64,000 nt of DNA, taken from Cetorhinus maximus (Eukaryota). Under the pieces are notes generated by a model that searched no databases, was not told the origin of the DNA, and worked only from the letters and a program-made list of their open reading frames with translations. Position numbers and translations under genes: made by a program. The stretch is taken from positions 60,884,001 through 60,948,000 of the forward strand of contig NC_135885.1 in assembly GCF_964194155.1 (NCBI RefSeq). The letters run 5' to 3'. Shown in pieces: positions 1 to 64,000 of the stretch (positions are counted from its first letter, which is position 1; each line of letters opens with the position of its first letter).

Positions 1-1399
1 ACCAAACCAACACTACAGATTTTTAAAAAATCAACAGGAAGAATGCTATGTGGTCCTAGGTTTTCCATTTTCTCCTCTTTGTAAAGAAAATATCATTTTT
101 TCTAATATTACGGTGGGATACTGTGAAGCATGTGGGGACTGTGTATATTTGTGTATGTGACTAAGTTAATTAAACTGAAGACAGTCAGACTGCAAGGTTT
201 AAATCATCAAAAGGTTAGGTGTAAAAGCAGGCATTTTGAAGTAGAGATGAACAAGCTAAGATAGGATACCAGTAGATACAGCATGAATAGGAATTTGTAT
301 TAGAAGTTAAATGAGGAATTGAATTTTTAACTGTTGAATTTCAAAGAGACATAAAGGAAGTTTTACAACTGGCAAATATCATAAATGAGTGAAGTAAAGT
401 TAAGTTTATTTTTCCCGAAAGTAATGACCATGAAGACAACATGAAAGATTTTTATATTCTGGGAAAGGTAACTTCCAAAGAAAGTTAAGGACAGTGGGTT
501 TAAAGATGAAAGAGAAAAATATATTTAAGGAAAGATTGAAAACTGTATGGGGTGTGTGGCCATTGAAGACTGTGCTGTGCGAGGACAAGCCTGTGAAGTA
601 AGCAGCCTCTAGCCACCCCAGAAAAGTTTTTTTTTTAGTCCAGAAAGAAGGTTTTGTTACAAGCCTTGGATTTCCATTGTCAAGTGAGAGGGAGAGAGAA
701 GCCTGTGAAATATCTTCCCAATAGCAAACAGTGAGTGCCTTGCAGTAATATCACTGGATTTTTTCTAGGTTAAGAATCTTTTTTTGGTGACTTCTCTGGC
801 TGCTGAAGAGAGTTGATAAGATATTGGACCTATATCCCTACCCGCTTATGTTGACGTGTTAAGAACAATTTTCACAGTGAGAACAACAAGAGTGGAAGTT
901 CTCATCAGTTTGATCGCAGTCTGGGGCTTGCATTAACAGTGCACCCTCTAGAAAAGTGTAGAATCACTGACAGTAACTTCAGGATTTCCACATCATTCTG
1001 CACATTTGCAGTTTCAAAACTTTTTTGTCTGTTTCAGTTAAGTAACGATGGCGAACGCTGACAGTTTTACTGTCACTACCATATCAAAATCTAGGCCAGT
1101 AAGCACTTGGTGTTAATTTACTGACTTGTTCTTTTGCTTAATCCTACCAATTAATTAAAAATGAAGAGTTTTCATCTAAGCTGGCAGTTTTGTCAATATG
1201 GTTCTTGTCAGGTAGAGAAATTGGGAATATTCAGCGGTATCTAATTCTCTACAATACATAGCAGACTTCAATGATAAGGCTGGAAGGTCCTCTGGAAGTC
1301 CTCTATCTCAGATGTGCTACTTTGCCCAGAAGGCCATTGACAGTTCATAGGAACTTGCTTGTGTAAACTGACCTTTGTATTCAGCCCAAATAGAAGGTA

Positions 1400-1482
1400 T
1401 TAAAAACAAAATGCTGGAAGTACTCAGCAGATCTGGCAGCATCTATGGAGAGAGAAACAGTTCAGTTTAAGGACCTTTCTTA
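1400..1482 (-). repeat. Degraded Penelope terminal-repeat fragment
   Basis: aaaaacaaaatgctggaagtactcagcagatctggcagcatc matches the Penelope 3' ends at 24625 and 27780. Confidence 0.75.
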
Positions 1483-2089
1483 AGGGTATCAGAGAACCTG
1501 GCTGCAATTACTCATGCCTGCATTTAATACTTATATCAGATACTCTTTAAAATAATTCCTTTCTATAAATGTGGCTTATAAGAACTTATCCCACTCAAAT
1601 GCCCTAAGCAGCTTTGAGGAGGTGCATGAGGGTTGTGCTATTTGATTTCGCCACCTTCCTTGTCAGCCCCCACCACACCATCCCTGAATCTGTGGAGAAG
1701 CTTGCAATCAGCCATTTGCCCCCAAAAATTCCATAACGGCAGCAGTGCAATAATGAAATAATTAGAAATTTTTAAAAATTCCACTTGATGACTTTCACTA
1801 GTTTTTCATGTTAAACTTGGAGCTCATCCTCCCACATTGACCTTAAAAGTTCCATATTTAAGTTGTGGCTTCCACAATTTGCTGAATTCTTTCAGTTTCT
1901 TGGAGTCCTTCTACACAATGGAAATGTTGCATTCTTGTAGCATTCCTGTCATGCATACTAAATTTAAAAAGGTCTAGTACCACACATGCACAAATGTTTC
2001 AGTTGAGATGAGATTGAAAACTATTTAATTGAATTTCTGCAGCAAGCTAGAAATAAACTGTGAAAGTTAAGAACGTAAACTGAAATGAG

Positions 2090-4670
2090 AAGACCATTCA
2101 GTCCAGCTCAAAACTGGGCATCCTTGAGGTATTGTGGGCCATCAACTGCAATAGAGTTGTACTCAACCACAATTTGTAATCTCAGAGCCAGGCAAATCCC
2201 TCATTCTGCCATTACCACTAAGCCAGAGGACCAACCTTTGGCTCAATGACTAGTGTGGAAGAGCATGCCAAGAGCAGCACTGGCCATATCTAAAAATGAG
2301 GTGTCAACCTGGTGAAGCTACAGCACAGGACTACATGCATGCTAAACAGTGGGAGCACCATGCTGTGGACAGAACTAAGCTATCCCACAGCCAAAAGATC
2401 AGGTTTTACAGTACTGCTATATCTAGTCATGAATGTTGGTGGATAACTAAACAATTAATGGGAAGTGTTGGCTCTTGTAACCACAAGTGACTCACCTCCC
2501 CAATGCCTTTCTACCATCTACAAAGAAGTCAGGAGTGTGATGAAATACTCTCCACTTGCCTGGATGAGTGCAGCTCTAATAATGCTCAAGAAACTTGACA
2601 ACATCCAGGACATGAATACTTCTCATCAGTATTCACCAAAGAGAAGGACTTAGCGGTTGATTTGTCTAGGGAAGAGTGTGTAGATAGCCTGGATCATGTT
2701 GAGATCAAAAAAGAGGTGTTAAGCGTCTTGAAGAATATTAAGGTGGATAAGTCCCCTGGGCCAGATGGGATCTACCCCAGAGTAGTGAGGGAGGCAAGGG
2801 AGGAGATTGCTGGGGCCTTGACAGAAATCTTTGCATCCTCACTGGCTACGGGTGAGGTCCCAGAGGACTGGAGAATGGCCAATGTTGTTCCATTGTTTAA
2901 GAAGGGTAGCAGGGATAATCCAGGAAATTACAGGCCGGTGAGCCTTACGTCAGTGATAGGGAAATTATTGGAGAAGATTCTTTGTGACAGGATTTACTAC
3001 CATTTGGAAGCAAATGGGCGTATTAGTGAAAGGCAGCATGGTTTTGTGAAGGGGAGGTCGTGTCTCACTAACTTGATCGAATTTTTCGAGGAAGTGACAA
3101 AGATGATCGACGATGGAAGGGCGTGGATGTTATATACATGGATTTCAGTAAGGCCTTTGACAAGGTCCCTCATGGCAGACTGGTACAGAAGGTAAAGTTG
3201 CACAGGATCAGAGGTGAGCTGGCAAGATGGATACAGAATTGACTTGGTCATAGAAGACAGAGGGTAGCAGTGGAAGGGTGCTTTTCTGAATGGAGAGCTG
3301 TGACTAGTGCAGTTCCGCAGGGATCAGTGCTGGGACCTTTGCTGTTTGTAGTATACGTAAATGATTTAGAGGAAAATGTAACCGGGCTAATTAGTAAGTT
3401 TGCAGACAACACTAAGGTTGGAGGAGTTGCAGATAGTGAAGAGGATTGTCAAAGGATACAAAGGGATATAGATCGGTTGGAGACTTGGACGGAGAAATGG
3501 CAAATGGAGTTTAATCTGGACAAATGCGAGGTAATGCATTTTGGAAGGTCTAATATAGGCAGGAATTATACAGTAAATGGCAGAACACTTAAGTGCATTG
3601 ACGGGCAGAGGGATCTGGGTGTACAGGTCCACAGGTCACTGAAAGTGGCAACGCAGGTGGATAAGGTAGTCAGGAAGGCATATGGCATGCTTGCCTTCAT
3701 TGGCAGGGGTATTGAGTATAAAAGCTGGGAAGTCATGCTGCAGCTGTATAGAACCTTGGTTAGGCCATACTTGGAATATTGTGTGCAATTCTGGTCGCCA
3801 CATTACCAGAAGGATATGGAGGCGTTGGAGAGGGTGCAGAGGAGATTTACCAGGATGCTGCCTGGTCTGGTGGTTATTAGCTATGAGGAGAGGTTGGAGA
3901 AACTCGGATTGTTCTCACTAGAGCGACGGAGATTGAGGGGTGACTTGATAGAAGTTTACAAAATTATGAGTGGCATGGACAGGGTAGATAGTCAGAAGCT
4001 TTTTCCCAGGGTGGAAGAGTCAATTACTAGGGGACATAGATTTAAGGTGAGAGGAGAAAACTATAGAGGAGATGTGCGGGGCAAGTTTTTTACGCAGAGG
4101 GTAGTGAGTGTCTGGAATTCGCTGCCAGAGGAGGTGGTGGAAGCAGGTACGATAGTGGTGTTTAAGAGGCAGCTTGACAAATACATGAATAGGATGGGAA
4201 TAGAGGGATACGGACCCCGGAAGTGCAAAATGTTTTAGTTGACGGGCAATATGATCGGCGCAGGCTTGGAGGGCCGAAGGGCCTGTTCCTGTGCTGTACT
4301 TTTCTTTGTTCTTTGTTCATAGCCTGTTTGATTGGCACCCCATCCACCAGTTTAAATATTTACTCCCTCCACCACCAGCACACAGTGTAGCAGTGTGTAC
4401 CATCTATAAAATACACTACAGCAACTCTCCAAGGCTGCTTCAACAGTACCTCCCAAATCCAGGGCGTCTACCACCTAGAAAGACAAATGCAGCAGGTACA
4501 TGGGAACATCACCATCTCCAAGTTCCCCTCCAAGTCACACACAATCCTAGCTTGGAAATACATTGCTGTTCCTTCTTCAGCTTTGGGTCAAAATCCTGGA
4601 ACTCCCTCCCTAATAGCCTTCATCACGCGGATTGCAGCAGTTCGAGGAAACAGCTCACAACCACTTCATA
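2090..4670 (+). mobile_element. Old CR1/Jockey-group LINE (family 2) fragment, split by a younger CR1
   Basis: 2090-2612 and 4318-4670 are collinear with the copy at 41730-43720 (YKEVRSVMKYSPLAWMSAA ... HSVAVCTIYKIH). Confidence 0.85.
2613..4317 (+). mobile_element. 5'-truncated CR1 LINE (HER1-like), ORF2 RT pseudogene
   Basis: Motifs KSPGPDGIYPR, NYRPVSLTS, QHGF, PQGSVLGP and LEYCVQFWSP; catalytic FADD reads FADN. Frameshift near 3123, stop near 3240, (TTCTTTG)n tail. Confidence 0.95.
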
Positions 4671-6544
4671 GAATTACATATTAGAACTATGTAACAAACA
4701 CTGGCTTTGCCAGTACGGCCATGTTCTGTAAAATAATTTTTAAAAGGGATAAAATAATCAACTGTCGTCTTGCTGGCTAACCTGAATACAATTTCCTTGA
4801 GACACCGAACCAGATTGTCATGGGCTCTAGAGATGCCTGTCATTTGCCACACTGTTGGCAGGCAATTTTGGCAGCTCTCAACTAAGATACTAAATGCAGC
4901 ATTAATTCAAACTGTGGTGAAATTGGTGGCAAGCAGACTCATTTTCCCAGAGGCCTGCTGATGCAGAAAATCAGTCTCCACAACTCTATGCGTATTTGAT
5001 TCTGGAAGTTAATTGTTTGCCAATTGAAACTTGGCATTAAACAAAGTTGCCTGGCAACAGAATGGTCAGAAAGATGATGTTGGGCACAAATCACACCTGC
5101 CATTTTTCATAATATGCTAAGTAGCCTGGTGAAACTGTCTCACTGTGACAGCCCATGTTAATAGGGCCATCTCTACTCATATTGGTTATGTTGGGGTTCT
5201 AAAACAGGTTCTGCCGTTTTACCTCTAGCATTCCACATGTACATGGGAGTACATTTTATTAGAAGCTAACAATGCACCAACTGTTGATAGATCTTTCTAG
5301 GATTGGTCCCCTATCACTGTGATTCATGCAGTCCCACTGTTGAATCATGTGACAATTATCCTATGCACTATATTCATTTTGCATCTCTCTATTAAATAGC
5401 AGAATTATGGGGACATTTTCACCTAGCTGGTTTGTTCAGACTTAAATTTAGAATGATGACAAATTTGGCAAAATAATACCAGTTTAACAAAAAGGAATAA
5501 GATTGATACTGTACAGAATTGGTAGCTGACTGAGTATTTTAATTGCAATGATGCACTGCTTGTTTAATATGAATACAGCAAGGCTTCTTATGCTGACTAA
5601 CTGAATAAATAATTGTTTGGGAGTGAGTGCCACAAACATAAATTATGAACAATATGCTACAACAATATAATGTACAGAATTTTTGCACTATTACAGAATG
5701 TTGTCATGCAGGTCCAGCAAGTCTTGTATTCTTGGCATAAACATGGCTTTATAGTCCTAGTGGTAGTATTTCCTGTTGATCAGTTCATAGTTTCACAGTA
5801 CTGTTGTGCCACTGAATTCTGCCTATCCCTTTATTAGTACAAATAGAACTTAAACTATAGAAATTGCAGTGTAACTAAAATCTGTATAACACTGCCTATT
5901 TTAGCATTCAAGCATTCCATTTGAAAAATAACATGGTATAAGAAACTTCAGTGTAAATTCTATTCTATTGCATAGTTTTGAATGATGAACTGCATTGAAA
6001 AATATTCCCACTAGAACAAAACTATCCTGTTATGTTTAAGTATTTTCCATGTTATTCCATTTCCAAATGTGCTTCTGTGAGAGACCAAAATGATTTCCTT
6101 CTGTTGATAAATATTTCCAAATTAAAACCAAACCAGAAACCATCAAATTACCTGCGGCTACATCTGTTCTGTCCTGATGGTTCCTTGACTACAGCATCTG
6201 CTTGTCTGCCCATGGGCTGCCATATCAATTGCCTGAGATGTCACTCTTCTCTTAGACTCCTACTTTTGTTCTCTGAGGGCATGGTTTCATTTTGTGCATT
6301 CAGGTCCAAGGGCATTCATTTCAATTCCCTGTACTGCCACTTCTCTTTCCCTGAAGCACTGCTCTCGCTCTCAGCCACCAACGCTCTGTACTTCTCAATT
6401 GGTGATGGGTTGAGTTTCTGCTCCTCAATCATTCCCAGTCTTCTGTAATGTGTAATTCAGTCAATCTGGATATGAGTTAAATGTACAGTGCTGCCTTACC
6501 AACTCACCATCAACAATAACTTGTATTTGTACACGCAAACCTCC

Positions 6545-6680
6545 ATTATATCTTCAACAAAGCTTTTGGTCATGTTGTCCTAACATCTCTTTCTTTGACT
6601 CAGTACCAATATTTTTTTGCCTCTGAAGTTCCTCAGGACAATTTTCTACACTAAAAGTACGACCGAATGCAAGCTTTGTA
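6545..6680 (+). repeat. L2 LINE 3'-end fragment
   Basis: caaagcttttggtcat ... atgcaag resembles the L2 3' end at 54890-55020. Confidence 0.55.
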
Positions 6681-7026
6681 GAGGGAAGACTGGCAGCCCA
6701 ATTGTGCCACAGAAGTCTTCACTTTCAACAAAGCGTTCCAACAACCTCCCTCGGAACTTTTACAAGATTACTGGTAAGCCTTGCATATGTGGTTTCTTGT
6801 TAGCTGTTTCTGATTTCCCAAAGTTTTTTTATACATAGGAAGCAAACTGTTGAAGTAAAAAGTGAACACTACGAAAGAGAAAATCATAATAGCAAAAAGC
6901 ACAGTTCATAGTTGAAAAAATTAAAAATAGTGTAATGTACCATTGTTGAAACACTTCAGATAGATGAATTTCCATCATGCTTGGATCACTTCAGCACAGC
7001 CAACATTCAGCCATTTGTTATTTATT

Positions 7027-7730
7027 AGCCCAGAATTTTCTGGAGCAGGGCATCTCACAGCATGGCCTGTTAGACTTTTTCTTTCATCCTTCAGCTCAAA
7101 AAATCTTTGCATCTCAAATTGTTGGATGTACGAGACGGAACAGCATGACAAGGTCAATAGGTGAATGGTAGGACCAACAATGTATCCCCTTATGCAATGA
7201 AGTTTAAGAATTGGGAAAGAAACAGAAGGAAATAGGATGAATTAGAGTAAAATCAGGTACAGAAAGAGAAATAAAGAGGAAATTGAAGATTGGACCAAGA
7301 GAGACAAAGAAAAGTAAGAAGAAATTGTAAAATTTGTAAGTTTCTATGAACAATTTATTACCTGTAGAATGAAACTCCGCAGTTTCACTTGTTCCCTTTC
7401 TGAGCTGGAGAGGTTGAGTGGCACTGCATGAACATAAATTTTATCATTAAAAGGGTACTTAATTCTGTTTCATACTAGCCCTAACATACTGCGGCAAGTT
7501 TAATTGGTAATTAATGTGCAAATGCAGAAAATTTCTTGAAACACACGGGCACGTTCACAGTGAGCTGCTGTTTTCAAAAAGTTGACAGCTGGGCAGTTCA
7601 AATTATCCAGCAACTTATTGCATTTTGCAACTCATGGGGGTATCTCTCACTACACTTCTCGCTGATTTAGATACTAATAATGGCGGGCAGAATTAAAGTC
7701 GTAATTATTTTTTAAGTAAATTTTGGTCCA
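7027..7730. mobile_element. Old MITE-like element
   Basis: Imperfect terminal inverted repeats gcccagaatttt / aaattttggtcc, similar to the Harbinger TIRs elsewhere in the window. No ORF. Confidence 0.4.
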
Positions 7731-8579
7731 ACTGTATTGTTAGAATGATGTGGCCGCAAAAGTATGTGTATATAGAATGCTGTTTTCACTCCATCTTAAC
7801 CTACACACTATTAGAACATTCCTGATTCTTGTGTTTGTAAGGGACCTGATTAAAAACAAATGGGCCTAACATCTGCTCCTGGAAGCATTCTCTGAATGTT
7901 ACTCGATAAACTTAAAATAATGATTCACATTTATAATTAAAGGAAAATACGGACTGTATGAAATAGGTTAAGATACTGGAAGATCCACTTGGTAATTCTT
8001 TTAGACAATTGGTTTTCTGTTTGCCACCTAAGTTTTTAATTTGCCAAAATGAAAATCTATAAAGAGCCAGCAATCTTCCCTGCCAGATTACTGCCCAGAT
8101 GGTGAAGACAAAAACATACCACCTTGTTTATTAAATGTAACCACAGAAATATTGCAGAATGGAAGGAGAGGGAATAGTATACGCTGCCTAAATCTTCAGA
8201 GATTGAAACCTCTAGTGGGTCCAAAAGCACAGCATTGTAAATTGTTTACACATAAAATGGTCTAGCATTGCTAATATACCATAATTCAGTTCATAAAACA
8301 TGTTTAATAGCAATTGCACTATTTAATCAAATGTTATAATGTAAAAAAATTGCCCTTAAATCACTATTAACATTTTAAGCATTTAGCAGCTACACAGTTT
8401 TTACATAATACCTTTACCGTTTCACTGTTTTTTCTCATTCTCGATGTGAATAAAACAATCCAACAGCTTTCTGGTCAGTCTTACTGCTGCTAGAATTTTA
8501 CTTCCAGATTGTTTTTTTAACTGAATTCAAGTTCTCAAACTGCTATATGTGATTATTGGTCCATTAACATACTTAGTTA

Positions 8580-9000
8580 GACTTAGATTTAGTTCCTCAG
8601 GTCCCTTGCAGGACAATGGGCAGCAGGACTCCTCCCGGCCTAGGTCCATCACAATCTCTTTCGCTACAGCCCAGGTGGTGTCCTGCTCTTGAAGGTCGTC
8701 CTCAAATGTACTTTGCCAAGTCTTCTTTGGCCAGCCCTGTCATCTTCCTCTGCCATTTGGTTGTGTCCAGTCTACTGTCACTCTGGTGGGGTGTACGTCC
8801 GGAAGGCAAAATACGTGTACTGCCAGCATCAGTTAGCTCTCCGTCACAATGTCCTGCAGGCACCTCTGACCAGTCCGCTATAGCACTTCCTCATTTATGA
8901 TGTCTCTCCATGTGATGCCCAGTTTCTTACATAGACAGAGCTGGTGAAAGATGTTCAACTTAGGCGTCACCTTTGCTGTTCTTCAAGGCTTCGCTGACAT
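8580..9000 (-). mobile_element. RTE-clade LINE 3' fragment
   Basis: Minus-strand translation with stops gives KLNIFHQLCLCKKLGITWRDIINEEVL ... GWPKKTWQSTFEDDL, typical of the RTE ORF C-terminus. Confidence 0.8.
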
Positions 9001-9395
9001 AGATTGTCATAGAGTTATACAGCACAGAAACAGACCCTTTAGCCCATCGTGCCCATGCCAGCCATTCAGCATCTATCTATTCTAATCCCATTTTCCAGCA
9101 CTTGGCCTGTAGCCCTTTATGCTATTGCATTTCAAGTGCTCATCTAAATACTTCTTAAATGTTGTGAGGGTTCATGCCTCTACCACCCCCTCGGGCAGTG
9201 TGTTCCAGATACCAACCACTCTCTGGGTGAAAAATTTTTTCTTCAAATCCCCTCTAAACTCCTGCCCCTTGCCTTAAATCTATGCCCCCTGGTTATTGAC
9301 ACCCCCGCGAAGGGAAAAAATTTATTCCTATCTATCCTATCTATGCTCCTCATAATTTTGTATACCTCTATCAGGTCTCCCCTCAGCCACTGGAA
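9000..9395 (-). mobile_element. CR1 LINE 3' fragment
   Basis: LRGDLIEVYKIMR ... ITRGHRFK plus the CR1 3' UTR. Confidence 0.92.
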
Positions 9396-10189
9396 ACTCA
9401 ATGCTGCTTTGCCGATTCTTGCCCCTATTAACGTAATCACCCCATTACCTTATCACTGCTTTAAAAAAAACTTTTTAAAAAACTATTTGAAAAAGTTATT
9501 TTACAATGTTGCAGATAAAAGTTGCTTTCCTGACCTCACTATAAACCTACATGATAACATGACATTGCTTTGTTCCTGTCAAGACGGGCTGTTAAATGAT
9601 TAGACTGTAATGTGTAAGATAGTTTTACTTTTTTCTGTACAACATTTAAACTCACTAAAATTATAATCAGCAGCAGATAGTGATTTAGAGTACTGGGGGG
9701 GCGGGGGGTGGCTGCAGTGAACGGAACCTTTTCGGTGATGCTTTGATATTTCTGTGTGGATGCAAACCTATCCAGCATTTTAAGGTTCCAGCCACATGAA
9801 GTTCACAATATTTAGATTTTTCAGTAAAATGATAACATGCAGGATCAGCAAAATACAAATTCAAATGGAACAGGGCAACAACAATAACAACTTGCATTTT
9901 TTACCTTTTCCAGTATAGAAAAATGTCCCCAAGCAATAAAAATAAAGAAATGGACTTTGTGGCATAGTGCAAGAAATTAGGAGAGGTGACTGAAAATTTG
10001 GTCGAATTAATGAATGGAATTTTACCAACACCTTGGTGACAGACTTGGGGAAGGGCTGGGGGTCAGTAAAATGGCAGGAGAATGCATTGGAGAGGGACAG
10101 TGGCTTCCTAACACCAGGAAAATTTTCCAATGTTATGAATGACGTTTATAAGATCATGTTTTGAGAATGTAGCTTTAAATTTAGGGTGA

Positions 10190-11552
10190 ATCACAGAGTG
10201 CAGAAGAGGCCCTTTGGCCCATCAAGTCTGCACCAACACGTGAGAAACACCTGACCTACCTACCTAATCCCATTTACCAGCACTTGGCCCATAGCCTTGA
10301 ATATTATGACATGCCAAGTGCTCATCCAGGTACTTTTTAAAGGATGTGAGGCAACCCGCCTCCACCACCCTCCTAGGCAGTGCATTCCAGACCGTCACCA
10401 CCCTCTGGGTAAAAAAGTTTTTCCTCACATCCCCCCCAAACCTCCTGCCTTTCACCTTGAACTTATGTCCCCACATGACTGACCCTTCAACTACGGGAAA
10501 CAGCTGCTCCCTATCCACCCTGTCCATGCCCCTCATAATCTTGTACACCTCGATCAGGTCACCCCTCAGTCTTCTCTGCTCCAACGAAAACAACCCAAGT
10601 CTATCCAACCCCTCTTCATAACTTAAATGTTTCATCCCAGACAACATCCTAGTGAATCTCCTCTGCACCCCCTCCAGTGCAATCACATCCTTCCTATAAT
10701 GTGGCAACCAGAACTGCACACAGTACTCCAGCTATGGCCTCACCAAGGCTCTATACAACTCCAACATGATCTAAGATAAAAGCAAAATGCTGCGGATGCT
10801 GGAAATCTGAAACAAAAACAAAAATACCTTGAAAAACTCAGCAGGTCTGACAGCATCTGCAGTGAGGAATACAGTTGATGTTTCGAGTCTGTATGACTCG
10901 AAAAAGATCTGATGAAGAGTCATACAGACTCTAAACGTGAACTGTATTCCTCTCCGCAGATGCTGTCAGACCTGCTGAGTTTTTCCAGGTATTTTTGTTT
11001 TTGTTCCAACATGATCTCCCTACTTTTGTAATCTGTGCCTCGATTGACAAAGGCAAGTGTCACAGATGCGTTTTTCACTACCCCACTAACATGCTCCTCT
11101 GCCTTCAGAGATCTATGGACACACACGCCAAGGTCCCTTTGTTCCTCAGAACTTCCTGGTGTCATGCCGTTCATTGAATACTTCCTTGTCAAATTACTCC
11201 TTCCAAAGTGTATCACCTCACACTTTTCAGGGTTAAATTCCATCTGCCACTTATCTGCCCATTTGACCATCCCATCTATATCTTCCTGTAGCCCAAGGCA
11301 CTCACCCTCACTGTTAACCAGCCGGCCAATTTTTGTGTCATCTGCAAACTTACTAATCCTACCCCCCACATAGTCATCTATGTCGTTTATATAAATGGCG
11401 AATAATAGGGGACCCAGCACAGATCCCTCTGGTACGCCACTGGACACTGGCTTCCAGTCACTAAAGCATCCTTCTGTCATCACCCTCTGTCTCCTACAAC
11501 TAAGCCAATTTTGAATCCACCTTATCAAATTACCCTGTATCCCAATTACCCT
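10190..11552 (-). mobile_element. 5'-truncated CR1 LINE
   Basis: WIQNWL, GVPEGSVLGP, KFADDTK, LRGDLIEVYK. Same 3' UTR subfamily as 37250-37532. Confidence 0.95.
10773..11004. mobile_element. Palindromic Penelope/hammerhead mini-insertion
   Basis: Inverted arms of about 90 bp of Penelope terminal repeat. 13-bp TSD tccaacatgatct at 10760-10772 and 11005-11017. Confidence 0.9.
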
Positions 11553-14500
11553 GTAAATGAAGGGAGTCATGTGACCTATTCTGATGTCTACCTGATAGTA
11601 AGACTGGGTGGCTTGATTATTAGAGATCAAAGGAAGGTTTAGATTATTTTGCTGAGAAGAAGGTGCAAGGTATTTTACGCTTGGAGATAATGACAGCAGT
11701 CTGTGTTTGCGTTGAATAGATGCTGAGTCTCCCAAAGTCCCAGAAAGGTGGTTTTGCTATCGGGTTGAAAACGCTTATGCTGTAAGATGTCCATTTAAGC
11801 CTAAGATGAAAGGGAGCTGGTATCAAGGATAGCTATTTAGCATTTCTACCTGGATGCAAGGGTAATGTGTTTCATCTTACCATGGGGAAGAGGGCAGAGA
11901 AAGCCATTTTTTGAGATTAGATTGCAGGCTTCCATACAAATCAATGAATATCATAGAAAGACAGCAGAGATTCTGTGTGGTCAGCAAAGAAAAAGCTGCT
12001 TGACTTTGTGAGCTACCACAGTCAGATGCGGGAGGAAGATGGTATCTAGTCGAAGAGATGCATCCCGCAGCCACCTAAGGATTCTGGGAGATTTTTCCTG
12101 GCATCGCCAGGGTAAGAAGAATCATTGGAACTGGCTTTACTGCCGGTTGTGGGTTTAAGAAACTTTACAAAAACTGAGTAATGCACCTGGAAACAGTCAC
12201 TCAAAGTTACTACTTGGCAAAGCTGGGGTACAGGAACCCATTGGAAGCTGGGAGAACTGTAAAATTGAAATTCTGTTGAGTGTGTGATGGGTGATAAGCG
12301 TAAAAGGGGAATTTTCCTCTCTGTAGTTTAAAGTATAAGTTATCTACAAAAAGAAAATAGTGTTTAGTGTTTTTTTGTTATTTGTCACAGTAAAAGTTTT
12401 AGAATGTGAAATCTTATCATTCATTCTTTCAGCTAATAACTGAAAATTCGAATCTCCTTTTAAAAGTTAGTGGTCTCTACGGAGATCATAACACCAGGGC
12501 CATTCAGGCAGTGGGATTGTGAATGTGCAGGGCATTTGTGAGCAGACAACGGGGGCTGTTAATCAGCCAACTGACTGCAATTTTGAGGTGCATTTTAAAT
12601 TTTCCCTGGAGCATACTGATTCCACCCAGCGTTAGTGGCTCGCCTGCTAAAAGGAGGCGAGAGCTCAGTGGCAGGTGAGTGCTGGCTGGAGTTGACATCC
12701 AATTGAGTTCAGCTGCATTGTGAAACAGGCAGGCTAAAGTTCATTCAACCAAGGATTGAAAAGTTGGAGGGATTGTACAGTGAGAGCCCATATCAAGGGC
12801 TGCTTATTGGAAGAGTGCCTCCAAGGTCCACTTCTTATAGTGCACAAGAGGATTGAGATGCTTTGACCCTTAAGGGCTCCAGTTCTCAATGGGTGGCATT
12901 CACTCTGAATTTTCTACCCCAGTGAGAGGGAGAGAGCAGCTTCAATTACATGGAGTGAGGCTGCAAAAGCCAGAGGAGTACTAGCCTCATGAGGTGGTTA
13001 GGGTCTGCAATCAAGGAGGGTGCATAGGGCCTAGAATGCAGACTCATGCTGGCAGAAGACACTACCCAGCAGAAAGGGTTGACATATAGAGGCTATGCTT
13101 CATGGAGATGTTGGAGCTCCAGTACCTTCAAAATCTGCCTCTGTCCAGGCAAGTGGTAGCAGACCTGTCTGGGAATGTTGGATGCAGTGTTGAGGTCAAT
13201 GGGGTGTAGTGGCCACTCTGCCTGCAGTGGTGAAGGTGACTGTGGCATTCAGCTTTTATGCCTCAGGATCATTCCAGTGATCTTCTGGAGACATCTGTGG
13301 GATCTCCCAGTAGTGACCCATTGCTGCATCAAGCAGGTAAAGGATGCCATGTACCAGAGGGAAGGGCAATACATCAAGTGTCAGACAAATCAAGCCAGCC
13401 AACTGCAGGAGTGATGGGTTCAAGGCCAACACTGGATTACTCCAGACGGAAGGGGGAATTGACTGCATCTATGTGGCCACCAAGAGTAATTAAGAACTTT
13501 GTCAAAAGGAAAGGTCCCACTCTCTGAATGTTCAGTTAGCAAAAGTATCCTGCAGGTGTATGCAGGGTTCCTGGGAACAACTCATCCATCATGAGATAGT
13601 CCCAGCTGCCTCAGCTTCGTGGATGGATATTGGATGACGAGGGCTATGCTATAAAGACATGGTATTTTACACCTGTGTAGAATCCTAACACAGGCTGAAG
13701 ACACAGCTGCCATGTGGCTACAAGGGCCACAATTTAACAGACCATTGATCTGGTGAAAATGAGGTTCAGATACCGGGATAGGTCTGGAGGAACCCTGCGA
13801 TATGTCCCATCGAGGGTTTCACATATCATTGTGGTATGCTGTGCTCTGCACAAACTGGTGCTCTAGAAGGGAATAACATTGGAAGAGGGTAATCTCATTG
13901 AACACAGCACCTCCTCTTCTTGGGAGGGGGAACAGTTGGACATGGGTCAAAACCATGTAGCCAATAGGAATACAACCATGAATTTGATGTCAACAGCATT
14001 GACGTGCATACCAGGGAACATATGCACTTCACTGATAAGTGCACATTTCTCCAGACACTGGAGATGATTCAGATATCTCCCTGAGGTAACTTTGGTGGTC
14101 TTTCATTAAATCCCCTAACCATTTTAGTGACCCTGTCATTACATAATTCACCATCGCCCTCATTCTGAGCATTTCTTTTCATGCTCTCCTTGTCAAGTGT
14201 TCATCAGCTGGAAAGGTCCACTGTGCAGAAACGAGCAAACTAGACTTTATATTATGTAAATGACCTTTAAATTGACAGGTATATCTATGGCTTTGACATT
14301 CAACAAGAAACTACCACCCAGTGAGACCCCAAGAACAGGTGGGTAGATTTATGCAAACCTTTGTGTGTCTCTACACTATAATCTCCTGGCACTTGCAGTT
14401 GATTTGGAGACAGGCTGTTGTCTTTTCTGCTCTGGTGCAGGAGATGAATGATTTTGGATGGTCATTGGGTGCCTGTGCCCGAGAGCGCCCCTGCACATGG

Positions 14501-17214
14501 GGGACCATCTTCATCTGTTCAGGAGCTGCCACTGTCACGTGGCTTCATGGAGTTTTTGTGTCACCATCTAAGGGGCCAAGGGTTCACTATCAATACAAAG
14601 AGCCACCATGGGCTTCAAGCAGTCTCTCCTCCATACCTTTGAGGCCCATCTGACCTATCCTGTGCACTTGAACTGTTTGAGCAACTGGCAATGGGGCTCA
14701 GTGTCTCAGGCCCATTTCACCCACTCATTGCTTAATACAGCTCTGGATAAGTTAATAGTACGCAGGTCAGCACACACCTGTGTCCACTGGGTAGTTTGCT
14801 GCACATGGCTCTTCATGAGAGTTGCCACTATCTCAATGCCATGTGCTCAGAGACTCCTCCATTTTATGTGCATGGGAGTGAACAGCCTCAAAACTCTGAC
14901 CGATATCCACACATTTCATGCTGCTGTTCCAGCATCCGCCACTTTGCTAGTGACTCCCGAGACTCGGCATCGACATGAAGCTGAGCATCGCTGGACCCTC
15001 CTCAGTCCTCCAATGGGGAGTGGCCACAGCTGTCACTGCCTCCGTTAGCTGCCCTTGCGCATCTATGCTGTGCTCGCCATACTTTCTAATGGCACATCAA
15101 AGCCCACTGACGTGAAAGTATCTGTACTAGTGGAGGGTATGCTGGACTGATGTGAAACTGTCTCCTCAGACAGGGGATTCTCCTCTGAGGTCTTGTGATT
15201 TTTGAGAAATTACTGGTTCCCTTATCCGCTACCGGACCTGCGGAAGACACAAGTCATGTTAGGGTGCTGTGCTTCCAACTAACCCCAGCTGGCTGTCCTT
15301 GATCAGGTCTTTGAACTGGAGTTCCTTGCGTTCAAGGCCCGCATGTGCACCATAGTTAGTGCTCGTCAGAAGATGCCAGCATCCATCATGCTGCTTATTC
15401 TCTATGGAGTTCACGCCTGCCTTGCCCTCACTGATAGGGTGCCCTTCAGTAACCCATCTTAGTTCCATTGCTTCCTCCTCCATTAAATTCAATGCTATGA
15501 ATTGCACACCTTCTCCAGTTTTTCTCCATCCTTTGCATTGTGAGTATGCCTCTCCTGCAAACATAGTGTCACTCTTGTTTCAATGTATATCTTAGCCCAG
15601 CTGCACTCATCAGCCTATCACTTTCCATTCCAGCATTGTGCCACATGGAGGCTGACTGCAAGTGCCTATTCAGTATTGTCAATGTGGTGATTAACTCTGA
15701 CTGACCACAGACCTCTGGTGTTTGTCAACTCCGCATCTAACTGTGGGCACTGGCCCCTGGTTATGCCTAATGAATGGGTTGGCCATCTTGTCTCATGTGT
15801 CATAGGTGCCATTTATGCCATGCAGGGCTGTGAATTTATAATTATAAATACCACTCATCTTGCCAGACTGTACAAAGTCATTGAAATGCCTCCGGCACTG
15901 CACCCATGTTTCTGCAACCGTCCCGTGGCTGCTGACTTTCTCAGCAACCTCAAGGTATGCCTTCTTCACGAGACTTACTAGCCTCCTCCTCCCGTTCACT
16001 GGGAAGAGCACCTGTCTGTGTTCTTGCCACCAGCAGGAGCACCTTCAGGGAGACATCACTGAACCTTGGAGCCACCCTTCCTCTGACTCCAGCCATTCCT
16101 TCTCAGCCTCCCTTGTTCAAATTCCCTTCCAATGCCCTCCGTGTGCCACCTGGATGAAGGCTGCTGACTAAATATGGTGCCTTCCTTCTCTCCTGCCCGC
16201 CACCTGATATTAGCTGGCTCTCCCACATGATGGATGTTAATTAGCTGCAGACAGGGAAAATCCTGGAGGATGTCCTGGTACTCGGCCATGCGGCTGCAGG
16301 ACCTGAATTTAGTCCTGGTTTCGGGACTTCCTCTCATTTGGGAAAATCTTGGCCAATGGGTTTTGAGTTTTAAAGCCAGTATTTGAAGCAATGTAACCTT
16401 TTAAAATGTCACTTTTGCATTTTTCTTTACACTTCTAAGAATAACTTAGAAAAAGATTAGTAAACTTACTTCTGACATGAAAGTGTTTTCATTCAATTAA
16501 TTTGCAGGTGGTGTCTGACCACAGAAACATCCTAATGCAAGTCTGTTTGTTATTCTGGCAACACCCATGATGTCTTCATTATAAGGCAGCCAACAATGTC
16601 AGCATTACATAAAGACTCATAGATGGCCACTGGAAGACAAGCCAATATTAGTTTCCTAATATTTGAAACTCTGCTAACTGCCATCACACCGTGAAACTCC
16701 TGAACAGCAACGAAATGTAACTGCATTGAAGTGCATGCCTCAACTAGAAATTGTAGGGCATTCATTATTGCTGAAGCAAAGAGTTTACTATTTAGAAAAG
16801 TCAGGACTGGACATCTCTGTCTCTGTGCAAAACTGGCCCACATAAACATCACCTGCTGCATGTTGCACAGCTTTGCAAACCAAAGAGGTGCCAGCATGAA
16901 ACAGGAGGAACTGGTTTAGGGTACAGAAGTAGTAGAGGAAGATTACAGCTTGGAAGATTAGTACACAGGAGTTGCTTGCTGTTTCTGTAATTTCCAGATG
17001 CTTTCACAAATATTGTAAATGAATGAAGCAGTATAAAGTGCATCCAAACAATAAGCTGTGCATTTCTGTATACTCTAGTTTAACAAGCATTTTACACCAT
17101 CTTACCAACCGACAGAAGCATAAAGATAAACAAAGTGCTCAAAAATTATCAGCTGAAATTTATATAAAAATATGTTTCTACTGTCTACCATTGTGCTTTG
17201 TTGGAAATGTGATT

Positions 17215-19851
17215 TGTTATGATCCTTGGCCAGGTGTGGACGTGGAGGGAAATCAATAACACTTTGTTTAAAGTAGATAAAGTTTGAGAGTCAAGACGCT
17301 TACTAAGTAAATAAAGCCACAAGATTCCATGGGTTTGGAACAAACAAAAATAAACTTTCCAAGTTCAGAAAGATGAAACAATTTACAATATTTATCTTAT
17401 ACTCTAACATACAGGGTAAGTATGAGGTACATGTGAATTAACAGGCGAACAGTGGTTAGACACACCACACTACACGATAGCTGACACATGCGACCAAAAT
17501 AGATAGCATGGATTTCCCAATAAACCATTCAGACGTTTGTCACATTGTGAGCCAACGAATCTGAGTGAAACTTCGTCTTTCTCACAAGGGTTTCCAATCT
17601 CCACATTTGAAGATCTTGCCTTGGAATTTTCTTCAAAAGTCGCTCCCACTCGGACATCTTCAGCAATGACCCACCTCGCCTGGCTTCAATCTTACCTTCT
17701 GAGATTGTTTTCTCCTGGATCTCCGAGTACAATGAAGCTTCACTTTCCATAAACAATCTCAGATCTTCAGTGGTGCCAAGCAGAACACCACTGTTTCTTC
17801 ACCCTAAAGGCCCACAGCATGGAGTCACCAACCTTTGGCTGCCTTTTCTGATCTTCAGGGCTCCTTTCGTGCCCATTTTGCTCAAAGCCTGCTCCCTGCA
17901 GCTTGCTCTTGAATTTGAAGCCTATTACTCTGCTCGTTTCTTATAACTTTACTTAACGGGACCTACTCCCGTCCCCTGTCATCACCCCTTACCTGGGAAA
18001 TACATACGAACATATGAATCAAGAGCAGGAGTAGGCCACTCAGCCCCTCGAACCTGCTCTACCATTTAATAAGATCATGGCTGATCTGATTGTAACCTCA
18101 ACCCCACATTCCTGCCTACCCCTGATAACCTTTCACTCCCTTGTTAATCAAGAATCCATCTAGCTCTGCCTTAAAAATATTTGAAGACTCTGCTTCCACC
18201 ACGCTTTGAGGAAGAAAGTTTCAAAGACTCACGACCCTCTGAGAGAAAATATTTCTCCTCATCTCTGACTTAAATAAGCAACCCCTTATTTTTAAACATT
18301 GACTCTTAGTTCTAGATTCTCCCACAAGAGGAAACATCCTCTCCACATCCACCCTGTAAGACCCCTCAGGATGTTTAAATGTTTTGATCAAGTTGCCCCT
18401 TACTCTTTTAAACTCCAGTGGATATGAGCTTAACCTGTCCAACCTTTCCTCATAAGACAACCCACTTGTTCCTGATGTTAGTCTAGTAAACCTTTTCTGA
18501 ACTGGTAACACATTTACATCTTTCCTTAAATAAGGAGACCAATACTGTTCACGCTACTCCACATGTGGTCTCACCAGTGACCTATACAACTGAAGCATAA
18601 CCTCCCTACTTTTGTAATCAATTCCTCTCACAATAAACAATAACATTCTCTTAGCTTTCCTAATTACCTGCTGTACCTGCATACTAGCCTTTTGTGACTC
18701 TTGTACTAGGATTCCCAGATCCCTCTGAATTTCAGAGCCCTGCAATCTCTCACCATTTAGATAATAAGTTTCTTTTTAATCTTCCTGCCAAAATGGACAA
18801 TTTCATATTTGCCCACATTATACTCCATTTGCCAGATCTTTGCCCACTCACTTAACTAATCTATGTCCCTTTGTAACTTCCTTATGTCCTCTTCACAATT
18901 TACTTTCTGACCTATCTTTGTGGCATTAGCAAATTTAGCAACCATACCTTTGGTCCCTTTGTCCAAGCCATCTATATAAATTGTAAAAAGTTGAGGCCCC
19001 ATCACTGATCCCTGTGGCACACCACTCGTCACATCCTGCCAACCTGAAAAAGATGCATTTGTGCCAATTCTCTGCTTCCTGTTAGCTAGCCAATCTTCTA
19101 TTCATGCCAATACGTTCCCCGTTACACCATGAGCTTTTATTTTCCACAATAACCTTTGATGCAGCACCTTATCAAATGCCTTCTGGAAATCTAAGTACAG
19201 TACACCCACCAGTTCCCCTTTATCCGCAGCACATGTGTTTCCTTCAAAGAACTCTAATAAATTAGTTAAACATGGTTTCCTTTTTACAAAACCATGTTGA
19301 CTCTGCCTGGTAGTCTTAAATTTTTCTAAGTGCCCTGCTATAACATCTTTAATAATAGCTTCTAATATTTTCTCTATGACAGATGTTAAGCTAACTGGCC
19401 TGTAGTTTTCTGCTTTCTGTATCCCTTTTCGAATAAAGGAGTTATATTAGCTATTTTCCAATCTAATAGAACCTTCCCTGAATCTAGGGAATTTTGGAAA
19501 ATTAAAAGCAATGCATCAACTATCTCACTCCACTTCTTTCAGGACCTTACCTGGGACTACTTTTTGGGACTTCTCACTGTGCCCTTCCCTGGTTGGGGCC
19601 TTCTCCCTGCCCACCTCCCATATCCTGCTCCCTGGGACACGCTGACTACAATGGCGATCCCTATCAGTTGTTCTGACCTTCTTCACGCCATTTTCTCTTT
19701 TCCCTTCTGCACAGGCACGCGGGGCCGGTCAGCGACCGTTTTTTCGAACTGCGCATGTGCGGCCATTTCCCCGCCAGTGCAGGCACGAGGCCTGAGGTTC
19801 ATTGGAAACCGGAGTTTCCGACCCCCGAAGGGAAGTATAGGTCTCTTAACA
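17215..19851 (-). mobile_element. LTR-like element split by CR1
   Basis: TGTTA...TAACA termini, non-coding, and the sequence resumes across the CR1 TSD. I could not find a TSD for the element itself. Confidence 0.5.
17999..19544 (-). mobile_element. 5'-truncated CR1 LINE
   Basis: RDLGILV, YRSLVRPHVE, SYEERLDRL. 12-bp TSD ccttacctggga at 17987-17998 and 19545-19556. Confidence 0.93.
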
Positions 19852-21189
19852 TTGCCCTGAGAGAAAGCAACTTCATTGTTTCTCTCTTCCATGTCTCAGG
19901 TTCTGGACACGTCTACAGCAGCTGTTTACCTGAGGTGGGTGAATCCTACTGTCAGATCTTTCTCAAACCAATTGATCAAGTCAGTCTGTAAGTGAGAGCC
20001 CAAGGTCTCCGGTAGTGAGTCATAATATTTGTCCGTTGTTGCCGTTGCTTGCGAAGTAGTCACCATCTTGTCAAGTAATGGAATCACGCACTGTGCAATT
20101 CCTTCACATATTGGGATGAATTCCCCCACTTTAGTATTTTTCTGTACCATTTTCAGGTTGCAAACCCGATCACTGCAGTATGGGGACTGCCGGTACAAGC
20201 TTCTGGGATCGCTGACCAATTCGGGACAACAGCTGGATTGAGGGGGAGGGAGGATAATTCAGCGTGCACCGTTGCTAAGGTGCCCGTCAACCTTCAGTGT
20301 GTCTGCAGTGAGAGTGTTGAATGGGATGATAAGGGGCCGAAACAGTTGGAGGAAACATCCGTGACATCAGTCTCCAGGTGATAATCATGCCTTTACCTGT
20401 GGATGGCCTCAGCCTTGCCGATTTGCACTGTTAACATGCAGATTGCATATTATTCTCATGGTGTTCCAAACCTTCGCTATGCAGTCATCTCCTGTGAGTT
20501 GATAAGCTGTAAACACAGCTGGGGTCCCATGCACCACTAGTATCAATTCCACTTCCCTCACAAAATATCTTCTAATTGCATCATTAACAACCTCAATTGA
20601 TTTCCCGCTGCTGCCGGGTGGGCTGCTGTTGATGCACAGAAGTCGCCCCTGGGAAAGCAGAAGGAGGTGGGAGCACGTCGGCATATCTGTCCAAAGTCTT
20701 TTCTCATTTTCCTGCATATCACTAACACCCCTTGAAGGCTGTTTGGCACTGCACCAAAGAATGTCATAATGAGTTTGTGATCGTCCATGTACTGTCTTCT
20801 GAAGTAGCTGTTGGTGGTTGTCTGTTGGTAGGATATTAATTGGCAGTTGTTTGCTGTCCTTCAGTTGCCAGTTCCACTTGCTGCTCCTTACTTGTGATCA
20901 GTGTTGCAAGCTACTAAATCCGCCTTAAACTCTCTCTTTAGATTCCATGGGGTCCGTGGACCTGTGATGGTGCTTACAGCAACTGGTGTGTTTGTATGGT
21001 GCAACATGATGTGAAGCGTTTTGTTCCTGGTGCCCCAGCTGATTCAATCTAATTTTTGGAAAAGCCAAGAAGAGAAAAAAAAGTGTATTTGGATTTGGGA
21101 TGTAATACATGTAAATACCAAGGTAATGTGCACTGTGCTGCTGTTGTGCTGTGTTTACCTCCATGTCACTAAGTGAGAGAGCAAAGGTT

Positions 21190-21512
21190 ACAATTTTATT
21201 TTATTTGTTCACGGGACGAGGGTGTCACTGGTGAAGCCAGCATTTATTGCCCATCCTTAATTGTCCTTGAGAAGATGGTGATCAGTCGTCTCCTGGAAAT
21301 GCCGCAGGCTGTATGGTGTAGGTGCACCCACATTGCTGTTAGAATGGGAGTTCCAGGATTTTGACCCAGTGATGAAGAAGGAACAGTGATATATTTTCAA
21401 GTCAGGAGGGTGTGTGGGTTGGAGGGGAACTTGCAGGTGATGGCATTCCCATGTGTCTGTTGCCTTGTTCTTCTAAGCAGTATAGATCCTGGGTTTGTAA
21501 GGCACTGCCAAA
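21190..21512 (-). repeat. Family-2 LINE 3' fragment
   Basis: Reverse complement of the 43400-43720 tail (ccagcatttattgcccatcc). Confidence 0.85.
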
Positions 21513-22109
21513 GAATAATGAATGCAAGTAAAGGCTACTTGTTGGAAAGATGTATTCTCCCTCCAAACATATCTTCCCTCATTCCTTCACTGATTTAACA
21601 TTAAATATGTTTATGGTCACCTCCTAAAATTGGATCAGTTGCAGTGATCCACTACCTCCATACATTCACTCATGGTGGTCATGAGCAGCCTTTTCCAGAA
21701 AGTGCACTCAAGCCATCCAGTTGTTGGAAATTGAGAGTCACCCAGATAATCATTCCTGTGAGAACCACATATCCCTCCCGGTGCAAATGAAATCTAAGCA
21801 GTATATGTGTGGCATCTATTGGTAATGTAGGTTTGGAGCACACTTTTTCACGTTTCTTTGTCACAGCTTAAAAATATTGCACTTTGCATTTTCTGCAATT
21901 GTATAGAAAAGGAGAAAACTTGTTTAGATACTTTGCAAGGCACCCACTGAGGCACTGTGAATCACAAATTTGTTTTTTGCCTAGATGTTAATTAAAGTAT
22001 ATCTACTCACATATTTTGACATTCTTGATGAACTTTATCTGGGTGAACTATATCCAGGTTTCATGATTTTTAACACTCCATGAATCCCTTTCCCTACCCC
22101 CAACCAGGC

Positions 22110-23465
22110 AGCTAGCTAGCTATGCTTTTATTGGAAGGTAGCCCCCTGCTCCAAAGAATGTCATCCTCCTTTGCCTACCCTGCAAGGGTATATCCAATGC
22201 TGCCTGAACGGCAGCAATTTCCACAAATGCAAAATTTGGATACATAACATCTGTTTTTTGGACACTACGAGTGATGCTGGAGGTCCAAAACGACATCTGC
22301 AGCATATGCGCAGACTTACGGTGCAAGTGGCACTAGATGTCATGTTGTTGGGGCTGGTGTGCGCAGTGAGTATCTGCCTAAAGTATGTAGAGTAGGCCTA
22401 TAATGCTAATTTGATGCCTGGACAGACATTTTGAAGCTCTATGCTCCAGCCATCTCTTAATCACACAAAGCTGCATGCTTACACTATCTGCAGATTCTAA
22501 CTCTGAAGAGATTGTGGGATGAGGGGGAAATGGAATGTGAGAAGGACGATTAGGCATTTTCAATGCTCTCATACCTGCCACTGGCCACAACAATGGCTAC
22601 TCTAATGATGGTGAACACTGTCTCCTCCATTGGGATGAGGGCATGCAGTCGCACCTGTCACCCACCAGTTAGGTATTTTTGCCTGTGGGTTATACATTAT
22701 CTTGTCCTGAAAGGGATGTGTCTCAGTGAGTATAGTGCAATATGATTGGGTGATATGGCCGTCATAGTTGAATAGCTGGCTGTGTGTGCAAGTTGTGAGG
22801 CATGGTTGTGAGGCTTGCAGAAATGCTAAGTTTGTGAGATGAAGCAATGAATGTTTGTTGTGAATCCTGATTGATAGAGATAGTTGGTAGGTGAATGTTG
22901 GGGGTGTGGTACATGTGGTGCGAATGGTAGGATAAGACATTGACCACTCATGTTGAGGCCAATGAACTTTTTGCAGTGCTGCATTCAGGTCCTTGGGGCT
23001 TGATTCCTGGCATTGACCACTGCAGTTTTTTGGTCCTAATGCCTTCTGAGGGATTGTTTGGAGGGCCTCCTCGTTCACTGTGGATAGAATTTCTCTGCTC
23101 TCTACCTCCTTGACCCGCCGTTAGTGCAGCATTATTAAATCTTGGAGCCCGCCCTCTGCCAATGTTACAACATCTTCCATGTCAGAATGAGTTCCATTAT
23201 GACTTCTAGCACCTGCTCTAGCCACAAAGCACCTCCCTTTTAAGCAGGGGCTTTAAGTAGTGCAGCTTTAACTAGTGATGGCCTCTCGCCGTTTTGGGCC
23301 TTCCACTGAGGCATGCATCCACTCGACATTGTGGCACCCTGCAATTATATTAATTAGCAGGCAGCAGGGAGTTGGCATGCTACCTGCATCGAAAGCAACA
23401 GGCACAGGTTAACCCTGCAGGATGATTCCTACACCCATTTTTGGGGTCTATCGGATGTAGCCTCC
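22110..23465 (-). mobile_element. Decayed Harbinger fragment (Myb/SANT side)
   Basis: Minus strand near 23060-23180 reads RAPRFNNAAL ... KEVESREILS across frames, like the APRFNDASLE and APHFSDECLD starts of the other copies. Boundaries approximate. Confidence 0.55.
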
Positions 23466-23904
23466 ATTATCCATTGGCTCCATTACATTCACCTTTCAGG
23501 GTGAGCAGCAGATTTTTAGAGCCACTGCCCCACTTTTAGAAGAGCTGGGAGCCTATTACAATCTGTGGGGCCAGATTCACCACTTGTAGTGAGGTCAGTC
23601 CTGAAGAATCCCATTGCAATTTTGGGACTTAAATGTAAGCATTGACCCTGGAACAAAATTGCTTTAAACACCTTTTTTTCGAGATAGATAAATAATAATG
23701 AGTCTGTTTGAAATAACCTTTGATACAATCAAGTTCCCATAATTATCAGGGTTTTATTCCTTCACTATTTCAGGGAGTTTCTGAATGTTTTGTAATGGAC
23801 AGAACTTCTAAATGTCCATTAACTACCAACGGGCAGATTCAACCACTGAGTTTCCATACGTTTGGAGTTTCCATTCTTCCAGTAGCACTGGGACCTACTG
23901 TGTC

Positions 23905-24300
23905 TGGGGAGATGGTGATGTGGTGGTAATGTCACTAGGCTAGTAATCCAGAGGCCCAGGCTAATGCTCTGGGGACATGGGTTCAAATCCCACCATGGCA
24001 GCAGGTGGAATTTAAATTCAATTAATAAATTTGGAATAAAAAGCTAGTCTCAGTAATGGTGGCTATGAAACTATCATCGATTGTTGTAAAAACCTATCTG
24101 GTTCACTAATGCCCTTTAGGGAAGGAAATCTGCGGTCCTTACCTGGTCTGGCCTACATGTGACCCCAGACCCATAAAGATGTAGTTGACTCTTAGCTGCC
24201 CTATGAAATGGCCTAGCAAGCTGCTCAGTTTTCTGACGATAAGGGATGGGCAACAAATGCTGGCCTTGACAGTGATCCCATGAAAGAATAAAGACAAAAA
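23905..24300 (+). mobile_element. tRNA-derived SINE with family-2 LINE tail
   Basis: A-box-like tggtgatgtggtgg and B-box ggttcaaatcc. The 3' end agggatgggcaacaaatgctggcc is shared with the LINE end at 43654-43710. Confidence 0.85.
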
Positions 24301-24687
24301 ATATGGAGGCAGACATTTAAGAAAGACTTTCATTTATTATAGCACTTTTCATGACTACCAGACATCTCAAAGCACGTTACAGCCAATGAAATGCTTTTGA
24401 AATGCAGTCATTGTTGTCATGTAGGAAGCACAGCAGCCAATATGTATACAGCAAATTCCTACAAACAACAAAGTGACAACGACCAGATACTCTGTTTTTG
24501 TAATGTTGACTAAGGAACAAATATTGGCCAGGGCAGCAGGGATAACTCCCCTGCTGTTCTTGAAAATAGTGCCATGGGATCCTTCAAAGCCACCTGAACA
24601 GGCAAATGGCACCTCAGTTTAACAAAACAAAAACAGAATTACCTGGAAAAACTCAACAGGTCTGGCAGCATCAGCGGAGAAGACAAG

Positions 24688-24726
24688 AGTAGACGTTTCG
24701 AGTCCTCATGACCCTTCAACAGAACT
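24688..24726 (-). ncRNA. Minimal type I hammerhead ribozyme motif (CUGUUGA variant)
   Basis: agtt CTGTTGA a gggtc atgag gactc GAAA cGTC tact. Confidence 0.65.
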
Positions 24727-25089
24727 AAGTAAAAATAGGAGAGGGGTGAAATATAAGCTAGTTTAAGGTGGGGGGGAGAGAAGTTGGGGGGTGGGGGGTG
24801 GTTGTAGGGACAAGCAAGCAGTGATAAGAGCAGAGAATCAAAAGATGTCACAGATAAAGGAACAAAGAGGTGTTGATATTATCTAAGAGAATGTGCTAAT
24901 TAAGAATGGATGGCAGGACACTCAAGGCACAGCTCTAGTGGGGGTGGGGTGGAAAGACTGACAAGGCGTTACAGGTATAAATTTAAAAATAATGGAAATA
25001 GGTGGGAAAAGAAAAATCTATACAAATTATTGGAAAAAACAAAAGGGAGGGGGAAGAAACGGAAAGGGGGTGGGGATGGACGAGGAAGT

Positions 25090-26271
25090 TCAAGATCTAA
25101 AGTTGTTGAATTCAATATTCAGTCCGGAAGGCTGTAAAGTGCCTAGTCGGAAGATGAGGTGCTGTTCCTCCAGTTTGCGTTGGGCTTCACTGGAACAATG
25201 CAGCAAGCCAAGGACAGACGTGTGGGCAAGAGAGCAGGGTGGAGTGTTAAAATGACAAGCGACAGGGATGTTTGGGTCTTTCTTGCGGACAGACCGCAGG
25301 TGTTCTGCAAAGCAGTCGCCCAGTTTACGTTTGGTCTCTCCAATGTAGAGGAGACCGCATTGGGAGCAATGAATGCAGTAGACTAAGTTAGGGGAAATGC
25401 AAGTGAAATGTTGCTTCACTTGAAAGAAGTGTTTGGGCCCTTGGACGGTGAGGAGAGAGAAAGTGAAGGGGCAGGTGTTGCATCTTCTGCGTGGGTATGG
25501 GGAGGTGCCATAGGTAGGGGTTGAGGAGTAGGGGGTGATGGAGGAGTGCACCAGGGTGTCCCGGAGCGAACGATCCCTACGGAATGCCACCAGGGGGGGT
25601 GAAGGGAAGATGTGTTTGGTGGTGGCATCATGCTGGAGTTGGCGGAAATGGCGGAGGATGATCCTTTGAATGCGGAGGCTGGTGGGGTGATAAGTGAGGA
25701 CAAGGGGGACCCTATCATGTTTCTGGGAGGGAGGAGAAGGCGTGAGGGCGGATGCGCGGGAGATGGGCCAGACACGGTTGAGGGCCCTGTCAACGACCGT
25801 GGGTGGAAAACCTCGGTTAAGGAAGAAGAAGGGCATGTCAGATGAACTGTTTTTGAAGGTAGCATCATCAGAACAGATGCGACGGAGGCGAAGGAACTGA
25901 GAGAATGGGATGGACTCCTTACAGGAAGTGGGGTGTGAGGAGCTGTAGTCGACGTAGCTGTGGGAGTCGGTAGGCTTGTAATGGATATTGGTAGACAGTC
26001 TATCACCAGAAATTGAGACAGAGAGGTCAAGGAAGGGAAGGGAAGTGTCAGAGATGGACCATGTGAAAATGATGGAGGGGTGGAGATTGGAATCAAAATT
26101 AATACATTTTTCCAGGTCCCAACGAGAGCATGAAGCAGCACTGAAGTAATCGTCGATGTACCGGAGAAAGAGTTGTGTGAGGGGGCCGGAGTAGGACTGG
26201 AACAAGGAATGTTCCAAGTACCCCATAAAGAGACAGGCATAGCTGGGGCCCATGCGGGTACCCATAGCCAC
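25090..26271 (-). CDS. Penelope RT C-terminal part plus GIY-YIG endonuclease (5'-truncated ORF)
   Basis: AMGTRMGPSYA, RYIDD, LPFLDL, HYKPTDSH, CNTCP, NLVYCIHCSQCGLLYIGETKR, LQPSGLN. Open for 393 codons but lacks the N-terminal RT motifs. Confidence 0.88.
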   Translation of the reverse strand: MAMGTRMGPSYACLFMGYLEHSLFQSYSGPLTQLFLRYIDDYFSAASCSRWDLEKCINFDSNLHPSIIFTWSISDTSLPFLDLSVSISGDRLSTNIHYKPTDSHSYVDYSSSHPTSCKESIPFSQFLRLRRICSDDATFKNSSSDMPFFFLNRGFPPTVVDRALNRVWPISRASALTPSPPSQKHDRVPLVLTYHPTSLRIQRIILRHFRQLQHDATTKHIFPSPPLVAFRRDRSLRDTLVHSSITPYSSTPTYGTSPYPRRRCNTCPFTFSLLTVQGPKHFFQVKQHFTCISPNLVYCIHCSQCGLLYIGETKRKLGDCFAEHLRSVRKKDPNIPVACHFNTPPCSLAHTSVLGLLHCSSEAQRKLEEQHLIFRLGTLQPSGLNIEFNNFRS

Positions 26272-26345
26272 ACCTTTTATTTGGAGGAAGTGAGAGGAGT
26301 TAAAGGAGAAATGGTTCAGTGTGAGAAGTTAATTTATTCAAGTAA

Positions 26346-27350
26346 ATTAATTTTGCTTCAATTTCCACCCCATCATCATTTTCACACGGTCCATCTCTGA
26401 CACTTCCCTTCCCTTCCTTGACCTCTCTGTCTCAATTTCTGGTGATAAACTGTCTACCAATATCCATTACAAGCCTACCGACTCCCACAGCTACCTCGAC
26501 TACAGCTCCTCACACCCCACTTCCTGTAAGGAGTCCATCCCATTCTCTCAGTTCCTTCGCCTCCGTCGCATCTGTTCTGATGATGCTACCTTCAAAAACA
26601 GTTCATCTGACATGCCCTCCTTCTTCCTTAACCGAGGTTTTCCACCCACGGTCGTTGACAGGGCCCTCAACCGTGTCCGGCCCATCTCCCGCGCATCCGC
26701 CCTCACCTCCCTCCCAGAAACATGATAGGGTCCCCCTTGTCCTCACTTATCACCCCACCAGCCTCCGCATTCAAAGGATCATCCTCCGCCATTTCCGCCA
26801 ACTCCAGTATGATGCCACCACCAAACACATCTTCCCTTCACCCCCCCCGGCGGCATTCCGTAGGGATTGTTCCCTCCGGGACACCCTGGTCCACTCCTCC
26901 ATCACCTCCTACTCCTCAACCCCCACCTATGGCACCTCCCCATGCCCACGCAGAAGATGCAACACCTGCCCCTTCCATTCCTCTCTCCTCACCGTCCAAG
27001 GGCCCAAACACTTCTTTCAAGTGAAGCAACATTTCACTTGCATTTCCCCTAACTTAGTCTACTGCATTTGTTGCTCCCAATGCGGTCTCTTCTACATTGG
27101 AGAGACCAAACGTAAACTGGGCGACTGCTTTGCAGAACACCTGCGGTCTGTCCGCAAGAAAGACCCAAACATCCCTGTCGCTTGTCATTTTAACACTCCA
27201 CCCTGCTCTCTTGCCCATATGTCTGTCCTTGGCTTGCTGCATTGTTCCAGTGAAGCCCAACGCAAACTGGAGGAACAGCACCTCATCTTCCGACTAGGCA
27301 CTTTACAGCCTTCCGGACTGAATATTGAATTCAACAACTTTAGATATTGA
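26346..27350 (+). pseudogene. Second, inverted Penelope RT-thumb/GIY-YIG copy (frameshifted)
   Basis: Near-identical to the left copy; a small deletion near 26705 shifts the frame. Confidence 0.9.
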
Positions 27351-27723
27351 ACTCCCTCCTCCATCCCCACCCCCTTTCCGTTTCTTCCCCCCCCCCTTTT
27401 GTTTTTTCCAATAATTTATTTAGATTTTTCTTTTCCCACCTATTTCCATTATTTTTAAATCTATACCTGTAATGCCCTGTCAGTCTTTCCACCCCACCCT
27501 CACTAGAGCTGAACCTTGAGTGCCCTGCCATCCATTCTTAATTAGCACATTCTCTTAGATAATATCACCACCTTCAACACCTCTTTGTTCCTTTGTCTGT
27601 GACATCTTTTGATTATCTGCTCCTATCACTGCTTGCTTGTCCCTACAACCACCCCCCCCCCAACTTCTCTCCCCCTCCCCACCTTAAACCAGCTTATATT
27701 TCACCCCTCTCCTATTTTTACTT

Positions 27724-27762
27724 AGTTCTGTTGAAGGGTCATGACGACTTGAAACGTCAACT
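27724..27762 (+). ncRNA. Minimal type I hammerhead ribozyme motif (CUGUUGA variant)
   Basis: agtt CTGTTGA a gggtc atgac gactt GAAA cGTC aact; stem I agtt/aact, stem II gggtc/gactt. Confidence 0.65.
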
Positions 27763-30700
27763 CTTGTCTTCTCCGCCGTTGCTGCCAGACCTGCTGAGTT
27801 TTTCCAGGTAATTCTGTTTTTGTTTTGGATTTCCAGCATCCGCAGTAGTTTTTTGATTTTACCTCAGTTTAACATCCCATCCAAAGGACAGCACCTCTCA
27901 TAATGCAGCGCTCCTTTAGTACTCCACTGGAGTGTCAGCCTTGATTTTTATTCTCAAGTGCTGGAGGAGGAGTTGAAGCCAGAACCTTGTGACTCAGAGG
28001 CAAGAGTGTTCCCACTGAGCCACAGTTGACACACATTGTATGAGTTGAAGCCTTCTAGTATCCATGAGTGCACATGGGCTTTGTTATAGTCTCCATAGAG
28101 ACTAATAACCTTTAAAAAGAAATTTGACTGAAAGGATCACCACAAGAAGATTTCAGGCTTTAAGACTTTTACTATAACAAACAAATTAAAAGCAACAATG
28201 ACTAAATACTATTTTAGTAGGCAACTTCTAAACTACAGAAAAGATTCCCCATTTAACTTTTACAACGACCGAAAATCCACTACTGTGTCCCTGAAATGGA
28301 CACTTCAATTTCAAGGAACCAGTCCAAAGCTATTCTCAACTTCTTTTCCCTTTTCCAGATGGATAACAGTCTATCTACCATCAGCACAGCTGCTCGGATT
28401 ATTGTTTACAGGTGTGAATATCTTGCACCTTCTTAAAACCTGCACCCCCCCCCAACTTTAACCAAGCCACCTAGGCTTGTTGTGAGCATAATTCAGTGTA
28501 AGTCACATGACGCCCTTCATTTTACCCTAAATTAAAGAGACAGTTCCAAAACACAACAATCTTATTAATTCTTGCACTTGTAACACCTCCCATCTAAAAG
28601 TTGAAAAGTCATCATCAAAACGATGAGTTTTCAAAAAAAAAACACTATCCAAAACGTTTCAATTGATAACATTCTACACATTTTAACAACTAACTTATTA
28701 CACACAGCATACTTATCAATCTCTTCCTTGTCAAATTTCAGTATTAAACTGTCCATCTTGGCAGTATCACAATGTTTAACCTGTATCAACCAAATGCATG
28801 TAAGAGCTCCAGCTCTCTGAATGGGAGCTCATGCCGCTACTGGTAGCTTCACTTTCTGTCTTGTGTCACAGTAAATCTCCTTTCTCATGTTGAATTAAGT
28901 TCCTATGTCATTGGTTGATGGCACAATTGGTTCAGTCTGGGTAACTTTGTAAAGAAACATACTGTTACTTGCTGACAATCCCTGCGATTTTCAAATTCCA
29001 TTAGCTGTAAGCTGTAAATTGAGACAAAATCTGTCACAACTCCTCCTCATGTGGCTTCAGTATGTCCTTTTGTTCTTCCTCAGAATTAGATGTTACATTG
29101 TCAATAGGGTGTTGACTCCTAAACACAGTCAGTGAACCACTTTGTTCAGCTTTTAACTCTGGATCTCCATTCTCTTTCATGATAGTAAATTTTTTATTGC
29201 CCACAGGGTGAAAAAAAAGTCTCAACCAATCAAACAACTGACATGTCCTTTTCCTGTTTAAATGCAGGATTATGGTTCTCCTTCATCGCTTTAGGAATCT
29301 TGTTAGGGTCACGTTGATAATCAGTCAAAAAATTCTGATACTTTCTTTTTTTAGCCAGTTCATGAATTATTTTCAATTCTTTTCCCCAATTAGCACAATC
29401 TTTGCTCAACTCCTCTCTCACAAGAGCAACAGCTTCATCCTTCTGAAGTTTTAAATTAAGTTCCAATTAAAACTTGAATTTGTCCTCGTAGTTCCACAGT
29501 ATCAGCATGATTTACAGCCAAGTCATTGTTCTAAAGCACGGCGTTTCTCCATCAGCCTGGAGTGCAGCTGCTTTGACACCTTGGCTTAGGGTGTGCAGGC
29601 AGGCTTAATTCAGACAGTCTGTTTCCAGTTTATTTAACTCTTTGTTGTCAGACTGAGGTTTCAGTATCTTTTTAATCTCAGAAGTCTGAGCTTTTGAATC
29701 TCCGGAACCCTCTTAAGTCGAACCATTGTTCTTTACAACAGATTCAGAGACATGCATATGTTTTCCCATGTCCATTGATTTTGCTGATATATCTGTATCT
29801 TTAACAACTTCAGTGGATTTTGTGGAAATGTCTGGAGGCAGCACATGGTTTCTAGTTACATTGTTTCCCAAGATAAAGTCAATATAATTAATAGGCAATC
29901 TTGACACCACTCCCACAATAACAGAACCACTGACTAAAGCACAGTTTAAATTCACCCTACACAATGGTACAGATAAACAATTTCCATCGATGTCCTCTAT
30001 CAATCCACTTTTATTTAGTGAACTTTCCAGAGAGAAATTCAGATCTTTTGCTAACATCAGAGATTGCGCTGACCCCTGTATCTCAAAGAATAACAATCTA
30101 TTTGGCACTAAGATAAAAGCAAAATACAGAGCTCTGGAGTCATACAGACTCAAAACATTAAATCTATTTGACACCTTTATCGGACAAAAATTGAGTTCCT
30201 TTATTCTCAAATATAAAACTCCCATTATGTTTTATGTTCCAATGTACACCCACTGTGAATACATTAGATGGTATTGGTTGGTCACAAGCTCCATTCACTG
30301 GTACAGCGTAGTCTGAAAATTCATTAGGCACACCTACAAATGCCACCAGTTTAGCTTTTAATTTCCAGAAATCTGCTTTTACATGCCCCGCCTTATGACA
30401 AAAGTAAACGTTGGTCCCCTTGAATTATACTCATTCCCACACTGACTTTTTTACTACCTCCAGAAGCATCTTTCTTTTCATTTCTCCCATGCCCCTCATG
30501 GTAATTAGTATCCTGTTCATGATCACTTCTCATATCTCTCCAGTTTCTGTGTGGGCTTGCAAACAAAGGTTTGCTGCCACCTATGTGTTTGTGGGATAAT
30601 ATGTAATCATCAGCCATAACAGCAGCTTCTCTTATTTTCAAAACTTTATGGTCTTCCAGACGAAAGCTTATTTCTAAAGGGATACTGTCTTTAATTTTTT

Positions 30701-31505
30701 TACCTCTCTAAATCGAAGGTTTTCAAAATCTTGCTCAAGCTTCACCACTCTATACCATCTATCAAATACTATTTCTTTCTCTCTAGTAAATTCCACAAAA
30801 GTCTGATTCCATCTATTCCTCAGATTTCTAAACTCTTGTTTGTGACGTTCTGGAATTAACTCATATGCATTAAGCACAGCAGTCTTAACCATTTCATAAC
30901 CTCACAGACTGTTCATCCAAAAGGGTCAAATAAACCTCCGGCTCTTTCCCTACCAAAATACTTACTTTTCCTTGCCAAATCAAAAGCAGGAGTTTAAGCT
31001 GACTCATTGTCAAGTCTTCCCTGTTTGCATAATTGAAGCCTGTTCTGTTCAGTTCAAATTTTCTGGCTTCTCTCTCTGTCTTTGAAATCCTGTCTTTTCC
31101 TTTTTCTTCCCTTTGGAATTTCCCTTGGTCTTTTACTCATGCCTCTCTTTCCAGCTCAAGTTTTTTTTTTCCCATTTCTCTTTCTTTCTCTCTTTTCCCC
31201 TTTGTAATTCTAATTTAAGTTGCTTCATTTGCAACTGAATCCTGGCCAACTCAACCTGCATTTTACCTGGATTACTTTTCCCTTCCTAAAGGTTCAAATG
31301 TTGAGCCAATACCTCAACTATCTCTGCTTTCTTAGCACCTACTCTTAAATCTTTTTCCAACTTCTCTGCTATCACCTTCAAATTAACCTTTGTTAACTGC
31401 TGCAAAGCACTGAAAGACAGATCCTGTCTTTCGAGGAATGCTTCAGCAAATCACATAGCCATGACAACTTTTCAATTAATACAGCAAAAGTCACTGTGAA
31501 ATCTT

Positions 31506-31604
31506 AAAAACAGAAAATGCTGAAAATACTCAGCAGGTCTGACAGTAACTGAGGAGATAGAAACAGAGTTAATGTTTCGAGTTGAATATGACTCTTCTTC
31601 AGAA
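31506..31604 (-). repeat. Penelope terminal-repeat fragment with hammerhead motif
   Basis: Minus strand: tt CTGAAGA a gagtc atatt caactc GAAA catt aac. Flanked by aatctt at 31500-31505 and 31603-31608. Confidence 0.8.
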
Positions 31605-32559
31605 TCTTTATTAACTGTTGCAAGGTACTTTCACTGCGAAATCTGGTTTATTTAAACTCTAGCAAATCCCAGTGTACTTGTCCCAGGGTGTGGATTCAAA
31701 ATCCTGGATAAGTCCCCAACTTGTTATGATCCCTGTAGACACCGATTAACTTTTAAAAAGAAATTCAAACTTCCAGTGAATGCTGAAAGGATCACACGGC
31801 AAGATTTCAGATTTTAAAACTTTTACTGTAACAGACAAACTAAAAGCAGAATTGACTAAACACTATTTCAGTAGGCAACCTATACACTAAATTAAGTGTT
31901 TTGTCACTTCTTAACAATTAAGAATACACACACACACACAGCTATCTGCTTCTGAACCCCAACTTCCTGTGTGTGAAAAAAAAACAGGTTTCTCTATTCC
32001 TTATTCTACACCAGAAGGCAATACATTCTGGACTTAGCACATCCTACAGTCAGGTTTTTTATATAACACTTCTTCTTAACTAAAATGTCCTTTTACAAAA
32101 AATCATGAACGTTAAACACAAACATCACATCTCCTCCCCCTTTAGCTAGGAACAAATCAGTCAGGCAGTTTGCAGATTCACTTTGGTCTAGAGAGGAGTG
32201 TTGGCTTAGGTATCTCAGTTTGTTTGCTTAGAAATGGAAGGTTCTGCTGTTCCACTTGTTTCTGTTCAGGTTCAACAGTTGCAGCTACAGGTGCCAAAGG
32301 TTTTTCAGTTGAATCAAGCCGGGTTTCACCAACTGGAGTAGATGTTTCCCAGAAACCTTCCACTGTGACTGGAGATCCCTGGAAATTTGGTTCCTTGAAT
32401 TTGGCTTCTCTAATCTGGTCAGTGTGTCTCTTCCAGATTCCACAGGAAGATTCAACATCATAGACAGTGGTCCTCGACGCATGATGTTTCTTCCCAGGAG
32501 TCACTTGGGTGTTCCACAGTAATTTTGGACCCAAACAGACTGATCCAGATTAAACTCAC

Positions 32560-33420
32560 AAGCTGGTTTACTTGTGTCATGTGATCTTTTCTGATCAAGT
32601 TGCCTTGAACCAATCTTTCCTTTCAAATCTGTACACAGCAAATCCATTCTGGTATGCAGTCATCTTCCAAACATCAGCTCAGCAGGAGATATGCCTGTTG
32701 TTGAATGCGGAGTGTTACGATACAGCATCAAAAAGTTCTTCAGCTTCAACTTCCAATCTGTTTGCGTCCACCCCTTCAATATGGCCATTTTGAATGTTTG
32801 GACAAAACACTCCACTTTACCATTTCAGGATGGGTGGTAAGGCGAGATGAGAATCTGCTTGATCCCCATTGTTTTTCAGGAATGTTCGAAATTCACATGA
32901 TGTGAACTGTGTGCCATTGTCAGACACAATCTGCTTCGTCAATCCAAAAGTAGTGAACACATTCCGGAGAGCATCAATGATCTTTGCTGAAATAGTCGAC
33001 TTCATGGGAATAACATGAGGCCACTTTGTGTGGGCATCCACCACAATCAGGGACGTATGTCCAAGAAGTGGCCCGAATAAGTCCACATGAAGTCTCTGCC
33101 ATCGATGGTCATGCCAAGCCGACAGATGTAATGGGGCAGGTTCAGGAGAAGACTTTGTTTCTTGGCATGGAAGACAATCACCAACCATGCTTTCGATGTC
33201 TTTATCCAGGCGTGGCCACCATACATGTAAGCAAGCCAACGCTTTCATTTTGATGATACCCATGTGACTGAGGTGAAATTCTTCTAACACTCGTGTTTGG
33301 AATTTTGGAGGCACAACAACTTTGATTCCTCATAACAAACAACCATCTTGCAGAGTCAGCTCAAATCTATGCATGTAGTAAGGTTTAAGCTCAGTAGTCA
33401 CTTCTTGAGGTACACACCAA
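32560..33420 (-). pseudogene. Gypsy integrase remnant
   Basis: HHCC zinc motif (HLSHMG ... CLPC), WQRLHVD, VSDNGTQF; frameshifted downstream. Confidence 0.88.
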
Positions 33421-33476
33421 CCCTTCTGTGTGTACAGGTAAACTTTGGAGAGCAAAGCATCCCTCTGCATTTCAAG

Positions 33477-34952
33477 TCAAATCTGATGCGCTTTAACAGG
33501 TAGCATATCTATCTGGTTCACATGGAAAGCAGTGACTTCACTTCGGGTTGTGGAGCTGTGGTGTAACGGAAGTCTGAAAAGTGCGTCTGCATTTCCATGA
33601 TTCTCAGTAGAGCAAAATGTAATTTCGTACTGGTAAGCAGATAAGATCAGTACCCACCTTTGTAGGCGTGCAGCGGCAAGTGTTGGGGTTTGTGACTTTG
33701 GGCTAAGCAACCAGGTTAAAGGCTTGTGGTCTGTAATTAATGTGAATTTACACCCATACAAATATTGGTGGAACTTCTTGACTCCATAGATTAATGCAAG
33801 AGCTTCCTTCTCAATTTGGGCATAATTTTGTTCTGCCTTGGACAATGTGCATGAGGCATATGCAATGGGCCTTTCACTGCCATCAGGAAATGTGTGGCAG
33901 ATGACAGCTCCAACACCATATCCAGATGCATCACAAGCCAGGCTGACAGGTAACTTTTCATTGAAACGTGCCAGGGCTTTAGCAGAAGTGAGCTCTTGCT
34001 TGAGTTCCTTGAAACTTTCCTGACAGGCTTGTGACCAATCGCATTTTGCTTTCTTCTTCAGCAGATTATTCAGTGGTGCTGCCTTGGTAGCCAAACTGGA
34101 AATGAACTTGCCGTAGTAATTCACAAGTCCCAAAAACGAATAAAGCTCCTTAACATTTTTGGGCTGTGGTGCATTCACCAATGTCTCCACCTTTCTGGGT
34201 GAGGTTGAGAGGCCAATTTTGGCGATCACATGCCCCAGGCAATCCACTGAGGGCTTCAGGAATGAGCATTTGGATTTCTTACAGTGGATGCTGTATTTTT
34301 CCAGTCTACGCAGGACCCTGCCTAGGTTCTCTAAATGAGTTGGTAGCTTTTTCCTGGTGATGAGCATGTCGTCTTGGAAGCAGATTACACCAGGGAGGCC
34401 CTGTGGTACTTTGCCCATGGCCTGCTGGAATAAGGCTGGTGATGACGCGATTCCAAATGGTAGTTGTTTATATTGATATAGACCTCCGTGTGTGCGGATG
34501 GTTGTATACTTCCTGGAATCTTCACTTAGCTGCATTTGCAAAAATGCCTGTGATAGGTCAAGCTTTGTGAATAATTCACCTCCATTCAGAGTAGCAAACA
34601 GGTCCTCAATTTTCAGTAGTGGGTACTGATGCACTTCCAGGAAAGGATTAATGGTGATTTTATAGTCGCCAGATATTCTGATAGACTTGTCATCCTTCAC
34701 TACTGGGACTTCTGGAGCTGCCCACTCTACATAATCAACTTTCTCAATTATCTGGAAGTTTTCAAGTCGTTCTAGTTCCTGCTCGATTTTCTGTCGCATT
34801 GAGTAGGGAACTGAACGTGGTTTGAAGAACCTTGGATAAGCTAATGCCTTCACGGCGTGTTTGGCTTCAATGTCTTTAATAACCCCAGGACCACCTTTGA
34901 AGGCATCAGTATGCTTGCCTAAGAAGGACTGCAACATGGGGTTGCAATGCAC
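33477..34952 (-). pseudogene. Gypsy pol RT-RNase H segment
   Basis: KLDLSQAF, LPFGIASSP, FQDD, ACDASGYGVGAV, EKEAL, TDHKPL. Flanked by stops and frameshifts. Confidence 0.92.
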
Positions 34953-37249
34953 TTTATCTATTCTATTCCAGTCCAGCCAAATTTCTTTTAGTCAGTTCCT
35001 GCCCATAAGCGATGAATGATCCCCTTTCACAATGATAAGTGGTAGCCTTGCTATTTGATCTCCGTATTTAGCTTGAACCGACATTTTTCTAAGTATGTCC
35101 ACAGACTCACCAGTGTAGGCACTAAGCTGGAGGAGGGTTTTCTCCAATGGGGCATTTCATGAAAATTTTCTCCTACGTCTTCTCTGAAGCAGTAGAAACA
35201 GATGCTCGAGTGTCAACCTCCATTTTACCATTTAAGGCAATGGCAACTTTTAGCCCTTCACCGAGTTTCAGATCAGACTGAATGCAATACACTTGCTCTT
35301 CTGCATTGTCGCTATTGGTTTCACTTTCTGTCTCATCTGGACTCGCATTATTTTTGTACTTTGTTTCCAAGTAATGTGTCTTTTTAAACTGTCTGTTTAT
35401 TTTCAAGCACAACTTGTCTGTGTACTCCTCGTGATGCCCTTCTCTTGGTTGTGCTGCTTTTCTGTGATCAGCCTTTGATCTACATGCATGCTGTATGTAT
35501 CCTTTCCTTCCACAGTAGCGACAATCAGCGGTTTTCCACTTACAGACTTCTTCATCATGCCCTATTCCATTACAGCACTAACATGCTTGGAAGTGAGTAT
35601 ACCCTGACTTTACTATTTTAACTTTGGCATTGTTAGAATGCACTTTCAAATCTCCAGCTTATTTCTCTGCCATTTCTATGCTTTGCGCAATCTCGAATGC
35701 TTTCTTCAGTGTCAACTCTTGCTCCGCTAACAATCTACACTGAATTCTTTAATTTCTTGGTCCACAAACCAAGCGATCATGTGACGCTTCTTCCAGGTAA
35801 CCTTTAAAGTCACAATGTTCCGCTAGTTTTCTCAACTCAGCCAGGAACTGGGAAACTGACTCACCCTCATGCTGTTCTCGTCGGTGAAACTTGAATCTCT
35901 CGGCAATAATTGCTGGTCTGGGATCGAAGTGCTTTTTCAAAATGTCCACAAGCTCTTTAAAGCTTTTTGCTCCTCACATACCAGCAGATATGACATTTCT
36001 CAGTAGTGAAATTTTTCATTCTGATTACTGTAAGAAACACTGAGGCTGCTTTTCCTCTTCAATCTCATTTACAATGAAAAGCTGTTCCATTTGCTTGACA
36101 TAAACTACAAAATCCATAGTAGCTGGATCAAAAACCTCTAAAGCTCCTAATAATGATGATCCCATCCTCATCACCATTTGAAATGTTTTGTCACTTCTTA
36201 ATAATTAAGAATACACACACACACACACACACAGCATTCTGCTTCTGAACCCCAACTTCCTTTATAAAAAAACAGAAGGTTCCTTTATTCCTTATTCTAC
36301 ACCAGAGGGCAATACATCAGGACTTAGCACACCCTACTGTCAGGTTTTTTATATAACACTTCTTTTTAACTTAAATTTCCTTTTACAAAAATCATAATGT
36401 TAAACACAAACACCACACTAAACTATGGAAAAGATCTCCCATTTAACTTTTACAATGACCGAAAATCCCCCTGCCATGGTTACTTTACTCCATCCCTTAA
36501 GTAGGCACTTCATTCTGCAGGAACCAGTCTAAAGGTATTCTCAGCTCCTTTTTCCTTTTTCAGGCAGATAACAACTTCTTCTCCCCCAACTGACTTTCAC
36601 AGTGAGGGATGAATTGGAGATCTCTCCCTGTTACAAAAGCTAGGCAAATCTTCTAGCTTCATTTAAGCCCTCACGAACTTGGTCTCTTCAATCCAAGTGT
36701 GAGCTCCTACCTGCATCCTGGATGGTAAACAATAGAGACTTGCTGCCTCTATCTCTCTGCTTGCTCGCTCACTCTCTCTCTCTCTCTTTTGGATTCTTGC
36801 AGACTGACCATGTCTGTAACGTTCAGTGATATTTTTATGAAAACATACAACCTTGTCTTACAATGGTTTCCGATGAACTCTTCCCTTCTCAAAGCCCATC
36901 TCCATGGCGATATGAATCACATGTAACCTGTATCCAGGTAGAAATGCTAATTAGCTATTCTCCAGACCCCCAACTTCATTTTATCTTGGAATTAAATAGG
37001 CAGTTTAAAATACAAGTGTTTACAAAACTTGGCGTTCCTGACACATCTGTGGGACTTAGAGCTTAACAGCCTATCCACTGTTAGCCAGCTGCCTGGGTCA
37101 TTGTTTACAAGCATGAATATCTTGCATTTTCTTCTCAATAAAACATCCTGCTTGAGACTCGTTGGCAGAATTCAGAACAGGTCACATGACCCTTCCTCCA
37201 TTTTTACCCTAAATTACAGAGACCGTCCCAAAAAACAATCTTGTAAACC

Positions 37250-37532
37250 TCATAAGTTCAAGGTGAGGGCAGGAGGTTTATGGGGGGTGTGAGGAAAAAC
37301 TTTTTTACCCAGAGGGTGGTGACAGTCTGGAATACACTGCCTGGAGGGTGGTGGAGGCGGGTTGCCTCACATCCTTTAAAAAGTACCTGGATGAGCACTT
37401 GACACGTCATAACATTCAAAGCTATGGGCCAAGTGCTGGTAAATGGGATTAGGTAGATAGGTCAGGTGTTTCTCACATGTCGGTGCAGACTCGATGGGCC
37501 GAAGGGCCTCTTCTGCACTGTGATTCTGTGAT
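37250..37532 (+). mobile_element. CR1 3' fragment inside the Gmr1-like 5' LTR
   Basis: Matches the reverse complement of 10190-10470; (CTGTGATT)n tail; flanking tcata repeat. Confidence 0.9.
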
Positions 37533-38228
37533 TCATATTTGTAACAGGGTTCTATCAGCGGAGTCCAGGATCAGAAAATGGCTTAGACCACAAGGAAGGA
37601 TTTATTTTAACAAAAAAAGGACAAATCGCCTTTTATCAGGGACTTGCGCTCTATGGCTCAGGTTGGGAGTGAAATTGATGGGAGAGATTAGTAGTGAGGT
37701 GGGGGCAGAAGCTTAGTAACCTTCATTTACCAGGGATAGGTGCACGCTCAAGTATCTGGCAGCAATGGAGTGTTGGGCATTGGAAATTAATTCAATGACC
37801 TTGCATCAACAGTTAATTTCCCTCTTACTGATTCTGCAAAGCCCTTTGGAGTCAATGTTGGAGGGCAACTCAAGGTGCCATCTCACTATAACCTCAGTAA
37901 AATGGAATTGAACTTTCAGGCCGCACAGTTCTAGTAACATCTGCAGCAGATATTTGGAGTGTTAAGATATACAAGGACTACAGTTTATTTGAGAGAAATT
38001 GGAGCTAACATCAACTGGCACTAATAATTGTCAAGATTTTGATATAATTATATTTGCTGTATTTCCCATAGCAATATAATTAAATAATATTGTTAGCTTT
38101 CAGGATCGCTGTGCAGGTAAACAGATTGGAACTCAACACTGGGACAAGTAATCTGTGATAGAATGTACTGATTCATGTCTAGTCCACAGGCTCTTTATCT
38201 ACCCTTGTTTTTAAATATTACAATCATT

Positions 38229-38342
38229 ACTACTGTTGCGGATTGGCTGCTGGTTATAGAAACTGCCCAATTTATTAATTAATTTCGATGGGAATTAAAA
38301 TAGAGCAGTTTCTGGAATGGGTGGCTGATCTGCAACAATAGT
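38229..38342. repeat. Imperfect palindrome (old MITE-like hairpin) downstream of the GPR45 stop
   Basis: actactgttgcggattggc ... agaaactgcccaattt pairs with aaatagagcagtttct ... gctgatctgcaacaatagt. Confidence 0.7.
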
Positions 38343-38546
38343 TTTATACCAAGACAGCATGTTTGATGCTATTTAAATTGGAGCAATACATTAGAATATT
38401 GTGAAAACACAGTCCATTTCACAAAAGAGGAAGAGGTTATAAATCACAGGTGACAACATTTGGGGCGTTAAGTATGTTATTTCCACTGTTACATACTCTC
38501 CTTGTACAATTGCATGGGACAATTTTGAATGAAACATGAAGTCTTA

Positions 38547-38552
38547 TTTATT
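38547..38552 (-). promoter_or_regulatory. Candidate polyadenylation signal AATAAA for GPR45
   Basis: First AATAAA I found downstream of the stop codon. Alternatives lie at 38271-38276 and 37984-37989. Confidence 0.3.
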
Positions 38553-38817
38553 TCAGTTTTAATGAGGATTTTTAAAAGTGCAAAGAGTGCTTTCAATGCT
38601 GCTCCATTATCGTACATAAACCATGGTAATACAAGAATCATTTTCCCATTAACACATCCATTCTAGGCAGTAACAAACAAGTCTGCAATATTAACAAATT
38701 ATGTTTTGGCAGCAATCAATATCCATAAAAGAAGGCCAGTTTCATATAATGAATGGCACATCACAGCAAAATATTCTAATGGCAGTTTGAAAAGACATTT
38801 TGAACAGAAGTTTTAAT

Positions 38818-39927
38818 TTATACAGCTGACTGTTGCTCACTACAAACATAAATTGTGCTGGGTCGGATTCTCCGTCTCGTCCTGCCAGGCAGCTTTGGTA
38901 GAATTTTTAATGTTTTTGGCATGAATTCCATACAGGACTCACGAAATTTCTTAATACGCCAGCAGTAGATGATGGGATTGAAAACTGATTTCAGGTAAGT
39001 GAGCCACAAAACCCAGATGCTAACAGTATAGAAGGACTGACTGTGATAAAAGTTCTTGCTGAAAACGGAGAGTAGACTATACACTGTGTATGGCAACCAG
39101 CAAATGGAAAAGCCAATGAAGAGGATTAAAATAGTTGTGAAGGCTCGGGTTTTAAAACTCATATCAACATTTATTTGATGAGGGCGATGCAAGCCCACTT
39201 GGCTCAAGCAAAGGCTGTCTGCATGGTTGTGGATCCGCACAGCATTCCTTCGCACTGTGTTCAGAATGCAGAGGTAAGAGTATAGCATCACACCAAAAGG
39301 AACAAAAAAAATAGTCACCAGCAAGAGCACTGCATAAATGCGGTTAGCTTCAGTCTCTGTGTACCCCAGAACGCACTGGGGTGCCCGTGTAGGCACGTCC
39401 ACCACAGTCCAGCCAATCACTGATGGAAATGAAATACACAAGGAAACAGCCCATGAAATGATAATCATTATTTTGGCACGATGAGGATTCAGTTTGTCTT
39501 GCCGCTGCACAATGATTAAATAGCGATCAACACTGATTATCAGAAGTATTGCCACACCTTCCAGGACAAAGAACCAGTAAAGCATAGCAGATATCCGGCA
39601 AAAATAACTTCCAAAGATCCACTCAACTGTTATGATGGTGACCGTGGTAAAAGGCATGCATATCAAAGACAGCATGATGTCAGAAAATGCAAGGGTTGCT
39701 AAGAGCAGGTTGATTGCTGAGCGCATTGCAGGCTTCTGATACACAATTAAACACACAATTGCATTACCAAGGAAACCAACTGCAATCATTGACATCATAA
39801 CTATTGCTAGTAATATCCTTACAATGATAGGAAGATTTGTCTTGCCTGAATTCACAGTTGGACTTGTTGCATTCAAAACCTCAGGGACACAGCTCTGTAA
39901 AAGAGTGTTATTACACTCCATCGTCAT
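38818..39927 (-). CDS. GPR45: Orphan class A GPCR GPR45 (single coding exon)
   Basis: Intact 369-aa ORF with seven hydrophobic segments and class A motifs: GN (TM1), LAFSD (TM2), DRY, CWLP, NPIIY. Segments PAMRSAINLLLATLAFSDIMLSL, YWFFVLEGVAILLIISVDR and C-terminal IRPSTIYVCSEQQSAV match my recollection of GPR45 better than its paralog GPR63. The second ATG (39921, ACGATGG) has the better Kozak context. Confidence 0.93.
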   Translation of the reverse strand: MTMECNNTLLQSCVPEVLNATSPTVNSGKTNLPIIVRILLAIVMMSMIAVGFLGNAIVCLIVYQKPAMRSAINLLLATLAFSDIMLSLICMPFTTVTIITVEWIFGSYFCRISAMLYWFFVLEGVAILLIISVDRYLIIVQRQDKLNPHRAKIMIIISWAVSLCISFPSVIGWTVVDVPTRAPQCVLGYTETEANRIYAVLLLVTIFFVPFGVMLYSYLCILNTVRRNAVRIHNHADSLCLSQVGLHRPHQINVDMSFKTRAFTTILILFIGFSICWLPYTVYSLLSVFSKNFYHSQSFYTVSIWVLWLTYLKSVFNPIIYCWRIKKFRESCMEFMPKTLKILPKLPGRTRRRIRPSTIYVCSEQQSAV

Positions 39928-40146
39928 GTGGAATGTGCCACTAATTCACTTCTTCATGAAAAATGAGCTATATTACATTTCACATCTCTGCAGGGATTGT
40001 TTGAAGATAGACCAGATTCTTAGCTAATAAAAATCCTTTGCAATTGGATATAGTGCAGTGCAGGGACATCTTGATATGAATTGTCTTCATTACTATTTCC
40101 AGCATATTGTTAGCCGCATCACAATTTCCAAAGAGCACTTCATCGC

Positions 40147-40180
40147 CTAGGAGGAATTAACAAAAGAAAATAATTATTCA
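40147..40180 (-). promoter_or_regulatory. Probable splice acceptor of the GPR45 coding exon (exon starts at 40146)
   Basis: Minus strand reads ttattttcttttgttaattcctcctAG|GCGATG: a pyrimidine tract plus YAG about 220 nt upstream of the ATG. Confidence 0.6.
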
Positions 40181-40228
40181 AATAGGTTCCCTATCACCAG
40201 CTTAAGCTCATAATCTTCCAAATTTTTT

Positions 40229-40949
40229 GGCCTGAGTTTTCATCCCAACGAAGAGGCAGGTTTGAATATGGGAGTGCTGGCACTTTCTCGCTGCTAGTTG
40301 GCATGCCGATCTGCTGGCATGATCCCATGTTCCCACCAAAGGCCTATTTCCATAGAGGGCGCTGTTGGGGGAGCTGGCGACCATATACTGGCCAATGGTG
40401 GGAGGCCAATTAAGGGCACTCCACATGCCATCTGAATTTTCCAGACAGGTACAGTCCCCCTCCCATCAGTCCCCGAATGTGGCTGGATCCCAGAGATGGA
40501 ATGGTAGCATTCTTCCAATGGCAGACCAGAGGCTGCCAGAGCTGCATTCTGCACAGCATGGAACAGCAGGTCTGTGATCGCCACAGTTGTGGCTGCAGGG
40601 CATTCTGTGGAGAGGAACCCACTGCTGCCCCTCCCCCACTCCCTCTGCAATGATGGTCTGAGAGCTGTGGTTACAGCACATTTTGTACCATCCATGTCTT
40701 CAGAGGGGGCACCTTCATGCTCCCCCACCCACAGTGGCACCTCCCACTTCTCCCAGTGGGGCTGCCAGCCACCCAGACCCTCGGGCATTCCCTTTGGCCC
40801 TCCCAGCTGCAGAGCCTTCCCATCATCTTTAATTGGACAGGGCTCCTGGAAGCTGCCTCTTAATTGGCTGCCTCCTGAAACATCGCCTCCAGGATCCCAC
40901 CATGCCCACTTCCTGATCCAGAATTCAGCCTGGAAATAAAATTCAGCCC
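40229..40949. mobile_element. Harbinger-type MITE
   Basis: TIRs ggcctgagtttt / aaaattcagccc; internal ggccaattaagg motifs shared with 45498-46161. Confidence 0.75.
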
Positions 40950-41254
40950 TTCCACACCCAAGCTTTCCTCATTTTCCCAACCTCTTACATAACTAGACTG
41001 CAATTTCTGGAGCAAATGCTTTGTAAACCTAAACCTGTATCTCTGTTCTCTGCTAATGCATGGGAAGCATAGTTCAGGCCACATAACCTAAAACTGTCGT
41101 AAATCGCTCACTGAAGAATTTATGGGATGTTGACCATGTTTTCATATTATCTTCAAAGGCAGCAAATACCATACCACTACGGGCTAACAACACTCATCTA
41201 ATATAGCTTACAGATCAAAATGTACAGAAGTAGCAAGATTGACGATATACTAGC

Positions 41255-41392
41255 AGTTCAATTATGAAAGGTCATTAACCTGAAATGTTAATTCGATGTC
41301 TCTCTCCAGCGATGCTGCCTGACCTGCTGAGTATTGCCAGCATTTTCTGTTTTCATTTGAAATTTCCAACATCTGCAGTATTTTACTTTGGT
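41255..41392 (+). repeat. Degraded Penelope terminal-repeat/hammerhead fragment
   Basis: tgaaaggtcattaacctgaaatgttaa ... gatgctgcctgacctgctgagt ... tttccaacatctgcagt. Confidence 0.75.
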
Positions 41393-41399
41393 AAGAAAG

Positions 41400-41725
41400 C
41401 TTTAGGACAATGACCCAATGACAATGAAGGAAGGGCGATATAAGTTCATGTCAGGATGGTATGTGACTCAGAGAGGATGCGGCTTCCACAATATTGCTAT
41501 ACTTGACCTTTTTGAAGGCAAAGAGATTGCAGAGGAAGGAGGTGCTGTCAGTACTCTTGGCGAGTTGGTGCAGTGTAGCCCATAGATCAAACATAGTGCA
41601 GCAACAGGAGTTCCAGTGCTGGAGGAGGTAGTGACAGGAGCGACAATCAAGCAAACTATTCTGTCTTGGATGATCTTGGCCTGTTGTACGAGCTTCAACC
41701 ATCTTTTGATGCGTATTCCATCACA
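41400..41725 (-). repeat. Older family-2 LINE 3' fragment
   Basis: KIIQDRIVCLIVAP ... LHCTNSPRVL resembles TIQDKAA ... MHCSNLPRLL of the adjacent copy. Confidence 0.6.
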
Positions 41726-41729
41726 CAAG

Positions 41730-43720
41730 CTGGCTGAGTCCTAAAGGACATAGCTGCAATACTGGGTCTGGAAAAAAGCTACTTGACCTCGTCCTTACCA
41801 ATCTACCTATCGTGGATGCATCTGCCCATGACAGTATTTGTAGGAGTGATCACTGCACATCCTCGTGGAGATAAAGTCCTGTCTTCATATTGAAAACATC
41901 CAATCATTCATCCTCTAGCATGTTGTTGGCACCACCACCATGCTAATTGGGAAAGATTTCAAACAAATCTAGCAACTCAAACCTGGACATCACTGAAGTG
42001 ATTTGGGCCATTAACAGGAGCATAATTGTATACAACCACAACTTGTAACCTCATGGCCCAACATATCCCCCACTCTACCATTACCATCAAGCAAGGGGAT
42101 CAACCCTGGTTCAATGAAGAGTGCACAAGGGCATGCCCAGGAGCTCTATCATGTAACAGCTGAAGGCACTGGATACTGCAAAGGCTATGGGGCCTGACAA
42201 TATTCCAACACTAGTACTGAAGGTTCGTGCTCCAGAACTAGCTGCGCTCCTGGCCAAGCTGTTCCAGTACAGTTACAACACTGGCAGCTACCTGACAATG
42301 TGGAAACTTGCTCAGGTATGTCCTGTCCACAAAAAGCAGGACAAATCCAACCCGGCCAGTTACTGCCCCATCAGTCTACTCTTGGTCATCCGCAAAATAG
42401 TGGAAGGTGTCATTGACAGTGCTATCAATAATAAGCAATAACCTGCTCACTGCCACTCAGTTTGGGATCCGCCAGTTGCACTCAGCTCTTGAGTTCATTA
42501 CAACCTTGGTCCAAACATGGACAAAAGAGCTGAACTCAAGGGGTGAGGTGATGGTGACTGCACTTGGCATCAAGGCAGCATTTGACCGAGTGTGGCATCA
42601 AGGAGCCCTAATAAAAATTGAGTCAATGGGAATCAGGGGGAAAACTCTCCACTGGTTGGAGTCATACCTAGCACAAAGGAAGATGATTGTGGTTGTTGGA
42701 GGTCAATCACCTCAGCCCCAGTACATCACTGCAGGAGTTCTTCAGGGTAGTGTCCTTGGTCCAACCATCTTCAGCTGCTTCATCAATGGCCTTCCTTCCA
42801 TTATTAGGTCAGAAGTGCAGACGTTCATTGATGATTGCACAATGTTCAACACTACTTGTGACTCCTCAGATACTAAAGCAGATTGTGCCCATCTGAGCAA
42901 GATCTGGACAACATTCATGCTTAGGCTGATAAGTGACAAGTAACATTTGCACCACACAAGTGCCAGGCAATTAACATCTCCAACAGGAGAGAATCCAACC
43001 ATTTTCTCTTGACATCCAATGGCATTGCCATCACTGAATCCTCCACTGTCAACATCCTGGGGGTTACCATTGACCAGAAACTGAATTAGAGCAGCCATAT
43101 AAATACTGAAGCAGGTCAGAGGCTGGGAATTCTGCAGAGAGTAACTCACGTCCTTACTCCCCGAAGCCTGTCCACCACCTACAAGGCACAAGTCAGGAGT
43201 GTGATGGAATACTCTCCACTTGCCTGGATGAGTGCAGCTCCAACAACACTCAAGAATCTCATCACCATCCAGGACAAAGCAGCCCACTTGAGTGGCACCT
43301 CAAACACCACCTTCAACATCAGCTCCCTCCACCACCAACACACAGTAGCAGCAGTGTGTGCCGTCTATAAAATGCACTGCAGCAACCTACCAAGACTCCT
43401 TCAGCAGCACCTTCCAAACCCACAACTTCTACCACCAAGAAGGACAGGAACAATAGATACATGGGAACATCACTACCTGCAAGTTCCCCTCCAAGCCACA
43501 CGCCATCCTGACTTGGAACTGTATCGCTGTTCCTTTAATGTCGCTGGGTCAAAATTTTGGAACTCCCTTCCTAACAGCACTGTATGTGTGCCTACACCAC
43601 ATGAACTTCAACGGTTCAAGAAGGTGGCTCACCATCACCTTCTCAAAGGCAATAGGGATGGGCAATAAATGCTGGCCTAGTCAGCGATACCCACATCCAA
43701 TGAAAGAATTTAAAAAAAAA
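41730..43720 (+). mobile_element. CR1/Jockey-group LINE (family 2), ORF2 pseudogene
   Basis: GPDNIP, PVHKKQDKSNPASYCPISLL, AAFDRVWH, QGSVLGP, FIDD, MEYSPLAW; A-rich tail. Confidence 0.92.
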
Positions 43721-44349
43721 CACTCCTGACTTAAGCCTTCTGGATACTGAATAGGCTTTGAAGGTCAGAAAATGAGCCACTTGTCACAATCTACTTAACA
43801 TCCGCCGTGCTCTTGAAGAAGAGGAGTTATACTTCTACTGTAGAATTAGTCTCTTTTGAAGATTGTCTTTGGTAAACCGCATGTGAACTGATCCCCATCG
43901 CAGCAAACAATAAATGGCTTTTGAATCATGTCTCAGTGGTTTAAACACCATTCCAGCTCAACTAGGTTACAACACAATAATGAAGTAATTTATATTTTAT
44001 ACAACTGTAAGCACAAGAATTCCCATAAAATGATCTTATAATGGGGTTGTGCTTTGGATAGCTCTACAGTGATATGCAACATCGAAATAATGTTTGAAAA
44101 ATATCTGATGCATATTTACGGTCTACAGATCAATTTGTCACACACGAGAAGAAATTTCACACTGACATCTGAGAGATGAAACTGTTGGTGCATTTCTTAA
44201 TTTGGATTTATCCTAACTATATAAATTACAGAATTTTCTACTTCAATCATAGGAGATGATATTCCTTGATCATTCCAGTGGGCCTCTCTGTAATCTCTCA
44301 ACACCTCTCTTGCTGTTTAAGATATAATACAATAAAAACTATAGTCATT

Positions 44350-45068
44350 ATTAATCTCTCCCCTTCTTAAACAGTCCCTCGGGATTGAGGATGACTTGCT
44401 TCCAGCCCATTTCGATGGGTTCTGAGATGGCTGATAAATCCAATGTGCTTCTGCATACTCTACCACATGTGGGGCAAGTGGTGCTTGAAGGGTGGGTAGG
44501 TGGGTTGTTTGGATGCTTGTGTGCTCCCGCTGATGCCTTGACTTTACCTCTGCACATTCCCAATGAAGTCTCTCAATATGTTCGGTACCTTTCCAAATGA
44601 GCCTTCCCCATTTTGGTTGGTCACAAGTCAGGGTCTGCCATGAGTAAGCGGGTATGTTTGACCACTTCCATGATGCTTTAGGGACATCCCTAAAGTGTTT
44701 ACATTCTCCTCCTGGGCATCTTCTGCCACAACCGATTTTAGAATGGAGCAATTACTTCAGGAATCTGGTATCAGGCATACAAATGACATGTTCCATCCAG
44801 CGTAGCTGTTTTTGAGTGATAAGCGCCTCAATACTGGGCAAGTTGGCTTGGGAGAGGCGACTGCTGTTGGATTGCTGTTCTTGCCACCAGATCTGGAAGA
44901 TCTTGCGAAGGCCCTGCTGGTAGTACTTCTCCAGTGCTTTAAGGTGCATGTTGTAAATTGTCCAAGTCTCCGAAGCATACAGAAGCACGAGGATCACAGC
45001 TCACCCGTAAACCATGACCTTAGTCTTGTGTTTGATATCCTGGGATCTCAAATATTCTTTTCCTCAGT
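44350..45068 (-). mobile_element. RTE (BovB-like) LINE 3' fragment
   Basis: LLYASETWT, LRKIFQIWWQ, QLRWMEHV, and terminal CPTCGRVCRS zinc finger. Confidence 0.9.
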
Positions 45069-45497
45069 ACTGTGAATAAAATAGTTATTGCACTCATCTA
45101 TATCACGCAAATAACCATGCACCTTAAAGCAATTACTAAGATGCAAAGTGCTTTGTATGGTTCTGAGAGTTGATAAGATGTTAAATGATGCAAATAATTC
45201 TTTTTATCAGGTTTAATTTTACATGGTTACCAAATGTTTATCAATGGGACCGATGGTGATATCTTAGGGTTCTGCTAATGGCCTCAGCGTCTTTTATGTC
45301 TTGGGTAAATTAGTTCGTTGGTCAACCGAACTGTAACTGCACGCCTTCCCATGTTCTTACCAATTGCTGCTTACAATCAATAATGTGGAGAGACTGATGC
45401 AAGAATAAACAGTGATGGTTTATTGAGGCAGATGGTTCATAGGGCAGAGCACCAGGCCATACATGCTCACTCAGAAACCCCCAGAACTAGACTTATA

Positions 45498-46161
45498 GGG
45501 CAGAATTTTGCCCTTGTTGGGCATGCGGGCCCCACCAGCTCAGCGACGGGCGGACAGCCGACCCCTGCCACCGAAACGGGGCCTGCCGCCATTTTGAGTG
45601 GGCGGGCCAATTAAGGCCCGCCCAGAGGCCTTCCGGTGCGGGGGGAGGGAATCCCCAGCTGTCAAAGTGCGCGAAAGAGTGCAATGCTCCCTAAGACAAA
45701 GTGCTGTCTCAGGGAGATTACTGACAGTCCAAAAAACTTTACAAATAGAACAATTTAAAAATTATTAACATGTCCTCCTCATGTGACAATGTCATACAAG
45801 ATGGGACATGTTAATAAATATCACATAAAATGTATTAAAGTTTTTAAAAACGGACATGAAACCTCATCTCGCCAGTGGATGAGGTTTCATGCATTATTAG
45901 AAGCCCGCTGGGGCTTCTGGCCTGCCCGCCAGCCTTAAGGTTGGACGGGCAGGTCTTTAATTATCATAATTACTCTGTCAATGGCCTCAATTGGCCATTG
46001 ACAGGTCGGCGGGCGGACAGCTAATTTCGCTGTCCGCCCGCTTTCCTAAAAATTTAAAGGGACCGGGATGATGTCGGGGGTTCCTCCCGACGTCGTCCTG
46101 TGTCATTTTCCCATCAGCGAGCAGGCCCCGCACCCAAATCGCTGACGGGAAAATTCAGGCC
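45498..46161. mobile_element. Harbinger-type MITE
   Basis: TIRs gggcagaatttt / aaaattcaggcc; 3-bp TSD ata on both sides. Confidence 0.88.
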
Positions 46162-48319
46162 ATAGTTCCCAGTTGCCCGTGCTATACAGTGATTTGTCAG
46201 TGCTATCAAATGACCAGTACACTTGCATTTTCTTAAAGTGACAGGGTACCTCACTTTACCATAACATCCTAGACTAGAAATGGTTAAAGTAGCTGGAAAC
46301 TGTACGTCTCAAGATATTATATTAGGGTGATAACTGACAGTAAACGTTCCATGACTGAACAATCTGCTGGAACTCCATTAGAGTCATGCATAAAGAATGG
46401 TCACTCGGACAGGAGAATGACATATCTACCTTCTCTCCATCCTCATGGACTCTGTGGCTTTTACAAGGTGCATGGGGAGGTAGTTTTAGAGCACTTCAGA
46501 TCCTGGAACATGCAGGAACCCTCTGCTCTTATTAACTGCTCCATATTAACTGGCAGGAAAAATGTTCCTTTAAACAGAAACTATACCTGCTGTAGCACAC
46601 TTGCATAATACAGATTTTGCACTTTTATCTTTGCTTTTGCTAAAATGTAGATTTAATAAGTTTGTAAAACTGGCTGATATTGGTAAAATGAGTAAAGATT
46701 GTTAAGGACAGAAACATTTGTTACTTTTCAAGCTTTGTTCTAAATTCTAGTCTTTTATTCACAGCAAAAGGGCATCTTTCATAAGTAGATTAAGCTTCCT
46801 AATAACCAACACATGCACCCATAAATCCATCAGACTTCTCCGGAGCACAGGAGGTACCCATCACAATCTCCTAAATCCACAATCTCCTAAATCCTTAACT
46901 CTGTGGATTGGTCATTTGTATCATCCAGAAACAACAGTTGGAAGTTTATTTCATCCAAGATTCCTGATCCTTATCAAGCCGTGTAAGGAATACATTCTGA
47001 AAAGGATATTTTAATCCTTAGTTCATTGCTAGCGTCCTTATAAATTAGTTTGAGCCTGGTTGCAATAGTCTAATGTGGTGTTTGCTCTCTTTCCAGAGTT
47101 AAGGTTCTTAGACAGAAGTTGTGATATTGTGAGGAAGCTTTCAGCACGTAGCCCAGATAAAAGGCCCTCTGGAACACAGCTATCAATCACCTATGGTCAA
47201 GCACACAATGGAGCTTATTTCGCATGCTGGGAGGGAGATAAACTGCCTGATGGGACAATCAAGAATGTGAACCACCAGGAGGTTATCAATGTCCTAGCCA
47301 CCTTCCTCAAGAGGTTTGACAAATTAAAGGTACCTAACTGTGTTGATGCACTGAAGTTGGGCAAACACAAAGAGCATTCACCTTAAGATGAGAACTGACT
47401 CCATAACCAAGCTGCCTTTACAGTCCTTCACTTAAACCTGTGGGCTGGTGCTAGAGTTGGTGCCATAACTAGAGATTTGGTGTGATGCTCAGCCACGACT
47501 CCATTACCTCAATAACCAAAACATGCCCATCATACCTAGTAGGAATGTTTGGGGGATTGGAGATGGTTCTATATCACAGAAGACATTCATCACCCATTTT
47601 TGGACTTGGCAGGAGTTTTCCATCAGTCGAAAAATCACTTACAATAACTTCTAGTTCACAGTCTTAGATACATAGCTAGTGTGATCCAGCAGATGTGGGA
47701 AAAACAAACAATGGAGACTCCAAAAAAGATGTTGATAGGTTGAGAGACCTTAATACCTTACATGGACAGAGGGCAGAATCGTCCATGCCCGCTGGTGTCG
47801 GGTGTGCTTGGCGGCGTGAGCAGACAATATGGCGAGAAGGCCAAAAATTGGTTTCACAATTTGTGAAACCAGTTTGCAATCGCTCGCTCAGCCCATCGAT
47901 GGCGGGCTGCGTTTCCTGCCAACAGACGTTAGGAACCTCATTGTAGTACATTTGTATATCATTATAAAGCCAGCCCGCAGGAATCCTCCCCCGACACTGG
48001 ATTGTCCGTCCATGTTGGCATGATTGCACACCGGTGCAGAAAACATCTTGCCAACTGTGATGTGCAGAGGTCGTGACTTACTGCCAGGGCCTTGCACACA
48101 TTGTGGTCATCCGTGGAGCAGAAGATGCTGGAGCCTGACAGTATCGACACACTGGAGGAACGTCCATGGCATGCTGGGTGGATTCTCATGGACGCGGTGG
48201 TACTGCAAAGCAGCTCACGGAAGTTGGAAAGTCACCATTGAGGGTCTGCTCATAACAAATGATGGTCGAGGGGGTGGAGAGGAAGTTCCACCTGTGCTTG
48301 GGAGATGAAGATGTGCTGG

Positions 48320-48805
48320 TGGGTGGGGGAGGAAGGTGTCAGGATGGGGTGAGGTTGGGAGGGGGGAAACGAAGGTGTCAGGATAGGATGAGGTTGGGAA
48401 GAGGCAATGAAGGTGTCAGGATGGGGTGAAGCTGGGGGAGGTAATATGGGGGAGGAGGGGGTAATAGGGAAGTATACAGCAACTTGGGAGGTAAGTGTAA
48501 GAAGGGGTGGAAGGTGTAAGGGAAGGTATTTGGAGGGGGGAAGGAGTGCGGAGAGGGAAGGGAGTGCGGAGAGGGAAGGGTGTCCGGGGGAGGAAGGAGG
48601 GTGGAGGAAAGAGTCGGAATGGGGGGAGGACTAAGGGCAGCGGAAGAAATAAGGGTGTCAGAAGGAGTGTAAGAAGCAGGTTTGAAGTCCTGGAGGGAGG
48701 TGTGAGGATCAAGTGGGGATGAGGGTTGGGGGGAGGAGGGGGTTCCAAGGGACGAAGAGGTTCCAAATGGGGGAGGGGTCTTTGGGGGGGGGGGGGGGGG
48801 GGGGT
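48320..48805 (+). repeat. G/purine-rich low-complexity tract with short tandem repeats
   Basis: Three units of about 39 bp starting gaaggtgtcaggat, ggagtgcggagagggaag repeats, and a 21-G run at 48784-48804. Confidence 0.85.
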
Positions 48806-49745
48806 GGATGTCCAGGTGAACATGCAAGGGAGGGCTCTGATGTGTCCATGACTGCCTCCTGGGGAGGGCAATAAGGGTGGGTGTGGAACGAAGGAATGGT
48901 GAGAATGACTGAAGGCAGAATGAGGCATAGGGTGGGAGGGGTAGGGTTTGACGGTAGCGATAGAAGGGATGGTGGGGACTCGGAGGCAGACATGGACCCT
49001 GGGGGTCAGAAGAAGGAGGTTTGGGAGGTTAATGTAGATGGGGGTGGGATTTTTGGGAAGGAAGGGAATGTGCACGTTCACCCGGACCTCCCCGAAGGAA
49101 AAGGGTTGTGGCCGGTAGGTGACAGTGGGGAGGTGGAAGGTGATGCCAGGAGGGGCAACAGTGAAAGGAAATGGGGGACTGGGGTAGGCGGAAGGATGGG
49201 GGAGCTGACGAAAAAGTGAATCAAGGCCATGCTAAGTCCAAAGTGAAATGACAGTCGTGGTGGGCGAGATCAAGTGCTGCAAGGGGGTGTGATCATTGGG
49301 TAGTGAGCCCATGACTGCCTACTGGGGAATGAACTGAGGGTGGGTGCGGAATGGAATGGTGAGAATGACTGAGGGAAGACTGAGGCGGTCAGGTGAGGAT
49401 TCGACAATAGTGATAGAATGGACGGCGAGGATGGTTGTCGGGGACCCAGAGGCAGACACATACCCTGGAAGTGGAAGGAGGAGGTCAGGGAGGTTAATAT
49501 GGATGGGATGGGATTTTGGGGGAGGAGGGGAATGCACACGTTCACCTGGACATCGCTGAAGGAAAAGGCTTGTGGCTGGTAGGTCACAGAAGGGAGGTGG
49601 AAGGTGATGCCAGGAGGGGTCAACTCTGTTGGAGGAAAGGAAATGGGTGAATGGGGGAGGGAAAAAGGGGGAAGTGAATGAAAATCTGAATCATGACCAT
49701 GCTGTCTAAATCAAAAATGAAACAAGAGTCCTGGTGGACAAGATC

Positions 49746-50417
49746 AGACCCAGACCTCCCTGTCGCTTGCCATTTCAACACACCATCCTGCTGTCATGCC
49801 CACATCTCCGTCCTTGGCCTGCTGTAATGCTCCAGTGAAGCTCAATGCAAACTGGAGGAACAGCACCTCATCTTCTGCCTATGCACTCTACAGCCTTCTG
49901 GACTTAACATTGAGTTCAACAATTTCAGATCATGAACTCTCTCCTCTATCCCCACCCCCTTTCCGATCCCCCTTTTTCCAATAATTTAAATAATTTTTTT
50001 TTACAACTATTTTTTTCTCTTCCCTCCTATTTTTAAATTTATTTCGATCTATTGTTTCAACTCTACCTTTTAGCCTATTTCGATCCTTTCCCCCTACCCC
50101 ACCCGCACTAGGGCCATCTGCCACTAGCTTGCTTCCCTTAATGTCACCATTAGCACATTCCTTAGCTAATATCACCATCGTCAACACCCCTTTGTCCTTT
50201 TATCTATGACATCTTTGGCTGTCTCTTCTTGGCCTCCCCCTATCACTGGCCCCCTATCAAACTCTCCTGTCCCACCCCCTTCTACCAGCTTATATTTCAT
50301 CTCATTTCTATATGTCTTAGTTCTGATGAAGGGTCATATGGACTCGAAATGTCAACTGTATCCCTCTCCGCAGATGCTGTCAGACCTGTTGAGTTTTTCC
50401 AGGTATTTTTGTTTTTA
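49746..50417 (+). mobile_element. 5'-truncated Penelope element
   Basis: DPDLPVACHFN ... LQPSGLNIEFNNFRS followed by 3' UTR and hammerhead-bearing terminal repeat. Confidence 0.92.
50319..50357 (+). ncRNA. Minimal type I hammerhead ribozyme motif (canonical core)
   Basis: agtt CTGATGA a gggtc atatg gactc GAAA tGTC aact. Confidence 0.75.
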
Positions 50418-53254
50418 TGCTGCATGGTAATGTGATCAGTGGATGGGTAGAGAATCAGGAATGCTCAGATGGACAATTAAAAGCAAAGCCCAGCAGGCAG
50501 AATTGAAAATGCTTAAGACATTAAGGTGAGTGTGATACGTGAAGGATCCACGTGCGTGGGAGAGTGCTTGCATGAGGCTCTGAAAGGCCCTGTCACACAC
50601 ACACACACTTCTCCCTCCAGAATCACTCGTTGGCCAGCTGCTCCCTCTGCGGTGACAGAGGACGAGGTTGAGGGGCACTCAGAGGGAGAGGGCAGCCTCT
50701 GAAGTTACTGAATAGATGACCCAGAGGTGTCCAGCTGCTGCTCCTCCCGTCAGGTGCCCAGGGCCCCAGCCTGACTCCTTTAGGGGAAGGAGCACTTGGG
50801 GAGACAGGACACCAGGGTACCCCATTTCCCTCTTGCGTTGCCACTGCAGGAACCTACCCATGGTTCCTGCAATGGAGTGCAGGTCTACACACATCTCCAC
50901 GTTCTGCTGGACCAGGGTCTCCATGGCATCTGCCATCCTCCCCATGGAAACCTCCATTTGAGGACATGTGGGCACCACTTCATTAGAGAGCAGGCATACG
51001 CGCTCCTCCGACTCGCATGCCACTCTGTTGAGGGCTTCCAACAGCTCTGCCTGATGTTCTCACACCTTCTATTGACTCTCCAGGATGAGTTGGAAGGCTG
51101 AATCCAGAGGCTCAGGCCTCACAGATGCCTCTTCCTCAGCAGTCCTCCAAGTGCCGGAAGCTCGGCTGAACCTGCCTCCTCCTGCTGTGGACACATGTCC
51201 GTGCAGTGACCACCAGATTGCATACCCGATCCTGCTCTAGATCTAGGTCCCACCGAGGTGCATGTCTCTGCGCTGGTGGAGGGTGTAGGTAAGCACTGTG
51301 ACAGGTCTTCCAGGCTGCTTATTTCCAGCGCTTCAATGGAGGAGGTGTCCTCTTAGCTGGGGGTGAGGACCTGGATGGAGCTGAGGGACTGGCTGGCTAA
51401 GGGTGTCAGTCGCTTGGCAGAGCTCCCTGTGAACCAGAGATGATTAGTGCATGTCAGCAGAATCAAAAGCAGGAGAGAGGCAATCACATTTGCATTGAGA
51501 GAGGGATGATGTGGTGCAGGATCCTCACAAGGGTGTTCGCTGCCGGCCATGGTCCATGTCCTTACCAGTCAGTACGATGGCACACTCCTCAAAATGAGTG
51601 AGGGGCCTAATGTGGCCACTCCACCCACAGTCTGCTGTTGTGAGCAGGCTTCTCCTGCATGAAAACAGATGGAGAGAGTGTGAGCAGGACACATGGCACC
51701 GCGTGGAATGTCTGTGTGGTGAGCGGAGCCATGGACAGGATGAGGACACGAGCTCGAGGGGATATGAGCCTGATGGAGATGTGAGTATGTGTGTGAGAGC
51801 AGTGTTGTCCCTTGAGATGTGAGATCCCTGTGGATGTGTGATGGGTTTGTGAGTGCGTGAGTTGAGAGTGATGAGAAGAGTGAGTTACCCTGACGGAACA
51901 GATGAGACCATTCATCCTGCAGCAGCACTGGGATGGCTGTCCTCTTTTGCAGGCTCGTCATGATGTCCTCTTTTGCAGGGCATTGACGCTGACCACGGCT
52001 GCCATTGCCTCCCATGCTGGACTGGTGATGCATCTGCCCATCCTGCGGCCAGAGTGGGGGTAGAGGACATCATGACGAGCCTCCACTGCTCCCAAAAGGC
52101 GCTCGAGGGACGCATCATTGAACCTGGGAGCTGCAGTCTTTTTGGCTTTCAGGGCCATCCTGTCTTCTGTGTGGCAGCCCTGGGCTGGGAGCACTGAGAG
52201 ATGTGCTGCACTTTAAATATGGCGTGCTGAAGTGGCGTGGCGGGCGAATGAAAGCCTGCCTGCCATGGAAATGACGTGTTTCCCGGGAATGCATAATTAA
52301 TGCGGCGGGTTTAGGACGATATGACATGAAAAGCCGCCGTTGCAGCCGGCAGGTGAAATGTCGTTTTACCCGCCCTCCACCGCACTTAGTGCGAACCTGC
52401 GACAATTCTGCCCAGAGTGTAAACTATTTGAGTTGCTGTGTAGAACTACGAAAAGACTCGGGGGAAAAACAAACTGCACTGTCCCCTTTTGATGAAGTAT
52501 GCACTGCTTGGTTTTCCTGTTTCCTACTGCTTGGATGTAAGCAGTCACCAATAGAAGAGTTTAGAAATAAACAGGTATGGAAGAGAATGATGAATGTGCA
52601 TCATAAACTCTATCAGAGTTACAGCAGTAATGGACTTTCCTTCCCTGCAGTGTGGTGTGTTTGATGTTTGTAGATGAAAGCAGTATTTTATCTTCTGAGC
52701 ACTACAATATACAAAGAAAGCCTAGGGTGTTGTCATAGTTTCAAGCAATTTCATTTTCAATAGAGTTGTACTAGAATAGGCTCTGCATGCAGTCTGTGTG
52801 CCTTAATAGTTACAAACTTGATAAAATGCAGTCTCACAGTGTTTGATGACAAAGGTCCTGGACAGCAGGAGAAGCAAAAAGGATACTGGCCAAGTGCCAA
52901 TCAGGGAAGTGCCCAGGCAGCACTAACATTGAAGTTGGAGGTTGAAGACACACCAGCCAGTTTGTGAATAGAGGGGAAGGAGAAGCATCGAGAGGATTTG
53001 GATGGTACCTGAAACATATGGGAAAATGAGAGATTAAAAAGAGTTATGACTCATTGAGGGATTGATCAAGAGAAGGACTGGGAAAGTTTGCAACAAGAAA
53101 GAAAAAGGAAAGATCAGGCAAAATTTTGGTGCAGTGGGGCTTGGGGACGAATATAAGGGATACAAGAAGGAGATCAGATAAAGTTGTGAAAAATTGAGAG
53201 TAAAGTTTTGCATCCATGTTGGGGGGGGTGTCAGGAGAGAGGGGACATTAATTA

Positions 53255-55025
53255 GGCATGGCATGGCATGTACCCTTTCTCCTCCAACAACAAGTGTGAG
53301 GAGCTCATGGACTTCTTTGTCACTCAGATTGAGACCATCCATTCAACTATCTCTTCCACTTCCCTCCCTTTCCCCTAACTCACTGCGGTATCTTTCTTCT
53401 AAGGTTACCCCTGTCCTAGCCCGGAACTTGCATCTTTCTCTACTTTCTCTCCAATCTCCCCTCATGCCCCCTCCAAGCTCATCTTATCCATGAGACCTCC
53501 TATTCCCTCGACTCTATTCCCATGAAACTGGGAGCTTTCTTTCTGGCCACCATATTAGCTGACATTGTTAATGGTTCTCTCTCCTGGGGCACTGTCTCCC
53601 TCCCCTTAAACTCTGCTATCATCATCCCTGCTCAAAAACAATCTCTGCCCTTGCAAATGACTGCCTCACATCCAACTTTCCTTTCCTCTCCAAAGTCCTT
53701 GAAAGTGCTGTCACGTCACCAGTCCATGCCCACCTTTACCAGAACTCCATGTTTGAATCCCTCTAATCAAGTTTCCAACTCTTCTGAAAAGGCTCTTACG
53801 AAAGTCACAAATTACATCTTATGTGACCATCACCTAATCATCCTTCTCGGCCTCTCTGCAACATTTGACACAATTGACTACACGATCCTCCTCCAATGCC
53901 GTTCTTCTATTTTCCAGCTGAGTGGAACTCGCCTGGTTCCAATTTAATCTGTCCAGTTGTAGCCAGAGAAACACCTTCAATAGCTTCTTTTCTCTCTCCT
54001 ACACCAGTACCTCTGGTGTCCCCTGAGAATCTATCCTTGGTCCCCTCCCATTTATATGCTGACTCTAAGTGGCATCATTCAAAGACACACTGACATGTTC
54101 CACTTGTACATTGACAACAGCCAGCTTTATCTCACAGCACTTCTCTCAATACCTCCACTGTCTCTAAGTTGTCAGACTGCTTATTCAACATCTAGTACTG
54201 AATGAGCAGCAATTCCCTCCAGTCAAATATTTGGAAGACTGCAGCCACTGTCTTTGGTCCCTGCAACAAACTCTGTTCCCTAGCCATCAACTCCATCCAA
54301 CTATCTGAAGCTGAAGCAGACTGTTTGCTACCTTGGCGTATATTTCAACTCAAGATGAACTTCTGACCACTTCTCTGCACCATCACTAAGACCACCTACC
54401 TCTCTAACATTGCCCGACTCCACCCTGCCTCAAGTCATCTGCTGTTGAAACCCTCATCCATGCTTTTGTTACCTCTAGGCTTGACCATTCCCACACTCCT
54501 GGCCAGCCTTCCATCTTCCCCCTCCATAAACTTAAGATAATCTAAACCTTTGCTGCTTGTATCTAACTTGCACCAACTCCCCATCAGCCCTGTGCTCACT
54601 GACCTACATTGGCTCCTGGTTAAGCAACACTTCAATTTTAAAATTCTCATCCTTGTTTTCAGATTCCTCCATGGCCTCGTCCCTCACTAATTCTGCAACC
54701 CCCTCAGCCCTACACCCCTCTGAGATATACTTTCCTCCATTCTGGCATCTTAAACGTCCCTAGTTTTAATTGCTCCACCATTGGCAGCCATGCCTTCAGT
54801 TGCTAAGACCTTAAGCTCTGGAATTCCTTCCCCAATCATCTCCACTTCTCTTTCCTCCTTTAATATGCTCCTCAAAACCTACCTCTTCAAACAAGCTTTT
54901 GGTCATCTGCCCTGATATTTCCTAAATGTGGCTCCGTGTCAAATTTTCTTTGATAATGTTCCTGCAGAGCACTGTGGGATGTTTTACTATGTTAAAGGCG
55001 CTACATAAATGCAAGTTGGCGTTGT
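53255..55025 (+). mobile_element. L2 LINE, decayed 3' portion
   Basis: LADIVNGSL, LSATFDTIDY, and typical L2 tail caagcttttggtca ... ggcgctacataaatgcaagttg. Confidence 0.88.
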
Positions 55026-56548
55026 TGGGGGGAGAGATGAGAAAAAAAAGGTGGAAAAAGAATTTCTGTTGCAAGTTTGCAATCAGTATGATTGTGGGGA
55101 AGAATAGAGAGCTGCACCTGAGAGGTGATGAGGGCATTGAAGGGAATCAGCAGGCCAAGAGGTCACAAAACAAAGTGAGCCTAATTTAATGAAAAGCCAC
55201 ATTTGTAAAACAAAAATAAGAACCTGATCAAAACCTGATCAGCGAAGACTTGTAAGTATGGTTGAGCTTGCCCCTTAAGAATACAATGTCATGTGAGTGC
55301 AGAATTCTGATTTCCTTTCTGCAGAAGCACAATAACATTTTGTATTTCATAATGGACTAGCTGGTAAAAGAATCAGAGCTAAAGATGTCCTTCTATGAGG
55401 TGGGATAAGGTGGAATGATCAGTGTACATTTTTGACAGCTGGAAGGCATTTAAAAATGCTTGATCTTTTTGATACTCCCCTTTAATGCACTCTGTTAGAG
55501 GAGGTCATCAGATACATCAGGTACCAGGCTTGAAGACTACCATTTGCACATTGGAGATGACAACAGAGACGATTGTTGGAACCCTGACAATGTAAAAATG
55601 GAGAGAAACTATCTGCCATTTTGACCCAGCATAGATCACTTGTATGGTACCACAACTCACACTGTGGTCATCAAACAATGCATATTCAATTGGAATGGGC
55701 TGTACCTACCTGTCTCAATTTAGCACCAGGAATATATAGCTCACTGGTTTGTCCAGGACGCCAAGCAATGGAGTGGTCCAGTGCATTGTGCCCATTTTTC
55801 GAGCGTAAAACAGGTGCAACACATACCAATTTAACAGTGGGACAGCCTGCACCTAATCTGCATAGGTAGTGGCCCCACTGCCAAATTTGTGGGGCCCATT
55901 CTAGCCATCCCTGCGGATGCCTTAAACAGGACTTAGATCCCCTGAATACATAAATTCAGGCCTAACATCCATTAAAGGACCCCTTTCTGATATTTAGTGA
56001 ATGATGAGCAAAGTTTTACTCCCGTGTTTTAAGGGGACTGTACCCACTCCCACTTCATTAATTTTAGTGAATACAATCAAACTTATGGAAAATTATCAAT
56101 TGGATCACTGTTGATTTTAACTTGAATTTAGTTACTTTCCATATGTGAGACAAATGTTGGCAACTTAAACAGGCAGCTTTTGTAAAAGCACCAAATTATA
56201 TTCCAATGAATCTTTCTACTATATGGCACATTCAAGTCTGATTATAAAATGAATGAATTTGTATTTATGAATGTAATTCATTTAAGAAAAGTTATTCAAC
56301 TAAACAGGGTTTTTCGATACATGGTTAGGTGAATTAGATCAGACAAAAAATATATATTTTAATTTTAGTTCAGCCTATAGCACAGGAATGAAAAGGTCAT
56401 TTTTAGCATCTGGTTAACAGCTTCAACAGTCACCCATATTGTTTGGGGTAAAGAAAAAAATCACAGTTCTTCAACCTGCAGATATTAACATTAATAGTTT
56501 CACAACATTCATTCTCAAACTCAATAGAGTTAATGAGAAAAAATGACA

Positions 56549-56751
56549 AAACAAAAACAGAAATACCTGGAAAAACTCAGCAGGTCTGGCAGCATCGGCG
56601 GAGAAGAACAAATGTTCTGTTGAAGGGTCACGAGGACTCGAAACGTCAACTTTGTTCTTCTCCGCCGATGCTGCCACACCTGCTGAGTTTTTCCAGGTAT
56701 TTCTGTTTTTGTTTTGGATTTCCTGCATCTGCAGTTTTTTGTTTTTATCTC
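56549..56751. mobile_element. Palindromic Penelope/hammerhead mini-insertion
   Basis: Near-perfect inverted arms of about 64 bp around a hammerhead motif. 15-bp TSD tgagaaaaaatgaca at 56534-56548 and 56752-56766. Confidence 0.92.
56614..56650 (+). ncRNA. Minimal type I hammerhead ribozyme motif (CUGUUGA variant)
   Basis: gtt CTGTTGA a gggtc acgag gactc GAAA cGTC aac. Confidence 0.68.
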
Positions 56752-57464
56752 TGAGAAAAAATGACATTTTGCTGCAGTGACACAGATGATTCAATTTTCT
56801 TTAAGTTGTTTCATCTGCAGCAACTAAGAGCAGAAGAAATTAGTTTTTTTACAGATCCAACCTTGAAATCTTAACTCCTACACACTTGAGACATTCATGT
56901 TGAAAATCTTATAATAAATAACAATCATAGTACAGGGCACATTAATTCCCACCTCCACAAATTGTTTCCTTTAGAATTTGAGTCTGTTCAGAAAGATAGC
57001 ATGCCAATATCATTGGCTATTTTTCATATTTCCAAGGCTCATGAAGCACAAACATGCAGTTATTTTGGACAATATTATGTCTGATGAAATATGTGGCATA
57101 AATTTGACAGCACATTGCTCACATTCTCTTCCTTTGTACCAGGCCATTTCATAGATCCTTATCCCTATTAGGAAAACTACCTCTATTTTCTAGGCATTAA
57201 CTACTATGTACAGTTCTCATATGTTGATGTTCAAATTGCACCTGTAAGCATCGTTGTCAAAGATGACACATAAGCAGCTTACAATAAAACAGAGTTTTTC
57301 TCAAAAGCAACAAAGAGGAATATCAGCCCTTTAAACTCAAACCATCATCCCTTAATTTTTATTTCTAAATCTGTTTTTAAAAGGTATATATATATATTTA
57401 CATATATATATATGTATTTATGTATGAATTTAAGATAGAATGATTACTACTAAATTCATTGTCG

Positions 57465-57640
57465 TTAGATCAAATTCCTGGTACATCCAGCCTAATAGCA
57501 TCAGGGAGCACCTTCAGCACACACAGTGCAGCCGTTCAAGAAGAAGATTCACTGCTACCTTCTCCAGGGCAATGAGAGATGGTCAGTAAATGCTGGTCTT
57601 GCCAGGGATTCTGACAATGCAAGAGCAAATTTAAAAAAAC
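57465..57640 (+). repeat. Family-2 LINE 3' tail fragment
   Basis: gttcaagaagaagattcactgctaccttctccagggcaat ... aaatgctgg is homologous to 43610-43720. Confidence 0.75.
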
Positions 57641-58507
57641 TTGGTCAAATAATGACTGCACCCTTATACAGTAACCACCTAACCTAATGAAGATTAGCAG
57701 CAGAAATGCTGCCAAATATTGCCCTTAGCAACCATGAGCCAATGACATTCTTGAGTTGAAGAACCTGGAGTTTTTAAGGGAAATCTCAATTGAGCATTGT
57801 GTAAATTTGTTTAAAATTAGAATTAAAAATTGATGTAAAATTACAATTTCAGTCCTAATCAATGTTACCATTATTATACTTTCCCGGTTGTTCAACTTGA
57901 GCTAAAAAAATTGGATACCTGGGTGAAAGTGTTGAGCCAACTATTTTATTTAACACTGCACCTTTTACATGCCAGTGTGCATTGTCTTTCACATGGTTAG
58001 ACTATGACATAGGGCAGGATTTTTCGCTCAGCATGCGGGCGCGCACCCAACATGCCCGAGCGTGAAATAAAGCGCGTTGACTTTGGCCAAGCGTGCCGAC
58101 GTCATCGCACACTCTCGCAATATTTCGCTAGGCAAGCACACAATGAAGACGGAGGCACGCCCGCCATTAATTAAATGGTCAGTTAAGGCCCTTGAGACAC
58201 CAATTGTCTCCGACATTACGTAGCCCATGCGATTTTCAGGCCATCGCATGGGCAGGCGGGGAGGCCACAATTTGCAAAACCTCATCCATGGGTGGGATAA
58301 GAGGGGTCAGTGGCCTTGTCAAAGTGATTAGTGAGGAGCTTAGGATTTCACTTGCTGCTGCTTGCTTCTGTGAACAGAACAGCTTCATTTCGCTTCAGAG
58401 CTGCATTCAGAGGCTTCAGTTCAGGACTCTGTTGTTTTCCAGGCCCCCGGGGGATTCAGACCATTTGGACCCTTTCAGGTATCAGACAACCTTCCCTTAC
58501 TCTGGTA

Positions 58508-59425
58508 ATGGGGATTGTGATCTTCGCTGGAGGCACCTCCTCTGAGGAGAAAGAGAGGACCAGAAGGGGGAGAAGGCCAGGTACCCCTATTCAGCCTCCA
58601 GGGGAGCGACCTGTGGGAGGACAGGCGCAGGCACAAGGGGTGTAGGGCCAACTGGAAGTCCAAGGTGGAAGGGCCTGCAGAAGATGCCAATATCCTGCTG
58701 CCAGGTGGCAATGCAGCTACCTCAATATGTCTGAGGTGCTGTGCCGAAGGAGGCTCCACCTCTCAAGGCAGATGGTGACCTCCATTTGTCAGAGGATCGG
58801 CCCCGAGACTGTGTGGGCGGACACCCCATGCCAGTGGCACTGAAGGTCATGGTGGCCCTCAACTTCTATGCCTCTGGCTCCTTCCAGGGGTCAGTGGGGG
58901 ATCTGTGTGGAGTGTCCCAATCAGCTGTCCACAGTTGCGTCAAACTGGCGACAGATGCTCTGTTCAGATGTGCAATGACTTTCATTCATTACTGTACAGA
59001 CGAAGCCAGCCAGGTAGAGTGAGCCAGAGACTTCACAGTGATTGCTGGCTTCCCCCCCCCCCACCGTCCAGGGTGCAATAGACTGCACACATGTGGCCAT
59101 CAAGGCACCAGCGGGTGAGCCCGGTGCCTTCGTCAACAGGAAGGGCTTCCACTCCATGAACGTGCTGATAGTGTGTGATCATAGGATGCTGATTCTACAA
59201 GTCTGTGCAAGGTACCCTGGCACTCCCATGAGGCCTACGTCCTCAGACATTCCCAGGTGCCGAGGCTCTGCAGTGCTCCAACCCAAATGGATGGATGGCT
59301 GCTGGGTGACAAGGGCTACCACTCAAAAGGTGGCTCATGACGCCTCTCCACCACCCAAGAACAGAGGCCGAGCAGCGGTACAACAGGAGCCACGCCTCTA
59401 CAAGGGCTGTGATAGAGAGAACCAG
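58508..59425 (+). pseudogene. Harbinger DDE transposase (HARBI1-like), frameshifted and 3'-deleted
   Basis: [48 protein letters not shown] and TRAVIERT are spread over several frames. Confidence 0.9.
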
Positions 59426-59512
59426 ACTTCATGCTCCATACTCGATCCCTGACAGCACCAGTTCCTTGGCCAACAACATACACTATGTGCTATTGCAATA
59501 AAGTGTAAGGAG

Positions 59513-60678
59513 TTACACGTCCATCATAACATCATGGCTTACCCTGCACCTACAGAACAAATGAAGCATCCAGAGGCCAGTTGCACAAAAAAACATATCA
59601 TTTACTGGTGACTGACAAATATTGCAAAAATTAACATCCATGATACCATTAAAAAACACAGAAAAATGGGGGAAACAAATATCACCCATGATCAGACTGT
59701 GTTGTGTGTAAGGTGCTTTAAGCTTTTGCTTGCGGGTGCTACGTCTAGGTCCTCCCCCCTCGCTGGCCCCGGGATTGGAGACAGCCTGCTGACTCTGCTG
59801 TCCTGTTGGCCTTGATGGCCTTGGTGGGCATCCTCTGGCCAGTGGAGCCTGTGCTGGCCCCGTCTGGGAAGGAGCGGCCAGTGCCATGGTTGGCATCTCC
59901 CCAGTTGCCGCAGCCTCATCGGATGCCACGGTCACTGGCAGAGCGGCGGAGGAGCTGCTGCCATCATCCGGAGTGCCCTGAGAGGAGCCCACAGAGACAA
60001 GAGGTAGCTCACGCGCCAACATGATGTCACTGTGGACCTCCCTGCACACCATCGATGGATGGGCACTTAGATGGGATACGGGGTACCCAATCCATCTCCC
60101 ACACTGACACTGACCAGCTGAGGTCATTGCCAGTGTGAGGACTTGCAGGTCCGAGCCCATCCCTAGGAAGCCCTGATTGAGTCCCTGGAGGAGCCTCTCC
60201 ACGAGAGTCACCACTCTCTCCATGGAGGAGTCATTGTGCTTGGCCATGAGGGTTAATGCAGTGCTTATGGTCCGCAGGGACCCCTCCACTATGGAGACCA
60301 GACCACGCATTCCCTCATGTATCTCCGCCAGATCCTCCCGTACACACTGCTGGACATCCAGCATCTGCTGCCTCATGGACAACTCCAGAGGCACATCATC
60401 AGCCATCGACTGAGCATTGTCCTGATCCCCAGAAGTCCTCCGACTGCCAGCGCCCTGGGCATTCTCTGCCTCCGCCCGCACCTCAAGCGAGTGTGAAGTG
60501 CCCTCGCCAATGTGCACCGAAATACTAGACGGCGATCTTGTGCCCACCGAGGTGCTGGTACCTGCGCTGGTGCCTGCTGGACAGAGAGGGTGTGATGCAG
60601 GTGCATACTCAGCATGCTGGTCCTCTGGGGTCAGGGGTGAGCCTTCAGGCTCCTCATAATGACCGCCTGCTGGTGAAC
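59513..60678 (-). CDS. Harbinger Myb/SANT protein, exon 3
   Basis: Acceptor ttcttctcccttttAG. Continues in frame into the long ORF with a coiled-coil-like middle and a basic PRRSTRKQKLK motif. Confidence 0.72.
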
Positions 60679-60884
60679 CTAAAAGGGAGAAGAAGGACAT
60701 GTCATTAGTTTAAGTGATTAGACTGTCAGTGTGCATGCCTGGCACCCTGATGAGACAGAGATATGTATCATGGTGCCCTCATCTTACCATTATCAATGAG
60801 GGTTCCAGGTTCGAATCTCACATCAATATACATTGGAGTGGTTGCAAAAACTCACATTCTCACCTCAGGGCACTGCACTCTTAC

Positions 60885-61041
60885 CTCTCTCTGGCACCCC
60901 AACCTCACCGTGACTGCTTGACCAAGGTGCGTGGTGCCTCTCCAGCTCCAAGGCTTCCTGCTCATATCGACTGATGATTAGGAGGTGTGGGGGTCCCCTG
61001 CCAGTCCGCAACCTCTCAATATTGTTATGGGATGTTTTCTC
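60885..61041 (-). CDS. Harbinger Myb/SANT protein, exon 2
   Basis: Acceptor tcctttcAG; in-frame EKTSHNNIERLRTGRGPP; 157 nt; donor GTAAGA (phase 1). Confidence 0.75.
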
Positions 61042-61301
61042 CTGAAAGGATAGAGGAGCATTGATTAGTCCATTCTCTACCTGCAGCACCATTGCAGCCT
61101 GGCCAACCCCACCTGAGGAACACCTCGCAGGGCTCAGCTGATTCATGACCCTGGAGCTGCAAGGCACTCAGTCCAAGCAGCCAGGGTTCCCCCTCTTGGC
61201 CAGATCCTGCCTCACTGACATTTGACGCTCACACTATAACACCTCTGAAGTCCACGGGGGGATGGGCAGCTCTTAACTGTTCATGCCAACACAGTACTCA
61301 C

Positions 61302-61574
61302 CCTTCCCCATCGCAGGAGATAGTTAAAGTGCTTCTGGCACGGCATCCATGTGCGCCTCACCACACCATGGCTGCTGACCCTGAATGCCACCTCCTCCCA
61401 GGCCTTTTTGGTGAGGTGGGGGGACCTCCTCCTTCCGCCTCTGGGGACACGTGTTTCTCTCCTCGCTGCCACCTCCTCCAGGAGGGCATCAAGGCACTCA
61501 TCTGAGAAATGCGGGGCTAACTGCCCCACTGACCTGCCCTCCCACCTGTCGTGTCCACCCGCTACGGTCTCCAT
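61302..61574 (-). CDS. Harbinger Myb/SANT DNA-binding protein, exon 1
   Basis: APHFSDECLDALLEEV ... KKAWEEVAFRVS ... RRTWMPCQKHFN. 273 nt, then donor GTGAGT (phase 0). Confidence 0.8.
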
Positions 61575-61894
61575 TCACAGGATTCCGCGTCCTCCGATGG
61601 CAGCCTTCCATGGGCTGCCGAGGCCACATTTGAATCGGCCACTGGGTCGCCAATGGACCCGACGGACATTAAGCCCCCGCCCGCCCTTTCGCACTCATTC
61701 ACAGGCTGCGTCTCACACTGGATGGGCCTTAATTGGCCCGCCCGCGTACAATTGCGGTGCGCTGCTGATCCCGCCGATCCTGCACACCAAGAGCAAAATT
61801 CTGCTCATAGTGAAGATACACTGCATAAGAAGAAAGATTCTGTAAAACCCTGGTGTACTGGCTGGTTTCTGAAACACAAAACACAAAAAACAAT

Positions 61895-62083
61895 GGGAGA
61901 AAAATTTACTTTAAGTCCCTGGGGGCAGACAGTGCCCCTGGCTGTAATTTGCATTGCCCATGTGGGTTTCTTCAATTATTTTAACGTGGAAACCTGCACA
62001 AATTGTGCAGGTAAAAGCCTGCGGCACTGTCAACCCCTGGGAAATCAATCTATGCCTGCATAGCACCACAAATTTTCTCCCCC
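61895..62083. mobile_element. Small MITE
   Basis: TIRs gggagaaaaattt / aaattttctccc; internal palindrome gtgggtttc ... gaaacctgc. Confidence 0.6.
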
Positions 62084-62184
62084 AGTGATTCTGGTTCCAT
62101 CGGAACCAGCAGTTAGGGTGGGTTTACTGAATGTGTATATATTTTAGGATATCTCCACTGATTGCCCAGAGTGCATTATATAGC

Positions 62185-62500
62185 GTCACCAACAAGTTGC
62201 ACTAATAAAGCGCCTTTAATGCAGTAAAGCTTCCCATTTCACAGGCGCATTATTAAACAAGATTTGACACTGACACATGTATGGTGGATGTATTGGGTAA
62301 GAGACCTAAAGCTTGGTTAAAGAGGTAGATTTTAAGGACCATCTTAAAGGAGGAGATTGGAAGGTGCAACAGCTAAGTGAAGGAAGTTCAGAGCCCAGTC
62401 ACCGATGTAGTATCAATTAAAGCTAGGATGCACAAAAAGCCTAAACTGGAGGAGTACAGAGATGTTGGATGGTTGTAGGGCTGGAGGAGGTTACAGACAT
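62185..62500 (-). repeat. L2 3' fragment
   Basis: Reverse complement resembles 54680-55020. Confidence 0.7.
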
Positions 62501-63624
62501 ATACATTATTTCATAATACATGCTGGATTTCAAATCATGTAATTATAATTTGCCTTGAAGTTGCAAAGAAGACAGAAAGCAAGACATGAATGTGTTGGTT
62601 TTATAACCTTTTCAATTTTAACAGAAATATAATTCAGTCTCGCTTTGTTACAGCATGATGGGAATCCTATAGCTCCACAATACATAGCTCCTTTTAGTCA
62701 CCCTGGTGCTGAAAGAGAGCTTACTGTACTTCTAGTGAAGTTTCATTTGTGATAGAAGGAGTCTCTGTAGAGTGCAGAGTCTACAAGATTTGGCAGTGGA
62801 AGTTAGATCTATAAATCAGTATGATGTGTAACACTTCAAAATAAGTGATGAGAAATGAGTATTGCACCAAGGCAACAGAAGACAACAGCACCCAAATAAA
62901 GTAATCTTTATTAACAGGCATAATACAAATTAACTCTAGAGAAACGCTACAAAACGTAACAAAGAAACACTAGAGAAATGTTATTTAGTTTGTGATTTGA
63001 GTTCGAGTGAGGGAAGTGCAAGTATGGCAGAAATTAAACTCAAAACCATGGTTGGGTCACATGACATATGCAAGAATTGAATATTGTTAAGTACAAGAAT
63101 TCTTGCTCCAAATAGTGTTAGAGCTTGAGCCATGTCACTTATAGCCTGCTCTCTAATAGTGGCATTGCTTGTTTATTCAGCAGGAATGGTTAAGCATGGA
63201 AGAAAAGATTAAAGTTTCATCACTTGCTGTTAGACAAGGTACAGATTACAGAGTTGATTCAATGTAAGAGGATCAGCATCTTACCACTGAGGCATTTTTG
63301 GGAGGTACAAGTGATTACTGTTGGGAAAATTTGCCAGTTTTGGATTAGGTAACATACGAATTTGATAAACTTTGTCAAGGGACAGGCAGAGCTTCATTTG
63401 AGTTGGTCTTGGGTCCTGTCCTCATCATCTAGCCATTACGGCCAATGAAGAAGTTTTTGAATCATTGTCAAAATTTATTTTGGAGTGACAGGAATAGCCA
63501 ACATTCAGTGAATTTGATATATATATTTCCTTGCCTTGAATGAATTGCTGACATGTCAATGTTTGGAATTGTTTAGGAAAGAATTTCAGAACTGGAGTTA
63601 AGACCTCCAATTGTGCAATGCAGG

Positions 63625-64000
63625 AAATTGGGGATACGTAAGAGTTTTCAGAGGGCTGGAGGAAGTTACAGAGATAGTGAGAAGTGAGGGATGGAGGGAT
63701 TTGAATACAAAGATGAGCATTTTAAAATTGAGGTGTCAGTGCACTGGGAATCAATACAAGTCAGTGAGCACAGGGTTGATGGGTGAATGGGACATTCCAC
63801 AAGTTAGAGTACAGGCAGTAAAGTTTTAAATAAGGTAAAGTTTATGGAGGTTGGAAGACAGGAGGCCAGCCTCAACAGCATTGGGATAGTGGAGTCTGGA
63901 GGTAACAATCACATGGATGAGAATTTGAGCAGAAGATGAACTGAGACAGTAGTGAAGACAGGTGATGTTTGGAGATTAAAGCAGAATATGGGACCTGAAG
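63625..64000 (-). repeat. L2 fragment (runs off the window)
   Basis: MSILKLRCQCTGNQYKSVSTGLMG matches the antisense ORF 54435-54650 of the L2 copy. Confidence 0.8.

What the first reader, a model, noticed from the sequence alone, without database searches (positions are those of the whole stretch)
56534..56766. Mini-hairpin whose inverted arm ends at the predicted ribozyme cleavage site
Seen: 203-bp insertion with a 15-bp TSD. The inverted arm copies only sequence 3' of GAAACGTC^ (aac tttgttc...) and joins through the stem I bases gtt to a complete hammerhead, so the ribozyme forms the loop of a stem of about 64 bp. Other short fragments (31604, 41255, 10908) also begin right at the hammerhead. 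Inference: template 5' ends are set by self-cleavage or by the ribozyme structure, suggesting a ribozyme-delimited, non-autonomous Penelope-derived mini-element (retrozyme-like).
Basis: partly seen in the sequence, partly recalled or inferred. Interest (0 to 1): 0.7.

Follow-up and report, generated by a model that had tools for sequence, protein, structure and literature searches.

The report
Twin-primed Penelope retrotransposon hairpin stub
This 203-base hairpin is one of many stub-sized, back-to-back insertions of a Penelope-type jumping gene, likely stitched together at landing from two short DNA copies of one RNA; the stubs mostly stop at the front edge of the ribozyme motif, likely where the RNA begins, and only rarely at its predicted cut site.

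Summary
The insertion, 15-bp TSD and 66-bp stem are real. The cut-site reading is not supported. The inverted arm stops 4 nt past the predicted hammerhead cut site (+4). The other arm starts at -33, the motif's 5' edge. The element is the terminus of an abundant Neptune-like Penelope retrotransposon. Of 100 unselected arms, 13 of 70 stop at -30..-38 and 2 of 93 at -4..+4. 109 of 110 tight hairpins pair one tailed with one untailed arm. Arms share subfamily and correlate in length, and identical junctions recur across subfamilies, so this is not a clonal mini-element or retrozyme. Best model (inferred): both target nicks prime reverse transcription at two fixed sites on one RNA, both copies run off its 5' end (likely a transcription start), and they are end-joined. 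Against a start site: 36 of 39 ORF-linked copies read past it. A small excess of starts at the cut site is not excluded. The anatomy is known; this scan reported the same reading in this and other genomes.

The parts
56534..56548 (.). Left target-site duplication (15 bp)
   Evidence: family mode 14 bp, 50 of 98 pairs with a TSD found
56549..56612 (-). Inverted, untailed arm: Penelope terminus from +67 (outer end) to +4 (inner end) relative to the predicted cut site
   Evidence: family untailed outer ends cluster at +64..+67
56613..56613 (.). One unmatched T at the arm junction (filler or substitution)
   Evidence: sequence
56614..56751 (+). Sense, tailed arm: Penelope terminus from -33 to +104, i.e. 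the region just upstream of the ORF start codon in tandem copies
56614..56651 (+). Minimal type I hammerhead-shaped motif: stem I GTT 56614-16, core CTGTTGA 56617-23 (U at position 6), extra A, stem II GGGTC/GACTC, GAAA, palindromic ACGT helix III, predicted C17 at 56647
   Evidence: sequence; stem II in the predicted fold; anatomy from PMC4209133; no Rfam hit; activity untested
56715..56751 (+). One-sided 'tail' (about 37 nt) between the two outer-end sites
   Evidence: tail described in PMC8557442 and PMC11167929
56752..56766 (.). Right target-site duplication
24611..27874 (.). Same anatomy at 3.2 kb: inverted untailed arm (to about -1624) plus tailed arm (to about -1400) carrying RT/GIY-YIG coding sequence, 14-bp TSD
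10760..11017 (.). Older hairpin stub (arms end at -31 and -12, 18-nt filler, 13-bp TSD; one arm has canonical CTGATGA), inserted in a LINE RT region
31506..31609 (-). Older single-arm stub starting at about -31
41255..41389 (+). Decayed single-arm stub starting near the motif's 5' edge
48846..50416 (+). Older, longer 5'-truncated relative with canonical CTGATGA core

Best explanation
The hairpin is a very short head-to-head insertion of the terminus of a Neptune-like Penelope retrotransposon, likely built at the landing site from two reverse transcripts of one RNA. SHOWN here: TSD; one tailed and one untailed arm; shared subfamily; correlated inner ends; a sharp pile-up of inner ends at -33/-34; few ends at the cut site. 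INFERRED: (1) the GIY-YIG nuclease makes a staggered cut about 14-15 nt apart; (2) each 3' overhang primes reverse transcription, one at about +103 and one at about +66 of the same RNA, matching the two internal start sites and both-strand extension reported in vitro for an anole element (PMC11167929); (3) both copies run towards the RNA 5' end, and many stop at A-34/G-33, most likely a transcription start (initiator-like YYAGTTC, TATA-like run about 29 nt upstream); (4) the two copy ends are joined blunt, with filler, or through small inverted microhomologies, which the hammerhead stems happen to supply. In this copy the tailed arm reached -33 and the untailed arm stopped or was trimmed at +4. 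The ribozyme motif is likely a passenger at the front of the RNA, not the cutter that sets the end.
For: 109 of 110 tight inverted pairs are tailed+untailed; 48 of 50 in sets not chosen by junction, long arms included. Outer ends cluster at +64..+67 and +98..+111. Same subfamily key in 74 of 88 pairs versus 16 expected at random, maximum 28 in 2000 shuffles; 1.3 versus 4.2 mismatches per 52 nt. Inner ends correlate: rho 0.77, n=38; 0.59, n=50; 0.70, n=18 with both arms beyond -40. In 100 unselected arms: 13/70 stop at -30..-38, 3/57 at -39..-47 (P=0.03), 2/93 at -4..+4 (P=0.0005). Pooled 245 arms: 31/186, 3/155, 5/231, mode -33. Genome-wide: 1,238 both-at-edge hairpins, 382 exact -33/-34 junctions, 35 stem-I junctions, 35 CGAG junctions, 145 with both arms near the cut site. 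The commonest junction leaves a 1-nt loop, which self-priming cannot easily make. No strong predicted helix just upstream of about -36.
Against: No RNA 5'-end data: only contigs were available, and they showed no start site. Among copies that carry the ORF start, only 3 of 39 reaching -30 stop at -30..-38 (versus 13/70, P=0.16). A simple 'full-length RNA starts at -34' predicts more, so read-through tandem RNA or template jumps must be invoked. No leading-arm bias: tailed arm longer in 25 pairs, untailed in 22. Some pairs are very asymmetric (-1609/+25). Arm likeness could partly reflect later gene conversion. Starts at +1 (161) outnumber starts at one control position, -6 (85), about 2-3-fold after allowing for pattern capture. 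Pattern counts differ in stringency and are lower bounds.
Confidence: 0.65

Rival explanations
1. Fold-back self-priming: one copy is made, folds back near its 3' end and copies itself; the nuclease or a stop then trims the second arm at about +66.
For: Explains correlated arm lengths and arm identity. Self-priming was proposed for palindromic junctions in PMC3846280 (passages), and nuclease resolution for the tail in PMC8557442 (passages). 10 of 38 unselected junctions overlap by 1-6 nt.
Against: 28 of those 38 junctions are blunt or carry filler. The commonest junction (382 copies) has a 1-nt loop. Copies primed at the untailed site should give untailed/untailed hairpins: 0 of 110 tight pairs, 1 of 50 in the wider set.
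Confidence: 0.15
2. Twin priming as in the best model, but the -33/-34 wall is not a transcription start: it is an enzyme pause, a protein footprint or another processing site on a longer RNA.
For: 36 of 39 ORF-linked copies pass the wall. 57 of 70 unselected arms pass it. No RNA start shown.
Against: The wall is sharp (382 of 1,238 at one junction), sits on an initiator-like motif, and no stable helix is predicted upstream. A 3' splice site would leave a constant exon upstream of -32; the listed junctions show none.
Confidence: 0.12
3. One reading: hammerhead self-cleavage sets the 5' end of a non-autonomous, retrozyme-like mini-element that spreads as a unit.
For: This copy's inverted arm ends 0-3 nt from the cut site. 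35 stem-I junctions exist. 161 matches for starts at +1 versus 85 at -6; in 30 inspected +1 loci, 5 were internal deletions and 6 were stem-I joins to a partner ending at the edge, leaving a possible small real excess.
Against: 2 of 93 and 5 of 231 arms stop at -4..+4; 0 of 45 read-through copies do. Of 50 listed both-near-cut hairpins, 11 centre on the cut site, where GTYAAC is itself a near-palindrome, and 12 are 38-nt matches mostly centred on the ACGT palindrome upstream (read by eye). Canonical CTGATGA in only 5 of 241 arms; A6C lowers activity in Mg2+ (PMC3088659, PMC7151607, passages; A6U not covered there). Single minimal hammerheads did not cleave (PMC4209133); cleavage was not needed for insertion (PMC11167929). 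Junctions recur across subfamilies.
Confidence: 0.05
4. Hairpins formed after insertion by recombination or deletion between longer inverted copies.
For: Long inverted insertions exist (window 24611-27874) and long inverted repeats are unstable (own knowledge).
Against: Deletion would need microhomology and would not peak at one blunt junction in 382 copies. Single-arm stubs stop at the same edge.
Confidence: 0.03

Closest known systems
EN+ Penelope-like elements with an inverted 5'-truncated copy and one-sided 30-40 bp tail (PMC8557442, PMC3846280; passages read)
   Same: Head-to-head inverted terminus, one-sided tail, TSD, pLTR tandems, RT plus C-terminal GIY-YIG partner ORF, minimal hammerhead in the pLTR.
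   Different: Here the whole insertion is only the two stubs. The tail is shown to be obligately one-sided (109 of 110), and inner ends pile up at -33/-34. The cited papers explain these features by self-priming or nuclease resolution.
Anole Poseidon PAc in vitro (PMC11167929; results read, supplements not)
   Same: Two internal RT start sites that bound the tail, both target strands cleaved and extended, predicted dimer, hammerhead cleavage dispensable.
   Different: Different clade (this ORF has the CX2-5CxxC linker). In PAc the ORF starts inside the hammerhead; here it starts about 150 nt downstream. The parts read do not derive inverted insertions from the two sites.
L1 twin priming (as described in PMC11702581; passages read)
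   Same: Second target 3' end primes a second cDNA on the RNA; TSD preserved; ends joined by end-joining.
   Different: In L1 the second primer starts internally next to where the first copy ends, so the arms do not overlap. Here both start about 37 nt apart at fixed sites and copy the same sequence, giving a palindrome.
Non-LTR retrozymes (PMC7229834 passages; bioRxiv 10.64898/2026.07.22.740005 parts 1-2 of 5)
   Same: Short, non-coding, type I hammerhead-bearing, Penelope-related.
   Different: Retrozymes are head-to-tail tandem repeats with canonical hammerheads that release circular RNA. This is a head-to-head single insertion with a minimal, A6-substituted motif and no clonal spread.

Membership tests
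EN+ Penelope-like element (insertion product) | Partner ORF with RT and C-terminal GIY-YIG nuclease, DKG and CCHH motifs | tested here: met
   913/914-aa frames, Pfam RVT_1 E 3e-7 and 1e-6. DKG, VY-x-C-x2-C-x-YIG and downstream His read in the translation. Pfam did not hit the nuclease domain; no solved-structure hit.
EN+ Penelope-like element (insertion product) | pLTR / partial tandem organisation linking this terminus to the ORF | tested here: met
   L136: pLTR, hammerhead, tail, ATG at about +150, ORF, second pLTR; 879 copies of the UTR-ATG junction.
EN+ Penelope-like element (insertion product) | Inverted 5'-truncated copy, one-sided tail, TSD | tested here: met
Neptune/Nematis clades | CX2-5CxxC linker between RT and nuclease | tested here: met
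   CPCRRCNTC upstream of GIY-YIG; criterion from PMC8557442.
Neptune clade | RT phylogenetic placement | not tested
   No tree built; Neptune versus Nematis not resolved here.
Minimal type I hammerhead | Short stem I, stem II with extra 5' A, palindromic loopless helix III | tested here: met
   sequence 56614-56651, fold, PMC4209133
Minimal type I hammerhead | Conserved core C3 U4 G5 A6 N7 G8 A9 | tested here: not met
   U at position 6 here; of 241 arms, 137 CTGTTGA, 30 CTGCCGA, 25 CTGCTGA, 5 CTGATGA, 4 rare, 40 unclassified.
Minimal type I hammerhead | Self-cleavage | not testable with these tools
   Genomic proxy only: no major pile-up at +1; a small excess is not excluded.
Non-LTR retrozyme | Head-to-tail tandem units each with a hammerhead | tested here: not met
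   Single head-to-head insertion with one complete motif.
Non-LTR retrozyme | Abundant circular or unit-length RNA | not testable with these tools
   Only contigs of guessed RNA runs were available.
Clonally amplifying non-autonomous element (MITE/SINE-like hairpin) | Fixed junction inherited by one lineage of copies | tested here: not met
   Junctions vary widely. The commonest junction occurs in several subfamilies and both polarities, 15 loci inspected of 382.

The most novel reading that the evidence does not exclude
These stubs are an in vivo record of an unsolved integration step: a Penelope RT-nuclease dimer primes both target nicks at two fixed sites of one RNA. Priming in the RNA's 5' terminal repeat gives a 'strong-stop'-like pair of copies that map the transcription start to A-34/G-33. 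Copies that jump to the 3' repeat instead would regenerate the pseudo-LTR, and short RNAs from solo ends would serve as SINE-like templates.
Probability: 0.4. Interest if true: 0.65.

Novelty: new member of a known kind. Interest (0 to 1): 0.36.

Why it matters
As an object it is ordinary: one of thousands of stub insertions of a known retrotransposon class, often mistaken for MITEs or retrozymes. Its value is statistical. How Penelope elements make inverted repeats and a one-sided tail is stated as unresolved in PMC8557442. The strict tailed/untailed pairing, shared template and sharp inner wall connect the two in vitro RT start sites (PMC11167929) to genomic products and give direct tests: marked RNAs, start-site shifts, 5'-end mapping. 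It also argues that ribozyme cleavage is at most a minor source of template ends in this family.

Tried and rejected
Rfam scan of the window: 0 hits. Rfam scan of 20 of the 30 fetched +1-start loci for rRNA or other fused RNAs: 0 hits, so the rRNA fusions in note e1-8661026 were not seen in this subset. Random 200 kb of genome held few copies, so I switched to pattern-anchored sampling. The first 30 similar loci are biased by the query; their frequent CGAG junction is only 35 genome-wide, and they were kept out of the hazard counts. RNA and DNA contigs on the pLTR-ORF junction showed no start site and no splice joint among listed rows; depth is uninformative. A 5'-UTR intron (GT at +56, AG at about +195) was considered; the donor is not kept in other subfamilies' contigs and no joint was listed. 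A splice acceptor at -33 was rejected: no constant upstream exon. Extra G/C filler at the wall as a cap signature appears in about 7 of 50 listed junctions (by eye), but its strand cannot be assigned in a palindrome, so it is not counted as evidence. A leading/trailing arm bias was predicted and not found (25 vs 22). PDB sequence search: none. The protein atlas gave no answer. The core tally used a wrong slice and was redone. Offsets printed (fold) and 73 are shifted by about 1 nt.

Full report
Coordinates below are relative to the predicted hammerhead cut site (C17 = 0 = window 56647).

OBSERVATION. The 15-bp TSD, 203-bp insert and 66-nt arms are real (fold z -20). The sense arm runs from -33 to +104. 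The inverted arm runs from +67 to +4, and one unmatched T separates them. The inverted arm therefore stops 3 nt short of the cut site unless the T is an insertion. The loop is a minimal hammerhead-shaped motif with core CUGUUGA (U at position 6). Rfam finds nothing.

WHAT IT IS. The sense arm matches the 3' end of a longer element in the window. That element, 24611-27874, has the same anatomy at 3.2 kb: inverted untailed arm, tailed arm, 14-bp TSD. The genome (4.0 Gb) has 20,915 exact copies of a 20-mer of the motif. Long copies carry 913-914-aa frames with RVT_1 and DKG, CX2-5CxxC, GIY-YIG and CCHH motifs, which by the criteria in PMC8557442 indicates the Neptune/Nematis type. In tandem copy L136 the motif and tail lie just upstream of the ATG at about +150. 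That the host is a cartilaginous fish is my recall from the repeat sequence and earlier notes; no call names it.

I took the first 100 chromosome-1 hits of a 27-mer at +32..+58 (8,870 in all) and mapped each inner end against real copies. No row was dropped; two are tandem-repeat fragments, and two were cut by locus edges. Stops: 2/95 at +20..+5; 2/93 at +4..-4; 6/91; 6/85; 9/79; 13/70 at -30..-38; 3/57 at -39..-47. 22 arms extend beyond -630. A pooled 245 arms not chosen by junction (partly anchored on the motif or the ORF) gave 5/231, 31/186 and 3/155, mode -33. Exact genome-wide patterns: both arms ending within 12 nt of -32, 1,238; the single -33/-34 junction, 382; stem-I junction at the cut site, 35; CGAG micro-palindrome junction, 35; both arms near the cut site, 145. 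These patterns differ in stringency and are lower bounds. So ends do pile up at the hammerhead, but at its 5' edge.

RESIDUAL CUT-SITE SIGNAL. Prompted by notes e1-8622537 and e1-8661026, I counted arms starting at +1 (161) and at -6 (85). In 30 loci of each, 5 and 6 were internal indels; 6 of the +1 set were stem-I joins to a partner ending at the edge. After allowing for capture (18/64 versus 27/64), +1 may be 2-3 times the one control. This is a few hundred arms, a minor class. Low-level cleavage is not excluded. Against frequent cleavage: 0 of 45 copies reading through from the ORF start stop at -4..+4 (89 copies examined, 38 ended before the anchor), and only 5 of 241 arms have canonical A6.

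PAIR ANATOMY. Of 141 inverted pairs, 110 had tight junctions and arms under 390 nt; 109 pair a tailed with an untailed arm. With long arms resolved, 48 of 50 do (55 examined). TSD mode is 14 bp. Arms share a subfamily key in 74 of 88 usable pairs against 16 at random. Inner ends correlate (rho 0.59-0.77). The commonest junction occurs in several subfamilies, with A-34 on the tailed arm in 4 and on the other arm in 11 of 15 loci (two of the 11 have damaged arms). It is therefore made repeatedly, not inherited.

MECHANISM. PMC11167929 (parts 1-2 of 4 read) reports two internal RT start sites that bound the tail, extension of both target strands, a predicted dimer, and no need for hammerhead cleavage. 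One RNA offers each site once, which explains the strict pairing; one template explains shared subfamily and correlated ends. The 382-copy junction has a 1-nt loop, hard for self-priming but natural for joining two run-off copies. The wall sits on YYAGTTC with a TATA-like run about 29 nt upstream; similar pLTR promoter motifs were noted in PMC3846280, and an internal promoter in PMC2377424 (passages). All of this is inference. Its weak points: no RNA end data; only 3 of 39 ORF-linked copies stop at the wall; no leading-arm bias.

COMPARISON. The anatomy (inverted truncated copy, one-sided tail, TSD) is described in PMC8557442 and PMC3846280 (passages), and opposite-strand hammerhead pairs 100-700 bp apart in PMC4209133 (parts 1-2 of 4). 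It works like L1 twin priming (PMC11702581, passages) with fixed, overlapping starts. It fails the retrozyme tests (PMC7229834 passages; bioRxiv 10.64898/2026.07.22.740005 parts 1-2 of 5). Searches listed no paper that, by title, abstract start or the passages I read, reports the strict pairing or the 5'-edge wall. Subscription papers (e.g. Arkhipova 2006) were not seen, and no supplements were read; Fig. S2 of PMC11167929 may bear on genomic ends.

EARLIER SCAN NOTES. My reading was recorded before the first look-up. Searches show the scan reached the same reading on other windows of this genome and on other genomes. These notes are not independent support.

VERDICT. Real and mostly ordinary: a stub insertion of a known class, with a useful mechanistic signature. 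Interest 0.36.

Noticed in passing
window 56617-56623 and genome-wide: Young subfamilies have replaced hammerhead A6 by U or C (137 CTGTTGA, 30 CTGCCGA, 25 CTGCTGA, 5 CTGATGA of 241 arms) while keeping stems; older copies keep A6 and stop at the same 5' edge.
   Followed up: partly
window 38818-39945 (-): Single-frame 375-aa rhodopsin-family GPCR (7tm_1, E 4e-50), about 16.6 kb from the hairpin.
   Followed up: no
window 32817-34991 (-): Decayed LTR-retrotransposon pol fragments (RVT_1 and RT_RNaseH at 33477-34991; integrase-like frame at 32817-33329 by eye).
   Followed up: no
window 59513-60709 (-): 398-aa open frame with no Pfam hit.
   Followed up: no
L056 (G000:C1:3973826 onward): Head-to-tail array of about 33-bp units made from the 3' half of the hammerhead region: a minisatellite born from this terminus.
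   Followed up: no
G000 C24, C256, C379; C29, C30, C1030: Several hairpin or ORF-bearing hits with identical scores at many places, suggesting segmental amplification rather than new insertions.
   Followed up: no
L145, L316, L362, L372, L380: Short partial tandems in which a copy ending 2-35 nt into the ORF is joined directly to a second hammerhead-bearing terminus, suggesting template jumps.
   Followed up: no
unselected arms, -56..-80: Second, weaker cluster of inner ends around the AT-rich TATA-like run (13 of 54 arms), probably from local AT palindromes.
   Followed up: no
L152 (G000:C1:10540031-10540189): Hairpin whose two arms look like different subfamilies, a possible two-RNA event.
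   Followed up: no
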